A stretch of 64,000 nucleotides of DNA from positions 496,527 to 560,526 of the forward strand of contig BPJG01000001.1 of assembly GCA_026004495.1 (NCBI GenBank). Reading direction: 5' to 3'. Positions within the stretch are counted from its first letter, which is position 1, and the number at the start of each line of letters is the position of its first letter. Below the pieces are notes generated by a model that had not been told where the DNA came from, ran no database searches, and saw nothing but the letters and a program-made list of their open reading frames with translations. Below, one piece after another: positions 1 through 64,000 of the stretch. Origin of the DNA: Candidatus Parcubacteria bacterium. GTDB lineage: Bacteria; Patescibacteriota; Minisyncoccia; UBA6257; HR35. A program made the translations under genes and the position numbers.

Positions 1-134
1 CAGTTATGAAAAATTTATTTAAAATGGGAGTTCCTGGTTATATAAGTGAATTAAGTTCAGCAGAGAATTTAACTTATGAAGGCTCTCCTATTCAACTTTG
101 GTCTTTAACTAGTTTGTTTTATAATTTAAAATAA
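1..134 (+). CDS. Partial 3' end of a glycoside hydrolase, possibly a glycogen-debranching-enzyme-like C-terminus
   Basis: Frame-3 ORF runs off the left edge and ends at TAA 132-134. Its C-terminal peptide ...EGSPIQLWSLTSLFYNLK resembles the G-x-P-x-Q-A/L-W-S motif near the C-terminus of amylo-alpha-1,6-glucosidase/GDE_C proteins. It is a fragment only. Confidence 0.25.
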   Translation, partial: VMKNLFKMGVPGYISELSSAENLTYEGSPIQLWSLTSLFYNLK

Positions 135-147
135 TATCTTATATTAT

Positions 148-222
148 GGTGGACGTAGCTCAATTGGTTAGAGCGGAGGCCTGTGGAGCCTCAGGTTGCG
201 GGTTCGAGCCCCGTCGTCCACC
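148..222 (+). tRNA. tRNA-His (anticodon GTG), with the extra 5' G(-1) typical of His tRNAs
   Basis: Cloverleaf folded by hand. Acceptor GTGGACG/CGTCCAC, D-arm GCTC...GAGC, anticodon stem GAGGC/GCCTC with loop CTGTGGA, T-arm GCGGG-TTCGAGC-CCCGT, discriminator C. CCA is not fully encoded. Confidence 0.85.
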
Positions 223-223
223 A

Positions 224-994
224 TTATTTATTTTTTGTTTCTAGGAATATCTTGATGCCATTAGCAATCCCTTGAGCTATTTTATCTTGGTTATTAATTA
301 GTAAATTTAGGTCATTCTGATTATTAATATTACCCATTTCAATAATAACCGCAGGAGTTTTGGGATGAATAGTTCTTTTAAATCTAGACCAATTAAAGGC
401 ATAATAATGAGTCATATTAGTAGTTACTTTGTCGATAAATTGTAAACCTGTTGAACTTGAATATTCTTTAATTAATATAGATTTTAATTTTTTAGCTAAA
501 CCTGAATAATCTTTGAATGGAGTACTTACCATAAAACCACTAGTAAATTTATCAGCTTTATTAGAATGAAGAGATATAAAAACACTTGCATAATAATCTT
601 GGGGAATAATAGCAGGTAAAATTGTAATTTTTTCGTAACCATATTGCTGTAAAATTTCTTTAATTCTATAAGCTATATTTTTATTTATATCTACTTCTTT
701 TATTTCATTAACAATTGCTCCTACCTTAGATACCTTTCTTAATTCAAACGGTAATTGATTTTCTTCTATAAAATGACCTATCTGAATAGCTATTTCAGTA
801 TTTGTTGGTTCTATAAAGTTATCAAAATCTGGAAAACGAAAATATAGAGCTTTTTTTGAAAACTCAGGATAGGGTTGATAATAAATTTCTGAAAGAATAT
901 CAAAAAATTGATTTTCGTTAATAAATTGATAATTATTTAAGGTCAATAATAAGATAAAAATAGTAATTAAATCATCTAAATTTTTAACTAACAT
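224..994 (-). CDS. N-acetylmuramoyl-L-alanine amidase (Amidase_3 family)-like cell-wall hydrolase with an N-terminal membrane anchor
   Basis: 256 aa. Hydrophobic N-terminus, then the Amidase_3-like pattern IAIQIGH...SLHSNKAD...AVIIEMGNINNQND, which matches the GHGG / SIH-N / E-GF-N spacing of MurNAc-LAA enzymes. Confidence 0.5.
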   Translation of the reverse strand: MLVKNLDDLITIFILLLTLNNYQFINENQFFDILSEIYYQPYPEFSKKALYFRFPDFDNFIEPTNTEIAIQIGHFIEENQLPFELRKVSKVGAIVNEIKEVDINKNIAYRIKEILQQYGYEKITILPAIIPQDYYASVFISLHSNKADKFTSGFMVSTPFKDYSGLAKKLKSILIKEYSSSTGLQFIDKVTTNMTHYYAFNWSRFKRTIHPKTPAVIIEMGNINNQNDLNLLINNQDKIAQGIANGIKIFLETKNK

Positions 995-1055
995 TTTTTA
1001 TGAAATCATATTTATTTAATATAATATAATATAAATTAATAAAATAATAAATATT

Positions 1056-1499
1056 ATGATTTATTTAGCTTCTGACCATCGCGGTTTTAAACTTAAAGAA
1101 ATTATAAAAAATAAACTTATAAAAAATAAATTTAAATTTATAGATTTAGGTTATTATAATTATAATCCAAATGATGATTATCCCATAATAGCTTTTCAAT
1201 TGGCTAAAAATATTAAGGTAAGCAAAAAAAATAAAGGAATAATATTTTGTGGTTCGGGTATCGGAGTTTGTATAGCTGTTAATCGATTTAAGGGTATTAG
1301 AGCTGGCAGTTCTGATAATTATAAAATTATAAAAAAGGGTAGAGAAGATGATGATATAAATATACTTTGCTTACCTTCAGATTTTATTGATAATAAAAAA
1401 GCTTGGCTATTGATTAAGATATTTTTAAAAACTAAATTTAAAAATAAACAAAGATATATTAGAAGAATTAAACAATTAGATAATTATGATAAGTATTAA
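1056..1499 (+). CDS. rpiB: Ribose-5-phosphate isomerase B (RpiB/LacAB family)
   Basis: 147 aa. MIYLASDHRGF...CGSGIGVCIAVNRF is the RpiB signature. Confidence 0.8.
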   Translation: MIYLASDHRGFKLKEIIKNKLIKNKFKFIDLGYYNYNPNDDYPIIAFQLAKNIKVSKKNKGIIFCGSGIGVCIAVNRFKGIRAGSSDNYKIIKKGREDDDINILCLPSDFIDNKKAWLLIKIFLKTKFKNKQRYIRRIKQLDNYDKY

Positions 1500-1803
1500 T
1501 GATTTTTCTAAAATAGATTTAAGAGTGGCTAAAATTGAAAATGTCGAGCGAATTGACAATAGTAAATTTCTTAAGCTATATATCGATTTAGGTAGCGAAA
1601 AAAGAATTATAGTAGCTGGAATTGGAGAAAAATATCAACCAGAAGAATTATTAGGTCAATTAATTATAGTTGTTGTTAATTTAGAACCTAAAATAATTAA
1701 AGGAATTAAAAGCGAAGGCATGTTATTAGCGGTTGATGATGATAGAGGTCCGGTAATTATTGTTCCTTTAGAACAGGTTATAGTAGGTAGTAGGGTTAAA
1801 TAA
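1486..1803 (+). CDS. tRNA-binding domain protein (CsaA/Trbp111/MetRS C-terminal-like OB fold)
   Basis: 105 aa. DLRVAKIENVERIDNSKFLKLYIDLGSEKRIIVAGI...EGMLLAV matches the Myf/tRNA_bind domain. It overlaps rpiB by 14 nt. Confidence 0.7.
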   Translation: MISINDFSKIDLRVAKIENVERIDNSKFLKLYIDLGSEKRIIVAGIGEKYQPEELLGQLIIVVVNLEPKIIKGIKSEGMLLAVDDDRGPVIIVPLEQVIVGSRVK

Positions 1804-1816
1804 TATTTTTATAAAT

Positions 1817-2911
1817 TTATAATATCAATTCAGCTATTGCTATTTCTAGGGGTAAAGTTATTAAAGGAGGATCTTTTTTGAGTAATATTTCTGATTCAGA
1901 AAAAACTTTAATTAATTTTTTAACATCTTCTAATTCTAATTTATTGGCTAAATCTAAAATTTCTTCAATTAATTCTTGATTATATTCTTTGAGTAATTGA
2001 TTTTTCCATAAAGGATATATTTTTAAAACCAATAAATCTCTTAAAATCTTAATTAATGATCGATTAAAAATAATAAGATCATAGCCATTATTATAAATAT
2101 TATGAATTTCTTTGATAGATTCTTCGAATTTTTTATTTATTATTAGTTTTAAAAAATTTAATATTTTATTAGAACTTACTTTGCCCAAAAATTGTTCAAT
2201 ATGCTCTTCATTTATTATTTTTATGGGATTTAAGCTAAGTATTATTCTTTCAAATAAAGTTTCGGCATCTCTTAAGGCACCTTCTGATTCTTCGGCAATT
2301 AAATAAAGAGCACCTTCTGTAATTTGAACATTTTCCTTTTCAGCTATTTTTTTTAATTTTTTAGTAATATCTATCAGAGAAATTCTTTTAAAATCAAATC
2401 TTTGGAGCCTAGATAGAACTGTAGTCGGAATCTTTTCCGGTTCAGTTGTAGCTAATATAAATATCGTATGCTTAGGTGGTTCTTCTAATATTTTCAAAAG
2501 TGCATTAAACGCTTCCTTAGTTAACATATGGGCTTCATCAATTATAAAAATTTTATATTTTCCTTGAATTGGCCTGAAACCAATATTTTCTTTTAAATTT
2601 CTTATTTCATCGATACCCCTATTAGAAGCAGCATCTAATTCTATGATGTCTAAAAATTTATTTTCGTTTATAGCTTGACAATTTTGACAATTATTACAAG
2701 GTTCATAATTATTTTCTTCTAAGGCTAAACAATTTAAAGCCTTAGCAAATATTCTAGCAGTTGATGTTTTACCAGTTCCTCTTTGGCCAGTAAAAATATA
2801 TCCTTGAGGTAAAAAATTTATATTTTTAAGAAAGCTTTTTAGAATTTTAATTATTAAATCTTGTCCATAAATTTCATTAAAATTTTTGGGACGATATTTT
2901 CTATAAATCAT
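1817..2911 (-). CDS. dnaX: DNA polymerase III gamma/tau subunit (short form)
   Basis: 364 aa. Walker A GQRGTGKTSTAR, zinc module CNNCQNCQAI, IIDEAHML and an SRC-like SRLQRF motif. Confidence 0.8.
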   Translation of the reverse strand: MIYRKYRPKNFNEIYGQDLIIKILKSFLKNINFLPQGYIFTGQRGTGKTSTARIFAKALNCLALEENNYEPCNNCQNCQAINENKFLDIIELDAASNRGIDEIRNLKENIGFRPIQGKYKIFIIDEAHMLTKEAFNALLKILEEPPKHTIFILATTEPEKIPTTVLSRLQRFDFKRISLIDITKKLKKIAEKENVQITEGALYLIAEESEGALRDAETLFERIILSLNPIKIINEEHIEQFLGKVSSNKILNFLKLIINKKFEESIKEIHNIYNNGYDLIIFNRSLIKILRDLLVLKIYPLWKNQLLKEYNQELIEEILDLANKLELEDVKKLIKVFSESEILLKKDPPLITLPLEIAIAELIL

Positions 2912-2923
2912 TATTAAAATTAA

Positions 2924-4057
2924 TTAGACTGAATCTTTTATTTTTAAAATAATGTTATTATTTTTTAATCTTTCTAAAGCTTTAATTTCTAACTGTCGTA
3001 CTCTTTCACGAGTAATACCAAATATTTTACCCACCTCTTCTAAGGTATACATTGAACCATCTTTTAAACCATATCTTAACATAATAATTTCTTTTTCTCG
3101 TGGAGGTAGTGTTTCAATAGCTTGCATTAATTTACTTTTTAATATTTCTAAAGAAGCTTCTTTTTGAGGAGTAGTATATTTATCATCTTTTAATAAATTA
3201 CCTAATTCTGTATCTTTATCTTCTCCTATAGGTTTTTCTAAAGAAGTAACATCGTGTGTTAATTTTAAAAGTCGATGTATTTTCTTTTCAGGTATATTAG
3301 CCTCTCTAGCTAATTCTTCCGGAGTAGGTTCTCTTCCTAATTCTTCTACTAATCTTTTTTTTATCTTATTTAATCTATATAGTTGTTCAATAATATGAAC
3401 TGGCAATCTTACAGTTCGAGCATAATCAGCCATTGCTCTTGTTATTGCTTGACGAATCCACCAAGTAGCATAAGTAGAAAGTTTAAATCCCTTTTTGGGG
3501 TTAAATCTATCAATTGCTTTAGCTAAACCCAAGTTTCCTTCTTGAATTAAGTCTAAAAAAGATAATTTTTTGCTTCTACCGTAGTACTTTTTGGCTATAC
3601 TAAAGACTAATCTTAAATTAGTTTTAATTAATCTTTCTCTAGCTTCTAAATCTCCTTTAGCAGCTTTTTTGGTTAATTCTTTTTCCTCTTCAACTGAAAG
3701 TAATGGAATTTTATTTATTTCCATTAAATATTGTTGAATATGAGTAGGTAAATCTTCTGAACCTGTAATATCTAAATTTTTAATCAATTCATCGGTTTCT
3801 GCTGATTCATTTAAATCCCATAATTCTCCACTATTTTGAATTTCAATACCAGCAGTTTCTAATTTTTCAGCTATATCTTCTAATAAATCTATATTATTTT
3901 CTATATTAGGGAAATAATATAAAATTTCTTTTTCAGTAACAAAACCTCTCTTTTTTCCTTTATTTATTAATTCTTTAATTTTTTCCTCTGTTAATAATTC
4001 CTTTTCTTTTATTTTTCTTTTTTTTATTTTTTTCTGTTTTTTCTTTTTGGAAATCAT
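2924..4057 (-). CDS. rpoD: RNA polymerase sigma-70 (primary sigma factor)
   Basis: 377 aa. Regions 2-4 are recognisable: [40 protein letters not shown] and a region-4 [23 protein letters not shown]. Confidence 0.85.
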
Positions 4058-4060
4058 TAT

Positions 4061-5719
4061 TTATTGATTTTTTTCAAGTTCTCTTAATTTATCAGTTAAT
4101 AATTTTACTTCAGATAAAATATTTTCCGCATTACTTCCTTTAATAAGATTTCTATACTCTTTTATTTTTTTTCTATAAAATTCTTTTTTTATTTCTTTTT
4201 CTAAGAAATATAATTCTTTTTCAAAATCAATATTTAATTCTTTTTCATAATTAATCCTTAAATTTATTATTTCTTTGTAATATTCGTCATTTAAAAATTT
4301 ATCCTTTAAATAGTTATATTCATTTAAGCACTCTTCAATAGTTTTTATTTTTTCTTGAATATTCAAAATTGATACAAAAGTTAAATATCTTTCAATTAAA
4401 TTTTCTAATCTTTCATTATAATTGTCAATAGGAATTGATATATAGCTATTTTCTTGATAAAAATTATTATAAACTATTTTATCAAGCTCATTTAGTTCTT
4501 TAAGAAGAAATTCCTCTTTTAATTCTAAAATTTTAGATATTTGAGAAATATAATAACCTTGTTTTATATTATCTAATTGTTTAATTAGAGGTAAAACTAA
4601 ATCTAAAGTTTGCCTTTTGCCTTCTAGGTTAGTAATATTATAATTATCTAAACAATAATTTATAATATAATCGATAAAGGGAATTTTTTTTATTTGATTA
4701 AGATTGTAATTAGAGTTAAAAAAGTCTGCTAAATCTTTAGCTTGCTCAAAATTTAATTTCCATACTTCTAATTTATTTCCCATTAACATTAAGGCGCTTT
4801 TCCAAGAACTTTTAAATCCAGCTTCATCATTATCAAAAGCTAAAATAAAATTTTTAGCATATGTTTTTAAAATATTTACCTGATCTTGAGTAAAAGCTGA
4901 GCCTGAAACAGCAACTATATTTTGCAAACCATTTTGGTAAGCTAACAAGAAATCAAACTGTCCCTCGACTATAATTATTTCTTTAATTTTTTCAATTTCT
5001 GATAAAGAATAGACTAATCCATATAAAAATTTTGATTTTTTAAAAATTTTATTTTCAGCAGTATTTAAATATTTAGGACCATATTTAACTTCTGGATATA
5101 ATCTTCCCGTAAAGCCAACCAATCTTTTTTTATGATCAATTAAGGGAAAGATTATTCTTCCTTGAAATTTATCTTCATTTTTTTCATTTAAAAGTCCAGC
5201 TTCTTTTATAAGATCCAAATTGTAGCCTAAATTAAATAGATAATCTCTTAAATATGAACCTCTTTCGGCATAACCTAAATCAAATTTTTCTATAGTTTCT
5301 TTTGTTAATCCTCGTTGAGTTAAATAATTGATAACACTAGGATTGTTAATAAGATTTTTCTTAAAAAAATTTAAAGCAATTCTATTTATTTCTAATAATT
5401 TTTTATTTTGAGATAAATTATCACTATTTTCTAAATATTTTAAATCAATATTTAATTTTTGAGCTAAATTATTAATTGCTTCTTTAAAGCTTAAATTTTC
5501 TGTTCTCATATAGAAAGTAACGACATCTCCAGCAATATTACAACCGAAACATTTGAATATTTGTTTTTGGGGAGAAACGAAAAATGAAGGATTTTTCTCT
5601 TGATGAAAGGGACAAAGTCCTTTATAATAATTACCTGCCTTTTTTAATTCAACATAATTGCTAATAAATTCGACTATATCAAGTTTTTCTTTAATTTCTT
5701 GTAAAATTTGTTGATTCAT
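4061..5719 (-). CDS. dnaG: DNA primase
   Basis: 552 aa. Zinc-binding CPFHQEKNPSF...CFGC, then a TOPRIM core EGQFDFL...DNDEAG. It sits directly downstream of rpoD in a macromolecular-synthesis-operon-like order. Confidence 0.8.
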   Translation of the reverse strand: MNQQILQEIKEKLDIVEFISNYVELKKAGNYYKGLCPFHQEKNPSFFVSPQKQIFKCFGCNIAGDVVTFYMRTENLSFKEAINNLAQKLNIDLKYLENSDNLSQNKKLLEINRIALNFFKKNLINNPSVINYLTQRGLTKETIEKFDLGYAERGSYLRDYLFNLGYNLDLIKEAGLLNEKNEDKFQGRIIFPLIDHKKRLVGFTGRLYPEVKYGPKYLNTAENKIFKKSKFLYGLVYSLSEIEKIKEIIIVEGQFDFLLAYQNGLQNIVAVSGSAFTQDQVNILKTYAKNFILAFDNDEAGFKSSWKSALMLMGNKLEVWKLNFEQAKDLADFFNSNYNLNQIKKIPFIDYIINYCLDNYNITNLEGKRQTLDLVLPLIKQLDNIKQGYYISQISKILELKEEFLLKELNELDKIVYNNFYQENSYISIPIDNYNERLENLIERYLTFVSILNIQEKIKTIEECLNEYNYLKDKFLNDEYYKEIINLRINYEKELNIDFEKELYFLEKEIKKEFYRKKIKEYRNLIKGSNAENILSEVKLLTDKLRELEKNQ

Positions 5720-5817
5720 AATTATTGAATATATATTTAGTTAACTTATTTATAACTTCATAAAAAATTATTCTTTTAAATGATTAATTTTACAAAATTT
5801 TATGTTAAAATTTAATA

Positions 5818-6189
5818 ATGGTAAAAAAACAAAAAAAAATAATAGAAAAAGAAATAATAGAATTAGATGTAGCCAATTTATCTTTGGGAAGATTAGCTGT
5901 TTTAATCTCATATTATTTACAAGGGAAACACAGAGTTGACTATAAGCCTTATATAGATTTTCCGGTATTTGTGAATTTAAAAAATTGGGATAAAATAAAA
6001 TTTACCGGTAATAAATTGGATAGTAAATATATATATAAACATACAGGTTATTGGGGTCATTTGAAAAAATATTCATTTAAAGAATTATGGGATAAAAAAC
6101 CTTTGTTTATTATAAGAAAAGCAATTAGCGGAATGTTGCCTAAAAATAAATTAAGAAAAAAAAGATTATTAAGGATTAATTTAGTTTAA
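5818..6189 (+). CDS. rplM: 50S ribosomal protein L13
   Basis: 123 aa. LGRLAV...LQGKH...YKHTGYWG matches L13. rpsI follows, as usual. Confidence 0.85.
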   Translation: MVKKQKKIIEKEIIELDVANLSLGRLAVLISYYLQGKHRVDYKPYIDFPVFVNLKNWDKIKFTGNKLDSKYIYKHTGYWGHLKKYSFKELWDKKPLFIIRKAISGMLPKNKLRKKRLLRINLV

Positions 6190-6198
6190 AAAATAACA

Positions 6199-6747
6199 AT
6201 GGAAAAAAATTTTTCATCTTTAGAATTAGAAGAAGAAATAAAAGAAATTAAAAATATAAATCAAGAAGAGGAAGAAAACATTCAAAAGGATGATATTGAT
6301 ATTTCTGAAGATATTGTTGATATTCCTTCTATTGGTAAAAATAAATATACTGAAGCAATTGGCAGGAGAAAAAGAGCTATTGCAAGAGTTAGAATTTTTG
6401 ATAATTTAGATAGAAAGGACAAAACAGAAATAATAATAAACATTAATAATAAAAATTATGAAGATTATTTTCAGTCTGTAAATTTAAAAAAAATAGCTGA
6501 TGCTCCGCTTAGAAAATTAAAAATTTTTGGTTTTTACAAAATTATTGTTAAGGTCAAGGGTGGAGGCCTAAGAGGCCAAGCAGATGCGATAAAGTTAGGT
6601 ATAGCTAGAGGTTTGGTTAAAATAAATCCAGAATGGAGATTAAAACTTAAAAAAAGTGGTCTTCTAACTCGTGATCCACGAAAAAAAGAAAGAAAAAAAT
6701 ATGGTTTGAAAAAGGCAAGAAAAGCTCCTCAATGGCATAAGCGTTAG
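6199..6747 (+). CDS. rpsI: 30S ribosomal protein S9 with an acidic N-terminal extension of about 50 aa
   Basis: 182 aa. The C-terminal 130 aa carry GRRKRAIARVRIF...GGGLRGQADAIKLGIARGL...KKYGLKKARKAPQWHKR. The N-terminal extension is rich in E, D and I. Confidence 0.85.
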   Translation: MEKNFSSLELEEEIKEIKNINQEEEENIQKDDIDISEDIVDIPSIGKNKYTEAIGRRKRAIARVRIFDNLDRKDKTEIIININNKNYEDYFQSVNLKKIADAPLRKLKIFGFYKIIVKVKGGGLRGQADAIKLGIARGLVKINPEWRLKLKKSGLLTRDPRKKERKKYGLKKARKAPQWHKR

Positions 6748-6751
6748 TTAA

Positions 6752-7801
6752 ATGAAAATAGATACTCAATTATTTTTCTTAATATTAATATTAAGCTTAG
6801 TAGGTTTATATTTTTTTTACGGTGTTTCTTTACCTTATTCAACTAAAATTTTTAATAATCCACTCTATTATTTTAAGAAATTTTTAATATTTAATTTTTT
6901 TCTCCCCTTATTAATGTTTTTTATAGGCTATTTTATGAATTGGCTATTCTTGATGAGGATCGCTAAAATTATTTTTATTGTAAATATTATTTTCCTTATT
7001 CTACCTTTTTTTGATTTTTTTAAACTTCCCAATCAATCTACAGCTAGATGGTTTTATTTAAAAGGAATTTCTTTCCAGCCTTCAGAGTTTATGAAATTAT
7101 CATTACTTTTATTTTTAACCTCAACCTTGCCTTTAATCAAAAAAAATTTAAGTTATTTTTATATTTCTTTAATAATTATTTTTCTTACTTCTTTAATAAT
7201 ATTTATTCAACCAGCTTTAAGTACTCTTCTAATTATTTTAACTAGTACTATGGGTGCTTTAATTACAATTAATTTTAAACTTAAAAATTTTTTTATTTTT
7301 TCAATAATCTTGTTATTTTTTATACTTGCTGGTTTTTTATGGAATTATCGCTTAGAAAGAGTAACTGGAATTTTTATAAGCAATGATAAAGGATTATCTT
7401 TTCAGTTAAATCAAAGTAGATTAGCTATTGGTTCAGGGGGATTGTTAGGCAAGGGTTTAGGTAATTCAGATTTAAAATTAATAGGCTTGCCTTTGATGAT
7501 TAGCGATAACATTTTTTCTGTTTACGCTGAAGAAACTGGTTTCATAGGTTCAATTATTCTTATTATTTTATTTGTTTATTTAATTTTTAGAATAATTTAT
7601 TTAGGATATTATAATAACAATGAGCTTAAGAAGTTTTTTTCTTATGGAGTAGCTTGTTGGTTATCTATCCAAGTTTTTGTTCATTTGATGGCTAATTTAA
7701 CTATTTCCACCGGAGTTCCATTGCCATTTTTTAGCTATGGTCCTTCAAGTCAAATAGCAATTATGACAGCCTTAGGAATTATTAGTGGATTTAAAAAATA
7801 A
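6752..7801 (+). CDS. ftsW: SEDS-family peptidoglycan glycosyltransferase (FtsW/RodA)
   Basis: 349 aa polytopic membrane protein. GSGGLLGKGLGNS...YAEETGFIGS matches the FtsW/RodA core. murG is immediately downstream. Confidence 0.7.
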   Translation: MKIDTQLFFLILILSLVGLYFFYGVSLPYSTKIFNNPLYYFKKFLIFNFFLPLLMFFIGYFMNWLFLMRIAKIIFIVNIIFLILPFFDFFKLPNQSTARWFYLKGISFQPSEFMKLSLLLFLTSTLPLIKKNLSYFYISLIIIFLTSLIIFIQPALSTLLIILTSTMGALITINFKLKNFFIFSIILLFFILAGFLWNYRLERVTGIFISNDKGLSFQLNQSRLAIGSGGLLGKGLGNSDLKLIGLPLMISDNIFSVYAEETGFIGSIILIILFVYLIFRIIYLGYYNNNELKKFFSYGVACWLSIQVFVHLMANLTISTGVPLPFFSYGPSSQIAIMTALGIISGFKK

Positions 7802-7803
7802 AA

Positions 7804-8943
7804 ATGGAAGAAATTAGAATTTGTTTAACTGGTGGATCAACAGGAGGTCATTTTTTCCCTTTGCTTTTTGTATCTAAAAAATTTAAACAAGAAATGATTA
7901 AAAGAAATTGGAATTATAGGATTTTTTACGTTGGAGCTCCGCCATTTGATGAAGAATTAATGAAAAAAGAAGGTATTGAAATATTTAAAATTCCATCGGG
8001 GAAGTTAAGAAAATATTTTGATATCAGAAATTTTATTGATATTTTAAAATTTCCTTTAGGATTTTTAATAGCTTTTTTTAGGCTTTATATTATAATGCCT
8101 GAAATAATATTTTCTAAGGGAGGTTTTGGTAGTTTAGAAGTTGTTTTGGCGGGTTGGTTATTGAGAATTCCTATTATAATTCATGAATCGGATTCTATTC
8201 CTGGAAGAAGTAATATTTTAGCTGGTAAATTAGCTACCTTAGTAGGTCTTAATTTTGAAGAAGCAAAGAATTTTTTTAATCCTAAAAAAACTGCTATAAT
8301 TGGTCAACCTTTAAATTCAGACTTTATCAATATTAAGCCAAAATTGGAAGATTATGAAAGGTTTAATTTAAATCCAGGTGAAAAAATAATATTAGTTTTA
8401 GGTGGATCTCAAGGATCGCAAAAAATTAATGAAACTATTATTTTTGGTTTAAATAAAATTTTAACTGTAACTCAAGTTGTTCATCAATTAGGTAAAAATA
8501 TGTTTGATGAATATTATCAAGTAGCTGATGGTTTCATTTTAGAAAATGTTCCAATGAGAAAAAGTTTATATCATCCCGTACCCTTCTTAAAAAATGATGA
8601 TTTAATTAAATTAATGAAAATGTCTAATTTAGTTATTGCTAGAGCTGGAGCGGGAACTATTTTTGAATTAGCTGCTTGTGGTGTACCTGCTATTTTAATT
8701 CCTTTAAGAAAAGATGTAGGTGGAGAACATCAAATAAAGAATGCCTATAGTTATGCCTATGCGGGAGCTGCGATAGTTATTGAAGAACAAAATTTATTCC
8801 CCGATTTATTGGCAACAATAATTATAAATACCTTAAAAGACGAAAAATTGTTAAAAGAAATGAGTGAAAATGCTAAAAATTTTGCTAAAATTGAAGCAAC
8901 GGATAAAATAGTTAAACAAATGATAATTTTTTTAAATAAATAA
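7804..8943 (+). CDS. murG: UDP-N-acetylglucosamine--N-acetylmuramyl-(pentapeptide) pyrophosphoryl-undecaprenol GlcNAc transferase
   Basis: 379 aa. N-terminal GGSTGGHFFP and C-terminal ARAGAGTIFELAACGVPAILIP...E match MurG (GT28). Confidence 0.8.
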   Translation: MEEIRICLTGGSTGGHFFPLLFVSKKFKQEMIKRNWNYRIFYVGAPPFDEELMKKEGIEIFKIPSGKLRKYFDIRNFIDILKFPLGFLIAFFRLYIIMPEIIFSKGGFGSLEVVLAGWLLRIPIIIHESDSIPGRSNILAGKLATLVGLNFEEAKNFFNPKKTAIIGQPLNSDFINIKPKLEDYERFNLNPGEKIILVLGGSQGSQKINETIIFGLNKILTVTQVVHQLGKNMFDEYYQVADGFILENVPMRKSLYHPVPFLKNDDLIKLMKMSNLVIARAGAGTIFELAACGVPAILIPLRKDVGGEHQIKNAYSYAYAGAAIVIEEQNLFPDLLATIIINTLKDEKLLKEMSENAKNFAKIEATDKIVKQMIIFLNK

Positions 8944-8944
8944 A

Positions 8945-9253
8945 ATGAAAAACAAGTTAGATTTATATTTCGATTTAATAATTATCTTAATTATTTGGTT
9001 AAGTTGGTTATTTGTGATTGATTTAATCCAGGTTAATCAAGTTATTTTTTATTATAAATATTATCCTGAAAAAATAATTTTATCAACTAAAGATATATTA
9101 TATATTTTCCCTATTGCTTTAACTATTTTTATAGTTTATAATTTTATTTTAAGGTTTTTTATTCTAAAAAATAAGATTTTGGATATAGTAAATTTTTTAA
9201 TAATTATATTTAATTTTTTAATTTTAATTAAATTAATTTATTTAAATTTTTAA
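8945..9253 (+). CDS. Small hydrophobic membrane protein (hypothetical)
   Basis: 102 aa with three predicted TM segments. It starts 1 nt after the murG stop. AT-rich genomes generate ORFs of this kind easily. Confidence 0.3.
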   Translation: MKNKLDLYFDLIIILIIWLSWLFVIDLIQVNQVIFYYKYYPEKIILSTKDILYIFPIALTIFIVYNFILRFFILKNKILDIVNFLIIIFNFLILIKLIYLNF

Positions 9254-9264
9254 TAAATCAAATT

Positions 9265-9567
9265 ATGATAGCAATAATTGAAACAGGAGGCAAGCAATAT
9301 TTAATTAAAGAAGGTAGTATTATAACTACTAATAAAATTGAGGGTGAAGAAATAATTTTTGATAAAGTTTTGCTTTTTTATGATGATAAAAAGCTTTTAA
9401 TAGGCAAACCCTATCTTAATAGTATTTATGTTAAGGGTAGAATACTTAAGCAGATTAAAAACAAAATTCATGTTATAAAATTTAAACCTAAAACTCGTTA
9501 TAAGAAAAAAATAGGATATAAAAATTATTTTTCTCAAATTAGAATAGAAGAAATTAACTTTTCTTAA
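9265..9567 (+). CDS. rplU: 50S ribosomal protein L21
   Basis: 100 aa. MIAIIETGGKQY...KFKPKTRYKKKIGY matches L21. No rpmA follows it. Confidence 0.85.
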   Translation: MIAIIETGGKQYLIKEGSIITTNKIEGEEIIFDKVLLFYDDKKLLIGKPYLNSIYVKGRILKQIKNKIHVIKFKPKTRYKKKIGYKNYFSQIRIEEINFS

Positions 9568-10096
9568 AATATCTTTTAACAATATAATCAGGTAGAATTC
9601 CTAATTTAAAATATTTTATTTTAATTTTTGGGGGCAAAAATCTAAATTCTCTTATTTTTTTTCGACAAATTTTTGAACCACAATTACATTTTATTGACCA
9701 AGAATCTTTATACATTGTTGTTGAATAATCATAAGTTATTTCCTCTCCCTGTTTTATATTTTTTAAAGCTATTAAAATAACCTTGTTGCCATTGATATAA
9801 ACATAAGAATTTGGATCGCAAGAATGATTTATAAAATCATCATATATTTTTTTATTTTTACCCGTACCAACAATAAATATATCTTCATCAATTTGAATAG
9901 AGTAATCATCAATTATTTTTTTTATTTTTTTGCTTTTTATTTTATTAAAATGATCTCGTGAAATTATTTTACCTATAAATTCTAAAATAATATCATTTTT
10001 TTTAAAATCTTTCTTTGCAAATAAACCCAAGCCATTATTACTCTTTTTTACTTCAAGATTTTTGTAAAATTCTTTATTAAAATTTATTATTTTCAT
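9554..10096 (-). CDS. SET-domain protein (putative protein-lysine methyltransferase)
   Basis: 180 aa. GLGLFA (GxG), NHSCDPN, EEITYDY and a post-SET-like CNCGSKICRKK Cys cluster. It overlaps the 3' end of the reverse gyrase gene by 20 nt on the same strand. Confidence 0.7.
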   Translation of the reverse strand: MKIINFNKEFYKNLEVKKSNNGLGLFAKKDFKKNDIILEFIGKIISRDHFNKIKSKKIKKIIDDYSIQIDEDIFIVGTGKNKKIYDDFINHSCDPNSYVYINGNKVILIALKNIKQGEEITYDYSTTMYKDSWSIKCNCGSKICRKKIREFRFLPPKIKIKYFKLGILPDYIVKRYFKKS

Positions 10097-13000
10097 TTAA
10101 AAATAATCTCTTAAATAATATTGCTAAAATATCTTGATAGTTTAATTGTTTTTTTTCAATGGCATCCATCTTTTTTTCTAATTCTTTAGTAAAATTTTCA
10201 TTTATTATATCAGAAAATGATGAATTTAGGTAGTTATAAATATTTTTACCTTGATTAGTAGGTATAAGATATCCCTTTTTGATTATGATATATCTTCGTT
10301 CAATTAATGTTTGGATAATACTCGAGTAAGTAGATGGTCTACCTAAATTTTCTTTTTTCATTTTATCAATTATTGAAGCATTGGTATAAAGTAATTCTTT
10401 AGAAAATCTATTAATTTTTAAATCATTAATAACAAATTCACCTGGTTGAATTTTAAATGGATAAATATAAGAATATATTTCATTAAAACCATTTTCAATT
10501 ATTTCTGTTATTACTTCTTTTTCATCTTCAATTAAAACTTTGTTTTCAGATATTAATTTAAATGATATTAATGTCTTTTTTATTTTTATCGCTTTACATT
10601 GTGATGCTATAAATCTTTTTAAAATTATACTATATAATTTTAAATGTTTATTAGAAAATAATTCATTTTGGTTAATAATAGACTGTTCAATAACTTCCTC
10701 AACAGATAAAGCTTTTGTTGGCCTGATACATTCATGCGTTCCTGGTTTTCCCCAACTTCTTTTTTGACTTAAATGAAGCTTATCTTTTTTATTAAGAAAT
10801 TCATAAGCTATTTCTTTACCTAAATTAGATACATAAGTTGAATCAGTTCGATGATAAGTTATTAAACCTCTTTCGAATAAATCTTGAGCTAAGGACATAG
10901 TTGTTGGTAGATCAAATTTAAGTAAATCCCACGAATATTTTAATAAATCACTTGTTTGAAATGGGGGTGGGGGACTAACAATTTCTATCTTAGATTTTAA
11001 AAATTGAATTCTAACTAATAAGTTATTTTTTAATTTTCTAATTTTTTTTACTAAATCAATATTTTCAGTTTGTATATCATAATACTGGTTACCGAAGAAA
11101 AATCTAATTGAATAAATTTTATTTACTCTTCTTTCTAATTCTCTACTAATAATCCAACCTAAAACAGGAGTTTGAACCCTGCCTGCAGATAAATTTAAGT
11201 TTTTAAATTCTTTTTGTATTTTTTCACTTAAAGAAAAACCTATCCAACGATCAGCAATTCTTCTTGTTATTTGAGCACAAACTAAATCTAAGTTTAATTT
11301 TCTTGGTTGTTTAAATCTTCTTAAAAATTCCTCTTTAGTAATTTCATGAAGTTCAATTCTTTTAATATTTTTATTATAGGGATATAGATAGATAAATAAA
11401 TCAAAAGCAATTTTTTCTCCTTCAGTATCTGGGTCAGTAGCTAAATATATTTCTTGAACATTATTAGCTAAATTTTTTAAGATTTCAATTAAAAATTCTT
11501 TATTCAAAAAATTATTATTATTACAAATAGGACAGATATTATCATCAATATCTATATGACGTTGACAATTCAAACATATTTTTAATGGCTCAAATATTGG
11601 TAAAAATTCTTGGTTATCTTTTTTTATTCCATAATAACCCTCTTTATAAACCAAATCGACAAAATGTCCTAAGGTAGCAATAATATTGATTAAATAATTT
11701 CCTAAACTTACTTCATATACCCAAAAATTACGATATATTTTTTTAGCAGGTTTACCAAAAAAATTAGCAATTGTTTTAGCTTTGGTTGGAGATTCAACTA
11801 TTATTAACGCAGTTTTAACTTGATCTTTGGGTAATATTTTTTCTTCCGTTATTATCTTTTTTATCAATTCTCGATCTTTATCAACAAGTTCAATAGTTTT
11901 TTTAAATTCTTCTTTGCATTCTTTGATATTCATAAAATTTATTTTGTAGCCTATTAATTTCAGTTTATTTTTTAAATTATCAAAAATTTTTTTATCTTCA
12001 ACTAATAAAATACTTAATCCTTGGGTTAATCCAAGAGGGAATAATCTTGATGTTCTACCTGAAGCCTGAATATAACCCTTAGGATCAGAAATTAAAAGAA
12101 AAAATTTATCATTTTCTTTAATTACTTTTAAATTTTTATCTTTTTCTATTTTTTCGAAGAAATTTTTATCTTGGAATAATTTTCTTAATTTGTTTTGTAT
12201 TAATTCAATTTTGTTCTTTAAATTTTGATTTCTTAAAATACTTTCTTCGTTTAAAAAACTATATTTTTTTAAAAATTTTATGTCTTTAAAAAGATTATTA
12301 TCTTCTAAATATTGTTGAAAAGTTAAAATCATCATTAATAAAATTCTAGGTGTGTAAGTTATGGTTAGTGGTATTTTAAATTTAGGTATCCCTAGAAAGA
12401 TAGCATAGCGAATAACATGAGGTAAATCTATTCCTCTGGTTAATGGATTTCGAACATTTGAAAAACCAACGACAACATCGATTTCACCATTTTCAAATAA
12501 TTTTATATTTTTAGAATTAAATTTTTCATAGGATATAAATTTAATATTATTTTTTTTTAAATAATTAAAATATTTAAGTAAATCTTCTTTATTAAAATCA
12601 TCAGCCAAGAATACAAAACCTCCTTTTTTTAAATATTTTAGCCATTCAATTGATTTTTTAAATAATTTATCTTTTGAATTTACTTTATCATAGAAATCTA
12701 CAATATTTCTTAAATAAGTATTAGAATTTCCTATTTCAAAATTTAATAGTTCTCTAAATAAATTAATCCTTTTTGTTCTAGGAGTAAGAGTAGCAGAAGC
12801 TATAATAATTTTTCCTTTATTTGATAAATTAATATTTTCCTTAAGTTTTTCGCTCAATTGGTAATCCTTTTTTCTTTTTGAATCTATTATTTTTATTGTC
12901 ATCTCAATATCATTATTGCTGAAACCAATTAGTTGTAAAACTTTATCAATGTTTCTAGGTTGTCTTATCATTGAATCAGCATCGTCAATATAAACTAAAT

Positions 13001-13595
13001 TAAAATTTTTAGGTAGAAGATCAAAATTTTTATGTAAGAATTGGGTGGTTGTAATTAAAATATCATAGTTATTATTGCTAATTTCAATTTTATCTTCGGG
13101 TTTTTTAATAGCTAAGATTTTTATTTCTTTATTTTTATTAAATAAATTAAATTTTTTTTCAATTTCACTAACTAAAATTTTTGTTGGTACCAGATAATAT
13201 ATTTTGTTTTGCTTTAAGATTTCAATATTAAAAAGTGAAAATATTATTCCAAAAGTTGATTTACCAAAGCCTGTGGGAGCAATTATACTGAAACTTTCAC
13301 CCTTTAAAGCTTTCTTTGCCCAATATAGTTGTAAATTAAAGGGTTGATAATTTAATGTTTTTTTAAAATACTTTTTAAATAAAAACAGATCTTTTTCTAT
13401 TTTACAAAAAAAATAACTTTCCCTTAAATCTTGACAATTTTTTGATTTCAAGAGTAATTTTTGATAATTTAATCCAAATTTTCTATAATCATTTAAACAC
13501 TCTTGAAATTTAAGTATTTCTTCAATATTAGCTCTATTTTTATCTAAAGGACAAATTTTAAGATATTCCGCATTCAGTTTATTAATTTTATTCAT
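10077..13595 (-). CDS. rgy: Reverse gyrase (SF2 helicase-like domain fused to a type IA topoisomerase)
   Basis: 1172 aa. N-terminal Cys-rich segment. Helicase motifs I APTGFGKSTFG, II YIDDADS and III SATLT. TOPRIM LIIVESPTKAKTIANFFG and DxD LATDPDTEGEKIAFDL. Topo IA active-site Tyr in GLITYHRTDSTYVS. The base composition is host-like. Confidence 0.85.
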   Translation of the reverse strand: MNKINKLNAEYLKICPLDKNRANIEEILKFQECLNDYRKFGLNYQKLLLKSKNCQDLRESYFFCKIEKDLFLFKKYFKKTLNYQPFNLQLYWAKKALKGESFSIIAPTGFGKSTFGIIFSLFNIEILKQNKIYYLVPTKILVSEIEKKFNLFNKNKEIKILAIKKPEDKIEISNNNYDILITTTQFLHKNFDLLPKNFNLVYIDDADSMIRQPRNIDKVLQLIGFSNNDIEMTIKIIDSKRKKDYQLSEKLKENINLSNKGKIIIASATLTPRTKRINLFRELLNFEIGNSNTYLRNIVDFYDKVNSKDKLFKKSIEWLKYLKKGGFVFLADDFNKEDLLKYFNYLKKNNIKFISYEKFNSKNIKLFENGEIDVVVGFSNVRNPLTRGIDLPHVIRYAIFLGIPKFKIPLTITYTPRILLMMILTFQQYLEDNNLFKDIKFLKKYSFLNEESILRNQNLKNKIELIQNKLRKLFQDKNFFEKIEKDKNLKVIKENDKFFLLISDPKGYIQASGRTSRLFPLGLTQGLSILLVEDKKIFDNLKNKLKLIGYKINFMNIKECKEEFKKTIELVDKDRELIKKIITEEKILPKDQVKTALIIVESPTKAKTIANFFGKPAKKIYRNFWVYEVSLGNYLINIIATLGHFVDLVYKEGYYGIKKDNQEFLPIFEPLKICLNCQRHIDIDDNICPICNNNNFLNKEFLIEILKNLANNVQEIYLATDPDTEGEKIAFDLFIYLYPYNKNIKRIELHEITKEEFLRRFKQPRKLNLDLVCAQITRRIADRWIGFSLSEKIQKEFKNLNLSAGRVQTPVLGWIISRELERRVNKIYSIRFFFGNQYYDIQTENIDLVKKIRKLKNNLLVRIQFLKSKIEIVSPPPPFQTSDLLKYSWDLLKFDLPTTMSLAQDLFERGLITYHRTDSTYVSNLGKEIAYEFLNKKDKLHLSQKRSWGKPGTHECIRPTKALSVEEVIEQSIINQNELFSNKHLKLYSIILKRFIASQCKAIKIKKTLISFKLISENKVLIEDEKEVITEIIENGFNEIYSYIYPFKIQPGEFVINDLKINRFSKELLYTNASIIDKMKKENLGRPSTYSSIIQTLIERRYIIIKKGYLIPTNQGKNIYNYLNSSFSDIINENFTKELEKKMDAIEKKQLNYQDILAILFKRLFLNENNKF

Positions 13596-13675
13596 TCAAA
13601 TTTTATTTAAATTTTAAATTATTTTAAAATTTAGTTTATAATTATAATATAATCTAAAAATTTTTACTATTAAAA

Positions 13676-14482
13676 ATGAAAAAAATCAAGAATTTAAAAT
13701 TTAATGATCCATATAAAAACAATCCCTTGAATATTACTTTAGTTCCCATAGAAAGTTTAGAGGTAATTTCTTACCAAAGAAAACCTAGCCAATATCATAT
13801 TAAGCATTTAATTAATTCAATTGAAAGAATTGGTTTTATTGTTCCTCTGATAGTTGTAGCTAGAGAAGATAGATATATTATTATAGATGGACAACACAGA
13901 TTTCTAGCAGCTAAAGAATTAGGAATAAATAAATTACCAGTAATAATTGTTCCTGATTATCTAGCTAAATTAATGATTAATTTTAATATTGAAAAAGAAT
14001 TAAACATTAGAGAAAAATCACATGTTGCCTTAGCTGTTTATCAGGAATATCTACAAAATAAACCTGATATAATTGAGTCTGATCCTGAAATAATAGATGC
14101 CTTAGAGCAAGCTTATTATATAACTTTAGGTATTGCTTACCAAAAATCAGAAAAAGTAGCAGGTAGTTCATTTGAATCTATTTTGAAAAAATGTGATTTC
14201 TTTTTAGACTTTAAAATTAATGAAGCTTATAGTCTAAGAGAAAAAAGGGCAGAAAAAATTTTAATAGCTAATAGTTTAATAAAAGAAATATCTCAAAAAC
14301 TAAAAGAAATGGATAAATGGCATCCTTATATTTATAATCAAATTATTTCTTGGGCTAATCCTTATAAAAAGAGAAGATTGCCTACTGAATTTGATGATTT
14401 ATTTAATGAATTAATAGATAATTTACAAACAGCCAGAGAAAAACCTCAAATAGTTATTACAGAAAATAAATTATATTTTTAA
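13676..14482 (+). CDS. ParB/Srx-fold DGQHR-domain protein (DndB-like family), stand-alone
   Basis: 268 aa. The N-terminal ParB-like nuclease fold carries the literal motif IIDGQHRF plus upstream ISYQRKP. The C-terminal half is unassigned. Confidence 0.5.
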   Translation: MKKIKNLKFNDPYKNNPLNITLVPIESLEVISYQRKPSQYHIKHLINSIERIGFIVPLIVVAREDRYIIIDGQHRFLAAKELGINKLPVIIVPDYLAKLMINFNIEKELNIREKSHVALAVYQEYLQNKPDIIESDPEIIDALEQAYYITLGIAYQKSEKVAGSSFESILKKCDFFLDFKINEAYSLREKRAEKILIANSLIKEISQKLKEMDKWHPYIYNQIISWANPYKKRRLPTEFDDLFNELIDNLQTAREKPQIVITENKLYF

Positions 14483-14683
14483 TTTTTCGAAGTTAGACTT
14501 TAAAAGTCGCTTTCGACATTTTGTGCATACCCTAATCCTTTTTCTGTTTGGAAGTTTTAACCATTGAATATTAGGATATTGGAAATAGGTAGTTGTTGGA
14601 TTATATTTACTTCTTGTTTTAATTCTTTTTGTTGTTTTAAATCTACCCTTTTGACAAATTGAACAAAAAGATTTTTTACTCAT
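14471..14683 (-). CDS. rpmB: 50S ribosomal protein L28
   Basis: 70 aa. CSICQKG...TKR...NP...RVCTKCRKR follows the L28 pattern C-x2-C...KRR.NPN...RVC.C. Confidence 0.65.
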   Translation of the reverse strand: MSKKSFCSICQKGRFKTTKRIKTRSKYNPTTTYFQYPNIQWLKLPNRKRIRVCTKCRKRLLKSNFEKLKI

Positions 14684-15980
14684 TTTCTATTGTTATTTTA
14701 ATTAAAGCATTATTAACTTCAATATCATCTAATTTTAAATTATTTTTTAAATAGTTCAAGATTTCATTTTTTTTATTTTCATTTGATTCTTTAATTATAA
14801 TCAGCAATTTTTTATTTTGAAAATCTAAGCCTTCAATTTGGTATTCTTTAAGATTATTTAAAATTTCCAACTTTTTGTAGATACTTAGATTATCATTAAT
14901 TTTTGTTAAATTTGTTAACAGTGATTTTAATTTTTCTAAATTTTGTGACTCATTTTTAATCGTCGAGATTTCATTAGTTATTTTATTTTTTTCTTTATTA
15001 AGATAATTATTAAGCAAGATTAAACCAGTATTTATTGTCAGGCCTAAAAAGATGCTTAAAATTAACCAAATTTTTAAACTGTTATTTAAATTATAAAGAT
15101 TATATTCTTTCTCAAAATTATAAATGTTTAAATTTAATTCAGAAGATAAATTGTCTTTTAAATTTTTTATAATATTTAAGGAAGCAATTTCAATTGTATT
15201 TAATTTTAATTCTTTATTAACATTTATAATTTTTAAATTTTCAATTTCTATATCTAAACTTTCGTCATTTAAATTGAAAATTATATCAATAGGGTTTATA
15301 AGTGACCTCATAGAAGAAATTATCATTCTTTCTATTATTTCTTTTTTATTATCGGAATCAATATTTTCTCCTAAAATATTTGTTATAAATCCATTTTCAT
15401 ATGTACAGATAGTTAATATGTTATCAGCTAAGATAGATATTAAATAACTTTTATCAAAAGCTAATGCATATTTTTCCTTTATAAAATTCAATATTGGAAA
15501 AACTATTAATTGAAATTTTAAGGGAATAAAATTATTTAGTAAAAGTTGGTTATTTATAATTTCTAAAATTTCTTTTTCAAAAAATAGAACCAAGGTGTTT
15601 TCATAAAGATTAGGATTAAAATAACTTTTCCATAAGTATCTTTCAATGTTGATAGGTAATTCTTCTTTAATTTTATTTTCTATAAGATTTTTATTTTTTT
15701 CCTTATTCAACTCGGGAATATTAAATCTTTGAATAAAAAATTTAGGAATATTTAAAATGATATTTATTGGTTGAGGTGGATAAGTTTTTTTGATGGTTTT
15801 TAAACTTTCTTCTATATTTTCTTTTACAATCAATTGCGAATCACTGATAAAATTTTTATTAAATTCTATCTTATTAATAATTTTTAATTCTTTTTTTGTT
15901 TTTTTTATTTCAATTAAGGTTAATTTATTGGCCGAAATAGTTAAAACTAAATTTTGGGGTTTAATAATAAACTTCTTCAT
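14676..15980 (-). CDS. Hypothetical membrane protein, possibly a PilM/PilN-like fusion
   Basis: 434 aa. N-terminal soluble domain with a PilM/FtsA-like start LVLTISANKLTLIEIKK. One TM segment near residue 300, then a coiled-coil region as in PilN. The assignment is weak. Confidence 0.25.
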   Translation of the reverse strand: MKKFIIKPQNLVLTISANKLTLIEIKKTKKELKIINKIEFNKNFISDSQLIVKENIEESLKTIKKTYPPQPINIILNIPKFFIQRFNIPELNKEKNKNLIENKIKEELPINIERYLWKSYFNPNLYENTLVLFFEKEILEIINNQLLLNNFIPLKFQLIVFPILNFIKEKYALAFDKSYLISILADNILTICTYENGFITNILGENIDSDNKKEIIERMIISSMRSLINPIDIIFNLNDESLDIEIENLKIINVNKELKLNTIEIASLNIIKNLKDNLSSELNLNIYNFEKEYNLYNLNNSLKIWLILSIFLGLTINTGLILLNNYLNKEKNKITNEISTIKNESQNLEKLKSLLTNLTKINDNLSIYKKLEILNNLKEYQIEGLDFQNKKLLIIIKESNENKKNEILNYLKNNLKLDDIEVNNALIKITIENE

Positions 15981-15984
15981 ATTT

Positions 15985-17523
15985 TTATTCTAAATACCAT
16001 TCTTCAATTTTAACAAATTTTTCGCTTGGATCATTCAAATAATAAACATTAAAATTTTTTAAATTCCTAGGTAAGATATATGGATAATAAGGATTAACTA
16101 AAAAAATAATAGGAAGTTTATTGATTTTTTCATCTATTTCTATTAATATTTTTGAAAAATTATCCCTTGGTCCTATTTCTAATTCTTGGATTAATTTAAT
16201 GATTTCTGGATAATTTTCCTTTGTTAGATTAAATACTGAATTTTCTTCAAAAAAATATCTCAAGTCAGGAATAAGTTTGTATGAAATTCCATAAATTAAT
16301 CCCTCATAATCACCCTTAGGAATAATTTTATTATTTATTTCATTTATATTTCTAATTTCAATTTTTATTCCATATTTTTTTTGAAAATAATTAGCTATTT
16401 TATTTATTAAATAATTATCGGGAATTATTATTTTAAAATCATATTTTTTAGAATTATAATTTTTATTTTCAACTAATTGGCTAGGAGATAACAATAATAT
16501 TTTTCTAATTGAAGGCGAGAAAATACTATTAGAGACTTCGAAATATTTATTATTAAATATTTCTTTTTCTAATTCTGTATAATTTATGTTTTTTTTAAAA
16601 TCTTCAATTTCACTTTGCTTAATTTTTTCAGAATTAAAGAAAATAGCAATAATTCTTGGTATAATAATATTTTCTATTTTTAAAGTTCGACTAATATTAT
16701 TTTCAATAAATTTTGGCATTAGACCACCAATAGCATTAATTTCTTTTATTTTTAATTTTTCATAAGCCTCATTTGTATTAGGATATATAAAAACATAAAT
16801 TTTATTTATATAAGGAAATGGTTTGTAATATTTATTTCTTATGAATTCAAGTATATTATTGTTTTTTCGATAAAAAATAAAAGGTCCGCTTGAAATCTTA
16901 ATGAGTTCTTCGTCTTTATTTTTCCAATCATCTGGTTCATATTTAGACCAAATTTTACTCGGGATAATTTTTATTTGAGATAATTTTTGGATAAATAAAT
17001 TATCAACTGTTGGTAATTTAAAAATTAATTTGTAATTATCAATTTTTTCTGCTTCTATATTATCGAAATAAAATCTCGAGGGATTATTAGAATATACCTT
17101 GTAATAATATAGGCTATCTAAAACATCTTTGGTATTAATTCTTTCGCCGTTACTCCAATAAGCCTCTTTAAGTTCAATTTCATATTTTAAACCTTTATCT
17201 ATCTCAGTAATTTTCTTAGCTAACTCTAATTCATATCCTCCGTTTCCACTAGGTCGAACTAAGCTATCATAAATTAAATTTACTAACATTCTTTCACTTT
17301 GATTTTCAGCTAAAAAAGGATTTAATGTATTTATTGGTTGATAAATTCCTTCTTTTAAAATTCCATTATATTTAAATTTTTTACCAAAAATTTCTTTATA
17401 AAAATATTTCACAGAAAATATAATTAAAATAAAAGATAAAAAAACAGAAATTAAAATTATTAATTTTTCTATTTTGTTTAAATCTTTTATTAATTTATAA
17501 GTTATTAAAAAAAATTTCCGCAT
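15985..17523 (-). CDS. Solute-binding protein family 5 (OppA/DppA-like) with an N-terminal membrane anchor
   Basis: 512 aa. After the TM anchor, GILKEGIYQPINTLNPFLAENQSERMLVNLIYDSLV...YELELAKKI...YEIELKEAYWSNGERINTKDVLDSL follows the SBP_bac_5 N-terminal pattern. No cognate permease genes are adjacent. Confidence 0.45.
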   Translation of the reverse strand: MRKFFLITYKLIKDLNKIEKLIILISVFLSFILIIFSVKYFYKEIFGKKFKYNGILKEGIYQPINTLNPFLAENQSERMLVNLIYDSLVRPSGNGGYELELAKKITEIDKGLKYEIELKEAYWSNGERINTKDVLDSLYYYKVYSNNPSRFYFDNIEAEKIDNYKLIFKLPTVDNLFIQKLSQIKIIPSKIWSKYEPDDWKNKDEELIKISSGPFIFYRKNNNILEFIRNKYYKPFPYINKIYVFIYPNTNEAYEKLKIKEINAIGGLMPKFIENNISRTLKIENIIIPRIIAIFFNSEKIKQSEIEDFKKNINYTELEKEIFNNKYFEVSNSIFSPSIRKILLLSPSQLVENKNYNSKKYDFKIIIPDNYLINKIANYFQKKYGIKIEIRNINEINNKIIPKGDYEGLIYGISYKLIPDLRYFFEENSVFNLTKENYPEIIKLIQELEIGPRDNFSKILIEIDEKINKLPIIFLVNPYYPYILPRNLKNFNVYYLNDPSEKFVKIEEWYLE

Positions 17524-17528
17524 TTAGT

Positions 17529-17750
17529 TTAAGAAATTAGAGCTCTTAAATATGATAATAATAAGAAGAGAACAATTATTATCCAAGTTAAATAATAAAT
17601 ATATTTTTCTAATCCCCTTCTTTGACTAAATGAAAAACTTCCTGAGAATCCAAAAATAGTTCCCAAGCTTTCTCCTCTTTGTTGTAGAATAATAAGAATT
17701 ATTAAGATAATAGCGTTAAAAATTATTAAGATATCTAAAAAATTAATCAT
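17529..17750 (-). CDS. secG: Preprotein translocase subunit SecG
   Basis: 73 aa. Two TM segments flank LQQRGESLGTIFGFSGSFSFSQRRGLE, the Gly-rich SecG loop. Confidence 0.6.
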   Translation of the reverse strand: MINFLDILIIFNAIILIILIILQQRGESLGTIFGFSGSFSFSQRRGLEKYIYYLTWIIIVLFLLLSYLRALIS

Positions 17751-18994
17751 TTTTTAGGAATTGGTTTATTTCTTAATCGACGATGATAATTAATTGTTAA
17801 TTTATGAATTTTTTTATCAATGTTTTTTATTAATTGACCTAAGGCATGTGGCAGTAAATTTAAATTTATTGATTTATTTTTGCCATAAAAAATATTTTCT
17901 GTTGGTTTGGCTATACTAATAATTTTAACATAATTTTCTAAGTTATTCTCTTGAAGTGCTTTAAGGGCATAATTGAATTGAGCCTTACCGCCATCTATTA
18001 GAATAATGTCAGGCAAAGGCCAATCCTCATGATTTAATCTTCTTTTTAGTATCTCGTATATCATTTGTGGATCATTAATATTTTTGGTAAATTTAATTTT
18101 AAATTTTCTAAATGAATTTTTTTGATATTTTCCTTCCTTAAAGGTAGCACAAGTACCAACCATTATTTCACCTGACCAATGAGAAACATCATAAGCTTCA
18201 ATTAGTAATGGTAGCTTATCGATTTTTAATAAATTTTTTAATTCTTTTCCAGCTTTAAGATAGTAATTATTATCATAATCGGTTATTAAATCTTTATGAT
18301 TCATTAGTTTATTAATAGCTATTATTTCTTTCTTAACTTTATTAGCTTCTTCTAATTGGTTGTTTATTATTAATTTTTCTAATTTGTTTAAGAGTGATAT
18401 TTTTATTTTTTTTAAGTCACCTCTTAATATTTTTACTATTTTAATAATATTTTTTAGATACATTTTTTTATCTCCCCCTTCTCCTTCCTTGCAGCACCAA
18501 CCATAACATAATCCTATTGTAGAATTAAGACAAGATGATTTATGTTTTTTTAGGCAAGTACAAAATGGAATTTCTTTTCTAATTATTTTTAATATTGTCT
18601 TTAATGATGATCCTTCGGTAAAAGGACCAATAATTTTTAAAATATCATATTTTTTAGGTTGATGGGTGATAATAATTTTAGGGTAATCGTTTTTAGTAAT
18701 AACTAAATAAAAATAATAAGAATCATCTCTTAAGAGATTATTATAAGGAGGGTCAAATTTTTTTATCAATTCTGCTTCCTTTAAAATTGCTTCAACTTCT
18801 GAATTTAACTCTAAAATTTCTATTTTATTTGTATCCTGTAAAAGGTTATTAATTTTTATATTTTTATTTTTAAAATATTCAGCAATTCTCTTTTTTAAAT
18901 TAATAGATTTCCCTACGTATAAAATTTTATTATTTTTATCTTTAAAAATGTAAACACCTATTTTTTCAGGGATTTTATTTATTTCTATTTTCAT
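17747..18994 (-). CDS. uvrC: Excinuclease ABC subunit C, short form lacking the C-terminal (HhH)2 domain
   Basis: 415 aa. GIY-YIG GVYIFKDKNNKILYVGKSINLKKRIAEYF. C-terminal endonuclease/RNase H-like region EAYDVSHWSGEIMVG...KFKIK...IDGGKAQ. A Cys-rich insert FCTCLKKHKSSCLNSTIGLCYGWCC is present. Confidence 0.75.
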   Translation of the reverse strand: MKIEINKIPEKIGVYIFKDKNNKILYVGKSINLKKRIAEYFKNKNIKINNLLQDTNKIEILELNSEVEAILKEAELIKKFDPPYNNLLRDDSYYFYLVITKNDYPKIIITHQPKKYDILKIIGPFTEGSSLKTILKIIRKEIPFCTCLKKHKSSCLNSTIGLCYGWCCKEGEGGDKKMYLKNIIKIVKILRGDLKKIKISLLNKLEKLIINNQLEEANKVKKEIIAINKLMNHKDLITDYDNNYYLKAGKELKNLLKIDKLPLLIEAYDVSHWSGEIMVGTCATFKEGKYQKNSFRKFKIKFTKNINDPQMIYEILKRRLNHEDWPLPDIILIDGGKAQFNYALKALQENNLENYVKIISIAKPTENIFYGKNKSINLNLLPHALGQLIKNIDKKIHKLTINYHRRLRNKPIPKK

Positions 18995-19017
18995 AAAAGA
19001 ATTTTATAATATTTAAA

Positions 19018-19635
19018 ATGTTAGGTAAATTAATTATAATCGAAGGCATTGACGGAAGTGGAACTACAACCCAGTCTAAACTATTATTTAAATATTTAAA
19101 GGCTAATAAAATAAATTCAATTTTAACCAAAGAACCTTTTAATAAATATCTAGTTAATTTAATTAAGAAAAATAAAGAACCTATAATAGATTTATTTTTA
19201 TTTTTAGCTGACAGAAGTATTCAGTACTCGAAAGTAAGACAGTGGCTCAAAGAAGGAAAATGGATAGTAAGCGATAGATCTTTCCCTTCAACTTTAGTTT
19301 ATCAATGGTATTTAAATGAGAAATTAAAAAAATTGATTAATAAAAATTTAATAATAAAATTAAATAATCTAAGCCAATTTAATATTCAACCAGATATGGT
19401 TATAGTTTTAGATATTAATCCTCAAGTAGCAATTAAAAGATTAAAAAATAAAATTAAGAAAAGTAAAATAAGTAAATTTGAAAAATTATCTTTATTAAAA
19501 AACCTTTCACAGGGATATCTTTTTTTTGCTAAAAAATTAAATTGGAATGTTATAGATGGCAATTTATCAATTAATGAAGTTCATAAAAATATTTGTCAAA
19601 AAATAATTAATAAATTTAATCTTAAAATTAAATGA
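19018..19635 (+). CDS. tmk: Thymidylate kinase
   Basis: 205 aa. LIIIEGIDGSGTTTQ P-loop and DRS/LID-like region. Confidence 0.8.
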   Translation: MLGKLIIIEGIDGSGTTTQSKLLFKYLKANKINSILTKEPFNKYLVNLIKKNKEPIIDLFLFLADRSIQYSKVRQWLKEGKWIVSDRSFPSTLVYQWYLNEKLKKLINKNLIIKLNNLSQFNIQPDMVIVLDINPQVAIKRLKNKIKKSKISKFEKLSLLKNLSQGYLFFAKKLNWNVIDGNLSINEVHKNICQKIINKFNLKIK

Positions 19636-21068
19636 ATTTTAATATATTTATAGGATTAGAAATTCATCTAGAATTAGCTACTAAAAGCAAAATGTTTTGT
19701 AGTTGTCCCAATATTGCTGATGAAATTAGACCTAATTTTAATATTTGTGAAGTTTGTACTGGCCAACCTGGAGTTTTACCCGTAGTTAATAAACAAGCTG
19801 TTATTTTTGCTCTTAAATTAGCTAAAGCTTTAAATTGTCAAATAAATAAAATAAGTTACTTTGCTAGAAAAAATTATTTTTATCCTGATTTGCCCAAAAA
19901 TTATCAAATTTCTCAATATGATTTACCCTTAGCCTTTAATGGTAATTTATCTTTTTATTTTAATGAAGAATTAAAAAATATAAGGATAAAAAGAATTCAT
20001 CTCGAAGAAGATACTGGTAAATTATTGCATCTTAGTAATTATTCATTAGTAGATTTTAATAGATCTGGGGTGCCTTTATTAGAATTAGTAACCGAACCAG
20101 ATATTAAATCAGCTGAAGAAGCTAAATTATGTGTAGAAGAATTGATTACAATTATTAGGTATTTAGAAATTTCTGAGGCCAATCCTGAAAAAGGACAAAT
20201 TAGATTTGAAGCTAATATTAGCCTTTCTACTGATAATAATTTAGGAACTAAAGTAGAGGTTAAAAATTTAGGTTCTTTAAAATCTTTAAAGGATGCTATT
20301 AATTATGAAATTGAAAGGCAAAAAAATTTGATTTTAAGAGGAGAAAAAATTAATCAAGAAACAAGAGGATTTGATGAAAAAAAAAGAACTACTTTTAGCC
20401 AAAGACATAAAGAAACTTCAGAAGACTATCGCTATTTTCCTGAGCCCGATTTACCTTTTTTAGAATTAGACGATGATTTTATAAAATCAATCCATCTCCC
20501 TGAGCTGCCTAATCAAAAAAGAGAAAGGTTTATAAAAGAATACAATTTATCATTAAAGGAAATAAATATTTTAACTAAAGATAGATTTGTCTCTAATTTT
20601 TACGAAAAAACAATATCAGAACTAAAAGAAGAGATAGATAATAATTTTGAAACTCGATTTGTTTATAATCTTTTAGTCAATGATATTTTTGGTTTACTTG
20701 AAAAATATAATCAAAATTTATTAACTATAAATTTTTCTCCCCATCACTTTGCTCATTTAATTTCAGAATACTATAAAGGTAATTTAAATATAAAATTGGT
20801 TAAAAAAATATTAACTGAAGTAATTGAGCATAATCATAATGTTGAAGATTTATTAACAAAACTTAATAAAATTGATGATGTACAAGAATTAACAAAGTTA
20901 GTAGAAGAATCAATAGAGAAAAATTCTCAAGCTGTCCAAGACTACAAAGAAGGTAAAAAAAATGCCCTTCAATTTCTTGTAGGTTATATAATGAAAAAAA
21001 CTAAAGGTCAAGTAGATATAAATATACTTAAAGATTTATTGATTAAAAAATTAGAAGAAAATTTTTAA
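19632..21068 (+). CDS. gatB: Asp/Glu-tRNA(Asn/Gln) amidotransferase subunit B
   Basis: 478 aa. IGLEIHLEL...CSCPN...GQPGVLPV...RIHLEEDTGK matches GatB. The 4-nt overlap with tmk (ATGA) indicates translational coupling. Confidence 0.85.
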   Translation: MNFNIFIGLEIHLELATKSKMFCSCPNIADEIRPNFNICEVCTGQPGVLPVVNKQAVIFALKLAKALNCQINKISYFARKNYFYPDLPKNYQISQYDLPLAFNGNLSFYFNEELKNIRIKRIHLEEDTGKLLHLSNYSLVDFNRSGVPLLELVTEPDIKSAEEAKLCVEELITIIRYLEISEANPEKGQIRFEANISLSTDNNLGTKVEVKNLGSLKSLKDAINYEIERQKNLILRGEKINQETRGFDEKKRTTFSQRHKETSEDYRYFPEPDLPFLELDDDFIKSIHLPELPNQKRERFIKEYNLSLKEINILTKDRFVSNFYEKTISELKEEIDNNFETRFVYNLLVNDIFGLLEKYNQNLLTINFSPHHFAHLISEYYKGNLNIKLVKKILTEVIEHNHNVEDLLTKLNKIDDVQELTKLVEESIEKNSQAVQDYKEGKKNALQFLVGYIMKKTKGQVDINILKDLLIKKLEENF

Positions 21069-21102
21069 TTTTTAAAAAAATTTTAATTTTTAAATTAAAT
21101 AA

Positions 21103-21126
21103 GACCAGGTAAATCACGACCTGGCC
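21103..21126. terminator. Candidate bidirectional hairpin terminator between convergent gatB and the pilin gene
   Basis: CCAGGT-aaatcacg-ACCTGG, a 6-bp stem, in an AT-rich spacer. The flanking T-runs are imperfect. Confidence 0.3.
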
Positions 21127-21163
21127 TTATTATAATAAATATTTTAATTTTTTGTTAATATGA

Positions 21164-21625
21164 TTATCTAGAGCAAATAGGAGATGAACCTGCTGGTTCT
21201 GTATTAGGGGCACAAACTTCTAATCTATTTCCCTCTGTTTCATTTATCCTAACTGTATATTGAGTTTCTGTTGCATTTGGATCTAAAGAAGGATCTCGAG
21301 GAAGTCTTTGTAAATAATCTGGAACTAAGCAGGAAAGATTAATTTGGTTAGCACTCTCAGTTCCAGTGGCTATAATATAAGTGGTGTTAGTTGGTAAAGA
21401 ATTTTGATAATTTTGGCTACTTGTACATACCCATCTTCCTTGATTATCTACTTGAAGCTGGGCAATGGCATTTCTAATAGCTAATGTATCTGTAGTTCTT
21501 TGAGTATTTCTTGTTTTTTGAAATTGTCTAGCTGGATTAATAGCAACTATTATAGCTCCAGCTAAAAGAACTATTATACCAATAACAAGTAATACTTCTA
21601 TTAAGGTAAAAGCTCTTTTTTTCAT
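21164..21625 (-). CDS. Type IV pilin (major pilin candidate), prepilin-type N-terminal methylation domain
   Basis: 153 aa. MKKRAFTLIEVLLVIGIIVLLAGAI is a class-III signal peptide with the G/FTLIE motif. The gene looks noticeably more GC-rich than its neighbours by eye. Confidence 0.75.
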   Translation of the reverse strand: MKKRAFTLIEVLLVIGIIVLLAGAIIVAINPARQFQKTRNTQRTTDTLAIRNAIAQLQVDNQGRWVCTSSQNYQNSLPTNTTYIIATGTESANQINLSCLVPDYLQRLPRDPSLDPNATETQYTVRINETEGNRLEVCAPNTEPAGSSPICSR

Positions 21626-21740
21626 TTTTATTTAATTTTTTTTATAAAATTATTAATTAAATCTGTTTTATTAATTACGACCTAATTAATAGATAAATTA
21701 TAATAAAAAAATATTAATTTAATTAAAATTTTGTGGATAA

Positions 21741-23216
21741 TTATTTAATCTCTTGCCAATATAAAGTTTCATAAAATTCAGAAGCTAGGGGAAATTCTGG
21801 TGGAGGAGAATAGAGAAGATTGGCATCATAAATTATATTTCTATTTTGATAGCCAGAAACTAAATTATTTCCACTTACCCAGGCAAATCCATATCTAATT
21901 CTTGAGGCTATGGTTCCAAATATTGTTAGATTTGTTTTAATATTATTATTTCCACAAGTGCCGTTATAATGAAATCTACCTGCTCTTCCGTTTTGGGCAA
22001 TTAAGGCAGCATCAATTCTTAAATCATTTTCGCTTTCTAAACCAATAGTAATACTTTTTTGAGCAATTAATCCAATAGAATCATTGCCATTATAATTAGT
22101 ATAGGTTAAATCGTTATTGACAATAATTCTTGTTCTTTGATTAACATTTTCAGGAAATTTAGCAGAAGCAATTAGTAATCTTTTATTATTAATCTTACCA
22201 CTAACCCAAATATTATCTTCAATAAAGATAACTCCATTAGTAGGAATATTATAATTACCTAAAAATGTTTTTTGATCAATACTCCATGTTCCATAAAGAT
22301 ATCTTGAATTTGAAGTATAGCAAGAATCATTACCAAATTCATAGGGATCATAAGCACAACAATTATCAGGAAATTTTTTAACCTTATTAACTCTGTATAA
22401 ATCAAATGTTCCATCCTGTTTTAATATTATTTCATAACCATAGTTATTATCGCCACTAAAATTACGATAAAAACCAGATGAAGAGGCAATATCTTTTAAT
22501 TGAGCTAAATTAGCAGATAAACCTACAAAATCAAGTGTTGGTTTACCAACTTCTCTGCCTGCTTTAAATATATCTGGCCTGGAAGGTAAATTATTAGGGT
22601 TAGGATTAGATGGCGGACAAGGATCCTGAGGAGAGACATGGGTGTGGACTGCCCATTCATCGCAACCAGTATGGTCAGGATCGTCATAAGTTATTAAAGC
22701 ACTACTAATTAAATTATAGGCAGTGCCATCAAATCTTATTCCTTTATTAGAATGAATTTGCCCATAAACAACAGTTCCTTGGCCGAAACGTACATTATCA
22801 TCACTTAAAACAGAAAACTTAATTAATGAAGGTATAGCTAATTTACTTTCTATTATTTTTTCAACATTGCTAAAATTTAATTTACCTGTTGATTTTATGT
22901 TGACAATTGTTGAGCCAATTAATGGTGGTGTAATTTCAAGTTTAAAATATCCAATGATATTTCCTATTCTGTTTTTAAAATTATGAATATAAGGACCAGG
23001 TTGGTCAGTGCCATTCGTATAATCTTTGGGAAAATGATTTAAATACCAACGATAGTATTCAATTCCTGATTCTGAAATTGCAACTGCCTGTCTTTTTTCT
23101 ATTTCTTTTATTGTAGTTGAATAAAAAACATATACCCAAGATATAATACCTGTTAAGATAATTATTGCCAGGGTATTGTATACTAAAACATAAATTAAAA
23201 TTTGTCCTTTTTTCAT
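21741..23216 (-). CDS. Large pilus-associated protein (PilX-like?), N-terminal TM helix then an extracellular domain
   Basis: 491 aa. Hydrophobic N-terminus without a canonical prepilin cleavage motif. It sits inside the pilus gene run. Confidence 0.3.
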   Translation of the reverse strand: MKKGQILIYVLVYNTLAIIILTGIISWVYVFYSTTIKEIEKRQAVAISESGIEYYRWYLNHFPKDYTNGTDQPGPYIHNFKNRIGNIIGYFKLEITPPLIGSTIVNIKSTGKLNFSNVEKIIESKLAIPSLIKFSVLSDDNVRFGQGTVVYGQIHSNKGIRFDGTAYNLISSALITYDDPDHTGCDEWAVHTHVSPQDPCPPSNPNPNNLPSRPDIFKAGREVGKPTLDFVGLSANLAQLKDIASSSGFYRNFSGDNNYGYEIILKQDGTFDLYRVNKVKKFPDNCCAYDPYEFGNDSCYTSNSRYLYGTWSIDQKTFLGNYNIPTNGVIFIEDNIWVSGKINNKRLLIASAKFPENVNQRTRIIVNNDLTYTNYNGNDSIGLIAQKSITIGLESENDLRIDAALIAQNGRAGRFHYNGTCGNNNIKTNLTIFGTIASRIRYGFAWVSGNNLVSGYQNRNIIYDANLLYSPPPEFPLASEFYETLYWQEIK

Positions 23217-23220
23217 TATT

Positions 23221-23778
23221 TTATTTATATCTTAAATTTCGAGGGGCAACAATAAATGACCTATTAATAATTTTTTTATTAGTTATATCTTCAATGATTA
23301 AATTAACCTTAATTAATTTTACTTGATTAATATCAGAAGTTAATTCATTATTTTTATTAAAATATTGAAAAATATTAGAATTCCTTAAATCACTGATCAT
23401 TAAAATAATTTTTTCTTGATTGAGGTCATAAAAAAGTGGATTATTTTGAGGTTTAGTTACCCCCTTTTTAAAATTACTACCATCAACAAAATATCTAATT
23501 TTTTCTATTAAATTATCGTTATCAATATTAGCATAGAAAATTATTTCATTATTTTTTATTTTCTCTATTGGATAGTTGCCAATACTAGATTGCATCATTG
23601 ATTTTAATTCACGGCTCATTATATTAATAGTATTGTTAATTTCTTGATATTTACCTAAATTGAATATAAAGTAAATATTAAAATTTGAAATATTAATAAT
23701 AAAAAATATCAAAATAAAAGTAATAAGACTTATAATAAAAATTCCCATAATTATTTCAATTAAAGTAAATCCTCTCAT
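23221..23778 (-). CDS. Minor pilin/pseudopilin (prepilin-type N-terminus)
   Basis: 185 aa. MRGFTLIEIIMGIFIISLI. Overlaps its neighbours by 4 nt. Confidence 0.6.
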   Translation of the reverse strand: MRGFTLIEIIMGIFIISLITFILIFFIINISNFNIYFIFNLGKYQEINNTINIMSRELKSMMQSSIGNYPIEKIKNNEIIFYANIDNDNLIEKIRYFVDGSNFKKGVTKPQNNPLFYDLNQEKIILMISDLRNSNIFQYFNKNNELTSDINQVKLIKVNLIIEDITNKKIINRSFIVAPRNLRYK

Positions 23779-25085
23779 TTTTTTCTTTTTATTAAGAGAT
23801 TTCCTAATAAGACTGAAATTGTGATTATAATAGCTAAACTTAAGATAATTATTTTAAAATAATCAATTCTATACTTATCTACTTTATTAACATTATTTCC
23901 ATAAAAATTTATTTTTTCTTTCTCTTTGCGTTGTTGATAATTATTTTCTAAATTATTTAAATTTAGATTTATCTCATTTTGATATTCATTTTTTTCTAAT
24001 ATATTATTATCTCTGATTTTACTGTTAAAAATTTTATTTTTTTCTAATTTTTGATTATTGGGATTATTATTTTTTTCTGATGAGTTAGTTACAATATTAT
24101 TTTGATTAAAATTTTGTTGATTATTTTTATTTGTATCTAAATTATCTATATTCACTTTATTTTTATATTTTGAAGAAGGTAAATTATTATTAATATTAAT
24201 AGAAAAATTTTCACTTGAAGTGTTATTATCGGTGTCAATATTTTCATTATTATTATTATTGCTATAAGTATTAAAATTTATTTCTGCAGTTGAGGAATTT
24301 TGCCAATAATCAAAAACTATTAATTTAACATAATATTCTCTTTCAGCTTGAATATCGATATTTCCTGAACATAATCTAATATTTGGGGGACAAGATTCAT
24401 AATAATCATTTTGATAAGTATTAGTAGAATAAGAAATATTATCATAATAAATTAATTTATAAATAATAGGTTCATTAGCATTGAATGTAATCTTTACTAA
24501 ATTTTGATTTATAAGTTGATAGCTTAAATTAGAAATTATTGGAGATAAATTTTCAGTTCCTTCATAAAGAGAAATTTTGAAAGAATTTTTTTCTTCCGAA
24601 TCGTTAATAATTAAGGGTCTAATAGTTTCAGGTATATTTAGGGTTGCCTCAATATTTTGCAATAGTTCTAAAATATTAAAAGCGAAAATCTTTAAATTAC
24701 TATTTTGATTAGTGGTTAATTTAAATTTGTATTCCTGGCCACTATTAATTCTAATATTTTCATTCAGAGGAATATCAAAATGAATTCCTGACCAACTAAA
24801 ATTAGTTGGTGGTAAATTTATTATTTTACTTTCTAAAATATTATTTTCTTTATCTAATAAAGTAAAGTTTAAACTAGTTAAAGGACCGATATTTTCAATC
24901 CACAACCTAATCATACTTAAGAAATCGTTAAATGGTACAAATCTTTGAATATACTCTTTGTCTTTTTCAATAGGAATTTTATTGCCAAAGTCAGGTGAAA
25001 ATTCAAAAAATTTATAAATTTCTGCTAAAGCAATATTTAAGTAAATTAAATTTAAAAAAACTAAATAAAATAAAATTTTTTTCAT
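23775..25085 (-). CDS. Hypothetical surface protein in the pilus locus (signal peptide, Asn-rich low-complexity region, C-terminal TM anchor)
   Basis: 436 aa. N-terminal signal-like MKKILFYLVFLNLIYLNIALA, a C-terminal TM segment and a KRKK tail. Confidence 0.3.
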   Translation of the reverse strand: MKKILFYLVFLNLIYLNIALAEIYKFFEFSPDFGNKIPIEKDKEYIQRFVPFNDFLSMIRLWIENIGPLTSLNFTLLDKENNILESKIINLPPTNFSWSGIHFDIPLNENIRINSGQEYKFKLTTNQNSNLKIFAFNILELLQNIEATLNIPETIRPLIINDSEEKNSFKISLYEGTENLSPIISNLSYQLINQNLVKITFNANEPIIYKLIYYDNISYSTNTYQNDYYESCPPNIRLCSGNIDIQAEREYYVKLIVFDYWQNSSTAEINFNTYSNNNNNENIDTDNNTSSENFSININNNLPSSKYKNKVNIDNLDTNKNNQQNFNQNNIVTNSSEKNNNPNNQKLEKNKIFNSKIRDNNILEKNEYQNEINLNLNNLENNYQQRKEKEKINFYGNNVNKVDKYRIDYFKIIILSLAIIITISVLLGNLLIKRKK

Positions 25086-26851
25086 TCTCTACTTAATTTA
25101 AATATTAATTCCTTAAATGGTATGTTAATATTAGTGGTCGTGCTTAAGGTTTGATACCCTTCTTTATTAATTTCGAGATTATATGTATCTGATATTAAAT
25201 TCGTAAAAAGAGATTGTCCCGAAGATAAACAATCAGAACTAAACTTAATATTAACCCTATTTATTGAGGGAGTATTATTTTCATCTGAGGTTTTAAGGTA
25301 AATTTTATATCTTAAATATTTTTGATTTATGGGAATAATGGTTAAATTAGATGGAGAAGAAGTAAAAAAGGAATTATTGGTTCCATCAGGACCAATAAAA
25401 TTCCAAGTATTATTGTCATTGTTAACTGCTATTTGAAATTTAACTTCAGTATTGGGTAGCTGATTATTCGGTAACCATTGAAGTGTTAAAAACTTAACAT
25501 TTGTTGAAGTTCCAATATTAATCGTTTTTGATTCTAACCATTCAATTGTATTTGTTGGATAATAACCATTTATTCTTTTTAAAGAAATTACATTTTCGTT
25601 AATTTCTATATTTGGGCTAATAGCTGAATAATTATTTATCCAATTGTCTTGAATAATATCTTCTGTTTTAGTATATTTTATTTGTTCCAAATTATCTTTA
25701 GATAATTTTATTTGTACTTCGTTTAGAGGAATATTATTATCATCAATAACTGTTACTAAAAGAGAATTATCTGTTGAAGAGTTAATATTTAATCTAAGAA
25801 AATAATTTAATCCAGGCATAATATTCAAAGGTGAAGAACTATTATATCCACCTATTACATAATTTGAATTGGTTAATTCATAACTATAATTATCCCATTC
25901 TAATTTTAAATTTTTTTCACCATTAGAATCAGTAGTTGTCGAGATAATATTTTTTATTATATCTGGATTACGGCCAATTAATTTTGTTCCTGTAAATTTA
26001 AGGGGTATATTTGTTAATGGTTGGCAGAAGTTATCTATTGTTTTAATTAATAAATTAGCCAAAATATCTATTTGGAAAGTAACAGTCGTTAATGTTTGCT
26101 CTAAAACTGTTTGATGAGGAATAAGAGGATTGGGATTCTCAATTGATCCTGGTTGATAAGATTTATCAGTTGAATAATTCTCCTTACTGACACTAATTTG
26201 ATATGCATTAGTTCCTGTCGGAATATCAATTAATTGTAATAAACCTTGATCATTGGTTAAATCTTGAATAATAATTGGAGGTGAAGTTGAATTATTAATA
26301 ACATAAACACTTGTTTGAGATATTGGTTGTCCGCTGGCATCTATTACTTTAATAAATAATGAACCATTTAAAGTAGAACTTTCAACATTTTTAGGAGCTA
26401 TAATTGCTGTTAATGTTTGTTTTTTTGTTTTAAATGAACAATTTAAACAGACTCCTTCTAATTCAACTAATTTATAATCAGCTGGAGCTAAATCATTGGG
26501 ATTACCTCCAATAACACCATCAGCCGGATCGTCAATATTTCTAATGTAATAATTTATTTTTATACTTAAATTGTCATAATTTACAATTTTTTCTCGAGTT
26601 AAAATTCCTGTAGGCCAGCCATCAACTATCCCTATATCTTCATAGTTCATAACTCTTATAATTTCCAATTCATTTTCTAATGCAGATATAATTTGAAGAT
26701 TTATCCTAGCGTTTAAGGTAGATTGTAGTAAATTTAAAAATATGCTTATTATTAAATAAGTTATTACTGAGATAATAAATAAAGCTATTAGAATCTCTAT
26801 AAAAGTATAACCAAAATTATACTTATTGTTGAATTTTATCTGTAAGTTCAT
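25082..26851 (-). CDS. Giant pilin-like protein (prepilin-type leader then a roughly 550 aa extracellular domain), candidate tip adhesin
   Basis: 589 aa. A 14-aa leader ending ...NFG, followed by YTFIEILIALFIISV. Confidence 0.45.
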   Translation of the reverse strand: MNLQIKFNNKYNFGYTFIEILIALFIISVITYLIISIFLNLLQSTLNARINLQIISALENELEIIRVMNYEDIGIVDGWPTGILTREKIVNYDNLSIKINYYIRNIDDPADGVIGGNPNDLAPADYKLVELEGVCLNCSFKTKKQTLTAIIAPKNVESSTLNGSLFIKVIDASGQPISQTSVYVINNSTSPPIIIQDLTNDQGLLQLIDIPTGTNAYQISVSKENYSTDKSYQPGSIENPNPLIPHQTVLEQTLTTVTFQIDILANLLIKTIDNFCQPLTNIPLKFTGTKLIGRNPDIIKNIISTTTDSNGEKNLKLEWDNYSYELTNSNYVIGGYNSSSPLNIMPGLNYFLRLNINSSTDNSLLVTVIDDNNIPLNEVQIKLSKDNLEQIKYTKTEDIIQDNWINNYSAISPNIEINENVISLKRINGYYPTNTIEWLESKTINIGTSTNVKFLTLQWLPNNQLPNTEVKFQIAVNNDNNTWNFIGPDGTNNSFFTSSPSNLTIIPINQKYLRYKIYLKTSDENNTPSINRVNIKFSSDCLSSGQSLFTNLISDTYNLEINKEGYQTLSTTTNINIPFKELIFKLSRE

Positions 26852-27893
26852 AAATTGGTATAATAATAGAAATAGCCATAAAACCGACTATTATACCCAT
26901 AATAATTAAAATAATAGGCTCTAAAGAATTTACTAATCTTTCAATCCCTGAATCCAATTCTTCCTCGTAGTTATTGCTTAAATAAAATAAATTTTGTTCT
27001 AAATTCCCAGTTTTTTCACCTACCTCAATCATTTTTGAAAACTCATAAGGGAAAATCTTTTTATATTTCTCTAAAAATTCGTTAAAACTATGTCCAGCCA
27101 AAACAAATTGTGATGCTTTAATAAAATATTTTTTATAGACTTCATTATTAACATTTTTTCCAGATAGCTCTATAGCTTCAACAATTTTAACTCCACTTTT
27201 TAATAACATAGCTAATGAACGGGAAAATTGAGTTAAGGAATATTTTTTTATAAGACTGGAAATTAAGGGTAAATTAATTAAAAATAAATCAAAAAAATAT
27301 TTAATTTTTGGAAATCTATTAAGAAATATAATTAAGATTATTAAACTAATAAATAAAAATAATACATAATATCCATAATTTAACATAAATCGAGATAGAG
27401 AAATGAATATTTTGGTAATTTTAGGTAATTCAACGTTTAGATTTTCAAATATAGGTAATAATTTAGGAAAAATAAAATATATAACAAGGACAATAATGAT
27501 TAATATAACTAAGATAATGAAAATAGGATATATTATTGCTGAGATAAATTTTCTTCTTAGTCTCTCAATTTTTCTTAATTCTTCCGACAATCTTTCAAGA
27601 TTTTCAATTAAATTTCCTGTTAATTCACCTATTCTAATAATTGAAATTAAAAATTCGCCTAAAATATTATTAAATTTTGATAAACTAGTAGCTAAAAATT
27701 GACCTCTTTGAATATCTTCAATAGCTGTTTCTAAAATATATTTTAAAGCTGGAGATCGCTGATATTTTTTTAAATAAATTAAAGCATCAGTTAAACTCAT
27801 ACCACTTTTTAATAAAAGAGATAGATTCCTTAAAAATAAAATTTTAGCCTCTAATCCTAATTTTAGAATAAAGGGTTTTTTATTATTATTCAT
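26823..27893 (-). CDS. pilC: Type IV pilus assembly platform protein PilC (GspF family)
   Basis: 356 aa. Two T2SSF-like repeats and three TM segments. Confidence 0.75.
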   Translation of the reverse strand: MNNNKKPFILKLGLEAKILFLRNLSLLLKSGMSLTDALIYLKKYQRSPALKYILETAIEDIQRGQFLATSLSKFNNILGEFLISIIRIGELTGNLIENLERLSEELRKIERLRRKFISAIIYPIFIILVILIIIVLVIYFIFPKLLPIFENLNVELPKITKIFISLSRFMLNYGYYVLFLFISLIILIIFLNRFPKIKYFFDLFLINLPLISSLIKKYSLTQFSRSLAMLLKSGVKIVEAIELSGKNVNNEVYKKYFIKASQFVLAGHSFNEFLEKYKKIFPYEFSKMIEVGEKTGNLEQNLFYLSNNYEEELDSGIERLVNSLEPIILIIMGIIVGFMAISIIIPIYELTDKIQQ

Positions 27894-29133
27894 GAATAAC
27901 TCTTAATACCTCTTCAATTGTTGTTAGGCCCTGAATAACTTTATTAAAACCATCACGAATCATTGTTGACATACCTTCTTCTAGGGCAATCTTTTTTATT
28001 TGTTCGCTATTATATCTTTTCATAATTCCATCTTTTATTTTTTTACTTATAGTTAAAACTTCAAAAATTCCTATTCTACCCAAAAATCCTGTAGAATTAC
28101 ATACTTCGCACCCATTAGCTTTATAAATTTCATAATTTCTTATTTTTTTTATGTTTTCTAGAGTTAAATCTTCGGCAATACCTTCTAAAAGAGATCTTGC
28201 TTCAGCAGCATTTAACTTATCTGGTTTTTTGCATTTATCACATAATTTTCTTACTAATCTTTGAGCAATGACAATATTTACAGTTGAGGAAATTAAAAAT
28301 GGTTCTATGCCCATTTCTAATAATCTTGGCAAAGCAGTTGGAGCATCATTAGTGTGAAGAGTAGAGAGAAGTAGGTGACCAGTTAGGGCAGCGTTAACTG
28401 CGATATCAGCTGTTTCTTGATCCCTTATTTCTCCTACCATAATAATATTTGGATCTTGTCTAAGAATAGCTCTTAATCCTTTACTAAAGAATAATCCTAC
28501 TTGAGGATTGACCTGAATTTGAGTAAGGCCACTAATTGAATATTCAATAGGGTCTTCTAAAGTTATGATAGATACATTAGGAGTATTTAAGGCTTTTAAT
28601 ATTGAATATAGAGTAGTGCTTTTACCTGAACCCGTTGGTCCGGTAACTAAAATCATTCCATATGGTTTTTTTATTGCTTCTTTTACTTTTTTAAGATCTA
28701 TTTCAGAAAAACCTAAATTTTCTAAAACATAAATATCTTTTTGAATTAATAATCTTAAAACTGCATTTTCTCCGTAATAAGTAGGCATAATAGAAATTCT
28801 AATATCAAAACTTACATTTTCTTGAGGAATTGTAAATTTAAATCTTCCATCTTGAGGAGTATTATGTTCATCTGTCCTTAAACCTGAAAGAACTTTTAAT
28901 CTTGAAATAATTTCTTCTTGAAGATATTTTTTAAAATTAAAAAAATTATAAAGAATTCCATCAACTCTATATCTTACGTTAATACTAGTTTCTGTTGGTT
29001 GGAAATGAATATCAGAAGCTCGTGATTCGTAACCAAAAATTATTAAATAATTAACCAAATCAATAATAGAAACTTCTTCTAATTGTTTGTTACTTTCTAA
29101 TTCAATTTGTTTTTTTAAATCCTCAATTTTCAT
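27886..29133 (-). CDS. pilB: Type IV pilus assembly ATPase (GspE/PilB family)
   Basis: 415 aa. Walker A GPTGSGKSTTLYS, Asp/His boxes and a C-terminal tetracysteine CDKC...CEVC. Confidence 0.8.
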   Translation of the reverse strand: MKIEDLKKQIELESNKQLEEVSIIDLVNYLIIFGYESRASDIHFQPTETSINVRYRVDGILYNFFNFKKYLQEEIISRLKVLSGLRTDEHNTPQDGRFKFTIPQENVSFDIRISIMPTYYGENAVLRLLIQKDIYVLENLGFSEIDLKKVKEAIKKPYGMILVTGPTGSGKSTTLYSILKALNTPNVSIITLEDPIEYSISGLTQIQVNPQVGLFFSKGLRAILRQDPNIIMVGEIRDQETADIAVNAALTGHLLLSTLHTNDAPTALPRLLEMGIEPFLISSTVNIVIAQRLVRKLCDKCKKPDKLNAAEARSLLEGIAEDLTLENIKKIRNYEIYKANGCEVCNSTGFLGRIGIFEVLTISKKIKDGIMKRYNSEQIKKIALEEGMSTMIRDGFNKVIQGLTTIEEVLRVIHE

Positions 29134-29165
29134 TATTTCTAATTTAAATCAAATTAATATATTTT

Positions 29166-30347
29166 TTATTTTAAATTTAATTTCAAATATAAATCTTCTA
29201 AAACATTACGATAACAAATATAGGCTATATATGGACTTTCATAGGGATTGAAATATTTATGAACATCGCCATCATTAAACCATTTAGTGCACATATAATA
29301 AAAATGATCAGCAGTCTGAAGTTTTCTCCATTGACTAATAATATTTATGTCATTTTTATTTAAGACATTTTTTTCTAAATTATATAATCTTTCGAGAGTA
29401 TCCTTTTGCATTTCATTTTCTAGCCAAGCACTTAAATCTCGTTCAGTGTCTGCCCAAGTAATAGGATAAATAGACGACCATTTTCCTCGACTAGGGTATT
29501 TTTTAATTGCTTCAGATAAGGTATTAAACTCTAAATCGTTTTCTTCTGTAATTTTAAGAATTAGATCTGTTATAAAATCAAAAATCCCAGTTTCTTTCCA
29601 TTGATGTTCACCAAAAGTTTCAAAATCCATAAAAAGATTTATTACCTCGCTATTATTTTTAATTTGGTTTAACCAAGATAAAAATTTATCAGCTGTTAAG
29701 GGCCATCCTTCCCAATTTTTATTAGAAAATCTAAAGCTAATATCATCAGATAAATTGTAATTTCTTAAAAGAACTTTCAATTTTTGATTGGGAGTATGAT
29801 AAACGAAATTAGGTGATCGCCATTCAAGAATTCTATCAACACCTTCAGTTATAATTCCTTTAAAATTTAATTTTTCTAAAATAATTTCTAAATCATCAAA
29901 ATAGATTAATTCAGTGTTTGAAAATATTATCGGTTCTTGAGAAAAAAATTCTTTTATTAATTTTTTATGATAATTAATTTGAAATTTAAATTCCTCTTTA
30001 GAATAGAGACTTGATAAAGAATGGTAGTAGGTTTCGCCAGTGAATTCTAGGCAACCGGTAGAACTTATTTTTTGCCACCAATCAATTACTTCTGGGTGCC
30101 ATAATTGTAATTGTTCCATTAAAGTTCCTGTTATGCCAACTGAAAATTTAAATCTAAAGTTTGTTTCTTTGATTAATTCATAAAATATTTTAAGCGTCGG
30201 TAAATAACATTTTTCTACTATTCTATCTAAATAAAATTTATTTTTTTCATCATCAAAATAATCGCTGTCATTACCAATATTAAAAATAGTAAAATTTTTT
30301 ATCCTAAATGGTTGATGAACCTTAAAATAAAAACAAATTGATGTCAT
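29166..30347 (-). CDS. Glycoside hydrolase family 57 protein (alpha-amylase / alpha-glucanotransferase / branching-enzyme type)
   Basis: 393 aa. N-terminal FYFKVHQPFR is a GH57 hallmark. Confidence 0.65.
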   Translation of the reverse strand: MTSICFYFKVHQPFRIKNFTIFNIGNDSDYFDDEKNKFYLDRIVEKCYLPTLKIFYELIKETNFRFKFSVGITGTLMEQLQLWHPEVIDWWQKISSTGCLEFTGETYYHSLSSLYSKEEFKFQINYHKKLIKEFFSQEPIIFSNTELIYFDDLEIILEKLNFKGIITEGVDRILEWRSPNFVYHTPNQKLKVLLRNYNLSDDISFRFSNKNWEGWPLTADKFLSWLNQIKNNSEVINLFMDFETFGEHQWKETGIFDFITDLILKITEENDLEFNTLSEAIKKYPSRGKWSSIYPITWADTERDLSAWLENEMQKDTLERLYNLEKNVLNKNDINIISQWRKLQTADHFYYMCTKWFNDGDVHKYFNPYESPYIAYICYRNVLEDLYLKLNLK

Positions 30348-31498
30348 ACTTGTAAAATTTGTTTATAAACTTCTAATACTTTATTTACTCTATCTTCCCA
30401 GTTAAATTTAATTAATTCTTCATAAGAATTTTTAACCATTTCATTTTTTAAGGGTTGGTATTTTAACACGGCAACAATATAATTAGCCATTAATTTAATA
30501 TCCCAATAATCAACTTTTAAACAGTTATCTAAATATTCACCCAATCCTGTGGTTTTTGATATTATTATTGGTTTTTTTAATTTAATCGCTTCCAAAGGAA
30601 CTAAACCAAAGGGATCAAAAACTGAAGGAGCTACTAATACATCACTCAATTTATAAATACTCCATAATTCTTCATCTCTTAAAAAACCACCAAAAATAAT
30701 ATTATCAATTACATTCTCATTATAAGCAATTTTAATTAATCTACTTAACATTTCTCCACTTCCAGCAAAGATATATTTTACTTTAGGTATATGTTGTTTA
30801 ACATATTTTATAGTTTTTAATAAGTAATCTGGTCCTTTTTGTAAAACCAATCTTCCTACAAATAAAACTATTTTGTAATTTTCTAATTTCAATTCTTCGA
30901 TAAATCTTATATTAAAATATGAATAATTTTCGTTATCAATTCCATTAGGAATAGGAATAATTTTATTTTCATCTATTTGGTAAAAGTCTTTAACTATTTT
31001 TTTAGTTAGATTACTAACAGTAATAAGTTTATCAGCGGCAGAAAAACATTGTTTTTCAAAATTAAAGACTGTGAGATTAGGATTTACACCAGTTCTTTCA
31101 ATCTCGGTAGAGTGAATATGAATTATTAATGGTTTATTTAATTTTTCTTTTAAATATAAACCAGCTAATCCTCCTAACCAATCATGAGCATGAATAATAT
31201 CAATTTTTATTTCATTTTCTTTAATTTTTTGATAAATTCTTTGTCCGTAAGTTAGAACTTGATTGAGTAAGTTATTATCTATATTTAAGTTTAGGATGTT
31301 GTAAGGATTAATAAGTTTAATTTCATTATTGGCAAATATTATTTTAAATTTTTTATTTTTTATAGGTAAATAATAGGGTAGGGTAAATATCAAGTTTATT
31401 TTTTTAGATAAATTTAAGGCTAAATAAAATGAAGCAACTCCTAATCCTCCACTATTAAAAGGAGGCAATTCCCAACCTATCATTAAAACATTTAGCAT
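30344..31498 (-). CDS. Glycosyltransferase (GT4/GT5, glycogen-synthase-like)
   Basis: 384 aa. N-terminal SGGLGVASFYLA resembles the GlgA GGLGDV motif. The C-terminal GT-B half carries E...E. It overlaps the GH57 gene by 4 nt. Confidence 0.55.
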   Translation of the reverse strand: MLNVLMIGWELPPFNSGGLGVASFYLALNLSKKINLIFTLPYYLPIKNKKFKIIFANNEIKLINPYNILNLNIDNNLLNQVLTYGQRIYQKIKENEIKIDIIHAHDWLGGLAGLYLKEKLNKPLIIHIHSTEIERTGVNPNLTVFNFEKQCFSAADKLITVSNLTKKIVKDFYQIDENKIIPIPNGIDNENYSYFNIRFIEELKLENYKIVLFVGRLVLQKGPDYLLKTIKYVKQHIPKVKYIFAGSGEMLSRLIKIAYNENVIDNIIFGGFLRDEELWSIYKLSDVLVAPSVFDPFGLVPLEAIKLKKPIIISKTTGLGEYLDNCLKVDYWDIKLMANYIVAVLKYQPLKNEMVKNSYEELIKFNWEDRVNKVLEVYKQILQV

Positions 31499-31559
31499 TA
31501 ATAATATTTTAAATCAAGTAGTTAAATTTTGTAAATAAACTGTATATTTTTTTATATTA

Positions 31560-33287
31560 TTATTTATTCTTTTTAAGTTGTTGCAAAAATTTTTTAAAAG
31601 TGAGTGTATTGAGAATATCATTTTTATTTGCCCATCCACGACGTGCTTGACTAACTCCTAAATCCAAAAAACTTAAATGTAAAACTGAATGAGCATCAGT
31701 ATTAATAATCATCTTTACTCCTTTTTCAACGCATTTTCTTATATGCTCATCTTTAAGATCTAATCTATCTGGATAAGCATCAATTTCTAAAATAGTATTT
31801 GTTTTTTTAGCATAATCAATAATTTCATCAATATTAATTTCATAAGCAGGTCTTTTATTAATTATTCTACCGGTTGGATGAAAGATACAATCAACATTTG
31901 GATTAGTCATTGCTTTTTTGATTCTTTCAGTTTGAATATTTCTTGGTAAATTAAAATGACTATGTACAGCAGCACCAACAAAATCTAATTTTGCCAAAAC
32001 TTCATCTTTAATATCCAAACCACCATCTTTTAAAATATTAACTTCTGCTCCTTTTAGAATTTTTATCTTGCCTTTATATTTTTGATTTAATTTATCAATC
32101 TCAGCCATTTGCTTTAATAATTTTTCTTCATCCAAACCACCAGTCATTGCCAAAGATTTAGTATGATCAGTAATACAAATATATTCCAAGCCAAGTTTAA
32201 TTGCCTCTTCTATCATTTCCTTAATTGAATTTTGACCATCAGTCCAATTTGTCTGAACTTGCAGATCACCCTTAATTGAACCATATTCAATCAACTTTGG
32301 TAATCTTCCTTCCATTGCTAATTCAATTTCGCCTCGATCTTCTCTCATCTCAGGCGGTATCCAATCTAAACCAAGTTTTTCATAAATTTCCTCTTCTGTT
32401 CTGCCGGCAATCATTTTTTCATTCTTGTCAAAAAGTCCATATTCGTTCAATTTCCATCCTTTCTTAATTGCTAATTCTCTCATTTTAATATTGTGATCCT
32501 TTGAACCAGTAAAATAGGCCAGCGCAGCACCAAAATTTTCTTCAGATACAACCCTTAAATCAGCATCGAGCCCAATTTTGAGTCTAACCATAGTTTTAGT
32601 TAGCCCTTGAGCATAAATATTATTTACTTCAGGAAACTTAACAAAATAATCCATTAATTTTTTAGGTTTGTCAGAAACAGCCAAAATATCAATATCACCA
32701 ATTGTTTCTTTTTTTCGACGATAAGAACCAGCAGGCATAACCTCTTTAGCTAATCCACTTTCTTTTAAATAATTTACTAATTCTTCAACCACAGGAATAA
32801 TAAAACCCAAAATCGCTCTTCCTCCTCCTTGCTTAAAAAATTCAATCCCTTTTAAAATTTTCTCTTCACTTTTCTCTCCAAATCCGGGTAGCCTTCTGAT
32901 TTTATGCTCTCGACAAGCCTTTTCTAAATCATCAATTGTTTTAATTTCCAAAGCTTTATAAAGCTTATAAACAATCTTTGGTCCAACACCTTCAATTGAA
33001 GTTAATGTTTCAACATCAACTGGCACTTCTTTTTTTAATTCTTCTAATTCTTTAATTTTGCCAGTTTTCAAATATTCAATAATTTTTTCAGCAATTGACT
33101 CGCCAACCCCAGGCAAGTTTTTCAATCCTTCTTTCCCTCTTTTTTTGATAAATTCTTCAATGTCTTCATCTAAAGCTTCAACTGAATAAGCAGCCCTTTC
33201 GTAAGCTTGAGGTTTAAATTTAATTTCCTTCATATCTAAATAAATTGCCATCATTCTTAAAAGCTTTGCTATTTCAGGATTTTTCAT
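31560..33287 (-). CDS. polX: Family X DNA polymerase with a C-terminal PHP phosphoesterase domain
   Basis: 575 aa. PolX N-terminus NPEIAKLLRMMAIYLDMKEIKFKPQAYERAA, HhH GVGESIAEKI, nucleotidyltransferase GSYRRKKETIGDIDIL and PHP motifs HTHT-like CITDHT...HSH. Confidence 0.8.
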   Translation of the reverse strand: MKNPEIAKLLRMMAIYLDMKEIKFKPQAYERAAYSVEALDEDIEEFIKKRGKEGLKNLPGVGESIAEKIIEYLKTGKIKELEELKKEVPVDVETLTSIEGVGPKIVYKLYKALEIKTIDDLEKACREHKIRRLPGFGEKSEEKILKGIEFFKQGGGRAILGFIIPVVEELVNYLKESGLAKEVMPAGSYRRKKETIGDIDILAVSDKPKKLMDYFVKFPEVNNIYAQGLTKTMVRLKIGLDADLRVVSEENFGAALAYFTGSKDHNIKMRELAIKKGWKLNEYGLFDKNEKMIAGRTEEEIYEKLGLDWIPPEMREDRGEIELAMEGRLPKLIEYGSIKGDLQVQTNWTDGQNSIKEMIEEAIKLGLEYICITDHTKSLAMTGGLDEEKLLKQMAEIDKLNQKYKGKIKILKGAEVNILKDGGLDIKDEVLAKLDFVGAAVHSHFNLPRNIQTERIKKAMTNPNVDCIFHPTGRIINKRPAYEINIDEIIDYAKKTNTILEIDAYPDRLDLKDEHIRKCVEKGVKMIINTDAHSVLHLSFLDLGVSQARRGWANKNDILNTLTFKKFLQQLKKNK

Positions 33288-33337
33288 AATTTATTCAAAG
33301 TAAATATTAAGAAAATAAAATTTAATCTTTAAAATAC

Positions 33338-33366
33338 TTGACTTAATTTATTATTTAAAATAAAAT
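33338..33366 (+). promoter_or_regulatory. Sigma-70-type promoter candidate (TTGACT-17 nt-TAAAAT) for the 665-aa secreted protein gene
   Basis: -35 TTGACT at 33338-33343 and -10 TAAAAT at 33361-33366 with 17-nt spacing, about 25 nt upstream of the ATG at 33391. AT-rich DNA gives chance -10 matches, but the near-consensus -35 is rare here. Confidence 0.4.
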
Positions 33367-33390
33367 TTTAAAATAGCCTTATAAAAGACA

Positions 33391-35388
33391 ATGAATAAAT
33401 ATTTTAAAAAATTATCTCTAATTTTGTTAATTTTAATTACCTTTTATACTTTAATATTTATTAAACAAATTTATTCTCAAAATAACATTCCTATTTGCAG
33501 TTCACCTAATAATTTACTTATTTTACCCGGTAATTGGGAGGGCAATAGAATTGTGATGACTTCTGCTACTGGTTCTTTAGGTCTCACTGATTTATCATTA
33601 TCAACTTCATCTAGTGGAAATATTTTAAATACTTCTAATACTTGGTTAATTTTAAATAAGGGTTTGATTTTATCTGGACCCTCATATGGTTTTAATAATG
33701 CTGGAGCAATTTATTTTAGGGATTTAAGTGAGGCACGTACAATCAGTAGTGGGGGAAATACACGTAATTCTTATTCTGAATTTATAATTTATGTTCCTAC
33801 TACTACTAATAATTTAGTTTTCTTCTATAAAAATGCAAGTGAAACAAGTTCTGGAACTGTTTTAACTATTTCTACTTCTGGAGATATTATTTCATCAGGG
33901 AATATAATTTCTAGTGGTAGGCAAGGTGTCATTACTAATAACTTATTTTCACTTAACAATATTTCAATAGGAACTTCTTCTGCCTTAGATAAGCTTTATC
34001 TTTATGCTACTAGCGATCAATACATAAACTTACAATCAGCTAATAGAGGAAATTTAAAAATTGGTAGTTTGTTTTCTAATTCTGAAGCAGTAATTAGATT
34101 TAAGGAAATTCTTAAAATTTTTTACTCAAATAATTCTTTACCAGTTTTAACGATTAATAATAATGAAAGAGTGGGAATAAATACTTCTACTCCATATTCA
34201 ACCCTTGATGTTAGAGGCGATATTAGAGCCTCTCAAGATATTATTACTAATGGTAGATTTTGTTTAGGTAGTAACTGTATTACAAATTGGCCTTCAGCTG
34301 GTGGAAATATTTGGGGTAGTGGTTCGGATAATTATATTCCTCTATGGACTGGAGTTAATAATCTTGTAAATTCAATAATTAAGCAAACCCTATCTGGAGC
34401 AACAAGAACGATAGAGGTTATTAATGGTTCTATAATAGCTAATAAATTTTGTTTTAAAACAGATAATAACGATCTATCATGCATTTCAAGCTGGCCATCT
34501 CGACCAGCTGTAGCTCATTTTTATCGTTATATAGTTGGTCATGAATATTGGGAAAATTTTTTAACTAACCTTATTAATTCAGAACCTAATGTTTCAGGTA
34601 TAGATCCTTATATTAGACCTAGAAATGGTAATTATAATGAAAACATAGGTAAGGGCTATCCTTATTTAAGCCTTCATGATATTATTAATAGAATAGGAAT
34701 TGATCCTGATAATCAATTTGCTACTAAATGGTTTATCTTAGGTTACTCTTATCGACAGCCATATACTAATGTACCTACGGCTTTATTTATTGAAGAAGGA
34801 GATAATATTAATCCATGGAAAAGATACACTAAAACTTCATCTTCTCCAGGAGGTCTTAATCCCAATAATTCATCAGATGTTTTGGTATATTGTCATTATA
34901 ATGCTCCTAGCGGAGCTATTTATACAACCTCTAATAAACAAGAGTGTGATCAAATTAGAAATGGAAATCTTCAGGGTTATAGCATCAGGAGTTATACTTA
35001 TGCAGAAAAAAATTATGATATTAGAGGTTATGTAGCTTTAGATTTAAGACTTGAGCCAGCTAACCAAAGAACTGTTTGCACTAAAAGAGATTACTTAGAT
35101 TCTATTTCAATAGCAAGTTGGGGTAATACAAGTGTTATTAATTTAAGGATTAATGACTATAGATATCCTAATTTAAATAATGATCCTTGCGTAGACATAA
35201 GCAATCGAAGACCCAATCTTCATTCTGTAATAATGGGTAGATTTAGGGTAAGACCCTATCCAACCTCAAATACTGCTTCTTCAGATTATATTCCACAAAC
35301 GAGCATTGCTTCTTTTTTAAATAATAACAATACTGATTTTAAAGTTGTGATTAAATCTTTAGGGGTAGTGGAATTAAGAAATTATTAA
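33391..35388 (+). CDS. Large secreted, Ser/Thr/Asn-rich fibre-like surface protein (hypothetical)
   Basis: 665 aa. N-terminal signal/TM, repeated IISSGN motifs, and a segment ERVGINTSTPYSTLDVRGDI resembling the VGIGTTSP..LDV.G repeat of tail-fibre-like and surface-fibre proteins. Confidence 0.4.
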   Translation: MNKYFKKLSLILLILITFYTLIFIKQIYSQNNIPICSSPNNLLILPGNWEGNRIVMTSATGSLGLTDLSLSTSSSGNILNTSNTWLILNKGLILSGPSYGFNNAGAIYFRDLSEARTISSGGNTRNSYSEFIIYVPTTTNNLVFFYKNASETSSGTVLTISTSGDIISSGNIISSGRQGVITNNLFSLNNISIGTSSALDKLYLYATSDQYINLQSANRGNLKIGSLFSNSEAVIRFKEILKIFYSNNSLPVLTINNNERVGINTSTPYSTLDVRGDIRASQDIITNGRFCLGSNCITNWPSAGGNIWGSGSDNYIPLWTGVNNLVNSIIKQTLSGATRTIEVINGSIIANKFCFKTDNNDLSCISSWPSRPAVAHFYRYIVGHEYWENFLTNLINSEPNVSGIDPYIRPRNGNYNENIGKGYPYLSLHDIINRIGIDPDNQFATKWFILGYSYRQPYTNVPTALFIEEGDNINPWKRYTKTSSSPGGLNPNNSSDVLVYCHYNAPSGAIYTTSNKQECDQIRNGNLQGYSIRSYTYAEKNYDIRGYVALDLRLEPANQRTVCTKRDYLDSISIASWGNTSVINLRINDYRYPNLNNDPCVDISNRRPNLHSVIMGRFRVRPYPTSNTASSDYIPQTSIASFLNNNNTDFKVVIKSLGVVELRNY

Positions 35389-35389
35389 A

Positions 35390-35785
35390 ATGAAAAATAA
35401 AGTTTTATTATTAAATTTAATTTTAAGCATATCAATTATCTTAATATCATCCTATTTTGTTTTTGCCGATATTATTTTTGAAGATTTTAATAATAATGAT
35501 GACCAAATGATTAATTTAGGTAATATAGCTAATATAGAAGATGGTGGTAATGAAAGAGATTTTATAATCTTAGAAACATATCCAGAGAATTCAATGCCAA
35601 CTGAGTTAATTAATGACCTATACGAATTGGAAGAACAAAGACGAGAAGAAAATATTATTTTAATAAGCGATAATTATTTTCCTACTGAAGAATCATTAGC
35701 CAACGATACTGATAATGAAGGTAATCCCTTTGGTGGTACTGATCATGATCCAGAATTAATGAATGTTATTATTGTCAATCAATAA
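35390..35785 (+). CDS. Small secreted acidic protein (hypothetical)
   Basis: 131 aa. Signal-like N-terminus and a D/E-rich body. It is tightly packed between the fibre-like gene and rmuC. Confidence 0.3.
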   Translation: MKNKVLLLNLILSISIILISSYFVFADIIFEDFNNNDDQMINLGNIANIEDGGNERDFIILETYPENSMPTELINDLYELEEQRREENIILISDNYFPTEESLANDTDNEGNPFGGTDHDPELMNVIIVNQ

Positions 35786-36788
35786 AATAATTATGTTAGA
35801 TATCTTAATATACTCTATCTTATTTATAATTTTTATTTTAATTCTGATTGTATTATATTTTATTTATTTAGTTAGAATAAAGATTGAGGATAATTTAAAA
35901 AATAATACTTTTTTAGATCTTCAAAATAAATTATTAGAAAGTTTTTCTTTATTAAAACAAGAGGCAATTTCTCATCTTCAAACAACGATTGATAAACAAG
36001 AAAAATTTATCGAATCAACTTCAAAAATTGAAGAATTAGCAAGGAATTTAGAATCAAGCACTATTGAAATAAAAACCTTTAAAGAAATTTTAGCTGGACC
36101 AAAAAATAGAGGCTTCTTAGGTGAAATTATGCTAGAAGAAATAATTAAAAATCTTCCTTCATCTTATTATGAAAAACAATATCCTTTTGGCTTTGATCGA
36201 GTTGATTATGTATTGAAATTAAATGACACCTTAATCCCTATTGATGCTAAGTTTCCAATTCAAAATTTTAATAAATTATTTGAAATTGAAGAAAAAGATA
36301 AAGTTGGACTTAAAAAAGAATTAGCTAAAAATTTAAAAAATAAAATTGATGATATTGCTCGAAAATATATCTTACCTTCAAAAGGGACAATAGAGTTTGC
36401 TTTGATGTATTTAGCTAATGAAGGAATTTATTACGAGCTTTTAACTGACAAAGATTATCAAGAGGTTTGGGATTATGCTCGAGAAAAATCAGTTTTTATT
36501 ACCTCCCCAAAAAGTTTTGAAATTATCTGTTCTTCCTTACTCTTGATTATTCGTAAGCAAGAATTAGGTAAAAATATCCAACAAATCTTGGCTAATTTAC
36601 ATCAATTAGAAAAAGATTTATTAGAGTTGGAATCTAAATTTGAAACGTCTTATAATCAATTAAATAATAGTTTTCGTAATTTACAAGAGCTTTCAAGAAT
36701 TTTAAATAGATTTATTGTTAATTTTAAAGCCTTAATTAAATCAGAACAAAAATTAGAAGAAAAAATTAAAGAAAGGTCGTTAATTTAA
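35763..36788 (+). CDS. rmuC: DNA recombination protein RmuC
   Basis: 341 aa. N-terminal TM, a long coiled-coil, and a C-terminal RmuC-like nuclease-fold region. Confidence 0.55.
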   Translation: MLLLSINKIIMLDILIYSILFIIFILILIVLYFIYLVRIKIEDNLKNNTFLDLQNKLLESFSLLKQEAISHLQTTIDKQEKFIESTSKIEELARNLESSTIEIKTFKEILAGPKNRGFLGEIMLEEIIKNLPSSYYEKQYPFGFDRVDYVLKLNDTLIPIDAKFPIQNFNKLFEIEEKDKVGLKKELAKNLKNKIDDIARKYILPSKGTIEFALMYLANEGIYYELLTDKDYQEVWDYAREKSVFITSPKSFEIICSSLLLIIRKQELGKNIQQILANLHQLEKDLLELESKFETSYNQLNNSFRNLQELSRILNRFIVNFKALIKSEQKLEEKIKERSLI

Positions 36789-36797
36789 GTTAATTTA

Positions 36798-36835
36798 ATA
36801 CCACTGATTTACTCGGATAATACATACCACTGATT
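36798..36835. repeat. Two copies of the 12-mer ATACCACTGATT, 26 bp apart start to start, in the rmuC-gap intergenic region
   Basis: Exact direct repeat at 36798-36809 and 36824-36835. The segment is relatively GC-balanced inside an otherwise AT-rich spacer, roughly 120 nt upstream of the gap start codon. Confidence 0.5.
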
Positions 36836-36955
36836 ATCATGGACACTATAAGTACCTAGAGGTTTGTATTTTAAAATATACGTATATAAATATGTGGTTA
36901 ATAATTTATTTATTTTAATCACTTTCTAAATCCGTGTAAATCTGTAATTTAAAAA

Positions 36956-37969
36956 ATGCGTTTAGCCATCAATGGTTTTGGTAGAATTGGAAGAATATTT
37001 TTTCGTCAAGTTTTTGGTAAAGAAAATTTTGATATCGTCGCTATTAATGATTTATCTGATACAGAAAATTTAGCTTATTTATTAAAATACGATACTGTTT
37101 ATGGTCGGTATAATAAATCAGCTGAAGTTAAAGATGGAAAATTAGTTGTTGATGGTAAAGAAATTTTAATTTTAAAAGAGACTGATCCTGTAAAACTTCC
37201 TTGGCAAGAGCTAAATATTGATGTTGTTGTTGAATCAACTGGTGTTTTTACTGAATTTGAAAAAGCAAAGGCTCATTTAACTGCTGGAGCCAAAAGAGTT
37301 GTTATTACTGCACCAACAAAAGATGAAATTACTCCTCACTTCACTCCTGGTTTAGAAGATTTAGGCAAAATCTATTCTTTGGATGAACAAGGTTTAATTA
37401 CTTCTAATGCTTCATGCACAACCAATTCAGTCAATCCAGTCATTGCTATTTTAAATAAAAGGATTGGAGTTAAAAAAGCAATTTTAACAACTATTCATGC
37501 CTATACTAATACTCAAACAATAGTTGACAGTGTTATTAAAGGACATGATTTTAGGCGTGGTCGAGCTGGGGCTCAAAATATTATTCCTTCAACAACTGGA
37601 GCAGCTGAAGCAACTACCAAAGTTATTCCTGAAATGAAAGGAAAATTTGATGGAATATCAATTAGGGTTCCAGTTGTTATTGTTTCCTTGTCTGACATAA
37701 CAATCCTAACAGAAAAACCTACTTCCATTGAAGAAATAAACAATATCTTTAAGGAAGAAGCAAATTCACCTCAATGGAAAGAGGTTATTAAAGTAGTCGA
37801 AGATCCAGTTGTTTCAAGTGACATCATTGGCGAACCCTATGGTGCTATTATTGACCTTACCTTAACTAAAGTTGTTGATGGTGATTTAGTTAAAGTTTTT
37901 TCTTGGTATGATAATGAATGGGGATATTGTGCAATGTTGGTTAAACACATAGAAAAATTATTTTCTTAA
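36956..37969 (+). CDS. gap: Glyceraldehyde-3-phosphate dehydrogenase
   Basis: 337 aa. NGFGRIGR Rossmann motif and the catalytic SNASCTTN. Confidence 0.9.
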   Translation: MRLAINGFGRIGRIFFRQVFGKENFDIVAINDLSDTENLAYLLKYDTVYGRYNKSAEVKDGKLVVDGKEILILKETDPVKLPWQELNIDVVVESTGVFTEFEKAKAHLTAGAKRVVITAPTKDEITPHFTPGLEDLGKIYSLDEQGLITSNASCTTNSVNPVIAILNKRIGVKKAILTTIHAYTNTQTIVDSVIKGHDFRRGRAGAQNIIPSTTGAAEATTKVIPEMKGKFDGISIRVPVVIVSLSDITILTEKPTSIEEINNIFKEEANSPQWKEVIKVVEDPVVSSDIIGEPYGAIIDLTLTKVVDGDLVKVFSWYDNEWGYCAMLVKHIEKLFS

Positions 37970-38063
37970 ATATTTAAAAATTTATAATCTAGATTAAATT
38001 CTTAGTTACTTTTGGGTTGTGTTTTGAATATATTATTTTTGAATTTATTTTTATTTTAATTGG

Positions 38064-38741
38064 ATGAGATTAAGAAGAAATTTTTTTACAAGGCCTACCT
38101 TAAGGGTTGCTAAAGATTTATTAGGTCAATTAATAATAAGAAAATACAATAATAAGCTAATAATTGGCAAAATAGTGGAAACAGAAGCATATATAGGGCC
38201 AAATGATAAAGCTTCTCATGCTTATACTAAAAAAGAGCAGAGAATTAATGAAAAAATTAAGATATTAAATAACAATTGGAATAGGATAAAAAAATGGGTT
38301 GATAATAAAGATAAATTTTTTAAAAAAATTATTACAACTAAAAAATGTAAAATTACTTCACGAAACTTAGCTGAATATTTAAGTGGAGGGCATATATATA
38401 TTTATTTGATTTATGGTAATTACTATCAATTTAATATAACTACCTTTAAAGAAGGCTATCCTGAATGTGTATTGATAAGAGCATTGGAACCTATAAACTA
38501 TAAAAAAAAATGGATAAAACCTAACGGTCCTGGAAAATTATGTGAATTTTTAAAATTGGACAAATCTTTTTGGGGAGTTGATTTATGTACTTCTAAAGAT
38601 ATTTTTTTAGTTTCTGGTGAAAAAAATAAAAAAATTGATATAATAAAGACTAAAAGAATAGGTATTGATTATGCTGAAGAGTATAAAGAGAAATTATGGA
38701 GATTTTATATAAAAAATAATAATTATGTAAGCAAAAAATGA
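38064..38741 (+). CDS. mpg: 3-methyladenine DNA glycosylase (AAG/Mpg family)
   Basis: 225 aa. FFTRPTLRVAKDLLGQLIIRK...GKIVETEAYIGPNDKASHA matches the Mpg N-terminal core. An internal Lys-rich insertion is present. Confidence 0.65.
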   Translation: MRLRRNFFTRPTLRVAKDLLGQLIIRKYNNKLIIGKIVETEAYIGPNDKASHAYTKKEQRINEKIKILNNNWNRIKKWVDNKDKFFKKIITTKKCKITSRNLAEYLSGGHIYIYLIYGNYYQFNITTFKEGYPECVLIRALEPINYKKKWIKPNGPGKLCEFLKLDKSFWGVDLCTSKDIFLVSGEKNKKIDIIKTKRIGIDYAEEYKEKLWRFYIKNNNYVSKK

Positions 38742-39442
38742 AAGAAAAGTTAACCATTGAAGAAAATAAAGAAAAACAACCTGAGGGAATTAAAATTAGA
38801 CCCGCTTTGTTTATTCCTCAAAATTTAGGACAAGAGGTTTATCAAAATTTTCGTAATTTTGCTTTTGATGAACAAGAACAAATAAAATTTAATTTTAAGG
38901 CAATTGATTTCGGAAATTATTTTTATGTTATTTTAAATAATTCTCTAAAAACTAAAACAATTCCTAATGGTAAGATATATAATTTTGAATTACCAGCAAC
39001 CTTCAATTCATCAACAATAGATTATTTTATACTTAAACCTTCTCAAATTGAAAAATCACAAGCCAAAGAAGTGACTGAAGATACTGAAAAATTTTTAATG
39101 AGTTTTATTAAATATTTCATTACTATTACAATTCGAAAAAATGAAGATAAATATTTAATTTTAGGTAATTCATTTTTGCCTCTCCCTGAACCATACGAAA
39201 TTCAATTAGAAAATTCTGAAGAAAGTTATTATTTTTATCCAGTTTTTAATTCATGTATATTTATTGAAAGAAAACCAAATGATGAATTGATAATAAAATC
39301 TATAAAAATTTCTTACGATCGTAACTCTAATTTATTAAAGATAATAGAAGAAGAAATAAATACCCCAACATTAAACGAAAAACAAAAAGAAAATTTAAAG
39401 CAAAGCATTAAAGAAAAATGGGGAAGAGAAGTAAATTTTTAA
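38738..39442 (+). CDS. Hypothetical protein
   Basis: 234 aa. No motif recognised. It overlaps the mpg stop by 4 nt, which suggests co-transcription. Confidence 0.3.
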   Translation: MKEKLTIEENKEKQPEGIKIRPALFIPQNLGQEVYQNFRNFAFDEQEQIKFNFKAIDFGNYFYVILNNSLKTKTIPNGKIYNFELPATFNSSTIDYFILKPSQIEKSQAKEVTEDTEKFLMSFIKYFITITIRKNEDKYLILGNSFLPLPEPYEIQLENSEESYYFYPVFNSCIFIERKPNDELIIKSIKISYDRNSNLLKIIEEEINTPTLNEKQKENLKQSIKEKWGREVNF

Positions 39443-39452
39443 AAATATAACT

Positions 39453-40487
39453 TTAAATTGGATGAAGGGGAATAAAATCTAAACCTGTATTTTCTGGTAA
39501 ATCTAAAATTATATTCATACATTGAATAGCTTGACCTGCTGTTCCCTTTACTAAATTGTCGATAGCGCTTAGGATAACTATTCTTTGTGTTTCTTCATTT
39601 ATTTCAAAGCCAATATCACAATAATTAGTTCCTAAAATAATTTTAGGTTCGGGTAATCTATATAATCCTTCTTTTTGTTTAATTATTCTAATGAAGGATT
39701 CATTTTTATAATATTTTAAGTAAATTTGCCATAAATCCTTTTCAGTTATTTTTTTATTAATTTCTAAAATATGAATAGTTGATAAAATGCCTCTTACTAA
39801 TTCAATAGCTGTAGCTGTTATTTCAACATCGATATTTAAAAAATCCTTTATTTCTGCCTCATGTCGATGATTAACAACTTTATATGTTCTGACAACATTA
39901 TTTCTTTCAGGGTGATGACTAGATAAAGATGGTTTTGAACCTCCCGCAGAGCTACCTATTTTAACATCAGCAATAATTTTAGTATTTTTATTTATTAATC
40001 CTTCTTTTACAAGGGGATAAAGTGGTAAGATTAGAGAGATTGCCTCACAACCTGGACAAGATAAATAATTTGATCTTTTAATCTCATTTCTATTAATTTC
40101 AGGTACAGCATAAATAAATTTTTTTAACCAATCTTCGGCTAAATGATTTTCTTGATAATATTTTTTAAATAAATATAAATTTTTCATCCTAAAATCAGAC
40201 CCTAAATCAATAATGTATTTAGCTAATTTACTAATTTTATTTATATATTTCATTGATTCTAGATTTGGTAAAGCAACAAAAATAATATCGCATTCTTTTA
40301 GTTCATCAAGGCTACAAAAATTTTTTTTAATTTTACCTCTGAGATTAGGATGAACAATTGTAATATCTTTACCAATATAATTTTTACTTGTTATTTGATT
40401 AATTTCTACATAAGGATGATTAATTAATAATCTTAAAAGTTCTCCCCCGGCATAACCAGAGCCACCTATTATACTTACTTTAATCAT
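39453..40487 (-). CDS. argC: N-acetyl-gamma-glutamyl-phosphate / LysW-gamma-aminoadipyl-phosphate reductase
   Basis: 344 aa. VSIIGGSGYAGGELLRLL Rossmann motif and an active-site Cys region LSCPGCEA. Confidence 0.8.
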   Translation of the reverse strand: MIKVSIIGGSGYAGGELLRLLINHPYVEINQITSKNYIGKDITIVHPNLRGKIKKNFCSLDELKECDIIFVALPNLESMKYINKISKLAKYIIDLGSDFRMKNLYLFKKYYQENHLAEDWLKKFIYAVPEINRNEIKRSNYLSCPGCEAISLILPLYPLVKEGLINKNTKIIADVKIGSSAGGSKPSLSSHHPERNNVVRTYKVVNHRHEAEIKDFLNIDVEITATAIELVRGILSTIHILEINKKITEKDLWQIYLKYYKNESFIRIIKQKEGLYRLPEPKIILGTNYCDIGFEINEETQRIVILSAIDNLVKGTAGQAIQCMNIILDLPENTGLDFIPLHPI

Positions 40488-41334
40488 TGTTTAAATTTTG
40501 AAGACAAAATTTAATTATTTCATCTGAAATACTGATTCCAGTTGTTTTTTGTATATTTTTGAACTCAATTGTATGGTTTAATTCATTGATTAAATAACCA
40601 TTATTAAATTCAAAAATATCAACTCCATAAATGCCCAAGGGTAATTTTTGAATTAAATTCTCGCATAAATTTTCTAAATCTTTATCCATATTACATAATC
40701 TAATTTTTCCTCCTCGAGCAGTATTAGATATCCAGTGAAAGTTTTCGCGATAAACAGCACAAATTATTCTGTTACCTACAATAGTTACTCTAATATCACG
40801 ATTAGGTTTAGTGATGTATTTAGTAGTATAAAAAATATTATGATAAGGAGCAGAAAGATAGCGTTTATGTTCTAATATTCCTTCAAAAGCATCGCGATCA
40901 TTTATTTTAGCTAATAATCTACCCCATGAGCCATATATCGGTTTTAATACTAAAGGGTAATCATTTAAAATTTTAGTTACTTCATCGATTAATTCTTCAT
41001 TAAAAAATACTAAAAAAGGAATTGTTGGTAATTTGTTTTTGATCAGAAATAGAGAAGTTAGAAATTTATTGGAACAAATATGATTAACTTGTGAATTATT
41101 TATTACTTTAATACCGAATGTTTCAAAAAAATAAACTATTTGATCGCCAATGAAATTTGATAAACACCTATTCAAAATTAATTTATAGTTAAATTTAAAA
41201 TTATTAGGATCTAAAATTAATTTATCTGTAGAAATTAAATTTATTTCAAGATTTAAATTTTTAGCCGATTGAATTAATAATTTTTCGTCTTCTCTTAAAA
41301 TATTGTATATTAAAGAAATCATTATTGTCCCCAA
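40480..41334 (-). CDS. lysX: RimK-type ATP-grasp ligase of the LysX/ArgX family (ligates substrate to the LysW C-terminus)
   Basis: 284 aa ATP-grasp fold. The track start is TTG. An in-frame ATG at about 41320-41322 overlaps the LysW stop as TAATG. Confidence 0.65.
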   Translation of the reverse strand: MGTIMISLIYNILREDEKLLIQSAKNLNLEINLISTDKLILDPNNFKFNYKLILNRCLSNFIGDQIVYFFETFGIKVINNSQVNHICSNKFLTSLFLIKNKLPTIPFLVFFNEELIDEVTKILNDYPLVLKPIYGSWGRLLAKINDRDAFEGILEHKRYLSAPYHNIFYTTKYITKPNRDIRVTIVGNRIICAVYRENFHWISNTARGGKIRLCNMDKDLENLCENLIQKLPLGIYGVDIFEFNNGYLINELNHTIEFKNIQKTTGISISDEIIKFCLQNLNND

Positions 41335-41498
41335 TCTTCTTCAATATGAGGTGCTTCTTCTAAAGTAATATTATTACCTATTATATTTTTAACAACTAAT
41401 TTATTATTACAGCTTTCGCAATTTAATAATTCATTTTCTTCTAGTAAACTTTGAAAAGAAATTTGAGAACCACAAATTGGACATTCAGCTTGATTCAT
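41322..41498 (-). CDS. lysW: Amino-group carrier protein LysW (58 aa, zinc ribbon)
   Basis: Absent from the ORF track because it is shorter than 60 aa. Minus-strand translation reads MNQAECPICGSQISFQSLLEENELLNCESCNNKLVVKNIIGNNITLEEAPHIEEDWGQ. CxxC...CxxC zinc ribbon and the acidic EDWG tail of LysW. The terminal residue is Gln (CAA), not the canonical Glu. Confidence 0.7.
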   Translation of the reverse strand: MNQAECPICGSQISFQSLLEENELLNCESCNNKLVVKNIIGNNITLEEAPHIEEDWGQ

Positions 41499-41570
41499 TT
41501 TGGTAAATTAAAAAAATTAATTACGACATTTTTTATAAACTTTATAAACTGAGATAAATAAAATTATAAT

Positions 41571-42227
41571 TTATAATTTTTCAAAATCAATGGTTATTAA
41601 AGTATTTGAAGATAACTTTTGAAAATTAAAATTTAATATCTCTTCAGAGCAAATTAAAATTATTTCATTATCTTGGTATAATCTTAAACTAAAATAATCT
41701 TCATTTTGGCTAAAAATAGAAATTAAATTTAATTTTTTTAAATTTAAATCAATTAGAATAACATTCATTCCTATGATTAATTTAGTTTTCTTAACTATAA
41801 TTTGATAAAAATTTTCCCAATAATTATTAATATCTTTATTATGTAATTGCTTAATTAAATTAAATAATTTTTGAGAACCAATCTTGCCCGAAATATTTAT
41901 TTTTACACCTCTTAATAATCCATTAAAAATAAAAATTAAACTATCATCAAAAAAGGGTTGATTAAATTCAATTTCATTTTTACTATTATGAGCCGAGCGA
42001 CTATGAGCTATCAACAATTTGTCATCTAAAAAATTTTTAAATAAATATTTTTCTTCCCAAATAGGATTAATTGATTTATAAAATTGTTTAGTAGTAATGA
42101 TACCCCACCCATCTTTTTGGCGATCGCCATCAGGAGTTAAACTCCTTTCACAAATATTAGCAAAATTTTCTAAAAAATAACTAATATCAATTTTCTTTTT
42201 TGAAATAACAGTTAATAATCTACACAT
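41571..42227 (-). CDS. Class II (Ntn-type) glutamine amidotransferase-like protein, stand-alone
   Basis: 218 aa. It begins Met-Cys (MCRLLTV...), a candidate N-terminal nucleophile. DGWGI and IAHSRSAHNSKNEIEFNQPF resemble the RGxDxxG and HxRxATxG...NxQP motifs of GATase_2 domains. It is embedded in the lysZJ-W-XY operon. Confidence 0.45.
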   Translation of the reverse strand: MCRLLTVISKKKIDISYFLENFANICERSLTPDGDRQKDGWGIITTKQFYKSINPIWEEKYLFKNFLDDKLLIAHSRSAHNSKNEIEFNQPFFDDSLIFIFNGLLRGVKINISGKIGSQKLFNLIKQLHNKDINNYWENFYQIIVKKTKLIIGMNVILIDLNLKKLNLISIFSQNEDYFSLRLYQDNEIILICSEEILNFNFQKLSSNTLITIDFEKL

Positions 42228-43362
42228 TTTTTATAACTTCTTTAAATTTTTCGATAAAATAATCAATATCTTTCAAGCTAATAATATAAGGTGGTAGAAG
42301 GCGAATAACATTATCTCCAGCCGGTATCGTTAAAATAAAATTTTCTTGAAGTTTTTTAATTATTTCTGTTCTTTTATTATTTACTTCTATTCCAATCATT
42401 AATCCCTTTCCTCTTATATCTTTTAATAAAGGAGAATTAATTTCTTTTAATCTTTTTATTAAATAATCACCTTTTTCTTTTATTTTATTTAAAAAATCAT
42501 CATTTAATAATTCCGTGATTTTTAAAGCTACACTACAAGCCACTAAATTACCGCCAAAAGTTGAGGTATGAAAAAATTTAGGAAGACTTTTGGCTATTTC
42601 TTCTTTAACAATTACAGCACTTAGAGGAAAACCATTAGCAATACCCTTACCTAAGCAAATTATATCTGGAGATACTTCTTCCCATTGACTAGCTAAAAAT
42701 TTTCCTGTTCTTCCTAAACCTGTTTGAATTTCATCTATTATTAGAACAATTTTATTTTTTTGACATAATTTAGATAATTGCTCTAAATAACCAGTAGGTA
42801 GTAAATTTATACCTCCATCTCCTTGAATTGGTTCAATTATTATTACTCCTATTTGCTGATTAATATAACTTAATAATTCATCAAAATTTCCATAATCAAT
42901 AAAATCTACCTTAATTAAAATATCATTTAAATTTGTTTTGTATTTACTATTATAAGTTACCGAAAGTGAACCCAAGGTTTTACCGTGATAACTATTTTTC
43001 ATTGCAATAATTTTTGTTTTTTTAGAAAAATAAAGAGCAAATTTTAAAGCCGCATCTATTGCTTCAGCACCCGAATTCAAAAATAAAATTTTACCTTCAA
43101 TATTACATTTAGCTAATAATTTTTGAGCTAATTCATTTCTAATTGGATTGATAAAACTATTATGAAGATTAATTAGTTCATCTATTTGTTTATTGGCGAT
43201 TTTATTCAGTATATTATTTCGATAACCCAAAATATTAGCTCCATAATTTGACATCATATCTAAATATTTGTTACCATTTTGATCATATAAATAACATCCT
43301 TCACCTTTTATTATTTCTAGGCCTCGATTTAAATATAAATCAAGAAGATAATCTAGTTTCAT
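42220..43362 (-). CDS. argD: Acetylornithine/LysW-lysine-semialdehyde aminotransferase (class III PLP)
   Basis: 380 aa. Class-III aminotransferase with a PLP-Lys region around DIICLGKGIANGFP. Confidence 0.8.
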   Translation of the reverse strand: MKLDYLLDLYLNRGLEIIKGEGCYLYDQNGNKYLDMMSNYGANILGYRNNILNKIANKQIDELINLHNSFINPIRNELAQKLLAKCNIEGKILFLNSGAEAIDAALKFALYFSKKTKIIAMKNSYHGKTLGSLSVTYNSKYKTNLNDILIKVDFIDYGNFDELLSYINQQIGVIIIEPIQGDGGINLLPTGYLEQLSKLCQKNKIVLIIDEIQTGLGRTGKFLASQWEEVSPDIICLGKGIANGFPLSAVIVKEEIAKSLPKFFHTSTFGGNLVACSVALKITELLNDDFLNKIKEKGDYLIKRLKEINSPLLKDIRGKGLMIGIEVNNKRTEIIKKLQENFILTIPAGDNVIRLLPPYIISLKDIDYFIEKFKEVIKNV

Positions 43363-44174
43363 TTATTAATAAAAGTTCCAATTTTTTTATTTAAGGCATC
43401 TTGAATGCAATTTTTTATCCTTCCATCGGTAATAAAAATTTCTGAATCAAAATTAGTTAAAATGTTTTTGATATTTAATAATTTTTTTTTGAAACCATAG
43501 GTTAAATTTTGATTTAAAAGTTTATCAATATCATTAAGATTAAAATTTCGAATAAGACTATTTTCGTCATTAATATTTTTTAAAATACCTGGCTTATCAA
43601 TTACCATTATAATTTTAGTTGGCTTATATTCTTTAGCTAAAAAATAAATTAATTGCTCATTATCAACATTGACTATTTCTCCTTCAGCTGTAATAACTGG
43701 CTGACTAATTACTAAAATAAACTTATTTTCTAGTAGCATATCAATAAGATTTTTATTTATTTCTATAACTTTTCCAGTTAAATTATTGTCAATCAATTTT
43801 ATTTTGCCATCAATTTTAGCAGTTAAAAATTTTTTTCTTTTAGCTATAATTAATTCACCATCAATTCCACTCAAACTAATAGCATTAATTTTTCTTTTTA
43901 TCAACAAACTAACGAATTTTTTACTAACTAAACCTGCATAGCTCATTAAAATTAAATCGATAATATTATTATCAGTAAAAACACTTTTATAACCACTTTC
44001 TGATTCAATAATTCTAATTTGAATATTTAATTTTTGAGCTAATTCATTTCTATACTGATTAGCACCGATAATTATTATAATTTTTTCATCACTATTTTTT
44101 ATCATATAACTAATATCATCGGCTAAGTATTCTAAATTTATATTTTTACTTCCTCCTATTTTTATTATTAACAT
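43359..44174 (-). CDS. argB: Acetylglutamate / LysW-aminoadipate kinase (amino-acid kinase family)
   Basis: 271 aa. MLIIKIGGS... follows the AAK fold pattern. 4-nt overlap with argD. Confidence 0.7.
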   Translation of the reverse strand: MLIIKIGGSKNINLEYLADDISYMIKNSDEKIIIIIGANQYRNELAQKLNIQIRIIESESGYKSVFTDNNIIDLILMSYAGLVSKKFVSLLIKRKINAISLSGIDGELIIAKRKKFLTAKIDGKIKLIDNNLTGKVIEINKNLIDMLLENKFILVISQPVITAEGEIVNVDNEQLIYFLAKEYKPTKIIMVIDKPGILKNINDENSLIRNFNLNDIDKLLNQNLTYGFKKKLLNIKNILTNFDSEIFITDGRIKNCIQDALNKKIGTFINK

Positions 44175-44291
44175 TGAAAATAATTTTTTAAAAAGTTTAT
44201 AATAAATACTTTTCGAATTAATTAAATTTACGATTTTATTATTTAATTTTATTTTAGATTCTTTAATTAAAAAAATATTATAATTAAATTT

Positions 44292-45923
44292 TTAATTAAT
44301 TTTAAAAGGGAATAGGCTTTCTAAGGTTTCTTTTTTAAATTTATCCTCTACTATTTTATTAAGAGCTATAATTGATATTATATCTTCCTTGTCTAATTCT
44401 AGTTCAAGGGGTAATTTTATTCCTCCAAATAAATTCTCGTAGTCTTTTTTTATTATTTCTATTTTGGGATTAAAAAATATATCACTTATTTTATCGGGTA
44501 AACTTTCTTCAATTTCTTTAAAATTGCCATTTATATAATTTTCAAAAATGAACATTAATAATTTTCTAATAAAAATATTCTTTATTATTTTAAGATGCTT
44601 TTTATCTTGATTTTTTTCATTCCAGGTAATTATCCACTCTTCTAAACTTTTTTCTCCTTCTTCTTTTTTTCTAATTTCATTTATGATATTATCAACTTTT
44701 TCTTTTTCTTCTTTTAGGTGTTCAAAATAATTTATTTTTTCTAATAAACTAATAAATTTTTTACTATCTATTTTGATTTCTGAAAATATTTTATCTTTGT
44801 TTATTAAGAATTCTTTAGTTTTTAAATAAAAATCAACAACCCTAATCCTATTTCTAGTTTCTTGATTTACAGGACTTGATAAAGTTTCTTCTAGTCCCAT
44901 ATACTTTGCTGTGTAAAAAAATGGTTCTGAATTTCCAAATAAAAACCTTATTGTATCATTTTCTGTTTTGCCCTCGCTAGATATTTCAAAAATTCTAAAT
45001 CTTTCTTGAGGTTTTTCGGCCTCTAATAATTCTGGTAGACCTAATTTTTTTCTTAATTCGTTAAACTTGCCATATTCTGCGCCTATATGAACTAAATTTC
45101 CTAATATACATATGAGAACAATAAATTCATATGTTATGTCTTTAATCATTTTATTTTTTAAATCATCTAAATAATCTTTTGTAATGCCTAAATCTTCTAT
45201 AATATTTCTTAGGGTTTCGTAATTATCCAAAAGGACATCAGCTAATTGACTATTAATATCTGTAATATTTTGTATTTTTTCATTAATATTTTTGAAAGAA
45301 TTATAATAATCTTTCAAAATAGAAATAACAGTTTTTTGTGCTTCTTCAATAAAAATACCTCTTAAATTAATTTTTAAATTTGAAAGTTCTTTATTTAATA
45401 AAATTTCTAAATTTTCACTAATTTCTTTTTCCCATCCTTCGTTAGATAAATAATCCATTAATTCTAAATGAAAATCTAAAGAAGTTTTAAATTTTTTGTT
45501 TTTAAGAAAAGGTATAATATCACATAAAGAAAATCTAAAATTTCCTAAATATATAAAATCGGGTCTTTCTTGTTCATATTTTTGGTAATAAACTGGATAA
45601 TTAAATATTTTTTCATCATCATCTATAACTTGTTCAATTCTTTTAAAACCTAAATTTAAATAATCTATAGCTCTAGGTCTTAAATGAAGAGTAGTGCTTA
45701 TATATTTTATATTTTGATTACCTAAGATATTCCTAATTTTATTTTTAATATTTTCTAATTCTTCTTCCTTTATATTATACTTTTCCGATATGAATTTTAG
45801 ATCATTAGAAATGGCTTCTTTTCTATTTTCTAAAAAATATTTAAATTTTTCTAATTCTCTAGGATAATCAAATTTTTCTTCTTTATCTAATTTTTTTGTT
45901 TCATAATATTCTCTCTTTTTCAT
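44292..45923 (-). CDS. Hypothetical protein (543 aa), no recognisable domain
   Basis: Long, continuous, host-like ORF. Soluble, rich in K, E and I. Immediately upstream of the lysZ cluster on the same strand. Confidence 0.3.
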   Translation of the reverse strand: MKKREYYETKKLDKEEKFDYPRELEKFKYFLENRKEAISNDLKFISEKYNIKEEELENIKNKIRNILGNQNIKYISTTLHLRPRAIDYLNLGFKRIEQVIDDDEKIFNYPVYYQKYEQERPDFIYLGNFRFSLCDIIPFLKNKKFKTSLDFHLELMDYLSNEGWEKEISENLEILLNKELSNLKINLRGIFIEEAQKTVISILKDYYNSFKNINEKIQNITDINSQLADVLLDNYETLRNIIEDLGITKDYLDDLKNKMIKDITYEFIVLICILGNLVHIGAEYGKFNELRKKLGLPELLEAEKPQERFRIFEISSEGKTENDTIRFLFGNSEPFFYTAKYMGLEETLSSPVNQETRNRIRVVDFYLKTKEFLINKDKIFSEIKIDSKKFISLLEKINYFEHLKEEKEKVDNIINEIRKKEEGEKSLEEWIITWNEKNQDKKHLKIIKNIFIRKLLMFIFENYINGNFKEIEESLPDKISDIFFNPKIEIIKKDYENLFGGIKLPLELELDKEDIISIIALNKIVEDKFKKETLESLFPFKIN

Positions 45924-45932
45924 ATAAAAATT

Positions 45933-46880
45933 TTATAACAATTTTGAAAATAAATTAAATGAGTTTTTAAATAAAACATACGAAGGAACATTAAACTTCC
46001 TTAGACTTTCACTAAATTCTAAATAATTCTTAATTCCTTCATAATTTTCATTAAATTTAAATCCAAAAAAATCAGTTCCTATTGCTAAATTGTTTTTGAA
46101 TTCATTTTTTAAATGCCTAAAAGTTTTTAGCCAATTTATAAAATTAATTTCTCCATTAATATTTATTGAATAAGGCAGGCAAGTTAATCCAATTAACCCT
46201 CCTATGTCTTTTAATAATTTTAGGTTTTTTATATCCAAGTTTTGTTCAAAGTCGATTAATTCTTTAAATCCATTATGAGAGAAGATAACAGGCTTTTTAT
46301 AAATTTTTAAAATATCTCTGAATGTGTTTATAGATGAGTGAGCTAAATCTAATACAATTGGTAGTTTCTCTAATATTTTTATTAATTGCTTGCCTTCTTT
46401 TGTTAAACCCTTATTAGTTGTATTTTTTAATGAAGCAGAAAATTTTGTGTCTTCATTCCAATTTAATCCGAATACCCTTATACCTTTTTTATATAGTGAA
46501 TATATATCACTAATATTATTTAAAAAATTTAATCCTTCTGTACCCAAGATTAATCCTATATTTTTGGATTGTAAAACATCCTTTAAATCTCTTTTGTTAT
46601 ATATGATTTTAAATATCTTAAATCTATTTATCCATTTTAAGAATCTCTCTAATCTTTCCATAAATTGAGTAATATTTATAGGAACCCATTTATTATTTAT
46701 AAATTCAAAAGGAAAAATATTTACGACAGCAAATTTTAACCCTGATTTTAAAAATTGTGGTATATCACCATGCCTTTTTAATTCTAATATACTGAGATTT
46801 TTATATTTCATATTCAAAAATTTAGGGAACCTAAGATAAACTTCTATATCAAGATGTAAATCAAATATTACATTTTTCAT
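45933..46880 (-). CDS. Peptidase M19 (membrane/renal dipeptidase family)-like metallohydrolase
   Basis: 315 aa. N-terminal IFDLHLDI resembles the DGHND metal site. VIFSHNGFKELIDFEQNLDIKNLKLLKDIGGLIGLTC matches the M19 pattern SHS...RN..D..L....GG.IG. Confidence 0.45.
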   Translation of the reverse strand: MKNVIFDLHLDIEVYLRFPKFLNMKYKNLSILELKRHGDIPQFLKSGLKFAVVNIFPFEFINNKWVPINITQFMERLERFLKWINRFKIFKIIYNKRDLKDVLQSKNIGLILGTEGLNFLNNISDIYSLYKKGIRVFGLNWNEDTKFSASLKNTTNKGLTKEGKQLIKILEKLPIVLDLAHSSINTFRDILKIYKKPVIFSHNGFKELIDFEQNLDIKNLKLLKDIGGLIGLTCLPYSININGEINFINWLKTFRHLKNEFKNNLAIGTDFFGFKFNENYEGIKNYLEFSESLRKFNVPSYVLFKNSFNLFSKLL

Positions 46881-47923
46881 GGAATTAATTTTAACTCTCT
46901 TTGAATATTTTCAAATTTTTCTCTTATCTCTACTCTAAGATTATGAAAATGAATACTTTCATTAACTTCTACCTCTAATTCTATAAGACTTTTAGGATCT
47001 AATTTCTTACCTAAGCTTTCTACTGATTCTTTTACAATTTCTCTTGCTACATCTTCACAAAATTGTTCTTTTATCAAAGCTTCTTTAATAAAATCAAACT
47101 CATCTTTACCGCTTAATAATTCTCTAGTAATTAAAACACTCTTATTCAAAATTTTATAAATTTCATTATGAGTTATATTATTTTTTAAATCTTCAATTAT
47201 TAACTTTGCCGTACCTAAATTAGTATGAGATCCAAAATTTAATGGATTAATTACTTTATAAATATCCTTATCAGATAAACCTAAACTTTTTAAATAATGA
47301 TAAGCTTCTCTTATACTCCATCTTTGAGGACAAGGGCAAGCATTCATAAATGGAACATCCATCCCTAATTTGTATCTAATTTCATCTTTATTTAAAAAAC
47401 CAATGGCTATAATTTTTATGTTTTCATGAGCTAATCTACCGGATGAATTTTTATCAATTAACTTTTCATAATTAAATACAATCTTTATAATACCAGTTTC
47501 TCTATTTTGTAATTCTGCTGCATATTTAATAAGATTTTTTAAATATTCTTTTAAATTAGTTCTACTAAACTGATATTTTTGCATAGCTTTTTCTATTCGA
47601 GACATATGTAAACCTCTCTGATTTTCTGGCAAATCAAAGAATATTTCAATATCTACTTCTGGTTCGATTATTTTATTTTTTTCAAAAATATCTTCAATTT
47701 GTATTTTATGTTTTCTGTTTGTTACTCCTACTTTTGGAAGTGGAAATAAAATTTTTGGAGTAGAAGCTGGTATATCTACAAAATTTTTTTCATCTATATT
47801 TTCAAAATTTTTTATACCTTTGACCTCTAATAGTGGTTGAAATTGGAATGTTGATACTACCTTTTGATTTTTTAAACTTCGAACTTTCAACGATTTTAAT
47901 GAACCAAAAATTTTGTTTATCAT
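46877..47923 (-). CDS. Possible GTP cyclohydrolase FolE2/MptA-family (T-fold) protein; uncertain
   Basis: 348 aa. GLHMSRIEK resembles the G-T-H-M-S-R-F segment I recall from FolE2/MptA, and there is a C-terminal CPCPQ Cys pair. The recollection is not firm. Overlaps the M19 gene by 4 nt. Confidence 0.3.
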   Translation of the reverse strand: MINKIFGSLKSLKVRSLKNQKVVSTFQFQPLLEVKGIKNFENIDEKNFVDIPASTPKILFPLPKVGVTNRKHKIQIEDIFEKNKIIEPEVDIEIFFDLPENQRGLHMSRIEKAMQKYQFSRTNLKEYLKNLIKYAAELQNRETGIIKIVFNYEKLIDKNSSGRLAHENIKIIAIGFLNKDEIRYKLGMDVPFMNACPCPQRWSIREAYHYLKSLGLSDKDIYKVINPLNFGSHTNLGTAKLIIEDLKNNITHNEIYKILNKSVLITRELLSGKDEFDFIKEALIKEQFCEDVAREIVKESVESLGKKLDPKSLIELEVEVNESIHFHNLRVEIREKFENIQRELKLIP

Positions 47924-48007
47924 TTTTAATTTTTATTTATAACTTTTAAGTATCAATAAAGAATAATAATCGACCAGTATATTTTTTTAATATATAAAAT
48001 AAAAAGA

Positions 48008-48030
48008 CCGGCTTTTGTGCCGGCTTCTTT
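48008..48030 (-). terminator. GC hairpin (CCGGC-ttttgt-GCCGG) with flanking A/T runs; best read as a minus-strand intrinsic terminator
   Basis: On the minus strand the hairpin is followed directly by TCTTTTTATTTT. It could stop leftward transcription leaving the foreign trpS island. Confidence 0.4.
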
Positions 48031-48497
48031 AGATATTTTTTAAGATAACTAATTATGCCGGCACTCTTCCGATTCTTAATAATAAATTAATAATTAAAAA
48101 TAAATTCCAATTTTTTATAATCTCACTTTTCATTATTGTGAAAAATTTTAAATTAAAAAAAATTTTTGTCAAGAGTTTTAACTATTAAAGTAAATGTTAA
48201 TAATGATTTTGAATTTTAAACCGACAATGGAAATTAATATTTTCTCTTTTAGGTTATTTATTAATTAAAGTTATTTCATTAAAATTATTTTTTAATATTT
48301 ATATTATTTTTTGTAATTTAATCTTTTCTTTTATTTTATTTTTTAAACCAGTTTTAAAAGGTGAAACTATTGGGATGATTTTAATTGCTTTATTTATGAT
48401 AATTTTTTATTATTTTTTGGGATTTAATTGTTTATCATAATTAAAAAATTTTTTTATGTTTATAAGTTAACATTATTAAAAAAAATTTTTTTTGGAT

Positions 48498-48721
48498 TAA
48501 AATGGCGGTATCTTTTGGACAAAATCCGAACCTATTTTGAACAAAATCCCGATGCCGAAATCTAACCTGTGCGTCCGCCTTCGGCGGACGCACACCCACC
48601 CACCGCCCAAAACGAGCAAGCGGACAAAAATTTCCCCCCAGATTCTCCCTTGTCTGCTAGTTGAATGATTGAATTAAACTTGGCAAAATTTTATTATAAT
48701 AAATATAACAATAATAAAGTT
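48498..48721. repeat. IR1-L: left copy of a 224-bp inverted repeat, about 98% identical to IR1-R
   Basis: Its reverse complement matches 50174-50397 with 3 mismatches by manual alignment. About 50% GC. It contains a perfect palindromic hairpin GTGCGTCCGCC-TTC-GGCGGACGCAC at 48569-48593 and, at its inner end, a truncated copy (MIELNLAKFYYNKYNNNKVVAEKID*) of the N-terminus of the 68-aa HTH ORF. Confidence 0.85.
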
Positions 48722-48905
48722 GTGGCGGAAAAAATAGATTGATAGCGTCTCTCATTCTATAAATTTCAGGTGCAGTATTAAAACATTACCTAAATCAATA
48801 TCATGGAAAAATGGAGCAAAACTTTGTAATTCTTTTGGTATTTTTTGCTTCTTCATGGTTTTTTAAAAAAGAAATGCTGGAGTTGTTGAAATAACCCCAC
48901 CCCGT

Positions 48906-49973
48906 TTAATCGAATCGCAGGACTTTCCTGACTTCGCTAAGGGTTTCGATGGCGTTTTCTCTAGCCACCTTAGCCCCCTCTTCCAGGGCGGAAGAAATGT
49001 ACGACGGGTCGTGCAAAATCTCAGCCCTCTTCTCCTGAAACTCACTGAGGAAGTTCTGAACGATGCGAGTCAGAATTTGTTTAAACTGACCCATTACTGG
49101 TTTGCCACTCTTATGTTCCTGGATAACGGCATCCACCTCATCGCGTTCCGATTGGGTTTTTGCCAGCCCCTTGGCAATTAAGATATGGCTTTCCAGTTTC
49201 TCGTTCATTACTCCCTCAAATGCAGTCTCAGCGGCTTTGATCTTGTTGGCAACCGTCTTTAGGTCATCCGTCAGGAAAATAGCACCGCCAGGATTACTTT
49301 TGCTCATCTTGCCCTTTCCTCTCAGGGCAAGAATACGTAGCGACTTAACCTGCAACACCTGAGGAATTGGAAAAATCTCCCCGTACTTCTTGTTGAACCT
49401 GCGAGCGAGGAGACGCGTAACCTCCATGTGTGCGAGCTGATCTTCTCCCACCGGTACCCTTTTGGCTCTGTTCAACAAGATGTCAGCAGCCATTAGTACC
49501 GGATAAAGAAGAAGGAGGGCATTAGCAGTTTCCGGCCGTGCGTTGTTCTTGAGCTTATCCTTGAGAGTCGGTACTCTCAAGAGTTCAGCCACAGAAACAA
49601 GCCTAGACAGAATCGCGGTAAGCGTTGTTACCTCTCCCGCTATATCCGATTGGAGATAGATCTTCGCTTTCTGCGGATCAACTCCAAGCGCGATGTAGTC
49701 AGCTACGACTCCGTGGATGTACTGCCTCACAGTATCCGGTTCGTTGTCCGTGATCGCGTGCAAATCGGCAACGAACACAACCGGAGACACGCCCTGTGTT
49801 TGAAGTTCAACAATGGGAGCTACTGCCCCCAGGTAGTTGGCGACGGTCAAGTCGCCAGTGGGCCTGATGCCCGTCAGTAACTCAACCTTGTAATCCATGG
49901 TAGACGCCTCCTTTTTTAGGGTACTATCCATACTATAATCCTTTTTCCATTTTTTGCCAAGATCATATGTCAT
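48906..49973 (-). CDS. trpS: Tryptophanyl-tRNA synthetase, compositionally foreign (about 50% GC by eye)
   Basis: Class-I aaRS. TGDLTVANYLGA is a HIGH-region variant typical of TrpRS, and KMSKS is present. The likely true start is the internal MDYK Met near 49898, which has a GGAGG RBS 8 nt upstream, giving about 331 aa. The gene is far more GC-rich than anything around it. Confidence 0.85.
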   Translation of the reverse strand: MTYDLGKKWKKDYSMDSTLKKEASTMDYKVELLTGIRPTGDLTVANYLGAVAPIVELQTQGVSPVVFVADLHAITDNEPDTVRQYIHGVVADYIALGVDPQKAKIYLQSDIAGEVTTLTAILSRLVSVAELLRVPTLKDKLKNNARPETANALLLLYPVLMAADILLNRAKRVPVGEDQLAHMEVTRLLARRFNKKYGEIFPIPQVLQVKSLRILALRGKGKMSKSNPGGAIFLTDDLKTVANKIKAAETAFEGVMNEKLESHILIAKGLAKTQSERDEVDAVIQEHKSGKPVMGQFKQILTRIVQNFLSEFQEKRAEILHDPSYISSALEEGAKVARENAIETLSEVRKVLRFD

Positions 49974-50023
49974 ATCTATTTTTGTTTGATTACACTAATA
50001 ACGACCGTGTCTTTTATGTCTAA

Positions 50024-50230
50024 TTATATTCTAAACGTTGGCCTAAAAGGTTTTAATATACCCTTAACATCATAACATCTCAAAACCATACTGGAAACTC
50101 CGAATATTTTGGATACCTGTTTTATTGTCAGTAATTCTGGGAATCTTTCTGATTCCATAATCGCTTGCTCTAAAACTTTATTATTTTTATATTTATTATA
50201 ATAAAATTTTGCCAAGTTTAATTCAACCAT
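50024..50230 (-). CDS. Excisionase/AlpA-like (MerR-superfamily HTH_17) small DNA-binding protein
   Basis: 68 aa. LTIKQVSKIFGVSSMVLRCYDVKGIL fits the Xis/AlpA HTH. Its first roughly 55 nt lie inside IR1-R, and a truncated inverted copy lies in IR1-L. Confidence 0.5.
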   Translation of the reverse strand: MVELNLAKFYYNKYKNNKVLEQAIMESERFPELLTIKQVSKIFGVSSMVLRCYDVKGILKPFRPTFRI

Positions 50231-50397
50231 TCAACTAGCAGACAAGGGAGAATCTGGGGGGAAATTTTTGTCCGCTTGCTCGTTTTGGGCGGTGGGTGGG
50301 TGTGCGTCCGCCGAAGGCGGACGCATAGGTTAGATTTCGGCATCGGGATTTTATTCAAAAAAGGTTCGGATTTTGTCCAAAAGATACCGCCATTTTA
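50174..50397. repeat. IR1-R: right copy of the 224-bp inverted repeat
   Basis: See IR1-L. Its outer end is ...CCGCCATTTTA, the inverted att-like 11-mer. Confidence 0.85.
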
Positions 50398-50521
50398 CGA
50401 TTTCAGAGCTTTGAGAAGTTCTTGCCTCGCCTTCGCTTCGCTCGGGCTCGGCAAAAGCCACGATTTTATACGGATTTTTGAAATAAAAAAAACAATTTCT
50501 GCCCGCTCAAAAGAAAGTTCG
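50387..50521. repeat. IR2-L: left copy of a 135-bp inverted repeat, about 95% identical to IR2-R
   Basis: Its reverse complement matches 52001-52135. It is GC-rich (CTCGCCTTCGCTTCGCTCGGGCTCGGC). It begins with the same CCGCCATTTTACGATTTC terminus that ends IR1-R, so the two IR systems abut and share 11 nt. Confidence 0.8.
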
Positions 50522-50620
50522 CCGTGCGAAGCACGGGCAAAATAAAATTTTGCAAAACAATCTTTTTTCTCTCGCTTCTGGCGAAAAGCAAAGCGATAAT
50601 TTAATTTTGGTAAAACAAAT

Positions 50621-52056
50621 ATGACAAAAGAAAATTCAAAAAGAAAATTTTTCATTTATGTCCGCAAGTCAACTGACTCAGAAGACAGACAAGTAAGAAG
50701 TATTCAGGACCAAATTGCGGAACTCAAGGAATTGGGGAAAAAAGGAAAATTTAGAAATCGTTGATATTTTGATTGAAAAACAAACCGCTAAAATTCCCGG
50801 AAGGCCAGTTTTTAATGAAATGCTGAAAAGAATTCAATCAGGCGAAGCGTCTGGATCCTGACCGGCTTGCTCGTAATTCTATTGACGACGGGCAAATTAT
50901 TTATCTTTTGGATACCGAAATTATCAAAGAGTTAAAATTTCCTACTTTTTGGTTTGAGAATACGCCACAAGGAAAGTTTATGTTATCTATCGCTTTTGGC
51001 CAATCAAAATACTATATTGATAATCTTTCAGAAAATATCAAAAGGGGACATCGGCAAAAATTAAAACAAGGTTTATGGCCCCAAATGGCGCCTCTTGGTT
51101 ATCTCAACGATACAAAAACAAAACAAATTTATGTTGATAAAGAAAAAGCACCGCTTATTAAAAAGGCGTTTGAACTTTACGCTACTGGAAAATATACCTT
51201 GAAAGAAATTAGAAAAATCATTAACGATTTGGGGTTGCGGGGAAGAAAAAATAAACCTCTTTCAACTTCAAATTGTTAATATCTTTTACAAAATCCTTTT
51301 TATTACGGAGTGATGAGATACAACGGCGAATACTACGAAGGAAGGCACGAACCGATTATTACAAAGAAACTTTTTGATGATGTTCAGGAAGTAATGAAAC
51401 AAAAATCAAAACCGCAAAAACCAGACAAAATGAAATTTTTTCTTTATCGCGGATTATTTCGTTGTGGAGAATGCAGTTATGCCATTACCGCGGACAGAAA
51501 AATCAAAAAGAGCGGGAAACAATACACCTATTACTATTGCACCAAGAAAAACCCAAATCATAAATGCTCGCAAAATGTTTTTACCAGAGAAGAAAAAATT
51601 TTATCCCAAATCAATGAAGTGCTACAAAAAGTTTCTTTATCTAATGATTGGGCTGATTGGATGATAAAAAAACTTGAAAGAGAAAAAGAAGAAAAAGTCC
51701 AATCATCACGCTTTTTTGCTCAAAAGATTGAAAGCGAAATAAAGGAGATTGACGAGAAGTTGGAAAAGTTAATGACTGCCTACCTTGAAAATGCTTTGTC
51801 TTTAGAATAATACCGAGAAACCAAAAATAAACTTATTAATCAAAAACAACTCCTGAAAGATAAACTAATCGCTTTTGAGCAAAAAAGCAATAATCGGTTC
51901 GAACTCGCCATAAAATTCATAAATTCCTTAAAACAAAGCCAGATTATCGCTTTGCAAGAAAATCACGAGCAAAGCCGGGATTTTCTAAAAAAGATTAGTT
52001 CGAACTTTCTTTTGAGCGGGCAGAAATTGTTTTTTTTATTTCAAAAATCCGTATAA
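50621..52056 (+). pseudogene. Large serine recombinase (resolvase domain, recombinase domain, zinc ribbon, coiled coil), disrupted
   Basis: N-terminus MTKENSKRKFFIYVRKSTDSEDRQVRSIQDQ with the catalytic Ser motif. One frameshift in an A6 run near 50738. A second indel near 50850, upstream of DRLARN. Two in-frame TAA stops, at 51277 (...STSNC*YLLQNPFYYG...) and 51808 (...LSLE*YRETKNKL...). CGECSYAITADRK...YYYCTKKN is the zinc ribbon. The last roughly 19 codons lie inside IR2-R. GC is intermediate between host and trpS. Confidence 0.65.
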
Positions 52057-52135
52057 AATCGTGGCTTCTGCCGAGCCCGAGCGAAGCGAGGGCGAGGCAA
52101 TACCTTCTCAAAATCATGAAATCGTAAAATGGCGG
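52001..52135. repeat. IR2-R: right copy of the 135-bp inverted repeat, abutting tRNA-Ser
   Basis: See IR2-L. It ends in TAAAATGGCGG, whose last 6 nt are the CCGCCA 3' end of tRNA-Ser on the minus strand. Confidence 0.8.
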
Positions 52136-52219
52136 AAGGGGTGGGATTCGAACCCACGAGGCCCCAGAAGAGGCCACGGCTCTCCAGGCCGTTCCGTTAA
52201 TCCACTCCGGCACCCTTCC
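52130..52219 (-). tRNA. tRNA-Ser (anticodon GGA) with a long variable arm and encoded CCA
   Basis: Folded by hand. Acceptor GGAAGGG/CCCTTCC, a 3-bp D-stem, anticodon stem ACGGC/GCCGT with loop CTGGAGA, variable arm GGCC-TCTTCTGG-GGCC, T-arm GTGGG-TTCGAAT-CCCAC, discriminator G plus CCA. Confidence 0.85.
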
Positions 52220-52442
52220 AAGATATACTAGAATAATAAGGCTAAATATTTAAAAAAATAAATTCATAATTATTAATTCATTAATTAAAATTTATTTTAT
52301 TATAATATTAGGATAATATAATTATAACAAATAAAACTACAAAGATAATTTTTTATATTAATTTATGAGCTATGAATAAATTTTTGATTAAAATTTATTT
52401 TTTTATTAAGAAGCATTTTAAAGCAAAAGCAAAAATTAAAAA

Positions 52443-53300
52443 ATGGAAATTAAAAGATTTATATTAATAACAACAGTTTTTATCCTGGGTATTATTTCAA
52501 TATTTTTTGTTTTTTCAATAAAAAATCATAAAGAATTTATAGCTCCTAAGATTGGTGTTACTATTTATCCCCTTTATGATGTTGTTAAAGAAATTGTTGG
52601 TGATAAATATGAGGTTGTTTTAATTGTCCCTCCTGGCGCTGAACCTCATAATTATGAATTGAAAATAGAAGATGTTAAAAAACTTCGAGGCATTAAAATA
52701 GTTTTTGCTAATGGTTTAGGAATTGATGATTGGACAGAAAATTTAATTAAAAATTTTAAAGATGTAAAAATAATTTACTTATATCAAAGTGTTGATTTAA
52801 TTGATCAGGATCCTCATTTTTGGCTTTCTTTAGAAAATATGAAAAAAATTGCGAAGATTGTCGAAAAAGAAATGGAAAACTTTGATAAAAAAAATAGAGA
52901 GTATTATCAAGAAAATTTAGATAAAGTTTTAGAGAAAATAGAAAATCTACAAACAGAAGCAAAACAAACAGTTTTTTCAAATAAATTCATTATTACCCAA
53001 CACAATGCTTTTAATTACTTAGCTAAGGAATTAAATTTAAATGTCGCCGGTTATTTAGAAGGAGAAAACAAAGAATTAACCCCAGCTGACCTTTCACAAT
53101 TAATTAATAAAATAAAAATTTTAAATATAAAAGTGATTTTTAAAGAGCCAGGAGAAGAGAATAATCTTTTGAAAACAATAGCCCAGGAATATAATTTAAA
53201 AATCTATGAATTAGATTCAATTGAAGGCAAAAGTGGTTTAAACTATTTTGACGCTTATAGAAAAAATATAGAAACTCTAAAATTTATACAAAACGAATAA
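52443..53300 (+). CDS. znuA: Metal (Zn/Mn) ABC transporter substrate-binding protein, TroA/ZnuA family
   Basis: 285 aa. N-terminal anchor, then the cluster-9 SBP pattern with a metal-binding His in PPGAEPHNYE. Confidence 0.7.
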   Translation: MEIKRFILITTVFILGIISIFFVFSIKNHKEFIAPKIGVTIYPLYDVVKEIVGDKYEVVLIVPPGAEPHNYELKIEDVKKLRGIKIVFANGLGIDDWTENLIKNFKDVKIIYLYQSVDLIDQDPHFWLSLENMKKIAKIVEKEMENFDKKNREYYQENLDKVLEKIENLQTEAKQTVFSNKFIITQHNAFNYLAKELNLNVAGYLEGENKELTPADLSQLINKIKILNIKVIFKEPGEENNLLKTIAQEYNLKIYELDSIEGKSGLNYFDAYRKNIETLKFIQNE

Positions 53301-53571
53301 AACTTATATAACACTAATCGCAAGGAAATTATTTATAAGTTACACTAATTTTTATAAATATTTTAGAAATTTTACCTCGAACGGTGCCTTATAATAGAAA
53401 AGAGTATAATTTAGATGTATTCTGTTTTGGTTCTTGTTTGTGATTTGTTATATAATTAGTTGTATTATTTTATTTAATGGTTATTATAATTACCTAAGTG
53501 GTAATATTTACCATCTAACAGATTAAGTATATAATTCAATATCATATTTTAACCTATGCTAAAATTTAATT

Positions 53572-54288
53572 ATGAATGCTTTAGAGGTAAAAAATTTGAT
53601 TGTTAAGATTGGGGAACAAGAAATTATTAGAAATATTAGTTTCGTTTTGCCTGAAGGAACAATTACTGCCTTAATTGGTCCAAATGGAGCTGGTAAATCT
53701 GTCTTATTAAAAACAATTCTCGGTCTTTTTCCTTATTATGGAGAAATAAAAATTTTTGGTGAAAATCATTTAAAAATGCTAAATTTTGTTGGTTATGTGC
53801 CTCAAAATTACACACTTGATCCCATTTTGCCCTTAACAGTTTTTGAATTTTTAAAATTTAGTAATAGAGATAAAAATAAAATTAACGCGGCATTAAAAGA
53901 AACTGATATCTATGAATTAAAAAATAGAAACTTAGTTCAATTATCAGGAGGTCAACTACAAAGAGTCTTATTTGCTCGTGCAATCCTAAACGAACCAAAA
54001 ATTTTACTTTTAGATGAGCCAGTTTCTGAAACAGATATTGTGGGTAAAAAAGAATTTTATGAAATAATTAAATACTTAAATCAAGAAAAAAAAGTAACTA
54101 TTTTGATTACCAGCCATGAAATTACTATTATCCATACCTTTGCTCAAAGAGTTTTGTGTTTAAATAGATCTTTAGTTTGTGTTGGATCAATAACTGAACT
54201 TTTTAAAGAAGAAATTTTAAAACAACTTTATCAGAGAGATATTTTTGTTTATCCCTTCAATCGTCCAAATACAAATACAAATGAATAA
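53572..54288 (+). CDS. znuC: Metal ABC transporter ATP-binding protein
   Basis: 238 aa. Walker A GPNGAGKS, signature LSGGQLQR and Walker B LLLDEP. Confidence 0.75.
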   Translation: MNALEVKNLIVKIGEQEIIRNISFVLPEGTITALIGPNGAGKSVLLKTILGLFPYYGEIKIFGENHLKMLNFVGYVPQNYTLDPILPLTVFEFLKFSNRDKNKINAALKETDIYELKNRNLVQLSGGQLQRVLFARAILNEPKILLLDEPVSETDIVGKKEFYEIIKYLNQEKKVTILITSHEITIIHTFAQRVLCLNRSLVCVGSITELFKEEILKQLYQRDIFVYPFNRPNTNTNE

Positions 54289-54309
54289 TTACTATAATCT
54301 TAAATTATT

Positions 54310-54370
54310 GTCTGCTTTCAGTCCGCGTAATTCTGCATTAAAATTAAATTGTCTGCGTAAGTCTGCGTAT
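54310..54370. repeat. Short array of the decamer GTCYGCGTAA in the znuC-znuB spacer
   Basis: Copies at 54321-54330 (GTCCGCGTAA), 54351-54360 (GTCTGCGTAA), 54361-54370 (GTCTGCGTAT) and a partial GTCTGCT at 54310-54316. Locally GC-enriched. Confidence 0.5.
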
Positions 54371-54386
54371 AATCTGGTTATAAAAT

Positions 54387-55190
54387 ATGAATTTATTTGA
54401 ATATCCATTTTTATTAAAATCATTAATTATTAGTTTTTGGTTAGGTATTGTTTTTGCCTTATTAGGTATTTTTGTTTTTATTAAAAGAATGTCTTTTTTT
54501 AGTGATGGAATTGCTCATTCATCTATTTTAGGTTTAGCGATAGCTTTTTTATTAAATTCTAATATATTACTTTTTGCCCTTTTAAATGGTGTTATTTTTT
54601 CACTTTTAATCTATTATTTAGAAAGAAAAACAAAAATTCATTCTGATACTTTAATAGGTCTTGTCTTTGTTTCTTCTTTATCCTTAGGATTGATACTTAT
54701 GTCATTAAAATCTTCTTATCAACCAGAACTTTTAAATTTTCTAATTGGTAATATTTTAACAATTAGTAATTTTGATTTTGTTTTGACAATAATTTTTTCT
54801 GTTTTAGTTTTAACTTTTATTATTTGTCAATTTCCCAAAATAATTTTAGCCCTTTTAGATCCCGTTGAGGCAAGATTAAGAAAAATAAATGTTAATCTTT
54901 ATGAGTTTTTGTTTTATTTAATTTTAGGTATTAGTGTAATTTTAGGTATTAAATTAGTTGGCGTTATCTTAATAACCGCCTTTTTAATTTTACCAGCTGC
55001 AACTTCATCTTTGGTCTCTTCATCCTTTAAAAGTTTTATTTATTTAAGCATTATCTTTGCTTTATTTAATGTTGTTTTTGGTTTTTTAATTTCTAATTTT
55101 TATAATTTTCCCTTGGGAGCAAGTATTGTTCTTTCTGGTTTTTTTATATTTTTCAATCTCTTTTTAATAAAGAATTTTTTAAATAAGTAA
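54387..55190 (+). CDS. znuB: Metal ABC transporter permease (ABC-3 family)
   Basis: 267 aa with 7-8 TM segments, ABC-3/ZnuB-like. Confidence 0.7.
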   Translation: MNLFEYPFLLKSLIISFWLGIVFALLGIFVFIKRMSFFSDGIAHSSILGLAIAFLLNSNILLFALLNGVIFSLLIYYLERKTKIHSDTLIGLVFVSSLSLGLILMSLKSSYQPELLNFLIGNILTISNFDFVLTIIFSVLVLTFIICQFPKIILALLDPVEARLRKINVNLYEFLFYLILGISVILGIKLVGVILITAFLILPAATSSLVSSSFKSFIYLSIIFALFNVVFGFLISNFYNFPLGASIVLSGFFIFFNLFLIKNFLNK

Positions 55191-55214
55191 AAAAATATTA
55201 TTTTTAATAATTTG

Positions 55215-55287
55215 AGCGGTGGACGGGATTCGAACCCGCGACCTTCTGCTTGGAAGGCAGACGTTCTACCAACTGAACTACCACCGC
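55215..55287 (-). tRNA. tRNA-Gly (anticodon TCC)
   Basis: Folded by hand. Acceptor GCGGTGG/CCACCGC, D-arm GTTC...GAAC, anticodon stem TCTGC/GCAGA with loop CTTCCAA, T-arm GCGGG-TTCGAAT-CCCGT, discriminator U. No encoded CCA. Confidence 0.85.
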
Positions 55288-55357
55288 TTATTTAAAATAA
55301 AATATATTATAAGTTAATTTAGAAAATATTTAAAGATAAAAAATTTGTTAATTTAAA

Positions 55358-55386
55358 TTGACTAAAACTAAATTACTTGATAAAAT
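55358..55386 (+). promoter_or_regulatory. Sigma-70-type promoter candidate (TTGACT-17 nt-TAAAAT) upstream of the 55444 gene
   Basis: -35 TTGACT at 55358-55363 and -10 TAAAAT at 55381-55386, about 58 nt upstream of the ATG. The hexamers and spacing are identical to the candidate at 33338. Confidence 0.4.
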
Positions 55387-55443
55387 ATTTTTAGGCGACT
55401 ATTATAAAGTTAAGTTTTAAAATTACTTTCTCTAATAAAAAAA

Positions 55444-56502
55444 ATGAAAGAATTACTTTATGAAACCCTTGATGATTTAATATCTAATTTAGACCTAAGA
55501 CAAAAAGATATTTTTAAAAAAAGATTTGGTTTAGATGATAAACAATATACTTTAGCAGAATTAGGAAGAAATTATAACTTAACTCGTGAAAGAATTAGAC
55601 AAATTCAAAGCAATATTTTAAAAAATATACACGAAAAAATTTATAGCCATAATTTTCTTCAAAAAGATTTCCTCTATCATTTAAATAAATATTTAGGTAA
55701 TCTAAAAATTAAAAGATTGGAATATATAAAATTAAAGTTTAAAGAAAATTATAATTTTGATTTAGGAGAATTAAAAATTTTAGAATTATTTTTAAGAATT
55801 CACCCTCAAGTTTATTTATTCGAGGAAAATGAAATCTATAATAATTTTATTTATTTGCAAGAAGAATATTTTAGAAATCTAAATAATTTTACTAAACATA
55901 TTATAAATTTTTTTGATAAAGAAAAAGTTATATCCGAAATAGAATTCTTAGAATTTTTAAAAGGGGAGATCTTTAATCATTTCAAAATTGAAACTGGCAT
56001 AGATGAAATATATGAATTTATAAGATTATTTAAAATAATTAGAAAAAATCCTTTCAATGAATTTGGATATATAAAGAATAAAAGAATTTTACCATCCTCA
56101 TTAATCGATAAAATAAGATTAATTTTATCTTTTGAAAAAAGGCCACTTTCTTTTTATGAAATTTATAAAAAACTTAATGAAATTAACAAAATTGACGATG
56201 AATTTATTCATCAAGTGTGGAAGAAAAAATATTCCTTAAGAACAGTTCATTATATTTTAAATAGTTATAAAAAAGAATTTGTTTTAGTAGGTAGAGGAGT
56301 TTATACTCTTAAAGATTGTGGTATAAAAGAAGGAAAATTAATTGATATTATCACTGAATTAGTAAAAGAAAATAATGGTTTATCGTTGGATGACCTGTTA
56401 GATAATCTAAAAAAACAACAGAGAATTTTTTCTAAAAATACCTTCTTAATTTATGTTTATAGAAATTTTAGAGTAATTAATGGTAGGGTTTATTTAAGAT
56501 GA
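55444..56502 (+). CDS. Sigma-70 region-4-like HTH protein with a roughly 280 aa uncharacterised C-terminal region
   Basis: 352 aa. Residues about 20-60, LDDKQYTLAELGRNYNLTRERIRQIQSNILKNI, resemble sigma region 4.2. The rest is unassigned. Confidence 0.4.
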   Translation: MKELLYETLDDLISNLDLRQKDIFKKRFGLDDKQYTLAELGRNYNLTRERIRQIQSNILKNIHEKIYSHNFLQKDFLYHLNKYLGNLKIKRLEYIKLKFKENYNFDLGELKILELFLRIHPQVYLFEENEIYNNFIYLQEEYFRNLNNFTKHIINFFDKEKVISEIEFLEFLKGEIFNHFKIETGIDEIYEFIRLFKIIRKNPFNEFGYIKNKRILPSSLIDKIRLILSFEKRPLSFYEIYKKLNEINKIDDEFIHQVWKKKYSLRTVHYILNSYKKEFVLVGRGVYTLKDCGIKEGKLIDIITELVKENNGLSLDDLLDNLKKQQRIFSKNTFLIYVYRNFRVINGRVYLR

Positions 56503-57821
56503 TAGATTATTTGAGATTTATAATTGGCTTTCTATTTTCTGTTTGGTGGCTTATTTTGCCTTTAATTTTATGGTATATAGTAAAAGAAAAACATTTAATC
56601 ACTAAAAGAATTACTTATCGTGCTAAAATTCAATGGATTTTTTTAGAAATTAAAATTCCCGAATTTGTTAAAAAAACTCCTTCAGCAATGGAGGAAATAT
56701 TTTATTCTCTTCATGCAATTTATAGAGGTGGAGATCTTTATTCAAAATATATTTTAGGTTTTACCCCACCTTTTTATGTTTTTGAATTTATTGGTCATAA
56801 TGGAAAATTAAGATTTATTATTCGGTGTCATAAAAATTTAAAAGATTTTGTTACGAGTCGAATATATTCTCAATATCCATCTGCCTTAATCGAAGAGGTT
56901 GAGGATCCGTTAAGGGACTTGCCTTGGAAAATTCCCAATCCTACCTATAATGTTTTTGGAACTGAATTTACTTTTACTAAAAAAGAAGATGACAAATTAA
57001 CGCCTAAGAATTATTATCCGATAAAAACATATAAAGTTTGGGAAAATCTTAAAGACGAAGAAAAAATTGACCCCATTTCTGTTTTTTCTGAAGGCGTCTC
57101 ATATTTAACTGATCAAGAATGGATAATTTTACAAATTATGGCTATGCCTGTGTTAGGCAGTGATAAAGAATTTGGAGTAGAATGGCAAATTAGAGGTACT
57201 AAAGAAATTAATAAAATAATGGGAAGAAAAGAAAAAACTGAACCGTCTCCCTTTGAATATATTGGTGAATTTATTAAAAATTTGCTTTTAGCATTTGCAG
57301 GTCAAAAAATTGAATGGAAAGTTGGAAAAGAAGATCAAAAAAGTGAAGATGTATCTATATTAAAATTATCTCCCGGAGAAAGAGAAGCTATTGAGTCAAT
57401 AGAAAGAAAAATTTCTAAACCTGGTTATTGGTGCGTAGTAAGATTTTCATATGTTGCTAAAAATGATGTTTTTTCTAAAAATATTGATAAAAATGTTGCT
57501 TTAGTTATGGGAACATTAAAAGTTTTTGATAATCCAAGTGGTAATGGTATAGTTAGAGATACTAAAACCATTACAAGTATTGATAGGCCAATTTCTGGCA
57601 AGGTTCCTTATTATAATGAAAAAATATTTTTTAGAAAAAGATTTATTTGGCTTTATACCAAAGGAAGATTTCCAAGTGACTTTAGCTCAAATAGAATTAT
57701 TTTAAATACCGAAGAAATAGCCTCTATTTATCATATACCCCAAGATGTTGGTCCTTATTATGGTATTGAAAAAATTCCTACTAAATATATACCTCCCAGC
57801 TCAGAGGTACCTGAGTTTTAA
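56499..57821 (+). CDS. Hypothetical membrane-anchored protein (440 aa)
   Basis: N-terminal TM helix, then a soluble domain with no recognised motif. 4-nt overlap with the upstream gene. Confidence 0.3.
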   Translation: MIDYLRFIIGFLFSVWWLILPLILWYIVKEKHLITKRITYRAKIQWIFLEIKIPEFVKKTPSAMEEIFYSLHAIYRGGDLYSKYILGFTPPFYVFEFIGHNGKLRFIIRCHKNLKDFVTSRIYSQYPSALIEEVEDPLRDLPWKIPNPTYNVFGTEFTFTKKEDDKLTPKNYYPIKTYKVWENLKDEEKIDPISVFSEGVSYLTDQEWIILQIMAMPVLGSDKEFGVEWQIRGTKEINKIMGRKEKTEPSPFEYIGEFIKNLLLAFAGQKIEWKVGKEDQKSEDVSILKLSPGEREAIESIERKISKPGYWCVVRFSYVAKNDVFSKNIDKNVALVMGTLKVFDNPSGNGIVRDTKTITSIDRPISGKVPYYNEKIFFRKRFIWLYTKGRFPSDFSSNRIILNTEEIASIYHIPQDVGPYYGIEKIPTKYIPPSSEVPEF

Positions 57822-59644
57822 ATATTACTTAAAGAACCTTTATCTTCTCCAATTATTCTTTTGAATTGATTTTTTTCTATGGTTTCTTTTTTATATAAAA
57901 TCTTAGACAATTTTTCTAATTTATCTTTTTTTATTTCTAATACTTTTCTTGCTCTTTGCAAAGAGTGATTAAGAATATTTTTAATTTCTTGATCAATTTC
58001 CTCTGCAGTTTTTTCTGAATAATCTTTTTCAACTAAATATTCTTTATAACCATAAATAAGTTCTTGCTTTGAACCTAAGCTTATTGGTCCAAATTTTTCT
58101 GACATTCCATAATTAGTAATTAATTCTTTGGCTAGATTTGTAGCAATTTTAAGATCTGAGCTAGCTCCAGTGGTTACATCTCCAAAAATAATTTGCTCAG
58201 CAGCATACCCTCCTAAAATACTTGCTAATTCATCTAAAAATTCTTTTTTGAAATAAAAAGATTTTTCTTCTAAAGGTATTTTTAGAGTGTAACCTCCAGC
58301 TCTACCTCTGGCAATGATTGAAATTTTTTGAACTGGTGAAGAATTTGGTAGATAATGAGCCACAATAGCATGACCTGCTTCGTGATAGGCAGCTATTAGT
58401 TTTTCTTTTTTGGAATATACTTTTGATTTTCTTTCGGGTCCTAATAATATTTTTTCAACCGCAAAAATTAAATCTTCTTGCTCTATTTGATTTTTGTTAT
58501 TTTTAGCTGCTAAAATAGCTGCCTCATTACATAAATTAGCTAAATCAGCCCCTGAAAAACCAGGAGTTCTTTCTGCTATTTCTTTAATATCAATCTTACC
58601 AACTCTTTTATTTCTTAAATGAATTTTCAAAATTTCCTCTCTTTCTGAAACAGAGGGTAGCTCTAAAAAGACTTTTCTATCAAATCTTCCTGGTCTCAAA
58701 AGAGCAGGATCTAAGACATCTGGCCTGTTTGTTGCTGCTAAGACAACAAGAGGAATTTCTTTTTCAAATCCGTCCATTTCTGATAATAATTGATTTAGGG
58801 TTTGCTCTCTTTCTTCATGGGCTCCAGTAATTCCTATTCCTCTTATTCTACCTATTGAATCTATTTCGTCAATAAATAGTATAGAAGGAGCTGTTTTTTT
58901 GGCAATAGAAAAAGCGTCTCTTATTCTACTTGCTCCAATACCTACAAATAATTCAATAAATTCAGAGCCAGAAATATAAAAAAATTGAACTCCAGCCTCT
59001 GCTGCTGTTGCTTTGGCTAATAAAGTTTTTCCTGTTCCAGGAGGTCCAACCAATAAAACACCCTTTGGTACCCTTGCTCCTAATGATAAAAATTTCTGAG
59101 GATTTTTTAAGAAATCAATTATTTCTTTCAATTCTTCTTTTGCTTCTTTTAAGCCAGCAACATCATCGAAAGTTATTTTTTCTTTACGTGGATCATAAGT
59201 TCTAATACTTGAGCGAGAAAAAGAAAATATTTGACCTGCACCTTTTTGGGCTTGCGAAAACATATACCAGAATAACCAAATAATTAATATTACCGGCAAT
59301 AAATTAACAATTAACATCATTATTAATTCTTGATAACTTTTATCACTAGAAGTTATTTTTAGATTTAGCAAACTTGTGGTTGTAATATTTAAATCTTTAG
59401 CTATTTGCCAAAAGGTTAAATTGTTTTCTTTATTAACTCTTAAAATACTATTATCATAAGTTTCAATAATTATATTAGTGGGATTAATAATTAGTTGTTT
59501 AACTTTATTATTTTCAATTAATTCTTTTAATTCAAGAAAAGAGATATTTTTAATTACTTTTTGAGCAAAAAAAGAAGAAAAAATAAAAAAACCGATTATT
59601 GTTACAATAAATATGGTAATATAACGAATAATTTTTTTATCCAT
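57818..59644 (-). CDS. ftsH: ATP-dependent zinc metalloprotease FtsH
   Basis: 608 aa. Two TM segments, AAA Walker A GPPGTGKT, SRH, and zinc HEAGHA. Confidence 0.9.
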   Translation of the reverse strand: MDKKIIRYITIFIVTIIGFFIFSSFFAQKVIKNISFLELKELIENNKVKQLIINPTNIIIETYDNSILRVNKENNLTFWQIAKDLNITTTSLLNLKITSSDKSYQELIMMLIVNLLPVILIIWLFWYMFSQAQKGAGQIFSFSRSSIRTYDPRKEKITFDDVAGLKEAKEELKEIIDFLKNPQKFLSLGARVPKGVLLVGPPGTGKTLLAKATAAEAGVQFFYISGSEFIELFVGIGASRIRDAFSIAKKTAPSILFIDEIDSIGRIRGIGITGAHEEREQTLNQLLSEMDGFEKEIPLVVLAATNRPDVLDPALLRPGRFDRKVFLELPSVSEREEILKIHLRNKRVGKIDIKEIAERTPGFSGADLANLCNEAAILAAKNNKNQIEQEDLIFAVEKILLGPERKSKVYSKKEKLIAAYHEAGHAIVAHYLPNSSPVQKISIIARGRAGGYTLKIPLEEKSFYFKKEFLDELASILGGYAAEQIIFGDVTTGASSDLKIATNLAKELITNYGMSEKFGPISLGSKQELIYGYKEYLVEKDYSEKTAEEIDQEIKNILNHSLQRARKVLEIKKDKLEKLSKILYKKETIEKNQFKRIIGEDKGSLSNI

Positions 59645-59696
59645 TAGATATTATAAATTTAGAGTAAATTATCGAAAAATAATTTATTAATTTTAA

Positions 59697-60761
59697 TTAA
59701 TTTACTAAATCTAAAATTAATTTTTTATCTTGAAATTCCAGCTTGCTTATTTTAAATCTATAAGATTTTCCAACTTCGATTATATCTAAATTATTTAAGG
59801 TTATTCCTCTAACCCCATTAGTTTCTATAGTCGCAAAAATGTCATTATTTTTTTCTAAAACTAAACCCTCAACAATATCACCCTCTTTATATGTTTCAAT
59901 GAATTTTAACCAAGTATCATCAGCAAGATATTTTAAACTTAGATTAACTTTAGTATTTTCTATTTTAATAATTTGAGCCTTAATTTTTTCTCCAACTTTA
60001 AAAATTTCTTCAAAATTTTTAAATTTTTCTGGAATTTCTGTAATATGAATTAATCCATCTATTTGGGGATTATCATGTATTTTTACGAAGATACCAAAAG
60101 AACTTACACCTATTATTTCAACCTCAATAATTTGACCAATAGAAAATTTTGATAGAGTCTCTTTATATTCTTTTAATTTTGTAATTCGTTCTGAAAGAAT
60201 TAATTTATCATTACTAGGATCAAAGCTAATAATTTTTAATTTAATTTTTTTTCCTACAAATTTATTTAAGTGTTCTAATATTTTATTCTTATCGTTTTCA
60301 TTTACCCGAGGATAATTTTCGGCAGCTAATTGTGATACAGGAACAAAACCCTTAATGCCTTCTAATTCAACGATTAACCCTCCCTTATTAGCTTCCTTAA
60401 CTTCTAATTCAATTATTTCGTTGTTATTTATTAATTCTTTTATTTTTTGCCAATTATTAACATTTTGATAATTTTGAATTTCTACTTCAAAATTTCCATA
60501 TCCATCATCTAAGCCAACTATTTTTGCAAAGACTTCATCGCCTTCGTTTAATTTATTAATTAAATCTTTATTTCTTAAATAAAAAATACCATACAACCTT
60601 CCAATGCCATAAGGAGATAAATCAATAAATACTTCTTTTGATTTTTTCTTTATTATTTTACCTTTAATAATACTACCTTCTTCTATTTTTTTTATCTTAT
60701 TAAAAGAAATATCGCTTGTTGTCAATTGGGTTGTTGATTGGTTTTGAATAATTTCATTCAT
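59697..60761 (-). CDS. S1 RNA-binding domain protein (short ribosomal-protein-S1-like, about 4 S1 repeats)
   Basis: 354 aa. Repeated OB-fold S1 motifs (GKIV/GEKIKAQII/GQIIEVEIIGV...). Confidence 0.55.
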   Translation of the reverse strand: MNEIIQNQSTTQLTTSDISFNKIKKIEEGSIIKGKIIKKKSKEVFIDLSPYGIGRLYGIFYLRNKDLINKLNEGDEVFAKIVGLDDGYGNFEVEIQNYQNVNNWQKIKELINNNEIIELEVKEANKGGLIVELEGIKGFVPVSQLAAENYPRVNENDKNKILEHLNKFVGKKIKLKIISFDPSNDKLILSERITKLKEYKETLSKFSIGQIIEVEIIGVSSFGIFVKIHDNPQIDGLIHITEIPEKFKNFEEIFKVGEKIKAQIIKIENTKVNLSLKYLADDTWLKFIETYKEGDIVEGLVLEKNNDIFATIETNGVRGITLNNLDIIEVGKSYRFKISKLEFQDKKLILDLVN

Positions 60762-60821
60762 TTTTATGCTATAATTTTAAAAATAAAAATTAATTTTAAA
60801 AGTTAATTATACTTCAAAAAA

Positions 60822-61298
60822 ATGATTATTAAAAAAGACAATTCAGTTGTAGTAATTATTTTAAATAAAAATAAGATTTTATTAGACCCCCCTAAACCAC
60901 TTGAGGGATTTATAAATATTTTATCAGACCCTCAAAAAAATCTCAATACTAACAAGTTTTTCAATATGCCAGGAGAATATGAGGTAGAGGGTGTTTATTT
61001 ACGAATTTATTTTAACAAAAAAAATCTAATTTCTGTTTTTAGAATAAATGAAGTTAATTTTATTTATTTAAACGAAGATCTATCAGATGAATTATTAAAC
61101 TTTATTTTAACTGAATGGTCAGAATTAGATATTGCTCTAATTAGAAATAAAATCAACATCTTGGATAAAATAAAAAATAAGTTAAAATTTAAAATGATTA
61201 TAGATTTAGATAATAAAAATAATTTAAAGGGTGAAAAAATTAAAGAATTAAAAATTAATTCCAAAAAAATAGAAGAAAAAAATATTATTTTAGTTTAG
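60822..61298 (+). CDS. Hypothetical protein
   Basis: 158 aa. No motif recognised. Confidence 0.25.
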   Translation: MIIKKDNSVVVIILNKNKILLDPPKPLEGFINILSDPQKNLNTNKFFNMPGEYEVEGVYLRIYFNKKNLISVFRINEVNFIYLNEDLSDELLNFILTEWSELDIALIRNKINILDKIKNKLKFKMIIDLDNKNNLKGEKIKELKINSKKIEEKNIILV

Positions 61299-61313
61299 AT
61301 AAATTTTTTAAAA

Positions 61314-61535
61314 ATGTTTGATCAAAAGCATATTAGAAATAAATTTAAGGCGCTAAAATATTCAATTGCTGTTTTTATTATTATTATGTTTCTTTGGTGG
61401 TTGCAGGGAGGTCATATACTTTCTTTTCTAAAACCTCAACCATCTCCAGCTGAAATTGCCATTAATACAACTGCTAATATTTTTAAATTAGGCTTAGCTA
61501 ATATTTTTTCTTTTTTTGTTGAGTTATTTAAATAA
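61314..61535 (+). CDS. Small membrane protein (hypothetical)
   Basis: 73 aa with one or two TM segments. Confidence 0.2.
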   Translation: MFDQKHIRNKFKALKYSIAVFIIIMFLWWLQGGHILSFLKPQPSPAEIAINTTANIFKLGLANIFSFFVELFK

Positions 61536-61616
61536 CTTTAATGTATTTAATAACTTAAGAGATTTAAAAATTAATTTATTCTAATTTTTAATTTTTTATA
61601 TTTTAAAAACTAAATT

Positions 61617-63953
61617 ATGAAAGAATCAATAAAAATATCAGAAATTACAAACGAATTAAAAAGTTCATACCTTGACTATGCTTTAAGTGTTATTATTTCT
61701 AGAGCTTTACCTGATGTTCGAGATGGATTAAAGCCAGTTCAAAGAAGAATCCTTTATGTTATGAGAGAACTAGGCCTTTGGCCAAATGAAAAATTTACAA
61801 AATGTGCAAATATTGTTGGTAATACTATTGCTAGATATCATCCTCATGGCGACCAAGCTGTTTATGAATCATTAGTAAGATTAGCTCAAGATTTTTCTAT
61901 GAGGTATTCTTTAGTATGGGGCCAAGGTAATTTTGGGTCAATTGATGGTGACCCTCCAGCTGCTTATAGGTATACTGAAGCTAAATTAACTCCTATAGCC
62001 GTTGAAATGCTTGCTGATATAGAAAAAGAATCTGTCGATTTTAGGTCAAATTATGATAATACGAGAAAAGAACCAGTAGTGCTTCCATCTAAGATACCTC
62101 AACTTTTAATTAATGGAACCTTAGGTATTGCTGTCGGAATGGCTACCAATATTCCTCCTCATAATTTAACTGAAGTGAGTAATGCAGTCAAAAAATTAAT
62201 CAATAATCCCGATATTTCAATAAAAGACTTGATTCAAATTATAAAAGGACCTGATTTTCCTACTGGAGGGATTATTTATGGCAAGAAAACACTTTTTGAG
62301 GCCTATAGAACTGGTAGAGGGAGTATCGTTATTAGAGGGAAGGTTAAAGTTGAAGAAACAAAAAGAGGTAATAAATATTTAGTTATTACTGAAATACCTT
62401 GGCAAGTTAATAAAGCAGAATTAATTCGTCAAATAGCAGATTTGGGTTTAAATAAAATATTACCTCAAATTAAAGAAGTTAGAGATGAGTCAAATAGAGA
62501 AGGAATTAGAATAATAATTGAATTAAGCGATAAAGATGATAGATTAATTCATAATACAATTAATAAAATTTATCGCTTGACAGATTTACAAAAAAATTAT
62601 TACTTTAATTTAATTGCTTTAGAAAATGGAATTCAGCCAAAATTATTTAATTTAAAAGATTTACTTCTTAATTGGATAGATCATAGAAGAGAAATAATTC
62701 GTCGTCGAACTAAATACGATTTAGATAAGACAAAAGAAAGAATTGAAATTTTAGAAGGTTTTAAAAAGGCTATTAAAAATATAGATTTAGTTATTAAAAT
62801 AATTAAAAAATCAATCGATAAACAAACAGCTAAAAAAAATTTAATGGTTAAATTAAAGATAAATGATAGACAAGCAGAGGCTATTTTGGAAATGCCTTTA
62901 AGGTCATTAACTTCTCTAGAAACTAAGAAAATCATTGAAGAATTAAATGAAAAATTAAAACTAAAAGCAGAATTAGAAACGATTCTTAAATATCCTAAAA
63001 AAATTGATGAAATTATTATTAGAGAAACTGATGAATTAATTAAAAAATTTGGTGATGAAAGGAAAACTGAAATAATTGATGAAGATTTAAGTATAACAAA
63101 AGTAGAAGAGGAAGTTATTAATGAAGATATTTTATTATTAATAAACAACAAGGGTTTAGTTAAATCATTCGCTATAAATACTTCTATAGATAAAATATTA
63201 AAAAATAAGGATGAGATTGGGAAAATAGTTATTGCCAATACTCAAGATAAATTATTAGCTTATTCTCAAAATGGTAAAATTTATACTATTTCGGTAAATG
63301 AATTTTACAATACAAACAAATATTTAGAATCAACAATAATATTGGATAAGAATGATCAATTAAAAGATATCTTAACTTATAAAAATAAAAAATATATTCT
63401 TTGCTTAACTAAATTTGGTTTGGGTAAAAAAATTAAACTTGACGAAGTTATTAGTAATAGAAAAAGTGGAGTTCAAATAATTAAATTAAAAGATAATGAT
63501 AGTTTGATAAAAACATTAGCAGTTGATGATGAGCCAATAGCTATTTTTACTAAAAATGGTTCTGCTTTAGGTATAAAAGATCAAGTTCCAATTCAAGGAA
63601 GAGCTTCAGCTGGAGTAAGGTTAATTAAGCTTTCCCAGAACGACAATGTTTTTAATATTTCCGTTGTTAATAAGAATTACGTAGTTGTAATTTTTTCAAA
63701 TGGTTATATAAAAAAGTTTTCTGTTAAAGAGCTTAATTTTCAAAAAAGAGGTGGTAAAGGTATTAAAATATTTGAAAATAAAGATAAGTTTGGAGAATTA
63801 ATTTTTGTTGATTTATTAAATAATGATGATAAAATTTTATTAGTTAATGAAAAAATGGAAACCATTTTAGTTAAAGATATTAAAGAAGTAAAAAGAATTA
63901 ATCAACCTATTAAAATAGTCGATCTCAAAATTAATTTAGTTAATACAATTTAA
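61617..63953 (+). CDS. gyrA: DNA gyrase subunit A (or ParC); type IIA topoisomerase A subunit
   Basis: 778 aa. [23 protein letters not shown] and the active-site [10 protein letters not shown]. The C-terminal beta-pinwheel is shorter than in many GyrA proteins. Confidence 0.8.
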
Positions 63954-63955
63954 AA

Positions 63956-64000
63956 ATGGAAAGTAAAGAAATAAAGATAAGAATAAATCCTAGGATTTTT
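63956..64000 (+). CDS. 5' fragment of an ORF running off the right edge
   Basis: MESKEIKIRINPRIF... Too short to assign. Confidence 0.15.
   Translation, partial: MESKEIKIRINPRIF

Follow-up and report, generated by a model that had tools for sequence, protein, structure and literature searches.

How did two long inverted repeat pairs come to lie back to back beside a tRNA-Ser gene, sharing one 11-bp core? We encountered this arrangement at positions 48498-52135 of the window, i.e. the whole stretch of 64,000 nucleotides from a Candidatus Parcubacteria bacterium that was analysed. An earlier sequence-only reading had offered two answers: serial integration at the tRNA gene, or DNA that is inverted by a serine recombinase encoded between the repeats. 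Our analysis points to a different one. We consider it likely that a single small, cargo-bearing element of the large serine recombinase (LSR) type integrated here and has since decayed, and that the two repeat pairs represent one repeat, split by the insertion.

Repeats, core and the tRNA-Ser gene

The two repeat pairs are denoted IR1 (arms a and a') and IR2 (arms b and b'). The features of the region are as follows (coordinates, strand where assigned, description):

48498..48508, +, core copy 1, putative attL crossover region; exact 11-mer between the host flank (left) and arm a (right)
48498..48730, +, arm a (IR1 left), forming the left end of the island; 224/233 nt identical to the reverse complement of 50165-50397
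48509-48565, displaced last 18 codons and stop of the recombinase, within arm a (from the rejoined ORF)
48568-48594, hairpin in arm a
48669-48697, promoter-like site in arm a, directed into the cargo
48731..48905, -, stub of what is the next gene after trpS in related cargo blocks; 76% similar to L083 and 82% to L093 at the nucleotide level
48906..49898, -, trpS, tryptophan-tRNA ligase, intact, 330 aa (PF00579, 8e-56; TIGR00233)
50024..50158, -, small MerR/BldC/excisionase-like HTH gene, C-terminally truncated (44 aa vs 60 aa in L093)
50165..50397, -, arm a' (IR1 right), inner half of the repeat copy that stayed whole inside the island (repeat finding and alignment)
50226-50198, -, promoter-like site in arm a', facing the HTH gene and trpS of the cargo
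50301-50327, hairpin in arm a'
50387..50397, -, core copy 2, centre of the intact inverted attP-like site a'-core'-b'; exact 11-mer upstream of the recombinase gene
50387..50521, -, arm b' (IR2 left), inverted duplicate of the recombinase 3' coding end, itself non-coding; 127/135 nt identical to the reverse complement of 52001-52135
50621..52135, +, large serine recombinase pseudogene; Resolvase, Recombinase and Zn_ribbon_recom domains in the repaired translation
52001..52135, +, arm b (IR2 right), recombinase 3' coding end as far as the putative crossover; in frame, running into arm a in intact relatives
52125..52135, +, core copy 3, putative attR crossover region; TGGCGG encodes the recombinase Trp-Arg and is antisense to the tRNA 3' CCGCCA
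52130..52219, -, tRNA-Ser(GGA), integration target, intact (ARAGORN; Rfam tRNA model, 54.8 bits)

Both pairs were recovered by repeat finding and by separate alignment. IR1 (48498-48730 vs 50165-50397) is identical at 224 of 233 nt, and the 224-nt span reported earlier contains 5 mismatches (98% identity), with a longest mismatch-free run of ∼98 nt. IR2 (50387-50521 vs 52001-52135) is identical at 127 of 135 nt (94%, 8 mismatches). The lengths and identities that had been aligned by eye thus held, and the much lower identities that would have spoken against the repeats were not seen. The 11-mer TAAAATGGCGG occurs exactly three times in the 64 kb, at 48498 (+), 50387 (-) and 52125 (+), where 0.04 copies are expected; none of 100 shuffles contained three or more. 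As had been claimed, the outer copies are direct repeats, the copy at the IR1/IR2 junction is inverted and the third copy overlaps the 3' end of the tRNA-Ser gene, with CCGCCA inside the core. Both pairs had also been described as ending in the core plus CGATTTC; this extension is present in IR2 only and absent from IR1.

The outer 11-mers enclose a 3.6 kb segment with a higher GC content than the genome: 0.33-0.52 between the outer cores compared to ∼0.14-0.25 in the flanks and ∼22% for the genome. The usual marks of a genomic island are all present, namely an 11-bp direct repeat at the ends with one copy over the tRNA 3' end, a tRNA-proximal recombinase gene and foreign composition. When the empty site is rebuilt from the flanks in the window, the result is a normal tRNA followed by an AT-rich trailer. 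These observations support an island integrated at the 3' end of tRNA-Ser, and they support the 11-mer, previously called att-like, as the core of the attachment site. A metagenome scan for the empty site with the host flank plus core (TTTTTTTTGGATTAAAATGGCGG) gave only chance matches, in three unrelated contigs of 51-53% GC in which the match follows a terminator. The Rfam search of the island returned nothing besides the tRNA, and hence no T-box ahead of trpS. Around the island GC skew tracks gene orientation, and we drew no conclusion about a replication origin from it.

Recombinase, a probable split repeat and cargo

The repaired translation of the recombinase matches PF00239 (5e-15), PF07508 (3e-19) and PF13408 (1e-9), each above its gathering cut-off, and shares 91% identity with an intact protein of 527 aa (P0001). 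The assignment to the serine recombinases is therefore well supported, and the 3' end of the gene does lie inside IR2 as the sequence-only reading had stated. Relative to the reference locus L001 we detected five inactivating lesions: an inserted A near 50740, loss of 14 nt near 50856, including the conserved ILAWH codons, in-frame TAA codons at 51277 and 51808, and an inserted T near 52044. Two of the five are frameshifting single-base insertions, and no intact expressible gene is left. The inserted T is found in both b arms of the window.

The relation between the two repeat pairs becomes visible once the outer arms are joined. Position 52001-52135 (the attR arm) followed by the attL arm a reads ...EIVKWRYLLDKIRTYFEQNPDAEI and then a stop codon. 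Across the junction this is ...KWR continued by YLLDKIRTYFEQNPDAEI and the stop, and the last 18 residues are identical to the tail of intact P0001. In loci L001 and L002, with recombinases 91-93% identical, IR2, the core and positions 1-68 of IR1 are contiguous at the end of a 527-aa ORF. More generally, the recombinase gene of intact relatives spans IR2, the core and the first 57 nt of IR1, and an inverted copy of the whole stretch lies upstream. This a'-core'-b' block precedes the recombinase in L001, L002 (where the copy is 307 nt long), L004, L005, L006 and others. Because the unsplit relatives have arms a and b contiguous within one recombinase ORF, we are dealing with one element and not two. 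What had been taken for two repeat families and two events thus appear to be the halves of a single inverted repeat of ∼357 bp with the order b-core-a.

The following steps would produce this layout. The free form would consist of the recombinase gene flanked by one long inverted repeat pair, with attP being the core within the repeat. One copy (b-core-a), after the gene, would comprise the gene 3' end, the terminator and the cargo promoter, and the other (a'-core'-b') would be inverted upstream of the gene. Strand exchange with the CCGCCA 3' end of tRNA-Ser would take place within TGGCGG, at its GG or CGG; these six bases encode the Trp-Arg close to the recombinase C-terminus. The exchange would cut the 3' repeat copy, so that arm a with the last 18 codons ends up at the far island end as attL, arm b remains beside the tRNA as attR, and the upstream copy is left whole in the middle of the island. 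Each half of the split copy would then pair with one half of the whole copy, giving the look of two adjacent inverted repeat pairs with one core. After insertion, the recombinase would have been inactivated and most of an ancestral cargo of ∼7 kb deleted, with the foreign trpS kept. The anatomy, the rejoined ORF and the repeated occurrence of the layout in the family are seen directly; we infer the circular intermediate, the exact crossover base pair and the role of the recombinase itself in making the junction; the crossover was positioned solely by the identity common to the junctions. LSRs normally need only ∼50 bp of attP, and integration alone does not account for a repeat of 200-500 bp or for its second, inverted copy.

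The trpS gene is intact (TIGR00233 equivalog, 265 bits at a cut-off of 177). It carries the KMSKS motif, has a GC content of 50% and is preceded by AGGAGG 8 nt ahead of the ATG. Its product is 100% identical to P0121 from a Candidatus Parcubacteria MAG. Similarity to L083 and L093 runs beyond the trpS stop into the next gene and stops at arm a. L093 has ∼5.5 kb of extra cargo where the window has the stub, which marks an internal cargo deletion. We considered whether the HTH-trpS pair is ordinary chromosomal context, as L083 and L094 suggested, and rejected this: inverted arm a copies bound the whole L093 block, and the block is therefore itself cargo. The copy in the window is a fossil with a dead recombinase, a partly deleted cargo and an intact trpS, because of the five lesions and because its cargo is a deletion derivative of the L093 block.

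The small gene next to trpS had been called Xis-like, with its 5' end duplicated in IR1. That placement was an artefact of reading the longest ORF: homology to the 60-aa protein of L093 places the start at 50158, outside IR1. In its 68-aa reading the gene gives weak Pfam MerR matches, and no model matched the truncated 44-aa form. The L093 protein shows weak matches to BldC, IS607 N-terminal HTH and excisionase models, all below cut-off (TIGR01764: 22.5 bits, cut-off 28.8; BldC scored higher). At the same position other family members carry an XRE-type HTH gene of a restriction-modification cargo. LSRs need an accessory protein, the recombination directionality factor (RDF), to excise. None was identified; the small HTH gene was considered as a candidate.

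The element family and alternative explanations

A search of related genomes for the same repeat arrangement found that the layout recurs. The survey covered 82 genome loci, with denominators of 67, 62 and 27 depending on the feature. A convergent tRNA lies at the recombinase 3' end in 45 of 67 loci (Ser 20, Ala 12, Asn 8, others) and 22 have no adjacent tRNA. Among the 62 loci with enough flank for scoring, 49 show inverted repeats around the recombinase, with a median arm identity of 100%, and 13 do not. A second pair abuts the first in 15/27 loci, with 1.6-5.2 kb of cargo between its arms and an overlap with the first pair of mostly 3-13 bp. The dual layout is also found in complete genomes (L006, AP024682; L082, CP055308). 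The window has all four family features: the convergent tRNA, the inverted repeat at the recombinase, the second one around the cargo, and outer arms that rejoin to the native ORF end. Between attL, attR and the internal site, the relatives have no more than 3-13 bp of identical sequence in common, and the terminal GG or CGG is part of it in every case. After ..NWR, family proteins end in either the native tail or an antisense-tRNA tail (RGWDSNPR...).

Altogether ∼7,800 proteins match the family below an E-value of 1e-20, and at least 570 genome loci were confirmed. It is found commonly among Patescibacteria, with further members in Omnitrophota, Marinimicrobia, Ignavibacteriota, Planctomycetota and others. 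Elements measure 3-12 kb and carry 1.5-10 kb of cargo (restriction-modification and other defence systems, TrpRS, SerRS, enolase), without phage, conjugation or replication genes. Viral contigs yielded relatives at four loci only, two of them fragments and two just 22% identical; since they hold almost no relatives, this is not a family of phage integrases.

Could the region instead be a switch, with the cargo, the recombinase segment or both inverted by the recombinase or by homologous recombination of the arms, and with consequences for expression or for the recombinase C-terminus? We regard this as improbable, though several observations would fit. L001 and L034 show the recombinase segment in the reverse state (tRNA on the upstream side, native tail kept); these loci are equally well explained by integration through the other attP copy, and because their tRNA is joined to the upstream copy, both attP copies must be recombination-proficient. 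Cargo genes are reversed in L028. The P0105 element is identical in more than 10 assemblies and its contigs reach the same cargo from either end, but these contigs are uninformative, as the assembly graph of a unique segment bounded by perfect inverted repeats is the same for both orientations. We therefore rejected the comparison of L109 and L110 as proof of cargo inversion: both paths are valid in such a graph, and two of the contigs stop exactly at the branch point. All three contigs that span the P0065 element agree in orientation. The arms are in most cases 100% identical and the inserted T in both b arms of the window fits ongoing arm exchange, yet the window arms have diverged by 2-6%. 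To our knowledge, the established LSR rules do not allow exchange of attP with attL or attR. In live relatives inversion may occur, and the available assemblies fit either case. For the copy in the window a recombinase-driven switch is not supported, on two counts. The recombinase is dead, and the promoter-like sites, located at the inner end of IR1 in both a arms, point into the cargo from either side, so that orientation would not gate expression.

Serial insertion at tRNA-Ser of two separate elements, a trpS cassette with 233-bp TIRs and a recombinase unit with 135-bp TIRs, is more improbable still. The process as such does occur in the family: L006, L002 and the comparison of L099 with L100 reveal genuine tandem arrays at one tRNA. 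L099 and L100 are 100% identical over 3330 nt and diverge exactly after GGCGG, one into tRNA-Ser and the other into arm a of another element, so that one element is seen with and without its tRNA junction. (L099 is not an excised circle; its arm a is unlike the element's own arms and belongs to a tandem neighbour.) All of these tandem junctions are direct (b followed by a), whereas the central junction of the window is inverted and is not produced in that way. The recombinase unit or the cargo alone often forms a short contig ending in repeats (L003, L093, L117, L118), but a de Bruijn assembler yields separate short contigs at any perfect inverted repeat. Cargo and recombinase co-occur, and in a constant order, in at least 15 loci whose cargos are unrelated, and the restored ORF, of which arms a and b are contiguous parts in unsplit copies, largely refutes the idea.

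The least credible explanation is an assembly artefact, with a foreign contig spliced into a Parcubacteria contig or a fold-back at the repeats: the sharp GC contrast and the known tendency of inverted repeats to cause misjoins would suit it, but the arms differ (5 and 8 mismatches) and distinct sequence backs the joins, the ends carry the attL and attR junctions predicted from the family, the same layout appears in many independent assemblies, complete genomes included, and the identical TrpRS is found in NCBI on a 634-kb Parcubacteria contig.

Wider reading and comparison with known systems

With a single insertion of one element the puzzle of the window disappears, as its arrangement would be the scar of that insertion in a copy now dead. 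The family to which this copy belongs is widespread and moves genes among ultra-small (CPR) bacteria. Very few mobile elements have been characterised in Patescibacteria and the other host phyla, and this family offers a compact route for 1.5-10 kb of cargo to tRNA genes. It also raises a question for serine integrases: why does attP stay within the gene, and what is the reason for a second copy in inverted orientation? The enzymes are numerous and mutually close with conserved tRNA targets and may thus serve as a set of integrases with predictable sites for genome engineering. With more doubt than belief, we suggest that the conserved 'dumbbell' of two inverted attP, one inside the recombinase 3' end, may be a working device in which the enzyme state depends on which copy served for integration, or on a flip between the two. 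The enzyme would then either keep its native 18-residue tail and upstream region or gain an antisense-tRNA tail, and the element could sense and control whether it is integrated or free, and perhaps its directionality, with no separate RDF. The retained attP and targetable attR would allow stacking and cargo exchange and might make the family a main vehicle of gene flow among CPR bacteria, aminoacyl-tRNA synthetase genes included.

Serine-integrase systems (phiC31, Bxb1, A118, SPbeta and LSR-bearing tycheposons) resemble the family in their resolvase catalytic domain, recombinase domain and zinc ribbon with coiled coil. They also have in common conservative site-specific integration, a very short core and an attP beside the recombinase gene. 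Here, however, attP lies inside the recombinase 3' coding end, so that the last 18 residues are swapped for an antisense-tRNA tail, and a second complete attP-containing copy is inverted upstream. The elements differ further in being 3-12 kb long, in lacking phage, conjugation and replication genes and in targeting tRNA 3' ends. The tycheposons of Prochlorococcus are likewise small, tRNA-targeting and cargo-bearing, occur in streamlined genomes and tandem arrays and carry metabolic or defence cargo. Of the 937 tycheposons, 910 have tyrosine recombinases and many carry replication modules; the paper describes no recombinase-flanking inverted repeat or attP-in-gene arrangement (bioRxiv 10.1101/2020.12.28.424599). 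In the literature searched we found no description of a dual-inverted-repeat LSR element family.

The invertases Hin, Gin, Cin and Pin also have a serine recombinase gene beside DNA bounded by inverted repeats. Theirs are small serine recombinases (∼190 aa) acting on ∼26-bp sites with an enhancer and Fis, which flip a promoter or alternative gene ends. The enzyme of the window is an LSR of ∼527 aa, its repeats of 135 and 233 nt hold the enzyme's coding end, and the promoter-like sites are symmetric. In SSV1-type viruses of archaea (Fuselloviridae), attP lies within the int gene; integration at a tRNA gene partitions int and excision alone restores it. The location of the attachment site in the recombinase's own gene is the same. 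SSV uses a tyrosine recombinase and leaves two large gene fragments, whereas the serine recombinase here exchanges only its C-terminal tail, and we know of no inverted second copy in SSV. The predicted free form finally recalls the yeast 2-micron plasmid with FLP/FRT, as both would have two unique segments between long inverted repeats that hold the recombinase targets. FLP is a tyrosine recombinase acting on two identical sites of a replicating plasmid, and LSRs do not normally recombine attP with attP. With a topology like that of the 2-micron plasmid, flip-flop isomers of the free form would be possible.

Repeats and genes of the island

Repeat finding and base-by-base alignment delimited two adjoining inverted-repeat pairs in the island at 48498-52135. 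For the first pair (IR1) 48498-48730 and 50165-50397 are identical at 224 of 233 nt, and for the second (IR2) 50387-50521 and 52001-52135 are identical at 127 of 135 nt. Both long inverted repeats described in the sequence-only reading were thus confirmed, with 5 mismatches across the 224-nt span it had assigned to IR1. The 11-mer reported there was found as described: the 64-kb window has three copies of the core TAAAATGGCGG (0.04 expected by chance), direct at 48498 and 52125 and inverted at 50387. As the longest perfect run between the arms is only ~98 nt, they differ enough for the assembly to have been resolved.

Features of the island and the adjoining tRNA gene
48731-48905, minus: gene stub
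48906-49898, minus: trpS, intact (TIGR00233, 265 bits against a cut-off of 177; AGGAGG ribosome-binding site)
50024-50158, minus: small MerR/BldC/excisionase-like HTH gene, truncated
50621 onwards, plus: large serine recombinase gene (domains Resolvase, Recombinase and Zn_ribbon_recom)
52130-52219, minus: tRNA-Ser(GGA), its 3' CCGCCA within the third core copy

The recombinase gene is a pseudogene. Compared to locus L001, which is 89% identical at the DNA level, it has two single-base insertions (+1 A near 50740 and +1 T near 52044), is interrupted by in-frame TAA stops at 51277 and 51808, and has lost the conserved ILAWH codons to a deletion of 14 nt near 50856. Directionality factor is a candidate role for the small HTH protein, and the host may depend on the island trpS.

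The host DNA is very AT-rich with a GC content of ~0.22, dropping to 0.14 in the spacer immediately left of the island, and the GC content between the outer cores is 0.33-0.52. No other stretch similar to the island was found in the rest of the window. The spacer (47924-48497, 570 nt, 13-15% GC) lies between a FolE2-type GTP cyclohydrolase gene and the island and contains many low-complexity A/T repeats; on its left every gene is encoded on the minus strand, and right of the island every gene is on the plus strand. Around the island the GC skew tracks gene orientation and gives no usable replication-origin signal.

The repeats and the 3' end of the recombinase gene

The repaired recombinase has thousands of close relatives, the best 120 of which are 65-91% identical and mostly from Patescibacteria (CPR). 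At two of the corresponding loci (L001 and L002, both encoding 527-aa proteins) IR2, the core and IR1 positions 1-68 are contiguous and form the last ~190 nt of the ORF, and the entire stretch is repeated, inverted, upstream of the recombinase gene (307 nt at 90% identity in L002). This arrangement indicates that IR1 and IR2 are the two halves, a and b, of a single repeat with the order b-core-a. Its length in the window is 135 + 233 - 11 = 357 bp. The window holds three junctions: host DNA joined to core-a on the left, an intact a'-core'-b' in the middle (the inverted copies) and b-core joined to the tRNA on the right. Joining the b arm of the right junction to the a arm of the left junction gives an ORF ending in FFYFKNPYKIVASAEPERSEGEAIPSQNHEIVKWR followed directly by YLLDKIRTYFEQNPDAEI and a stop. 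Its final 18 residues are identical to the native C-terminus of P0001, the intact 527-aa recombinase. Taken together, the junctions and the restored ORF end read as the signature of a site-specific insertion with the element site, attP, inside the 3' end of the recombinase gene itself. On this reading attL and attR are the outer junctions and the middle junction is the second, untouched repeat copy of the element, and a circular intermediate is predicted.

Within the core, TGGCGG codes for Trp-Arg and is the antisense of the terminal CCGCCA of the tRNA. In relatives the identity common to all three junctions narrows to CGG or GGCGG, which places the crossover most likely at that GG or CGG. Arm a (48498-48545) contains ATCCGAACC, which resembles the antisense of the target tRNA T-arm, GATTCGAACC (52125-52172), though ~11 nt further from the core; the matching position reads AATTCGAACC in L002 and AGTTCGAAT in L099. 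Judging by this resemblance, the element-side half-site may be related to the tRNA half-site, derived from it or a mimic of it. Six of the eight IR2 mismatches are clustered within ~20 nt adjoining the core (52090-52124 versus 50398-50432). Family-wide, the residues ahead of the WR occur in a few discrete versions (TIAQNPNSENWR, TLKNAEIVNWR and IPSQNSKIVNWR), and the two window copies of this stretch are different versions.

Layout, stacking and cargo across the family

We surveyed 82 genome loci from several phyla, complete genomes included, with relatives 48-93% identical to P0001. Downstream sequence sufficed at 67 loci, and at 45 of these a convergent tRNA gene was found at the 3' end of the recombinase (Ser 20, Ala 12, Asn 8, Gln 2, Leu 1, Val 1, Ile 1). 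In 49 of 62 loci an inverted repeat flanks the recombinase, with the 3' coding end as its right arm and a median arm identity of 100%. Where at least 5 kb of upstream sequence was available, 15 of 27 loci showed another inverted-repeat pair directly next to the first one, overlapping it by 3-13 bp in most cases and enclosing 1.6-5.2 kb of cargo. Beyond the NWR the proteins continue either with the native tail or with RGWDSNPR, the antisense translation of a tRNA T-arm. In L001 and L034 the tRNA is joined to the upstream repeat copy and the recombinase gene is left intact, so both repeat copies can recombine.

Several database 'recombinases' have long C-terminal extensions (P0023 with 588 aa, P0043, P0048 and P0080), and one extended entry includes a nitroreductase domain (PF00881). 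The extensions of these four look like read-through across the junction into the antisense tRNA and host genes, not true fusions. A tmRNA called by ARAGORN at L008:7540-8047 (508 nt) starts at the same base as a tRNA-Ser(GGA) and is almost certainly a false call owing to that tRNA.

The sequence-only reading had offered serial integration at the tRNA as one origin of the repeats. Serial integration does occur in the family. Two contigs from different samples, L099 and L100, are 100% identical over 3330 nt and part exactly after GGCGG, where L100 continues into tRNA-Ser and L099 into the a arm of another family member. L006 and L002 are likewise stacked. In L006:489-11199 (AP024682.1, a complete Parcubacteria genome) two different members lie head to tail adjoining one tRNA-Ser; their recombinases are ~67% identical at the DNA level and each has its own two inverted-repeat pairs. 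A resident attR thus stays a target for newcomers, and tandem arrays with direct b-to-a junctions form. The process yields direct junctions, however, and not the inverted central junction of the window. The stacking in L002 and L099 matches the head-to-tail arrangement of L006.

The cargo between the a arms differs among members.

Cargo of family members by locus
L002, L006, L022, L023, L104, L109: restriction-modification and other defence systems led by an XRE-type HTH
L024:1418-6012: seryl-tRNA synthetase (SerRS), radical-SAM, archaeal-type SAM synthetase and PHP genes
L028:2491-5829: CrcB, DUF190-like gene, enolase
L015, L017: secreted proteins
L093: 60-aa HTH, trpS, oxidoreductase-like, divergent 377-aa TrpRS-like and TrpD-like genes

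The cargo of L024 and L028 includes housekeeping-type genes. Across 1500 nt the window cargo (48724-50188) matches the start of L093 at 82% identity. L093:1-6972 is a 6.97-kb contig that has the inner end of arm a at both of its ends, in opposite orientations. All that the window retains of the L093 block is the HTH gene in truncated form, trpS and a 175-nt piece of the gene after it, and the left a arm of the window likewise falls short at its inner end; an internal deletion has thus removed most of a ~7-kb ancestral cargo.

Relatives of the window TrpRS, 75-90% identical, occur on numerous short contigs whose bins belong to unrelated lineages (Parcubacteria, Falkowbacteria, Thermotogota, a Nitrososphaeria bin and bacterium HR35; P0121-P0240; L083, L093-L098). 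The GC content of trpS is above that of its surroundings, even in L083. The distribution fits a mobile gene, and the clade behaves as one; the gene could serve as a resistance-type second synthetase or replace a lost gene. Mukai et al. 2017 (PMC5370408) describe CPR bacteria with laterally transferred TrpRS clusters that adjoin a bacterial-type TrpRS. L093 may be one of these TrpRS-A clusters, in which case the recombinase element family would be the cluster vehicle. In L094:1500-1660 and L097:1200-1370 the 3' end of a tRNA (GTTCGAATCTGCCTACCCCGACCA) lies ~150 nt upstream of an 88%-identical trpS, and part of that end then recurs as a direct copy (AATCTGCCTACCCAGACCA). Such a duplication marks another kind of island, one that duplicates the tRNA end and carries the same trpS.

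Inversion and comparison with known systems

The other origin proposed from the sequence, a cassette inverted by the recombinase, is not supported for the window copy as an active switch, since the recombinase is dead and the copy therefore fixed. Live family members may flip segments. A hint at exchange between arms is the frame-breaking +1 T shared by both window b arms (52044 and 50478; TTTTTTTT versus TTTTTTG in L001): either the copies exchanged sequence after the mutation or the mutation is older than the last homogenisation. The proposed orientation-dependent expression of the cargo is argued against by the contents of the arms. Outward from the core, arm a first has the 18 displaced codons with their stop, then a strong hairpin and finally a promoter-like site. 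The T-rich tail of the hairpin faces the core, so the hairpin would stop transcripts leaving the cargo. The promoter-like TTGAAT-17-TATTAT at the inner end, a consensus match only, is directed into the cargo and present in both a arms; transcription from both sides in either orientation is thus predicted. The element of P0065 showed a single orientation in three spanning contigs. For the element of P0105, identical in >10 assemblies and with ~9.3 kb of defence cargo, 8 contigs leaving arm a enter one end of the cargo, 2 enter the other and 2 stop exactly at the inner end of the arm. These contigs prove nothing on flipping, because the assembly graph of a unique segment bounded by perfect inverted repeats does not depend on its orientation. 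Candidate purposes of the second repeat copy are autoregulation via an operator-like attP, alternative gene-sparing integration, flip-flop inversion and cargo exchange by arm recombination.

Our full-text literature searches found no published description of this recombinase element family. The window copy is a fossil, and the family behind it is the interesting part. Neither the enzyme, a typical large serine recombinase, nor an island that targets a tRNA gene is out of the ordinary. Two features are unusual: attP is contained in the coding end of the recombinase gene itself, whose protein tail is therefore swapped on integration, and a full inverted copy of attP and its surroundings is conserved upstream. 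For the first feature we take the SSV1-type tyrosine integrases of archaea to be the nearest analogue. In the predicted free form, two long inverted repeats would separate two unique segments, an organisation like that of the 2-micron plasmid. Ecologically, the closest analogues are tycheposons, although their enzyme and architecture differ.

Follow-up and report, generated by a model that had tools for sequence, protein, structure and literature searches.

Integrases of the SSV1 type, from Sulfolobus viruses, are tyrosine recombinases whose attP site lies within the integrase gene; they target tRNA genes, and integration splits the integrase gene. The yeast 2-micron Flp/FRT system and flip-flop systems of the plastid type consist of two unique segments between long inverted repeats, and both isomers are found in populations. 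Flp is also a tyrosine recombinase and acts on an autonomous replicon. In the integration-dependent immunity of mycobacteriophages the attP site lies within the repressor ORF, and the integrase is again of the tyrosine type. Tycheposons are reportedly cargo-carrying, tRNA-targeting islands in streamlined genomes, and to our knowledge none of them has been described with two inverted-repeat pairs.

The gene analysed here starts at position 50621 of a 64-kb window, the stretch that was covered of a 634-kb contig. We read it, with a probability of about 0.87, as the dead recombinase of a 3.6-kb integrative mini-element that entered a tRNA-Ser(GGA) gene at its CCA end by serine-integrase (attP x attB) recombination. 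The gene and its relatives resemble the phage integrases A118/LI, SPbeta SprA, phiC31 and Bxb1 in the order of their domains (resolvase, recombinase, zinc ribbon, coiled coil), in the short core and in a distal motif placed 5 bp farther from the centre in attP than it is in attB. Unlike phage-borne integrases, the elements carry no phage genes, are only ~3.6-7 kb long and target tRNA genes at the CCA end and the T arm; the recombinase ORF extends across attP, another attP in inverted orientation is always kept, and no directionality factor was recognisable. With SSV1-type integrases they share an attP site within the recombinase gene and a tRNA target, but the enzyme is of the serine type, only a tail of ~20 codons would be exchanged and a spare inverted copy is present. 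As in the 2-micron system there are two segments, one with the recombinase, between inverted repeats that hold the recombination site, and both cargo isomers are seen among relatives as in flip-flop systems; in contrast to the 2-micron system, the elements are integrated and lack replication genes. The invertases Hin, Gin, Cin and Pin share the serine-recombinase chemistry and the inversion between inverted sites, and hin likewise lies within its invertible segment, whereas these enzymes of ~190 aa carry an HTH at the C-terminus and act on 26-bp sites with the help of a Fis enhancer, and the recombinase here has ~527 aa with a zinc ribbon and a coiled coil. As in integration-dependent immunity, integration would alter the C-terminus of an ORF that spans attP, here that of the recombinase itself and there that of the repressor. 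Tycheposons are reportedly also small cargo islands inserting at tRNA genes, with other recombinases and in other hosts. The repeat architecture found here was apparently undescribed in the searchable library that served as our literature, and the pseudogene is a relic of this apparently undescribed variant of serine-integrase element.

The stitched translation of the gene, which runs in frame 2 from the ATG at 50621, changes to frame 0 within GGGGAAAAAAGG and to frame 1 near 50850, matched the Pfam families Resolvase (PF00239, E 8e-16), Recombinase (PF07508, E 3e-19) and Zn_ribbon_recom (PF13408, E 1e-9). The catalytic-serine motif Y-x-R-x-S-T...Q was present as YVRKSTDSEDRQ and was invariant as YARKSTDSEDRQ in an alignment of ten sequences; downstream of it the resolvase domain is broken by a frameshift and a 14-nt deletion. 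A zinc ribbon with four cysteines was found as CGEC...YYYCTKKNPNHKC. Sequence comparison with the PDB gave a match to the A118/LI integrase, including the C-terminal domain of the A118 integrase (E 1e-10). The intact relatives are 505-590 aa long and have recombinase, zinc-ribbon and coiled-coil domains. For one of them, P0001 (~527 aa), an AlphaFold2 model predicted a coiled-coil hairpin at residues 346-449, made of helices 346-393 and 399-449 with block pLDDT values mostly of 81-89 and dips to 67-70. The top Foldseek matches were the SPbeta, LI, phiC31 and Bxb1 integrases, SPbeta over the full length (E 8e-17). The first-pass annotation had described a large serine recombinase recognisable from end to end and had called for comparison of its conceptual translation with such enzymes, and the Pfam, sequence and structural matches agree with that description. 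By its domains and att-site signature the gene is accordingly assigned, at sequence level, to the large serine recombinases (serine integrases), for which attP x attB recombination is the predicted activity. A small DNA invertase like Hin or Gin was rejected on length and domain content. A prophage integrase was rejected as well, because the gene is not embedded in a phage genome, the island holding only an HTH gene, a tryptophan--tRNA ligase (TrpRS) gene and the recombinase, and because a scan of the IMG/VR viral contigs for the family returned only 4 weak or partial relatives.

GC content, repeats and junctions delimit a foreign island of 3,638 bp (48498..52135), with the 11-nt core TAAAATGGCGG in direct orientation at each end. 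The GC content of the island is 0.33-0.48 and that of the host about 0.19-0.30. Three-way identity of the junctions A, B and C defined the core copies. Copy A (48498..48508, plus strand) is an attL-type junction of host, core and X arm. The left X arm (48498..48730, plus strand) and its inverted copy X' (50165..50397, minus strand) form the inverted repeat I1 (233 nt, 96%). Within the X arm, a terminator scan found a 12-bp GC hairpin (48568-48594) and a promoter scan a promoter-like site facing inward (48669-48697). Core copy B (50387..50397, minus strand) reads Y'/core/X on the minus strand and is, by the repeats, the junctions and the P'-type spacing of a CGAAC motif, an intact attP-type site in inverted orientation. 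The second inverted repeat, I2 (135 nt, 94%), consists of the Y arm (50387..50521, minus strand), which repeats in inverted orientation the final 135 nt of the recombinase gene on the element side, and of the Y' arm (52001..52135, plus strand), which is the 3' end of that gene and ends in core copy C (52125-52135). Copy C is an attR-type junction of Y', core and tRNA-Ser. The tRNA-Ser(GGA) gene (52130..52219, minus strand; ARAGORN and Rfam) is intact; the core contains its CCA end, and the T arm of the tRNA, with CGAAC at +14, represents the putative B' half-site. In the Rfam search of the region from 46 to 56 kb, two tRNAs and nothing else were found.

The cargo TrpRS gene (48906..49973, minus strand) is intact, with 48% GC and a Pfam match to tRNA-synt_1b at E 8e-56; it scored 264.7 bits against TIGR00233 trpS, compared with a cutoff of 176.75. 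Its product has the same sequence as GIW66013.1 (100% identity), and >100 homologs, most of them located on short contigs, match it at 75-90% identity. Upstream of it lies a small, truncated MerR/HTH_17-like gene (50024..50230, minus strand), with weak Pfam matches (MerR_1 22.3 bits, cutoff 21.6; MerR under cutoff). In a DNA alignment this gene has a 1-nt deletion causing a frameshift relative to the related locus L083, where an intact HTH_17 homolog of 60 aa precedes TrpRS. The HTH_17 gene was rejected as a universal excisionase or directionality factor because it was found only alongside TrpRS cargo. In relatives the cargo consists of restriction-modification, defence or housekeeping genes (TrpRS, enolase and a SerRS-like gene).

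The family comprises at least 570 matches among GTDB species representatives, and the layout [X-cargo-X'][Y-rec-Y']tRNA recurs at dozens of loci in Patescibacteria. An inverted repeat flanks the recombinase at 58 of 82 loci (median arm identity 100%), a tRNA gene abuts at 25 of the 37 loci with full flanks, and a second, abutting pair of inverted repeats was present at 13 loci. At 13 loci a three-way core of 3-13 nt could be defined, located at the discriminator/CCA end of the tRNA. In attB, compared with attP, the zinc-ribbon motif lies 5 bp nearer the centre (PMC3783163). In the family, CGAAC is found at +19 in X (P'), and the T arm of the tRNA (B') has it at +14. A first-match scan gave this 5-bp offset in 18 of 22 loci; when the four exceptions were read by eye, using the outer CGAAC, three showed 5 bp (one of them 4-5) and one 4, bringing the total to ~21/22. 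A clear att motif was seen on the P'/B' side only. The offset between these predicted half-sites matches the attP/attB signature reported for serine integrases (PMC3783163).

Several comparisons point to activity in relatives. In loci L085 and L086 the recombinases are identical and the cargo is inverted. Loci L097 and L098 share 3,330 nt at 100% identity and diverge exactly at GGCGG, beyond which one has a P'-type arm and the other tRNA-Ser. Cargo inversion, and a change of junction partners exactly at the core, are thus seen in live relatives, in line with the earlier presumption that the enzyme mobilised or inverted the island. An alternative to a mobile element is a resident locus that is invertible (phase variation), in which a dedicated invertase flips the TrpRS or the recombinase segment. 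Long inverted repeats do bound the cargo and recombinase segments alike, and one relative has the cargo segment in both orientations. Against it stand the attL, attP and attR junctions, the core of 3-13 nt at the tRNA end and the 5-bp P'/B' motif offset. The GC content of the island is also foreign to that of the host, many lineages share near-identical recombinases and cargo, at seven kinds of tRNA, and a single element has been found with two different partners, the change falling exactly at the core. Since the same inward-facing promoter-like site occurs in both arms, expression would moreover be unaffected by flipping. We therefore regard a resident invertible locus as improbable.

In the gene itself (start codon to att core, 50621..52135, plus strand), disruptions were called by nucleotide alignment against two intact relatives, L001 and L002; intact relatives are at 90% amino-acid identity. 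Five lesions were found. There is one additional nucleotide within GGGGAAAAAAGG (50734..50745), where a frame change near 50738 had been expected, and the second frame change, expected near 50850, is explained by a 14-nt deletion (AATTTTAGCCTGGC) between 50854 and 50855, with loss of the codons for the conserved GILAW. The two in-frame TAA codons that had been reported at 51277 and 51808 are nonsense changes, CAA (Gln) to TAA at 51277..51279 (NYQYLL in the relatives) and GAA (Glu) to TAA at 51808..51810 (SLEEYR in the relatives). The fifth lesion, at 52030..52038, replaces G by TT (TTTTTTGA to TTTTTTTTA, net +1); the derived T8/A8 is also present in the Y arm at 50485-50492. While its four features stood, the first-pass annotation had missed this lesion, so that both its lesion count and its gene end at 52056 were in error. 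Because of the net +1, the stop at 52054-52056 is not the ancestral end of the gene. Intact relatives continue for ~50 codons further, across the att core, and the downstream frame is open over 52061-52231, so the ancestral ORF in its integrated form would have extended to 52231, crossing the core into the antisense of tRNA-Ser. No close relative carries any of the frameshifts. The gene is truly broken, a pseudogene that is in itself ordinary.

The substitution pattern is in keeping with relaxed constraint after a recent inactivation, as had been proposed, although counts are small. Changes specific to the window lineage comprised 11 nonsynonymous changes and 2 stops versus 18 synonymous ones, compared with 11:41 nonsynonymous to synonymous in three close intact relatives pooled (13:18 vs 11:41, Fisher p=0.05, borderline with these small counts). 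GC>AT changes outnumbered AT>GC changes 20 to 7 in the window lineage and stood at 18:26 in the pooled relatives (p=0.008), indicating that this recombinase copy drifted toward the AT richness of the host. Together with the intact state of the 90%-identical relatives, this AT-biased, lineage-specific drift agrees with the proposed recency. Other decayed copies of the family are those of L006 and L016. Divergence of the arms was a poor tracker of decay, because the arms have also diverged in L001 and L002, both with intact recombinase genes.

It was also considered whether the gene might be intact and active, with all disruptions due to sequencing or assembly errors. Two of the five lesions do lie in homopolymer-rich runs, and both 1-nt indels were judged from assembled sequence alone. 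Homopolymer error, however, is no source of a 14-nt deletion or of two substitutions that create TAA, and two further disruptions affect adjoining parts of the element, the spare tail and the HTH gene. Unbroken ORFs of 120 aa or more cover 91.9% of the host bases, and no break was seen in 478 homopolymer runs within host ORFs, compared with 2 indels in the 14 runs of this gene. The excess of AT-biased substitutions is moreover confined to the window lineage. The earlier suggestion that the homopolymer shift could be a sequencing error was therefore abandoned, and error as a whole is very improbable.

Slightly less probable still is that the island is a chimeric mis-assembly or a binning artefact that joined DNA of another organism to this contig. 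Such an artefact would account for the GC step from ~23% to 48%, and many relatives are located at contig ends. The junctions, however, coincide precisely with the CCA end of the tRNA and carry a duplicated core of 11 nt, the same architecture occurs within complete genomes such as AP024682 and CP055308, and the drift of the recombinase copy toward host AT content counts against a chimera. The arms within the island are 94-96% rather than 100% identical, which argues against a duplication made by the assembler. The idea that the TAA codons are read as sense, through stop reassignment or in a recoded foreign gene, or that the frameshifts are programmed, can be given hardly any credence, because good recombinase sequence does resume in frame beyond both TAAs but TAA ends 40 of the 52 long ORFs in the window (the cargo TrpRS among them, and in line with the stop usage noted earlier for host genes), the relatives have CAA and GAA at these positions and close their own ORFs with TAA, and the gene lacks the 14 nt encoding GILAW and has shifts that are absent from close relatives; the recoded-phage scenario raised before was thus discarded.

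In the favoured reading of a dead integrative mini-element, a foreign element of higher GC would have entered a very AT-rich Parcubacteria genome. The empty site is predicted to have read ...GGATTAAAATGGCGG followed directly by AAGGGGTGGGATTCGAACC. No empty tRNA-Ser site was found in metagenome scans with a 25-mer of host-left flank plus core and with an IUPAC filled/empty pattern, nor was a second assembly of the host found by exact-protein match of the ZnuA-like protein or TrpRS. In working relatives the recombinase ORF spans attP, with the last ~20 codons beyond the crossover. This tail (WRxLLDxIRTFFxxNPD) is conserved, varies at synonymous sites and is predicted as a helix (residues 505-521 of P0001, AlphaFold2). 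Since the tail lies past the crossover, integration would exchange it for antisense-tRNA sequence. The elements all keep a second, inverted attP with a spare 3' end of the gene directly upstream of the recombinase, which gives two back-to-back segments bounded by inverted repeats, one with the cargo and one with the recombinase. We infer a circular intermediate with two inverted attP sites, a deduction because no circular contig of the family was found; 25 complete short contigs were without direct terminal repeats, and 2 of these 25 have inverted terminal repeats, as is typical where an assembly breaks at inverted-repeat arms. In the window, the mobility parts have decayed through the five recombinase lesions, a nonsense change in the spare tail and the HTH-gene frameshift. 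The cargo TrpRS is intact, and the island would now be fixed in place, as judged within the 64-kb window; another TrpRS gene or an intact copy of the recombinase may lie elsewhere in the genome. Retention of TrpRS by selection may be supposed, as may a role of the tail or of the spare attP.

If so, the pseudogene captures a gene being domesticated within a reduced Parcubacteria genome, in which a horizontally acquired TrpRS is locked in while its vehicle decays. Tiny tRNA-targeting serine-integrase elements would move restriction-modification, defence and even housekeeping genes between Patescibacteria, and the family might be one of the main routes by which these bacteria, with few plasmids and little conjugation, exchange genes. 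The enzymes would recognise a universal target, the T arm and CCA end, and their att sites can be read straight from genomes, which makes the family attractive as candidates for integrase tools. The ORF-across-attP layout also provides a testable idea of how directionality could be controlled without a separate directionality factor. We suggest tentatively, and rather doubt than expect, that the elements form an undescribed class of mini-elements, very common in Patescibacteria, that encode their own state switch, in which integration replaces the conserved C-terminal helix, inversion of the recombinase segment via the spare attP restores the full length, and the enzyme toggles without a directionality factor while the cargo flips and new elements stack on old ones.

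Spare copies of the recombinase tail were located in both X arms. The copy in the left X arm (48503-48565, plus strand; tblastn with P0001 residues 508-527) is intact and ends in ...WRYLLDKIRTYFEQNPDAEI*, and the copy in X' has its own CAA to TAA change at ~50351-50353 on the minus strand. The spare tail in the internal attP is unlikely to be translated on its own, since its in-frame stretch lacks a start codon; the long upstream antisense ORF of L006 uses a different frame.

The recombinase gene begins with the ATG at 50621 (+) in frame 2. Beyond the run GGGGAAAAAAGG (50734-50745) it is read in frame 0, and beyond approximately 50850 in frame 1, where in-frame TAA codons occur at 51277-51279 and 51808-51810 and the stop is at 52054-52056. 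The first-pass annotation had described frame changes near 50738 and 50850, TAA codons at 51277 and 51808 and a protein recognizable across the frames, and all of these were confirmed. The stitched translation matched the Pfam families Resolvase, Recombinase and Zn_ribbon_recom and was 90% identical to two intact 527-aa metagenome proteins, P0001 and P0002. Lesions were called by nucleotide alignment of the window gene with the genes for these proteins (loci L001 and L002). Five were found. The first is a single additional base within the G/A run (50734-50745, +). The second, a loss of 14 nt (AATTTTAGCCTGGC) between 50854 and 50855 (+), takes out the GILAW motif, near-invariant in the catalytic domain. 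The other three are CAA to TAA at 51277 (+), GAA to TAA at 51808 (+), and TTTTTTGA to TTTTTTTTA, net +1, at 52030-52038 (+). Four of these disruptions had been recognized before; the fifth had been missed, so the earlier lesion count did not hold. The fifth lesion also means that the gene did not naturally end with the stop at 52056. Past that point intact relatives read ...FFDFKNPYKIVA-AEPERSEGEA...NWR and further, and in the window this ancestral 3' continuation persists out of frame at 52061-52231, where it crosses TAAAATGGCGG (52125-52135) and enters the antisense strand of tRNA-Ser(GGA) (52130-52219).

The first-pass annotation had allowed that the homopolymer shift might be a sequencing error. 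Two indels were indeed located in the 14 homopolymer runs of the recombinase, but 478 runs inside host ORFs were unbroken, and neither the 14-nt deletion nor the two substitutions are homopolymer errors, so this alternative was rejected. Uninterrupted ORFs of at least 120 aa covered 91.9% of the host part of the window. Reassignment of TAA, also raised earlier, was ruled out since TAA terminated 40 of the 52 long ORFs in the window and relatives carried ordinary CAA and GAA at the two sites; translation tables 4 and 25 brought little gain. Genuine decay of the gene is therefore the reading retained. In the window gene, lineage-specific changes comprised 11 nonsynonymous changes and 2 stops versus 18 synonymous ones, compared with 3:15, 3:13 and 5:13 in the three closest intact relatives (Fisher p=0.05, window vs relatives), suggesting relaxed constraint. 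Substitutions in the window lineage were 20 GC>AT versus 7 AT>GC, whereas pooled relatives gave 18:26 (p=0.008), an excess that amounts to drift in the direction of the host composition (23% GC). The nonsynonymous-to-synonymous ratio was still far under neutral and relatives at 90% identity were intact, supporting the earlier proposal that inactivation was recent.

The pseudogene lies in an island of 3,638 bp (48498-52135) with 33-48% GC, compared to about 23% in the host. The island consists of two adjoining inverted-repeat pairs, X/X' (48498-48730 and 50165-50397; 233 nt, 96% identity) and Y/Y' (50387-50521 and 52001-52135; 135 nt, 94%). X/X' enclose two minus-strand genes, a small HTH gene and the TrpRS gene, which is intact; Y/Y' enclose the recombinase. 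The 11-nt core TAAAATGGCGG was present in three copies, at 48498 (+), 50387 (-) and 52125 (+), forming junction A (host/core/X), the inverted junction B (Y'/core/X) and junction C (Y'/core/tRNA-Ser). Judged from their sequences, these junctions have the forms expected for attL, an intact attP and attR, respectively. A derived, frameshifting G>TT change was common to both Y/Y' arms (50485-50492 and 52030-52037); either homogenisation of the arms followed the mutation, or the mutation is older than their last copying. The remaining mismatches between the Y/Y' arms were concentrated in the approximately 35 nt adjoining the core.

A GTDB-wide scan with one genome for each species detected more than 570 relatives of the recombinase, mostly in Patescibacteria and some in bins labelled as other phyla. 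An inverted repeat surrounded the recombinase in 58 of 82 surveyed loci, with arms of 45-307 nt (median identity 100%), the right arm being the 3' end of the gene. A tRNA gene adjoined the right arm on the opposite strand in 25 of the 37 loci with full flanks; across all loci the tRNAs were Ser (21), Ala (10), Asn (7), Gln (3) and Glu, Leu and Val (1 each). In 13 loci a second inverted-repeat pair adjoined the first and enclosed 1.6-5.2 kb of cargo. These counts make [X-cargo-X'][Y-rec-Y']tRNA the normal layout, of which the window island is a small example. Cargo in relatives included methyltransferases, restriction enzymes, defence ATPases, enolase with CrcB and a SerRS-like gene. Contigs often started or ended within the arms, as in L003, L030 and many other loci, and two whole contigs were bounded by inverted terminal repeats of 77 nt and 141 nt. 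As assemblers break at the arm repeats, MAGs probably under-represent the family and contain it in fragments.

Where all three junctions were available (13 loci), they had only 3-13 nt in common, located at the discriminator/CCA end of the tRNA, which fits the 2-nt crossover of serine recombinases and would leave the tRNA complete. The motif CGAAC occurred 19 nt from the core on the X side and 14 nt on the tRNA side, in the T arm (GGATTCGAACC). In a first-match scan, 18 of 22 loci had this 5-bp offset; of the other four, three were first-match artefacts that came to 5 bp (one to 4-5) when the outer CGAAC was taken by eye, and one locus had 4. Rutherford et al. (PMC3783163) described the same offset relation for the zinc-ribbon motif between attP and attB of serine integrases, so the match independently supports X as the P' arm and the tRNA as the B' arm. 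The location of CGAAC in the T arm explains the use of many tRNA species by the family.

Outward of the internal junction the recombinase frame continued in nearly all of the 22 loci examined, encoding the conserved tail W-R-x-L-L-D-E/K-I-R-T-F-F-x-x-N-P-D with codons varying at synonymous sites (e.g. CGA/AGA, ATC/GTT). The exceptions were the window copy, cut off by TAA, and L008, in which the arm runs into a tRNA fragment. Among the 120 best homologs, 20 ended in the tail and 62 in antisense-tRNA sequence (e.g. WRRGRDSNPR). The AlphaFold2 model of P0001 (mean pLDDT 68) showed a coiled-coil hairpin at 346-449 and the tail as a separate helix at 505-521 (pLDDT about 85), immediately preceded by the core codons NWR. 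Since the tail lies on the far side of the crossover, integration swaps a conserved C-terminal helix for arbitrary sequence. Foldseek best matches of the model were the SPbeta, LI, phiC31 and Bxb1 integrases. As the enzyme is a genuine member of the large serine recombinases, the pseudogene itself is ordinary.

Live relatives showed both cargo inversion and a change of junction partner at the core. L085 and L086 (ENA ERZ27257495 and ERZ27249271), from two samples of one project, carried the identical recombinase P0105 and 100% identical DNA with the cargo in opposite orientations and the breakpoint at the inner X-arm edge, a live inversion polymorphism. Their cargo was defence-like (HTH, PLD/SNF2 helicase, MmeI-type methyltransferase and AAA_13). 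L097 and L098 were 100% identical over 3,330 nt and diverged exactly after GGCGG, beyond which one had a P'-type arm and the other tRNA-Ser; L098 holds a complete element of 3.6 kb, whose three junctions follow the same logic as those of the window. L001 (7680-9584) was the sole surveyed locus with tRNA-Ser adjoining the upstream arm. Its recombinase reads away from the tRNA into X with the conserved tail kept, and it would represent the flipped state of the recombinase segment. Recombinase action at the cores and homologous recombination in the arms both yield the same inversion product. In L006 (AP024682.1, 489-11199), a complete Parcubacteria genome, four inverted-repeat-bounded segments were chained at one tRNA-Ser, with a decayed recombinase beside the tRNA and an intact one reading into the X-type arm of the neighbouring element. 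This arrangement implies that elements integrated at attL- or attR-type sites; to our knowledge, canonical serine integrases do not use such sites as integration targets. L016, in a 26%-GC host, was another independently decayed copy. Together with the window and L006 it indicates that decay of resident copies is common and that elements stack.

The free form would be a circle with two inverted attP sites between the cargo and recombinase segments. Integration via the attP downstream of the recombinase would give the layout of the window, and use of the second attP instead, or inversion of the recombinase segment, would give that of L001; more speculatively, the tail and the spare attP might form a switch between enzyme states. 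No circular contig was found among 25 complete short contigs of the family, and no empty tRNA-Ser site in metagenome scans with the left flank plus core or with the filled/empty-site pattern. Exact look-ups of the host ZnuA-like protein and of TrpRS in the contig index likewise gave no second assembly of this host. Unlike phage serine-integrase systems, the window-type element is small and without phage genes, targets the CCA end and T arm of tRNA, has its ORF written across attP, constantly carries an inverted spare attP with a flip-flop resembling that of 2-micron, and has no recognisable directionality factor. The ORF-across-attP layout is otherwise known in tyrosine-recombinase systems such as SSV1. 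No account of this architecture was found in the searchable literature, which is not proof of novelty.

Other mobility-related parts of the island were also damaged. The spare tail, an extra copy in the X arms, was intact at the left end (48503-48565) and had its own CAA>TAA change in junction B (about 50351-50353, -). Just past the tail stop codon each X arm had a perfect 12-bp GC hairpin (48568-48594 and 50301-50327), and each had an inward-facing promoter-like site followed by ATG (48669-48697, +, and 50226-50198, -); the ORF after the left-arm site had only 25 codons. Between a GTP cyclohydrolase-like gene and the island lay an unusually long AT-rich non-coding stretch of about 575 nt (47924-48497) with a GC hairpin at about 48006-48030; no Rfam family matched within it.

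The cargo TrpRS (48906-49973, -) was intact and scored above the curated trpS cutoff. An identical protein, GIW66013.1, is encoded on a 634-kb contig of a Candidatus Parcubacteria MAG. The GC content of the gene was 48%, compared with 23% for the genome. Its homologs at 75-90% identity numbered more than 100 and were mostly located on short contigs from many assigned lineages, and in both homolog loci inspected (L083 and L084) the same small HTH_17 gene was upstream; the two genes look like a mobile TrpRS module. A second tRNA-synt_1b gene was close to TrpRS in L083 and L084. Compared with the 60-aa homolog in L083, the HTH_17/MerR-like gene of the window (50024-50230, -) had a 1-nt deletion that removed the C-terminal third, and its conserved RRW was changed to RCY. 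The HTH_17 copy in L084 also looked damaged.
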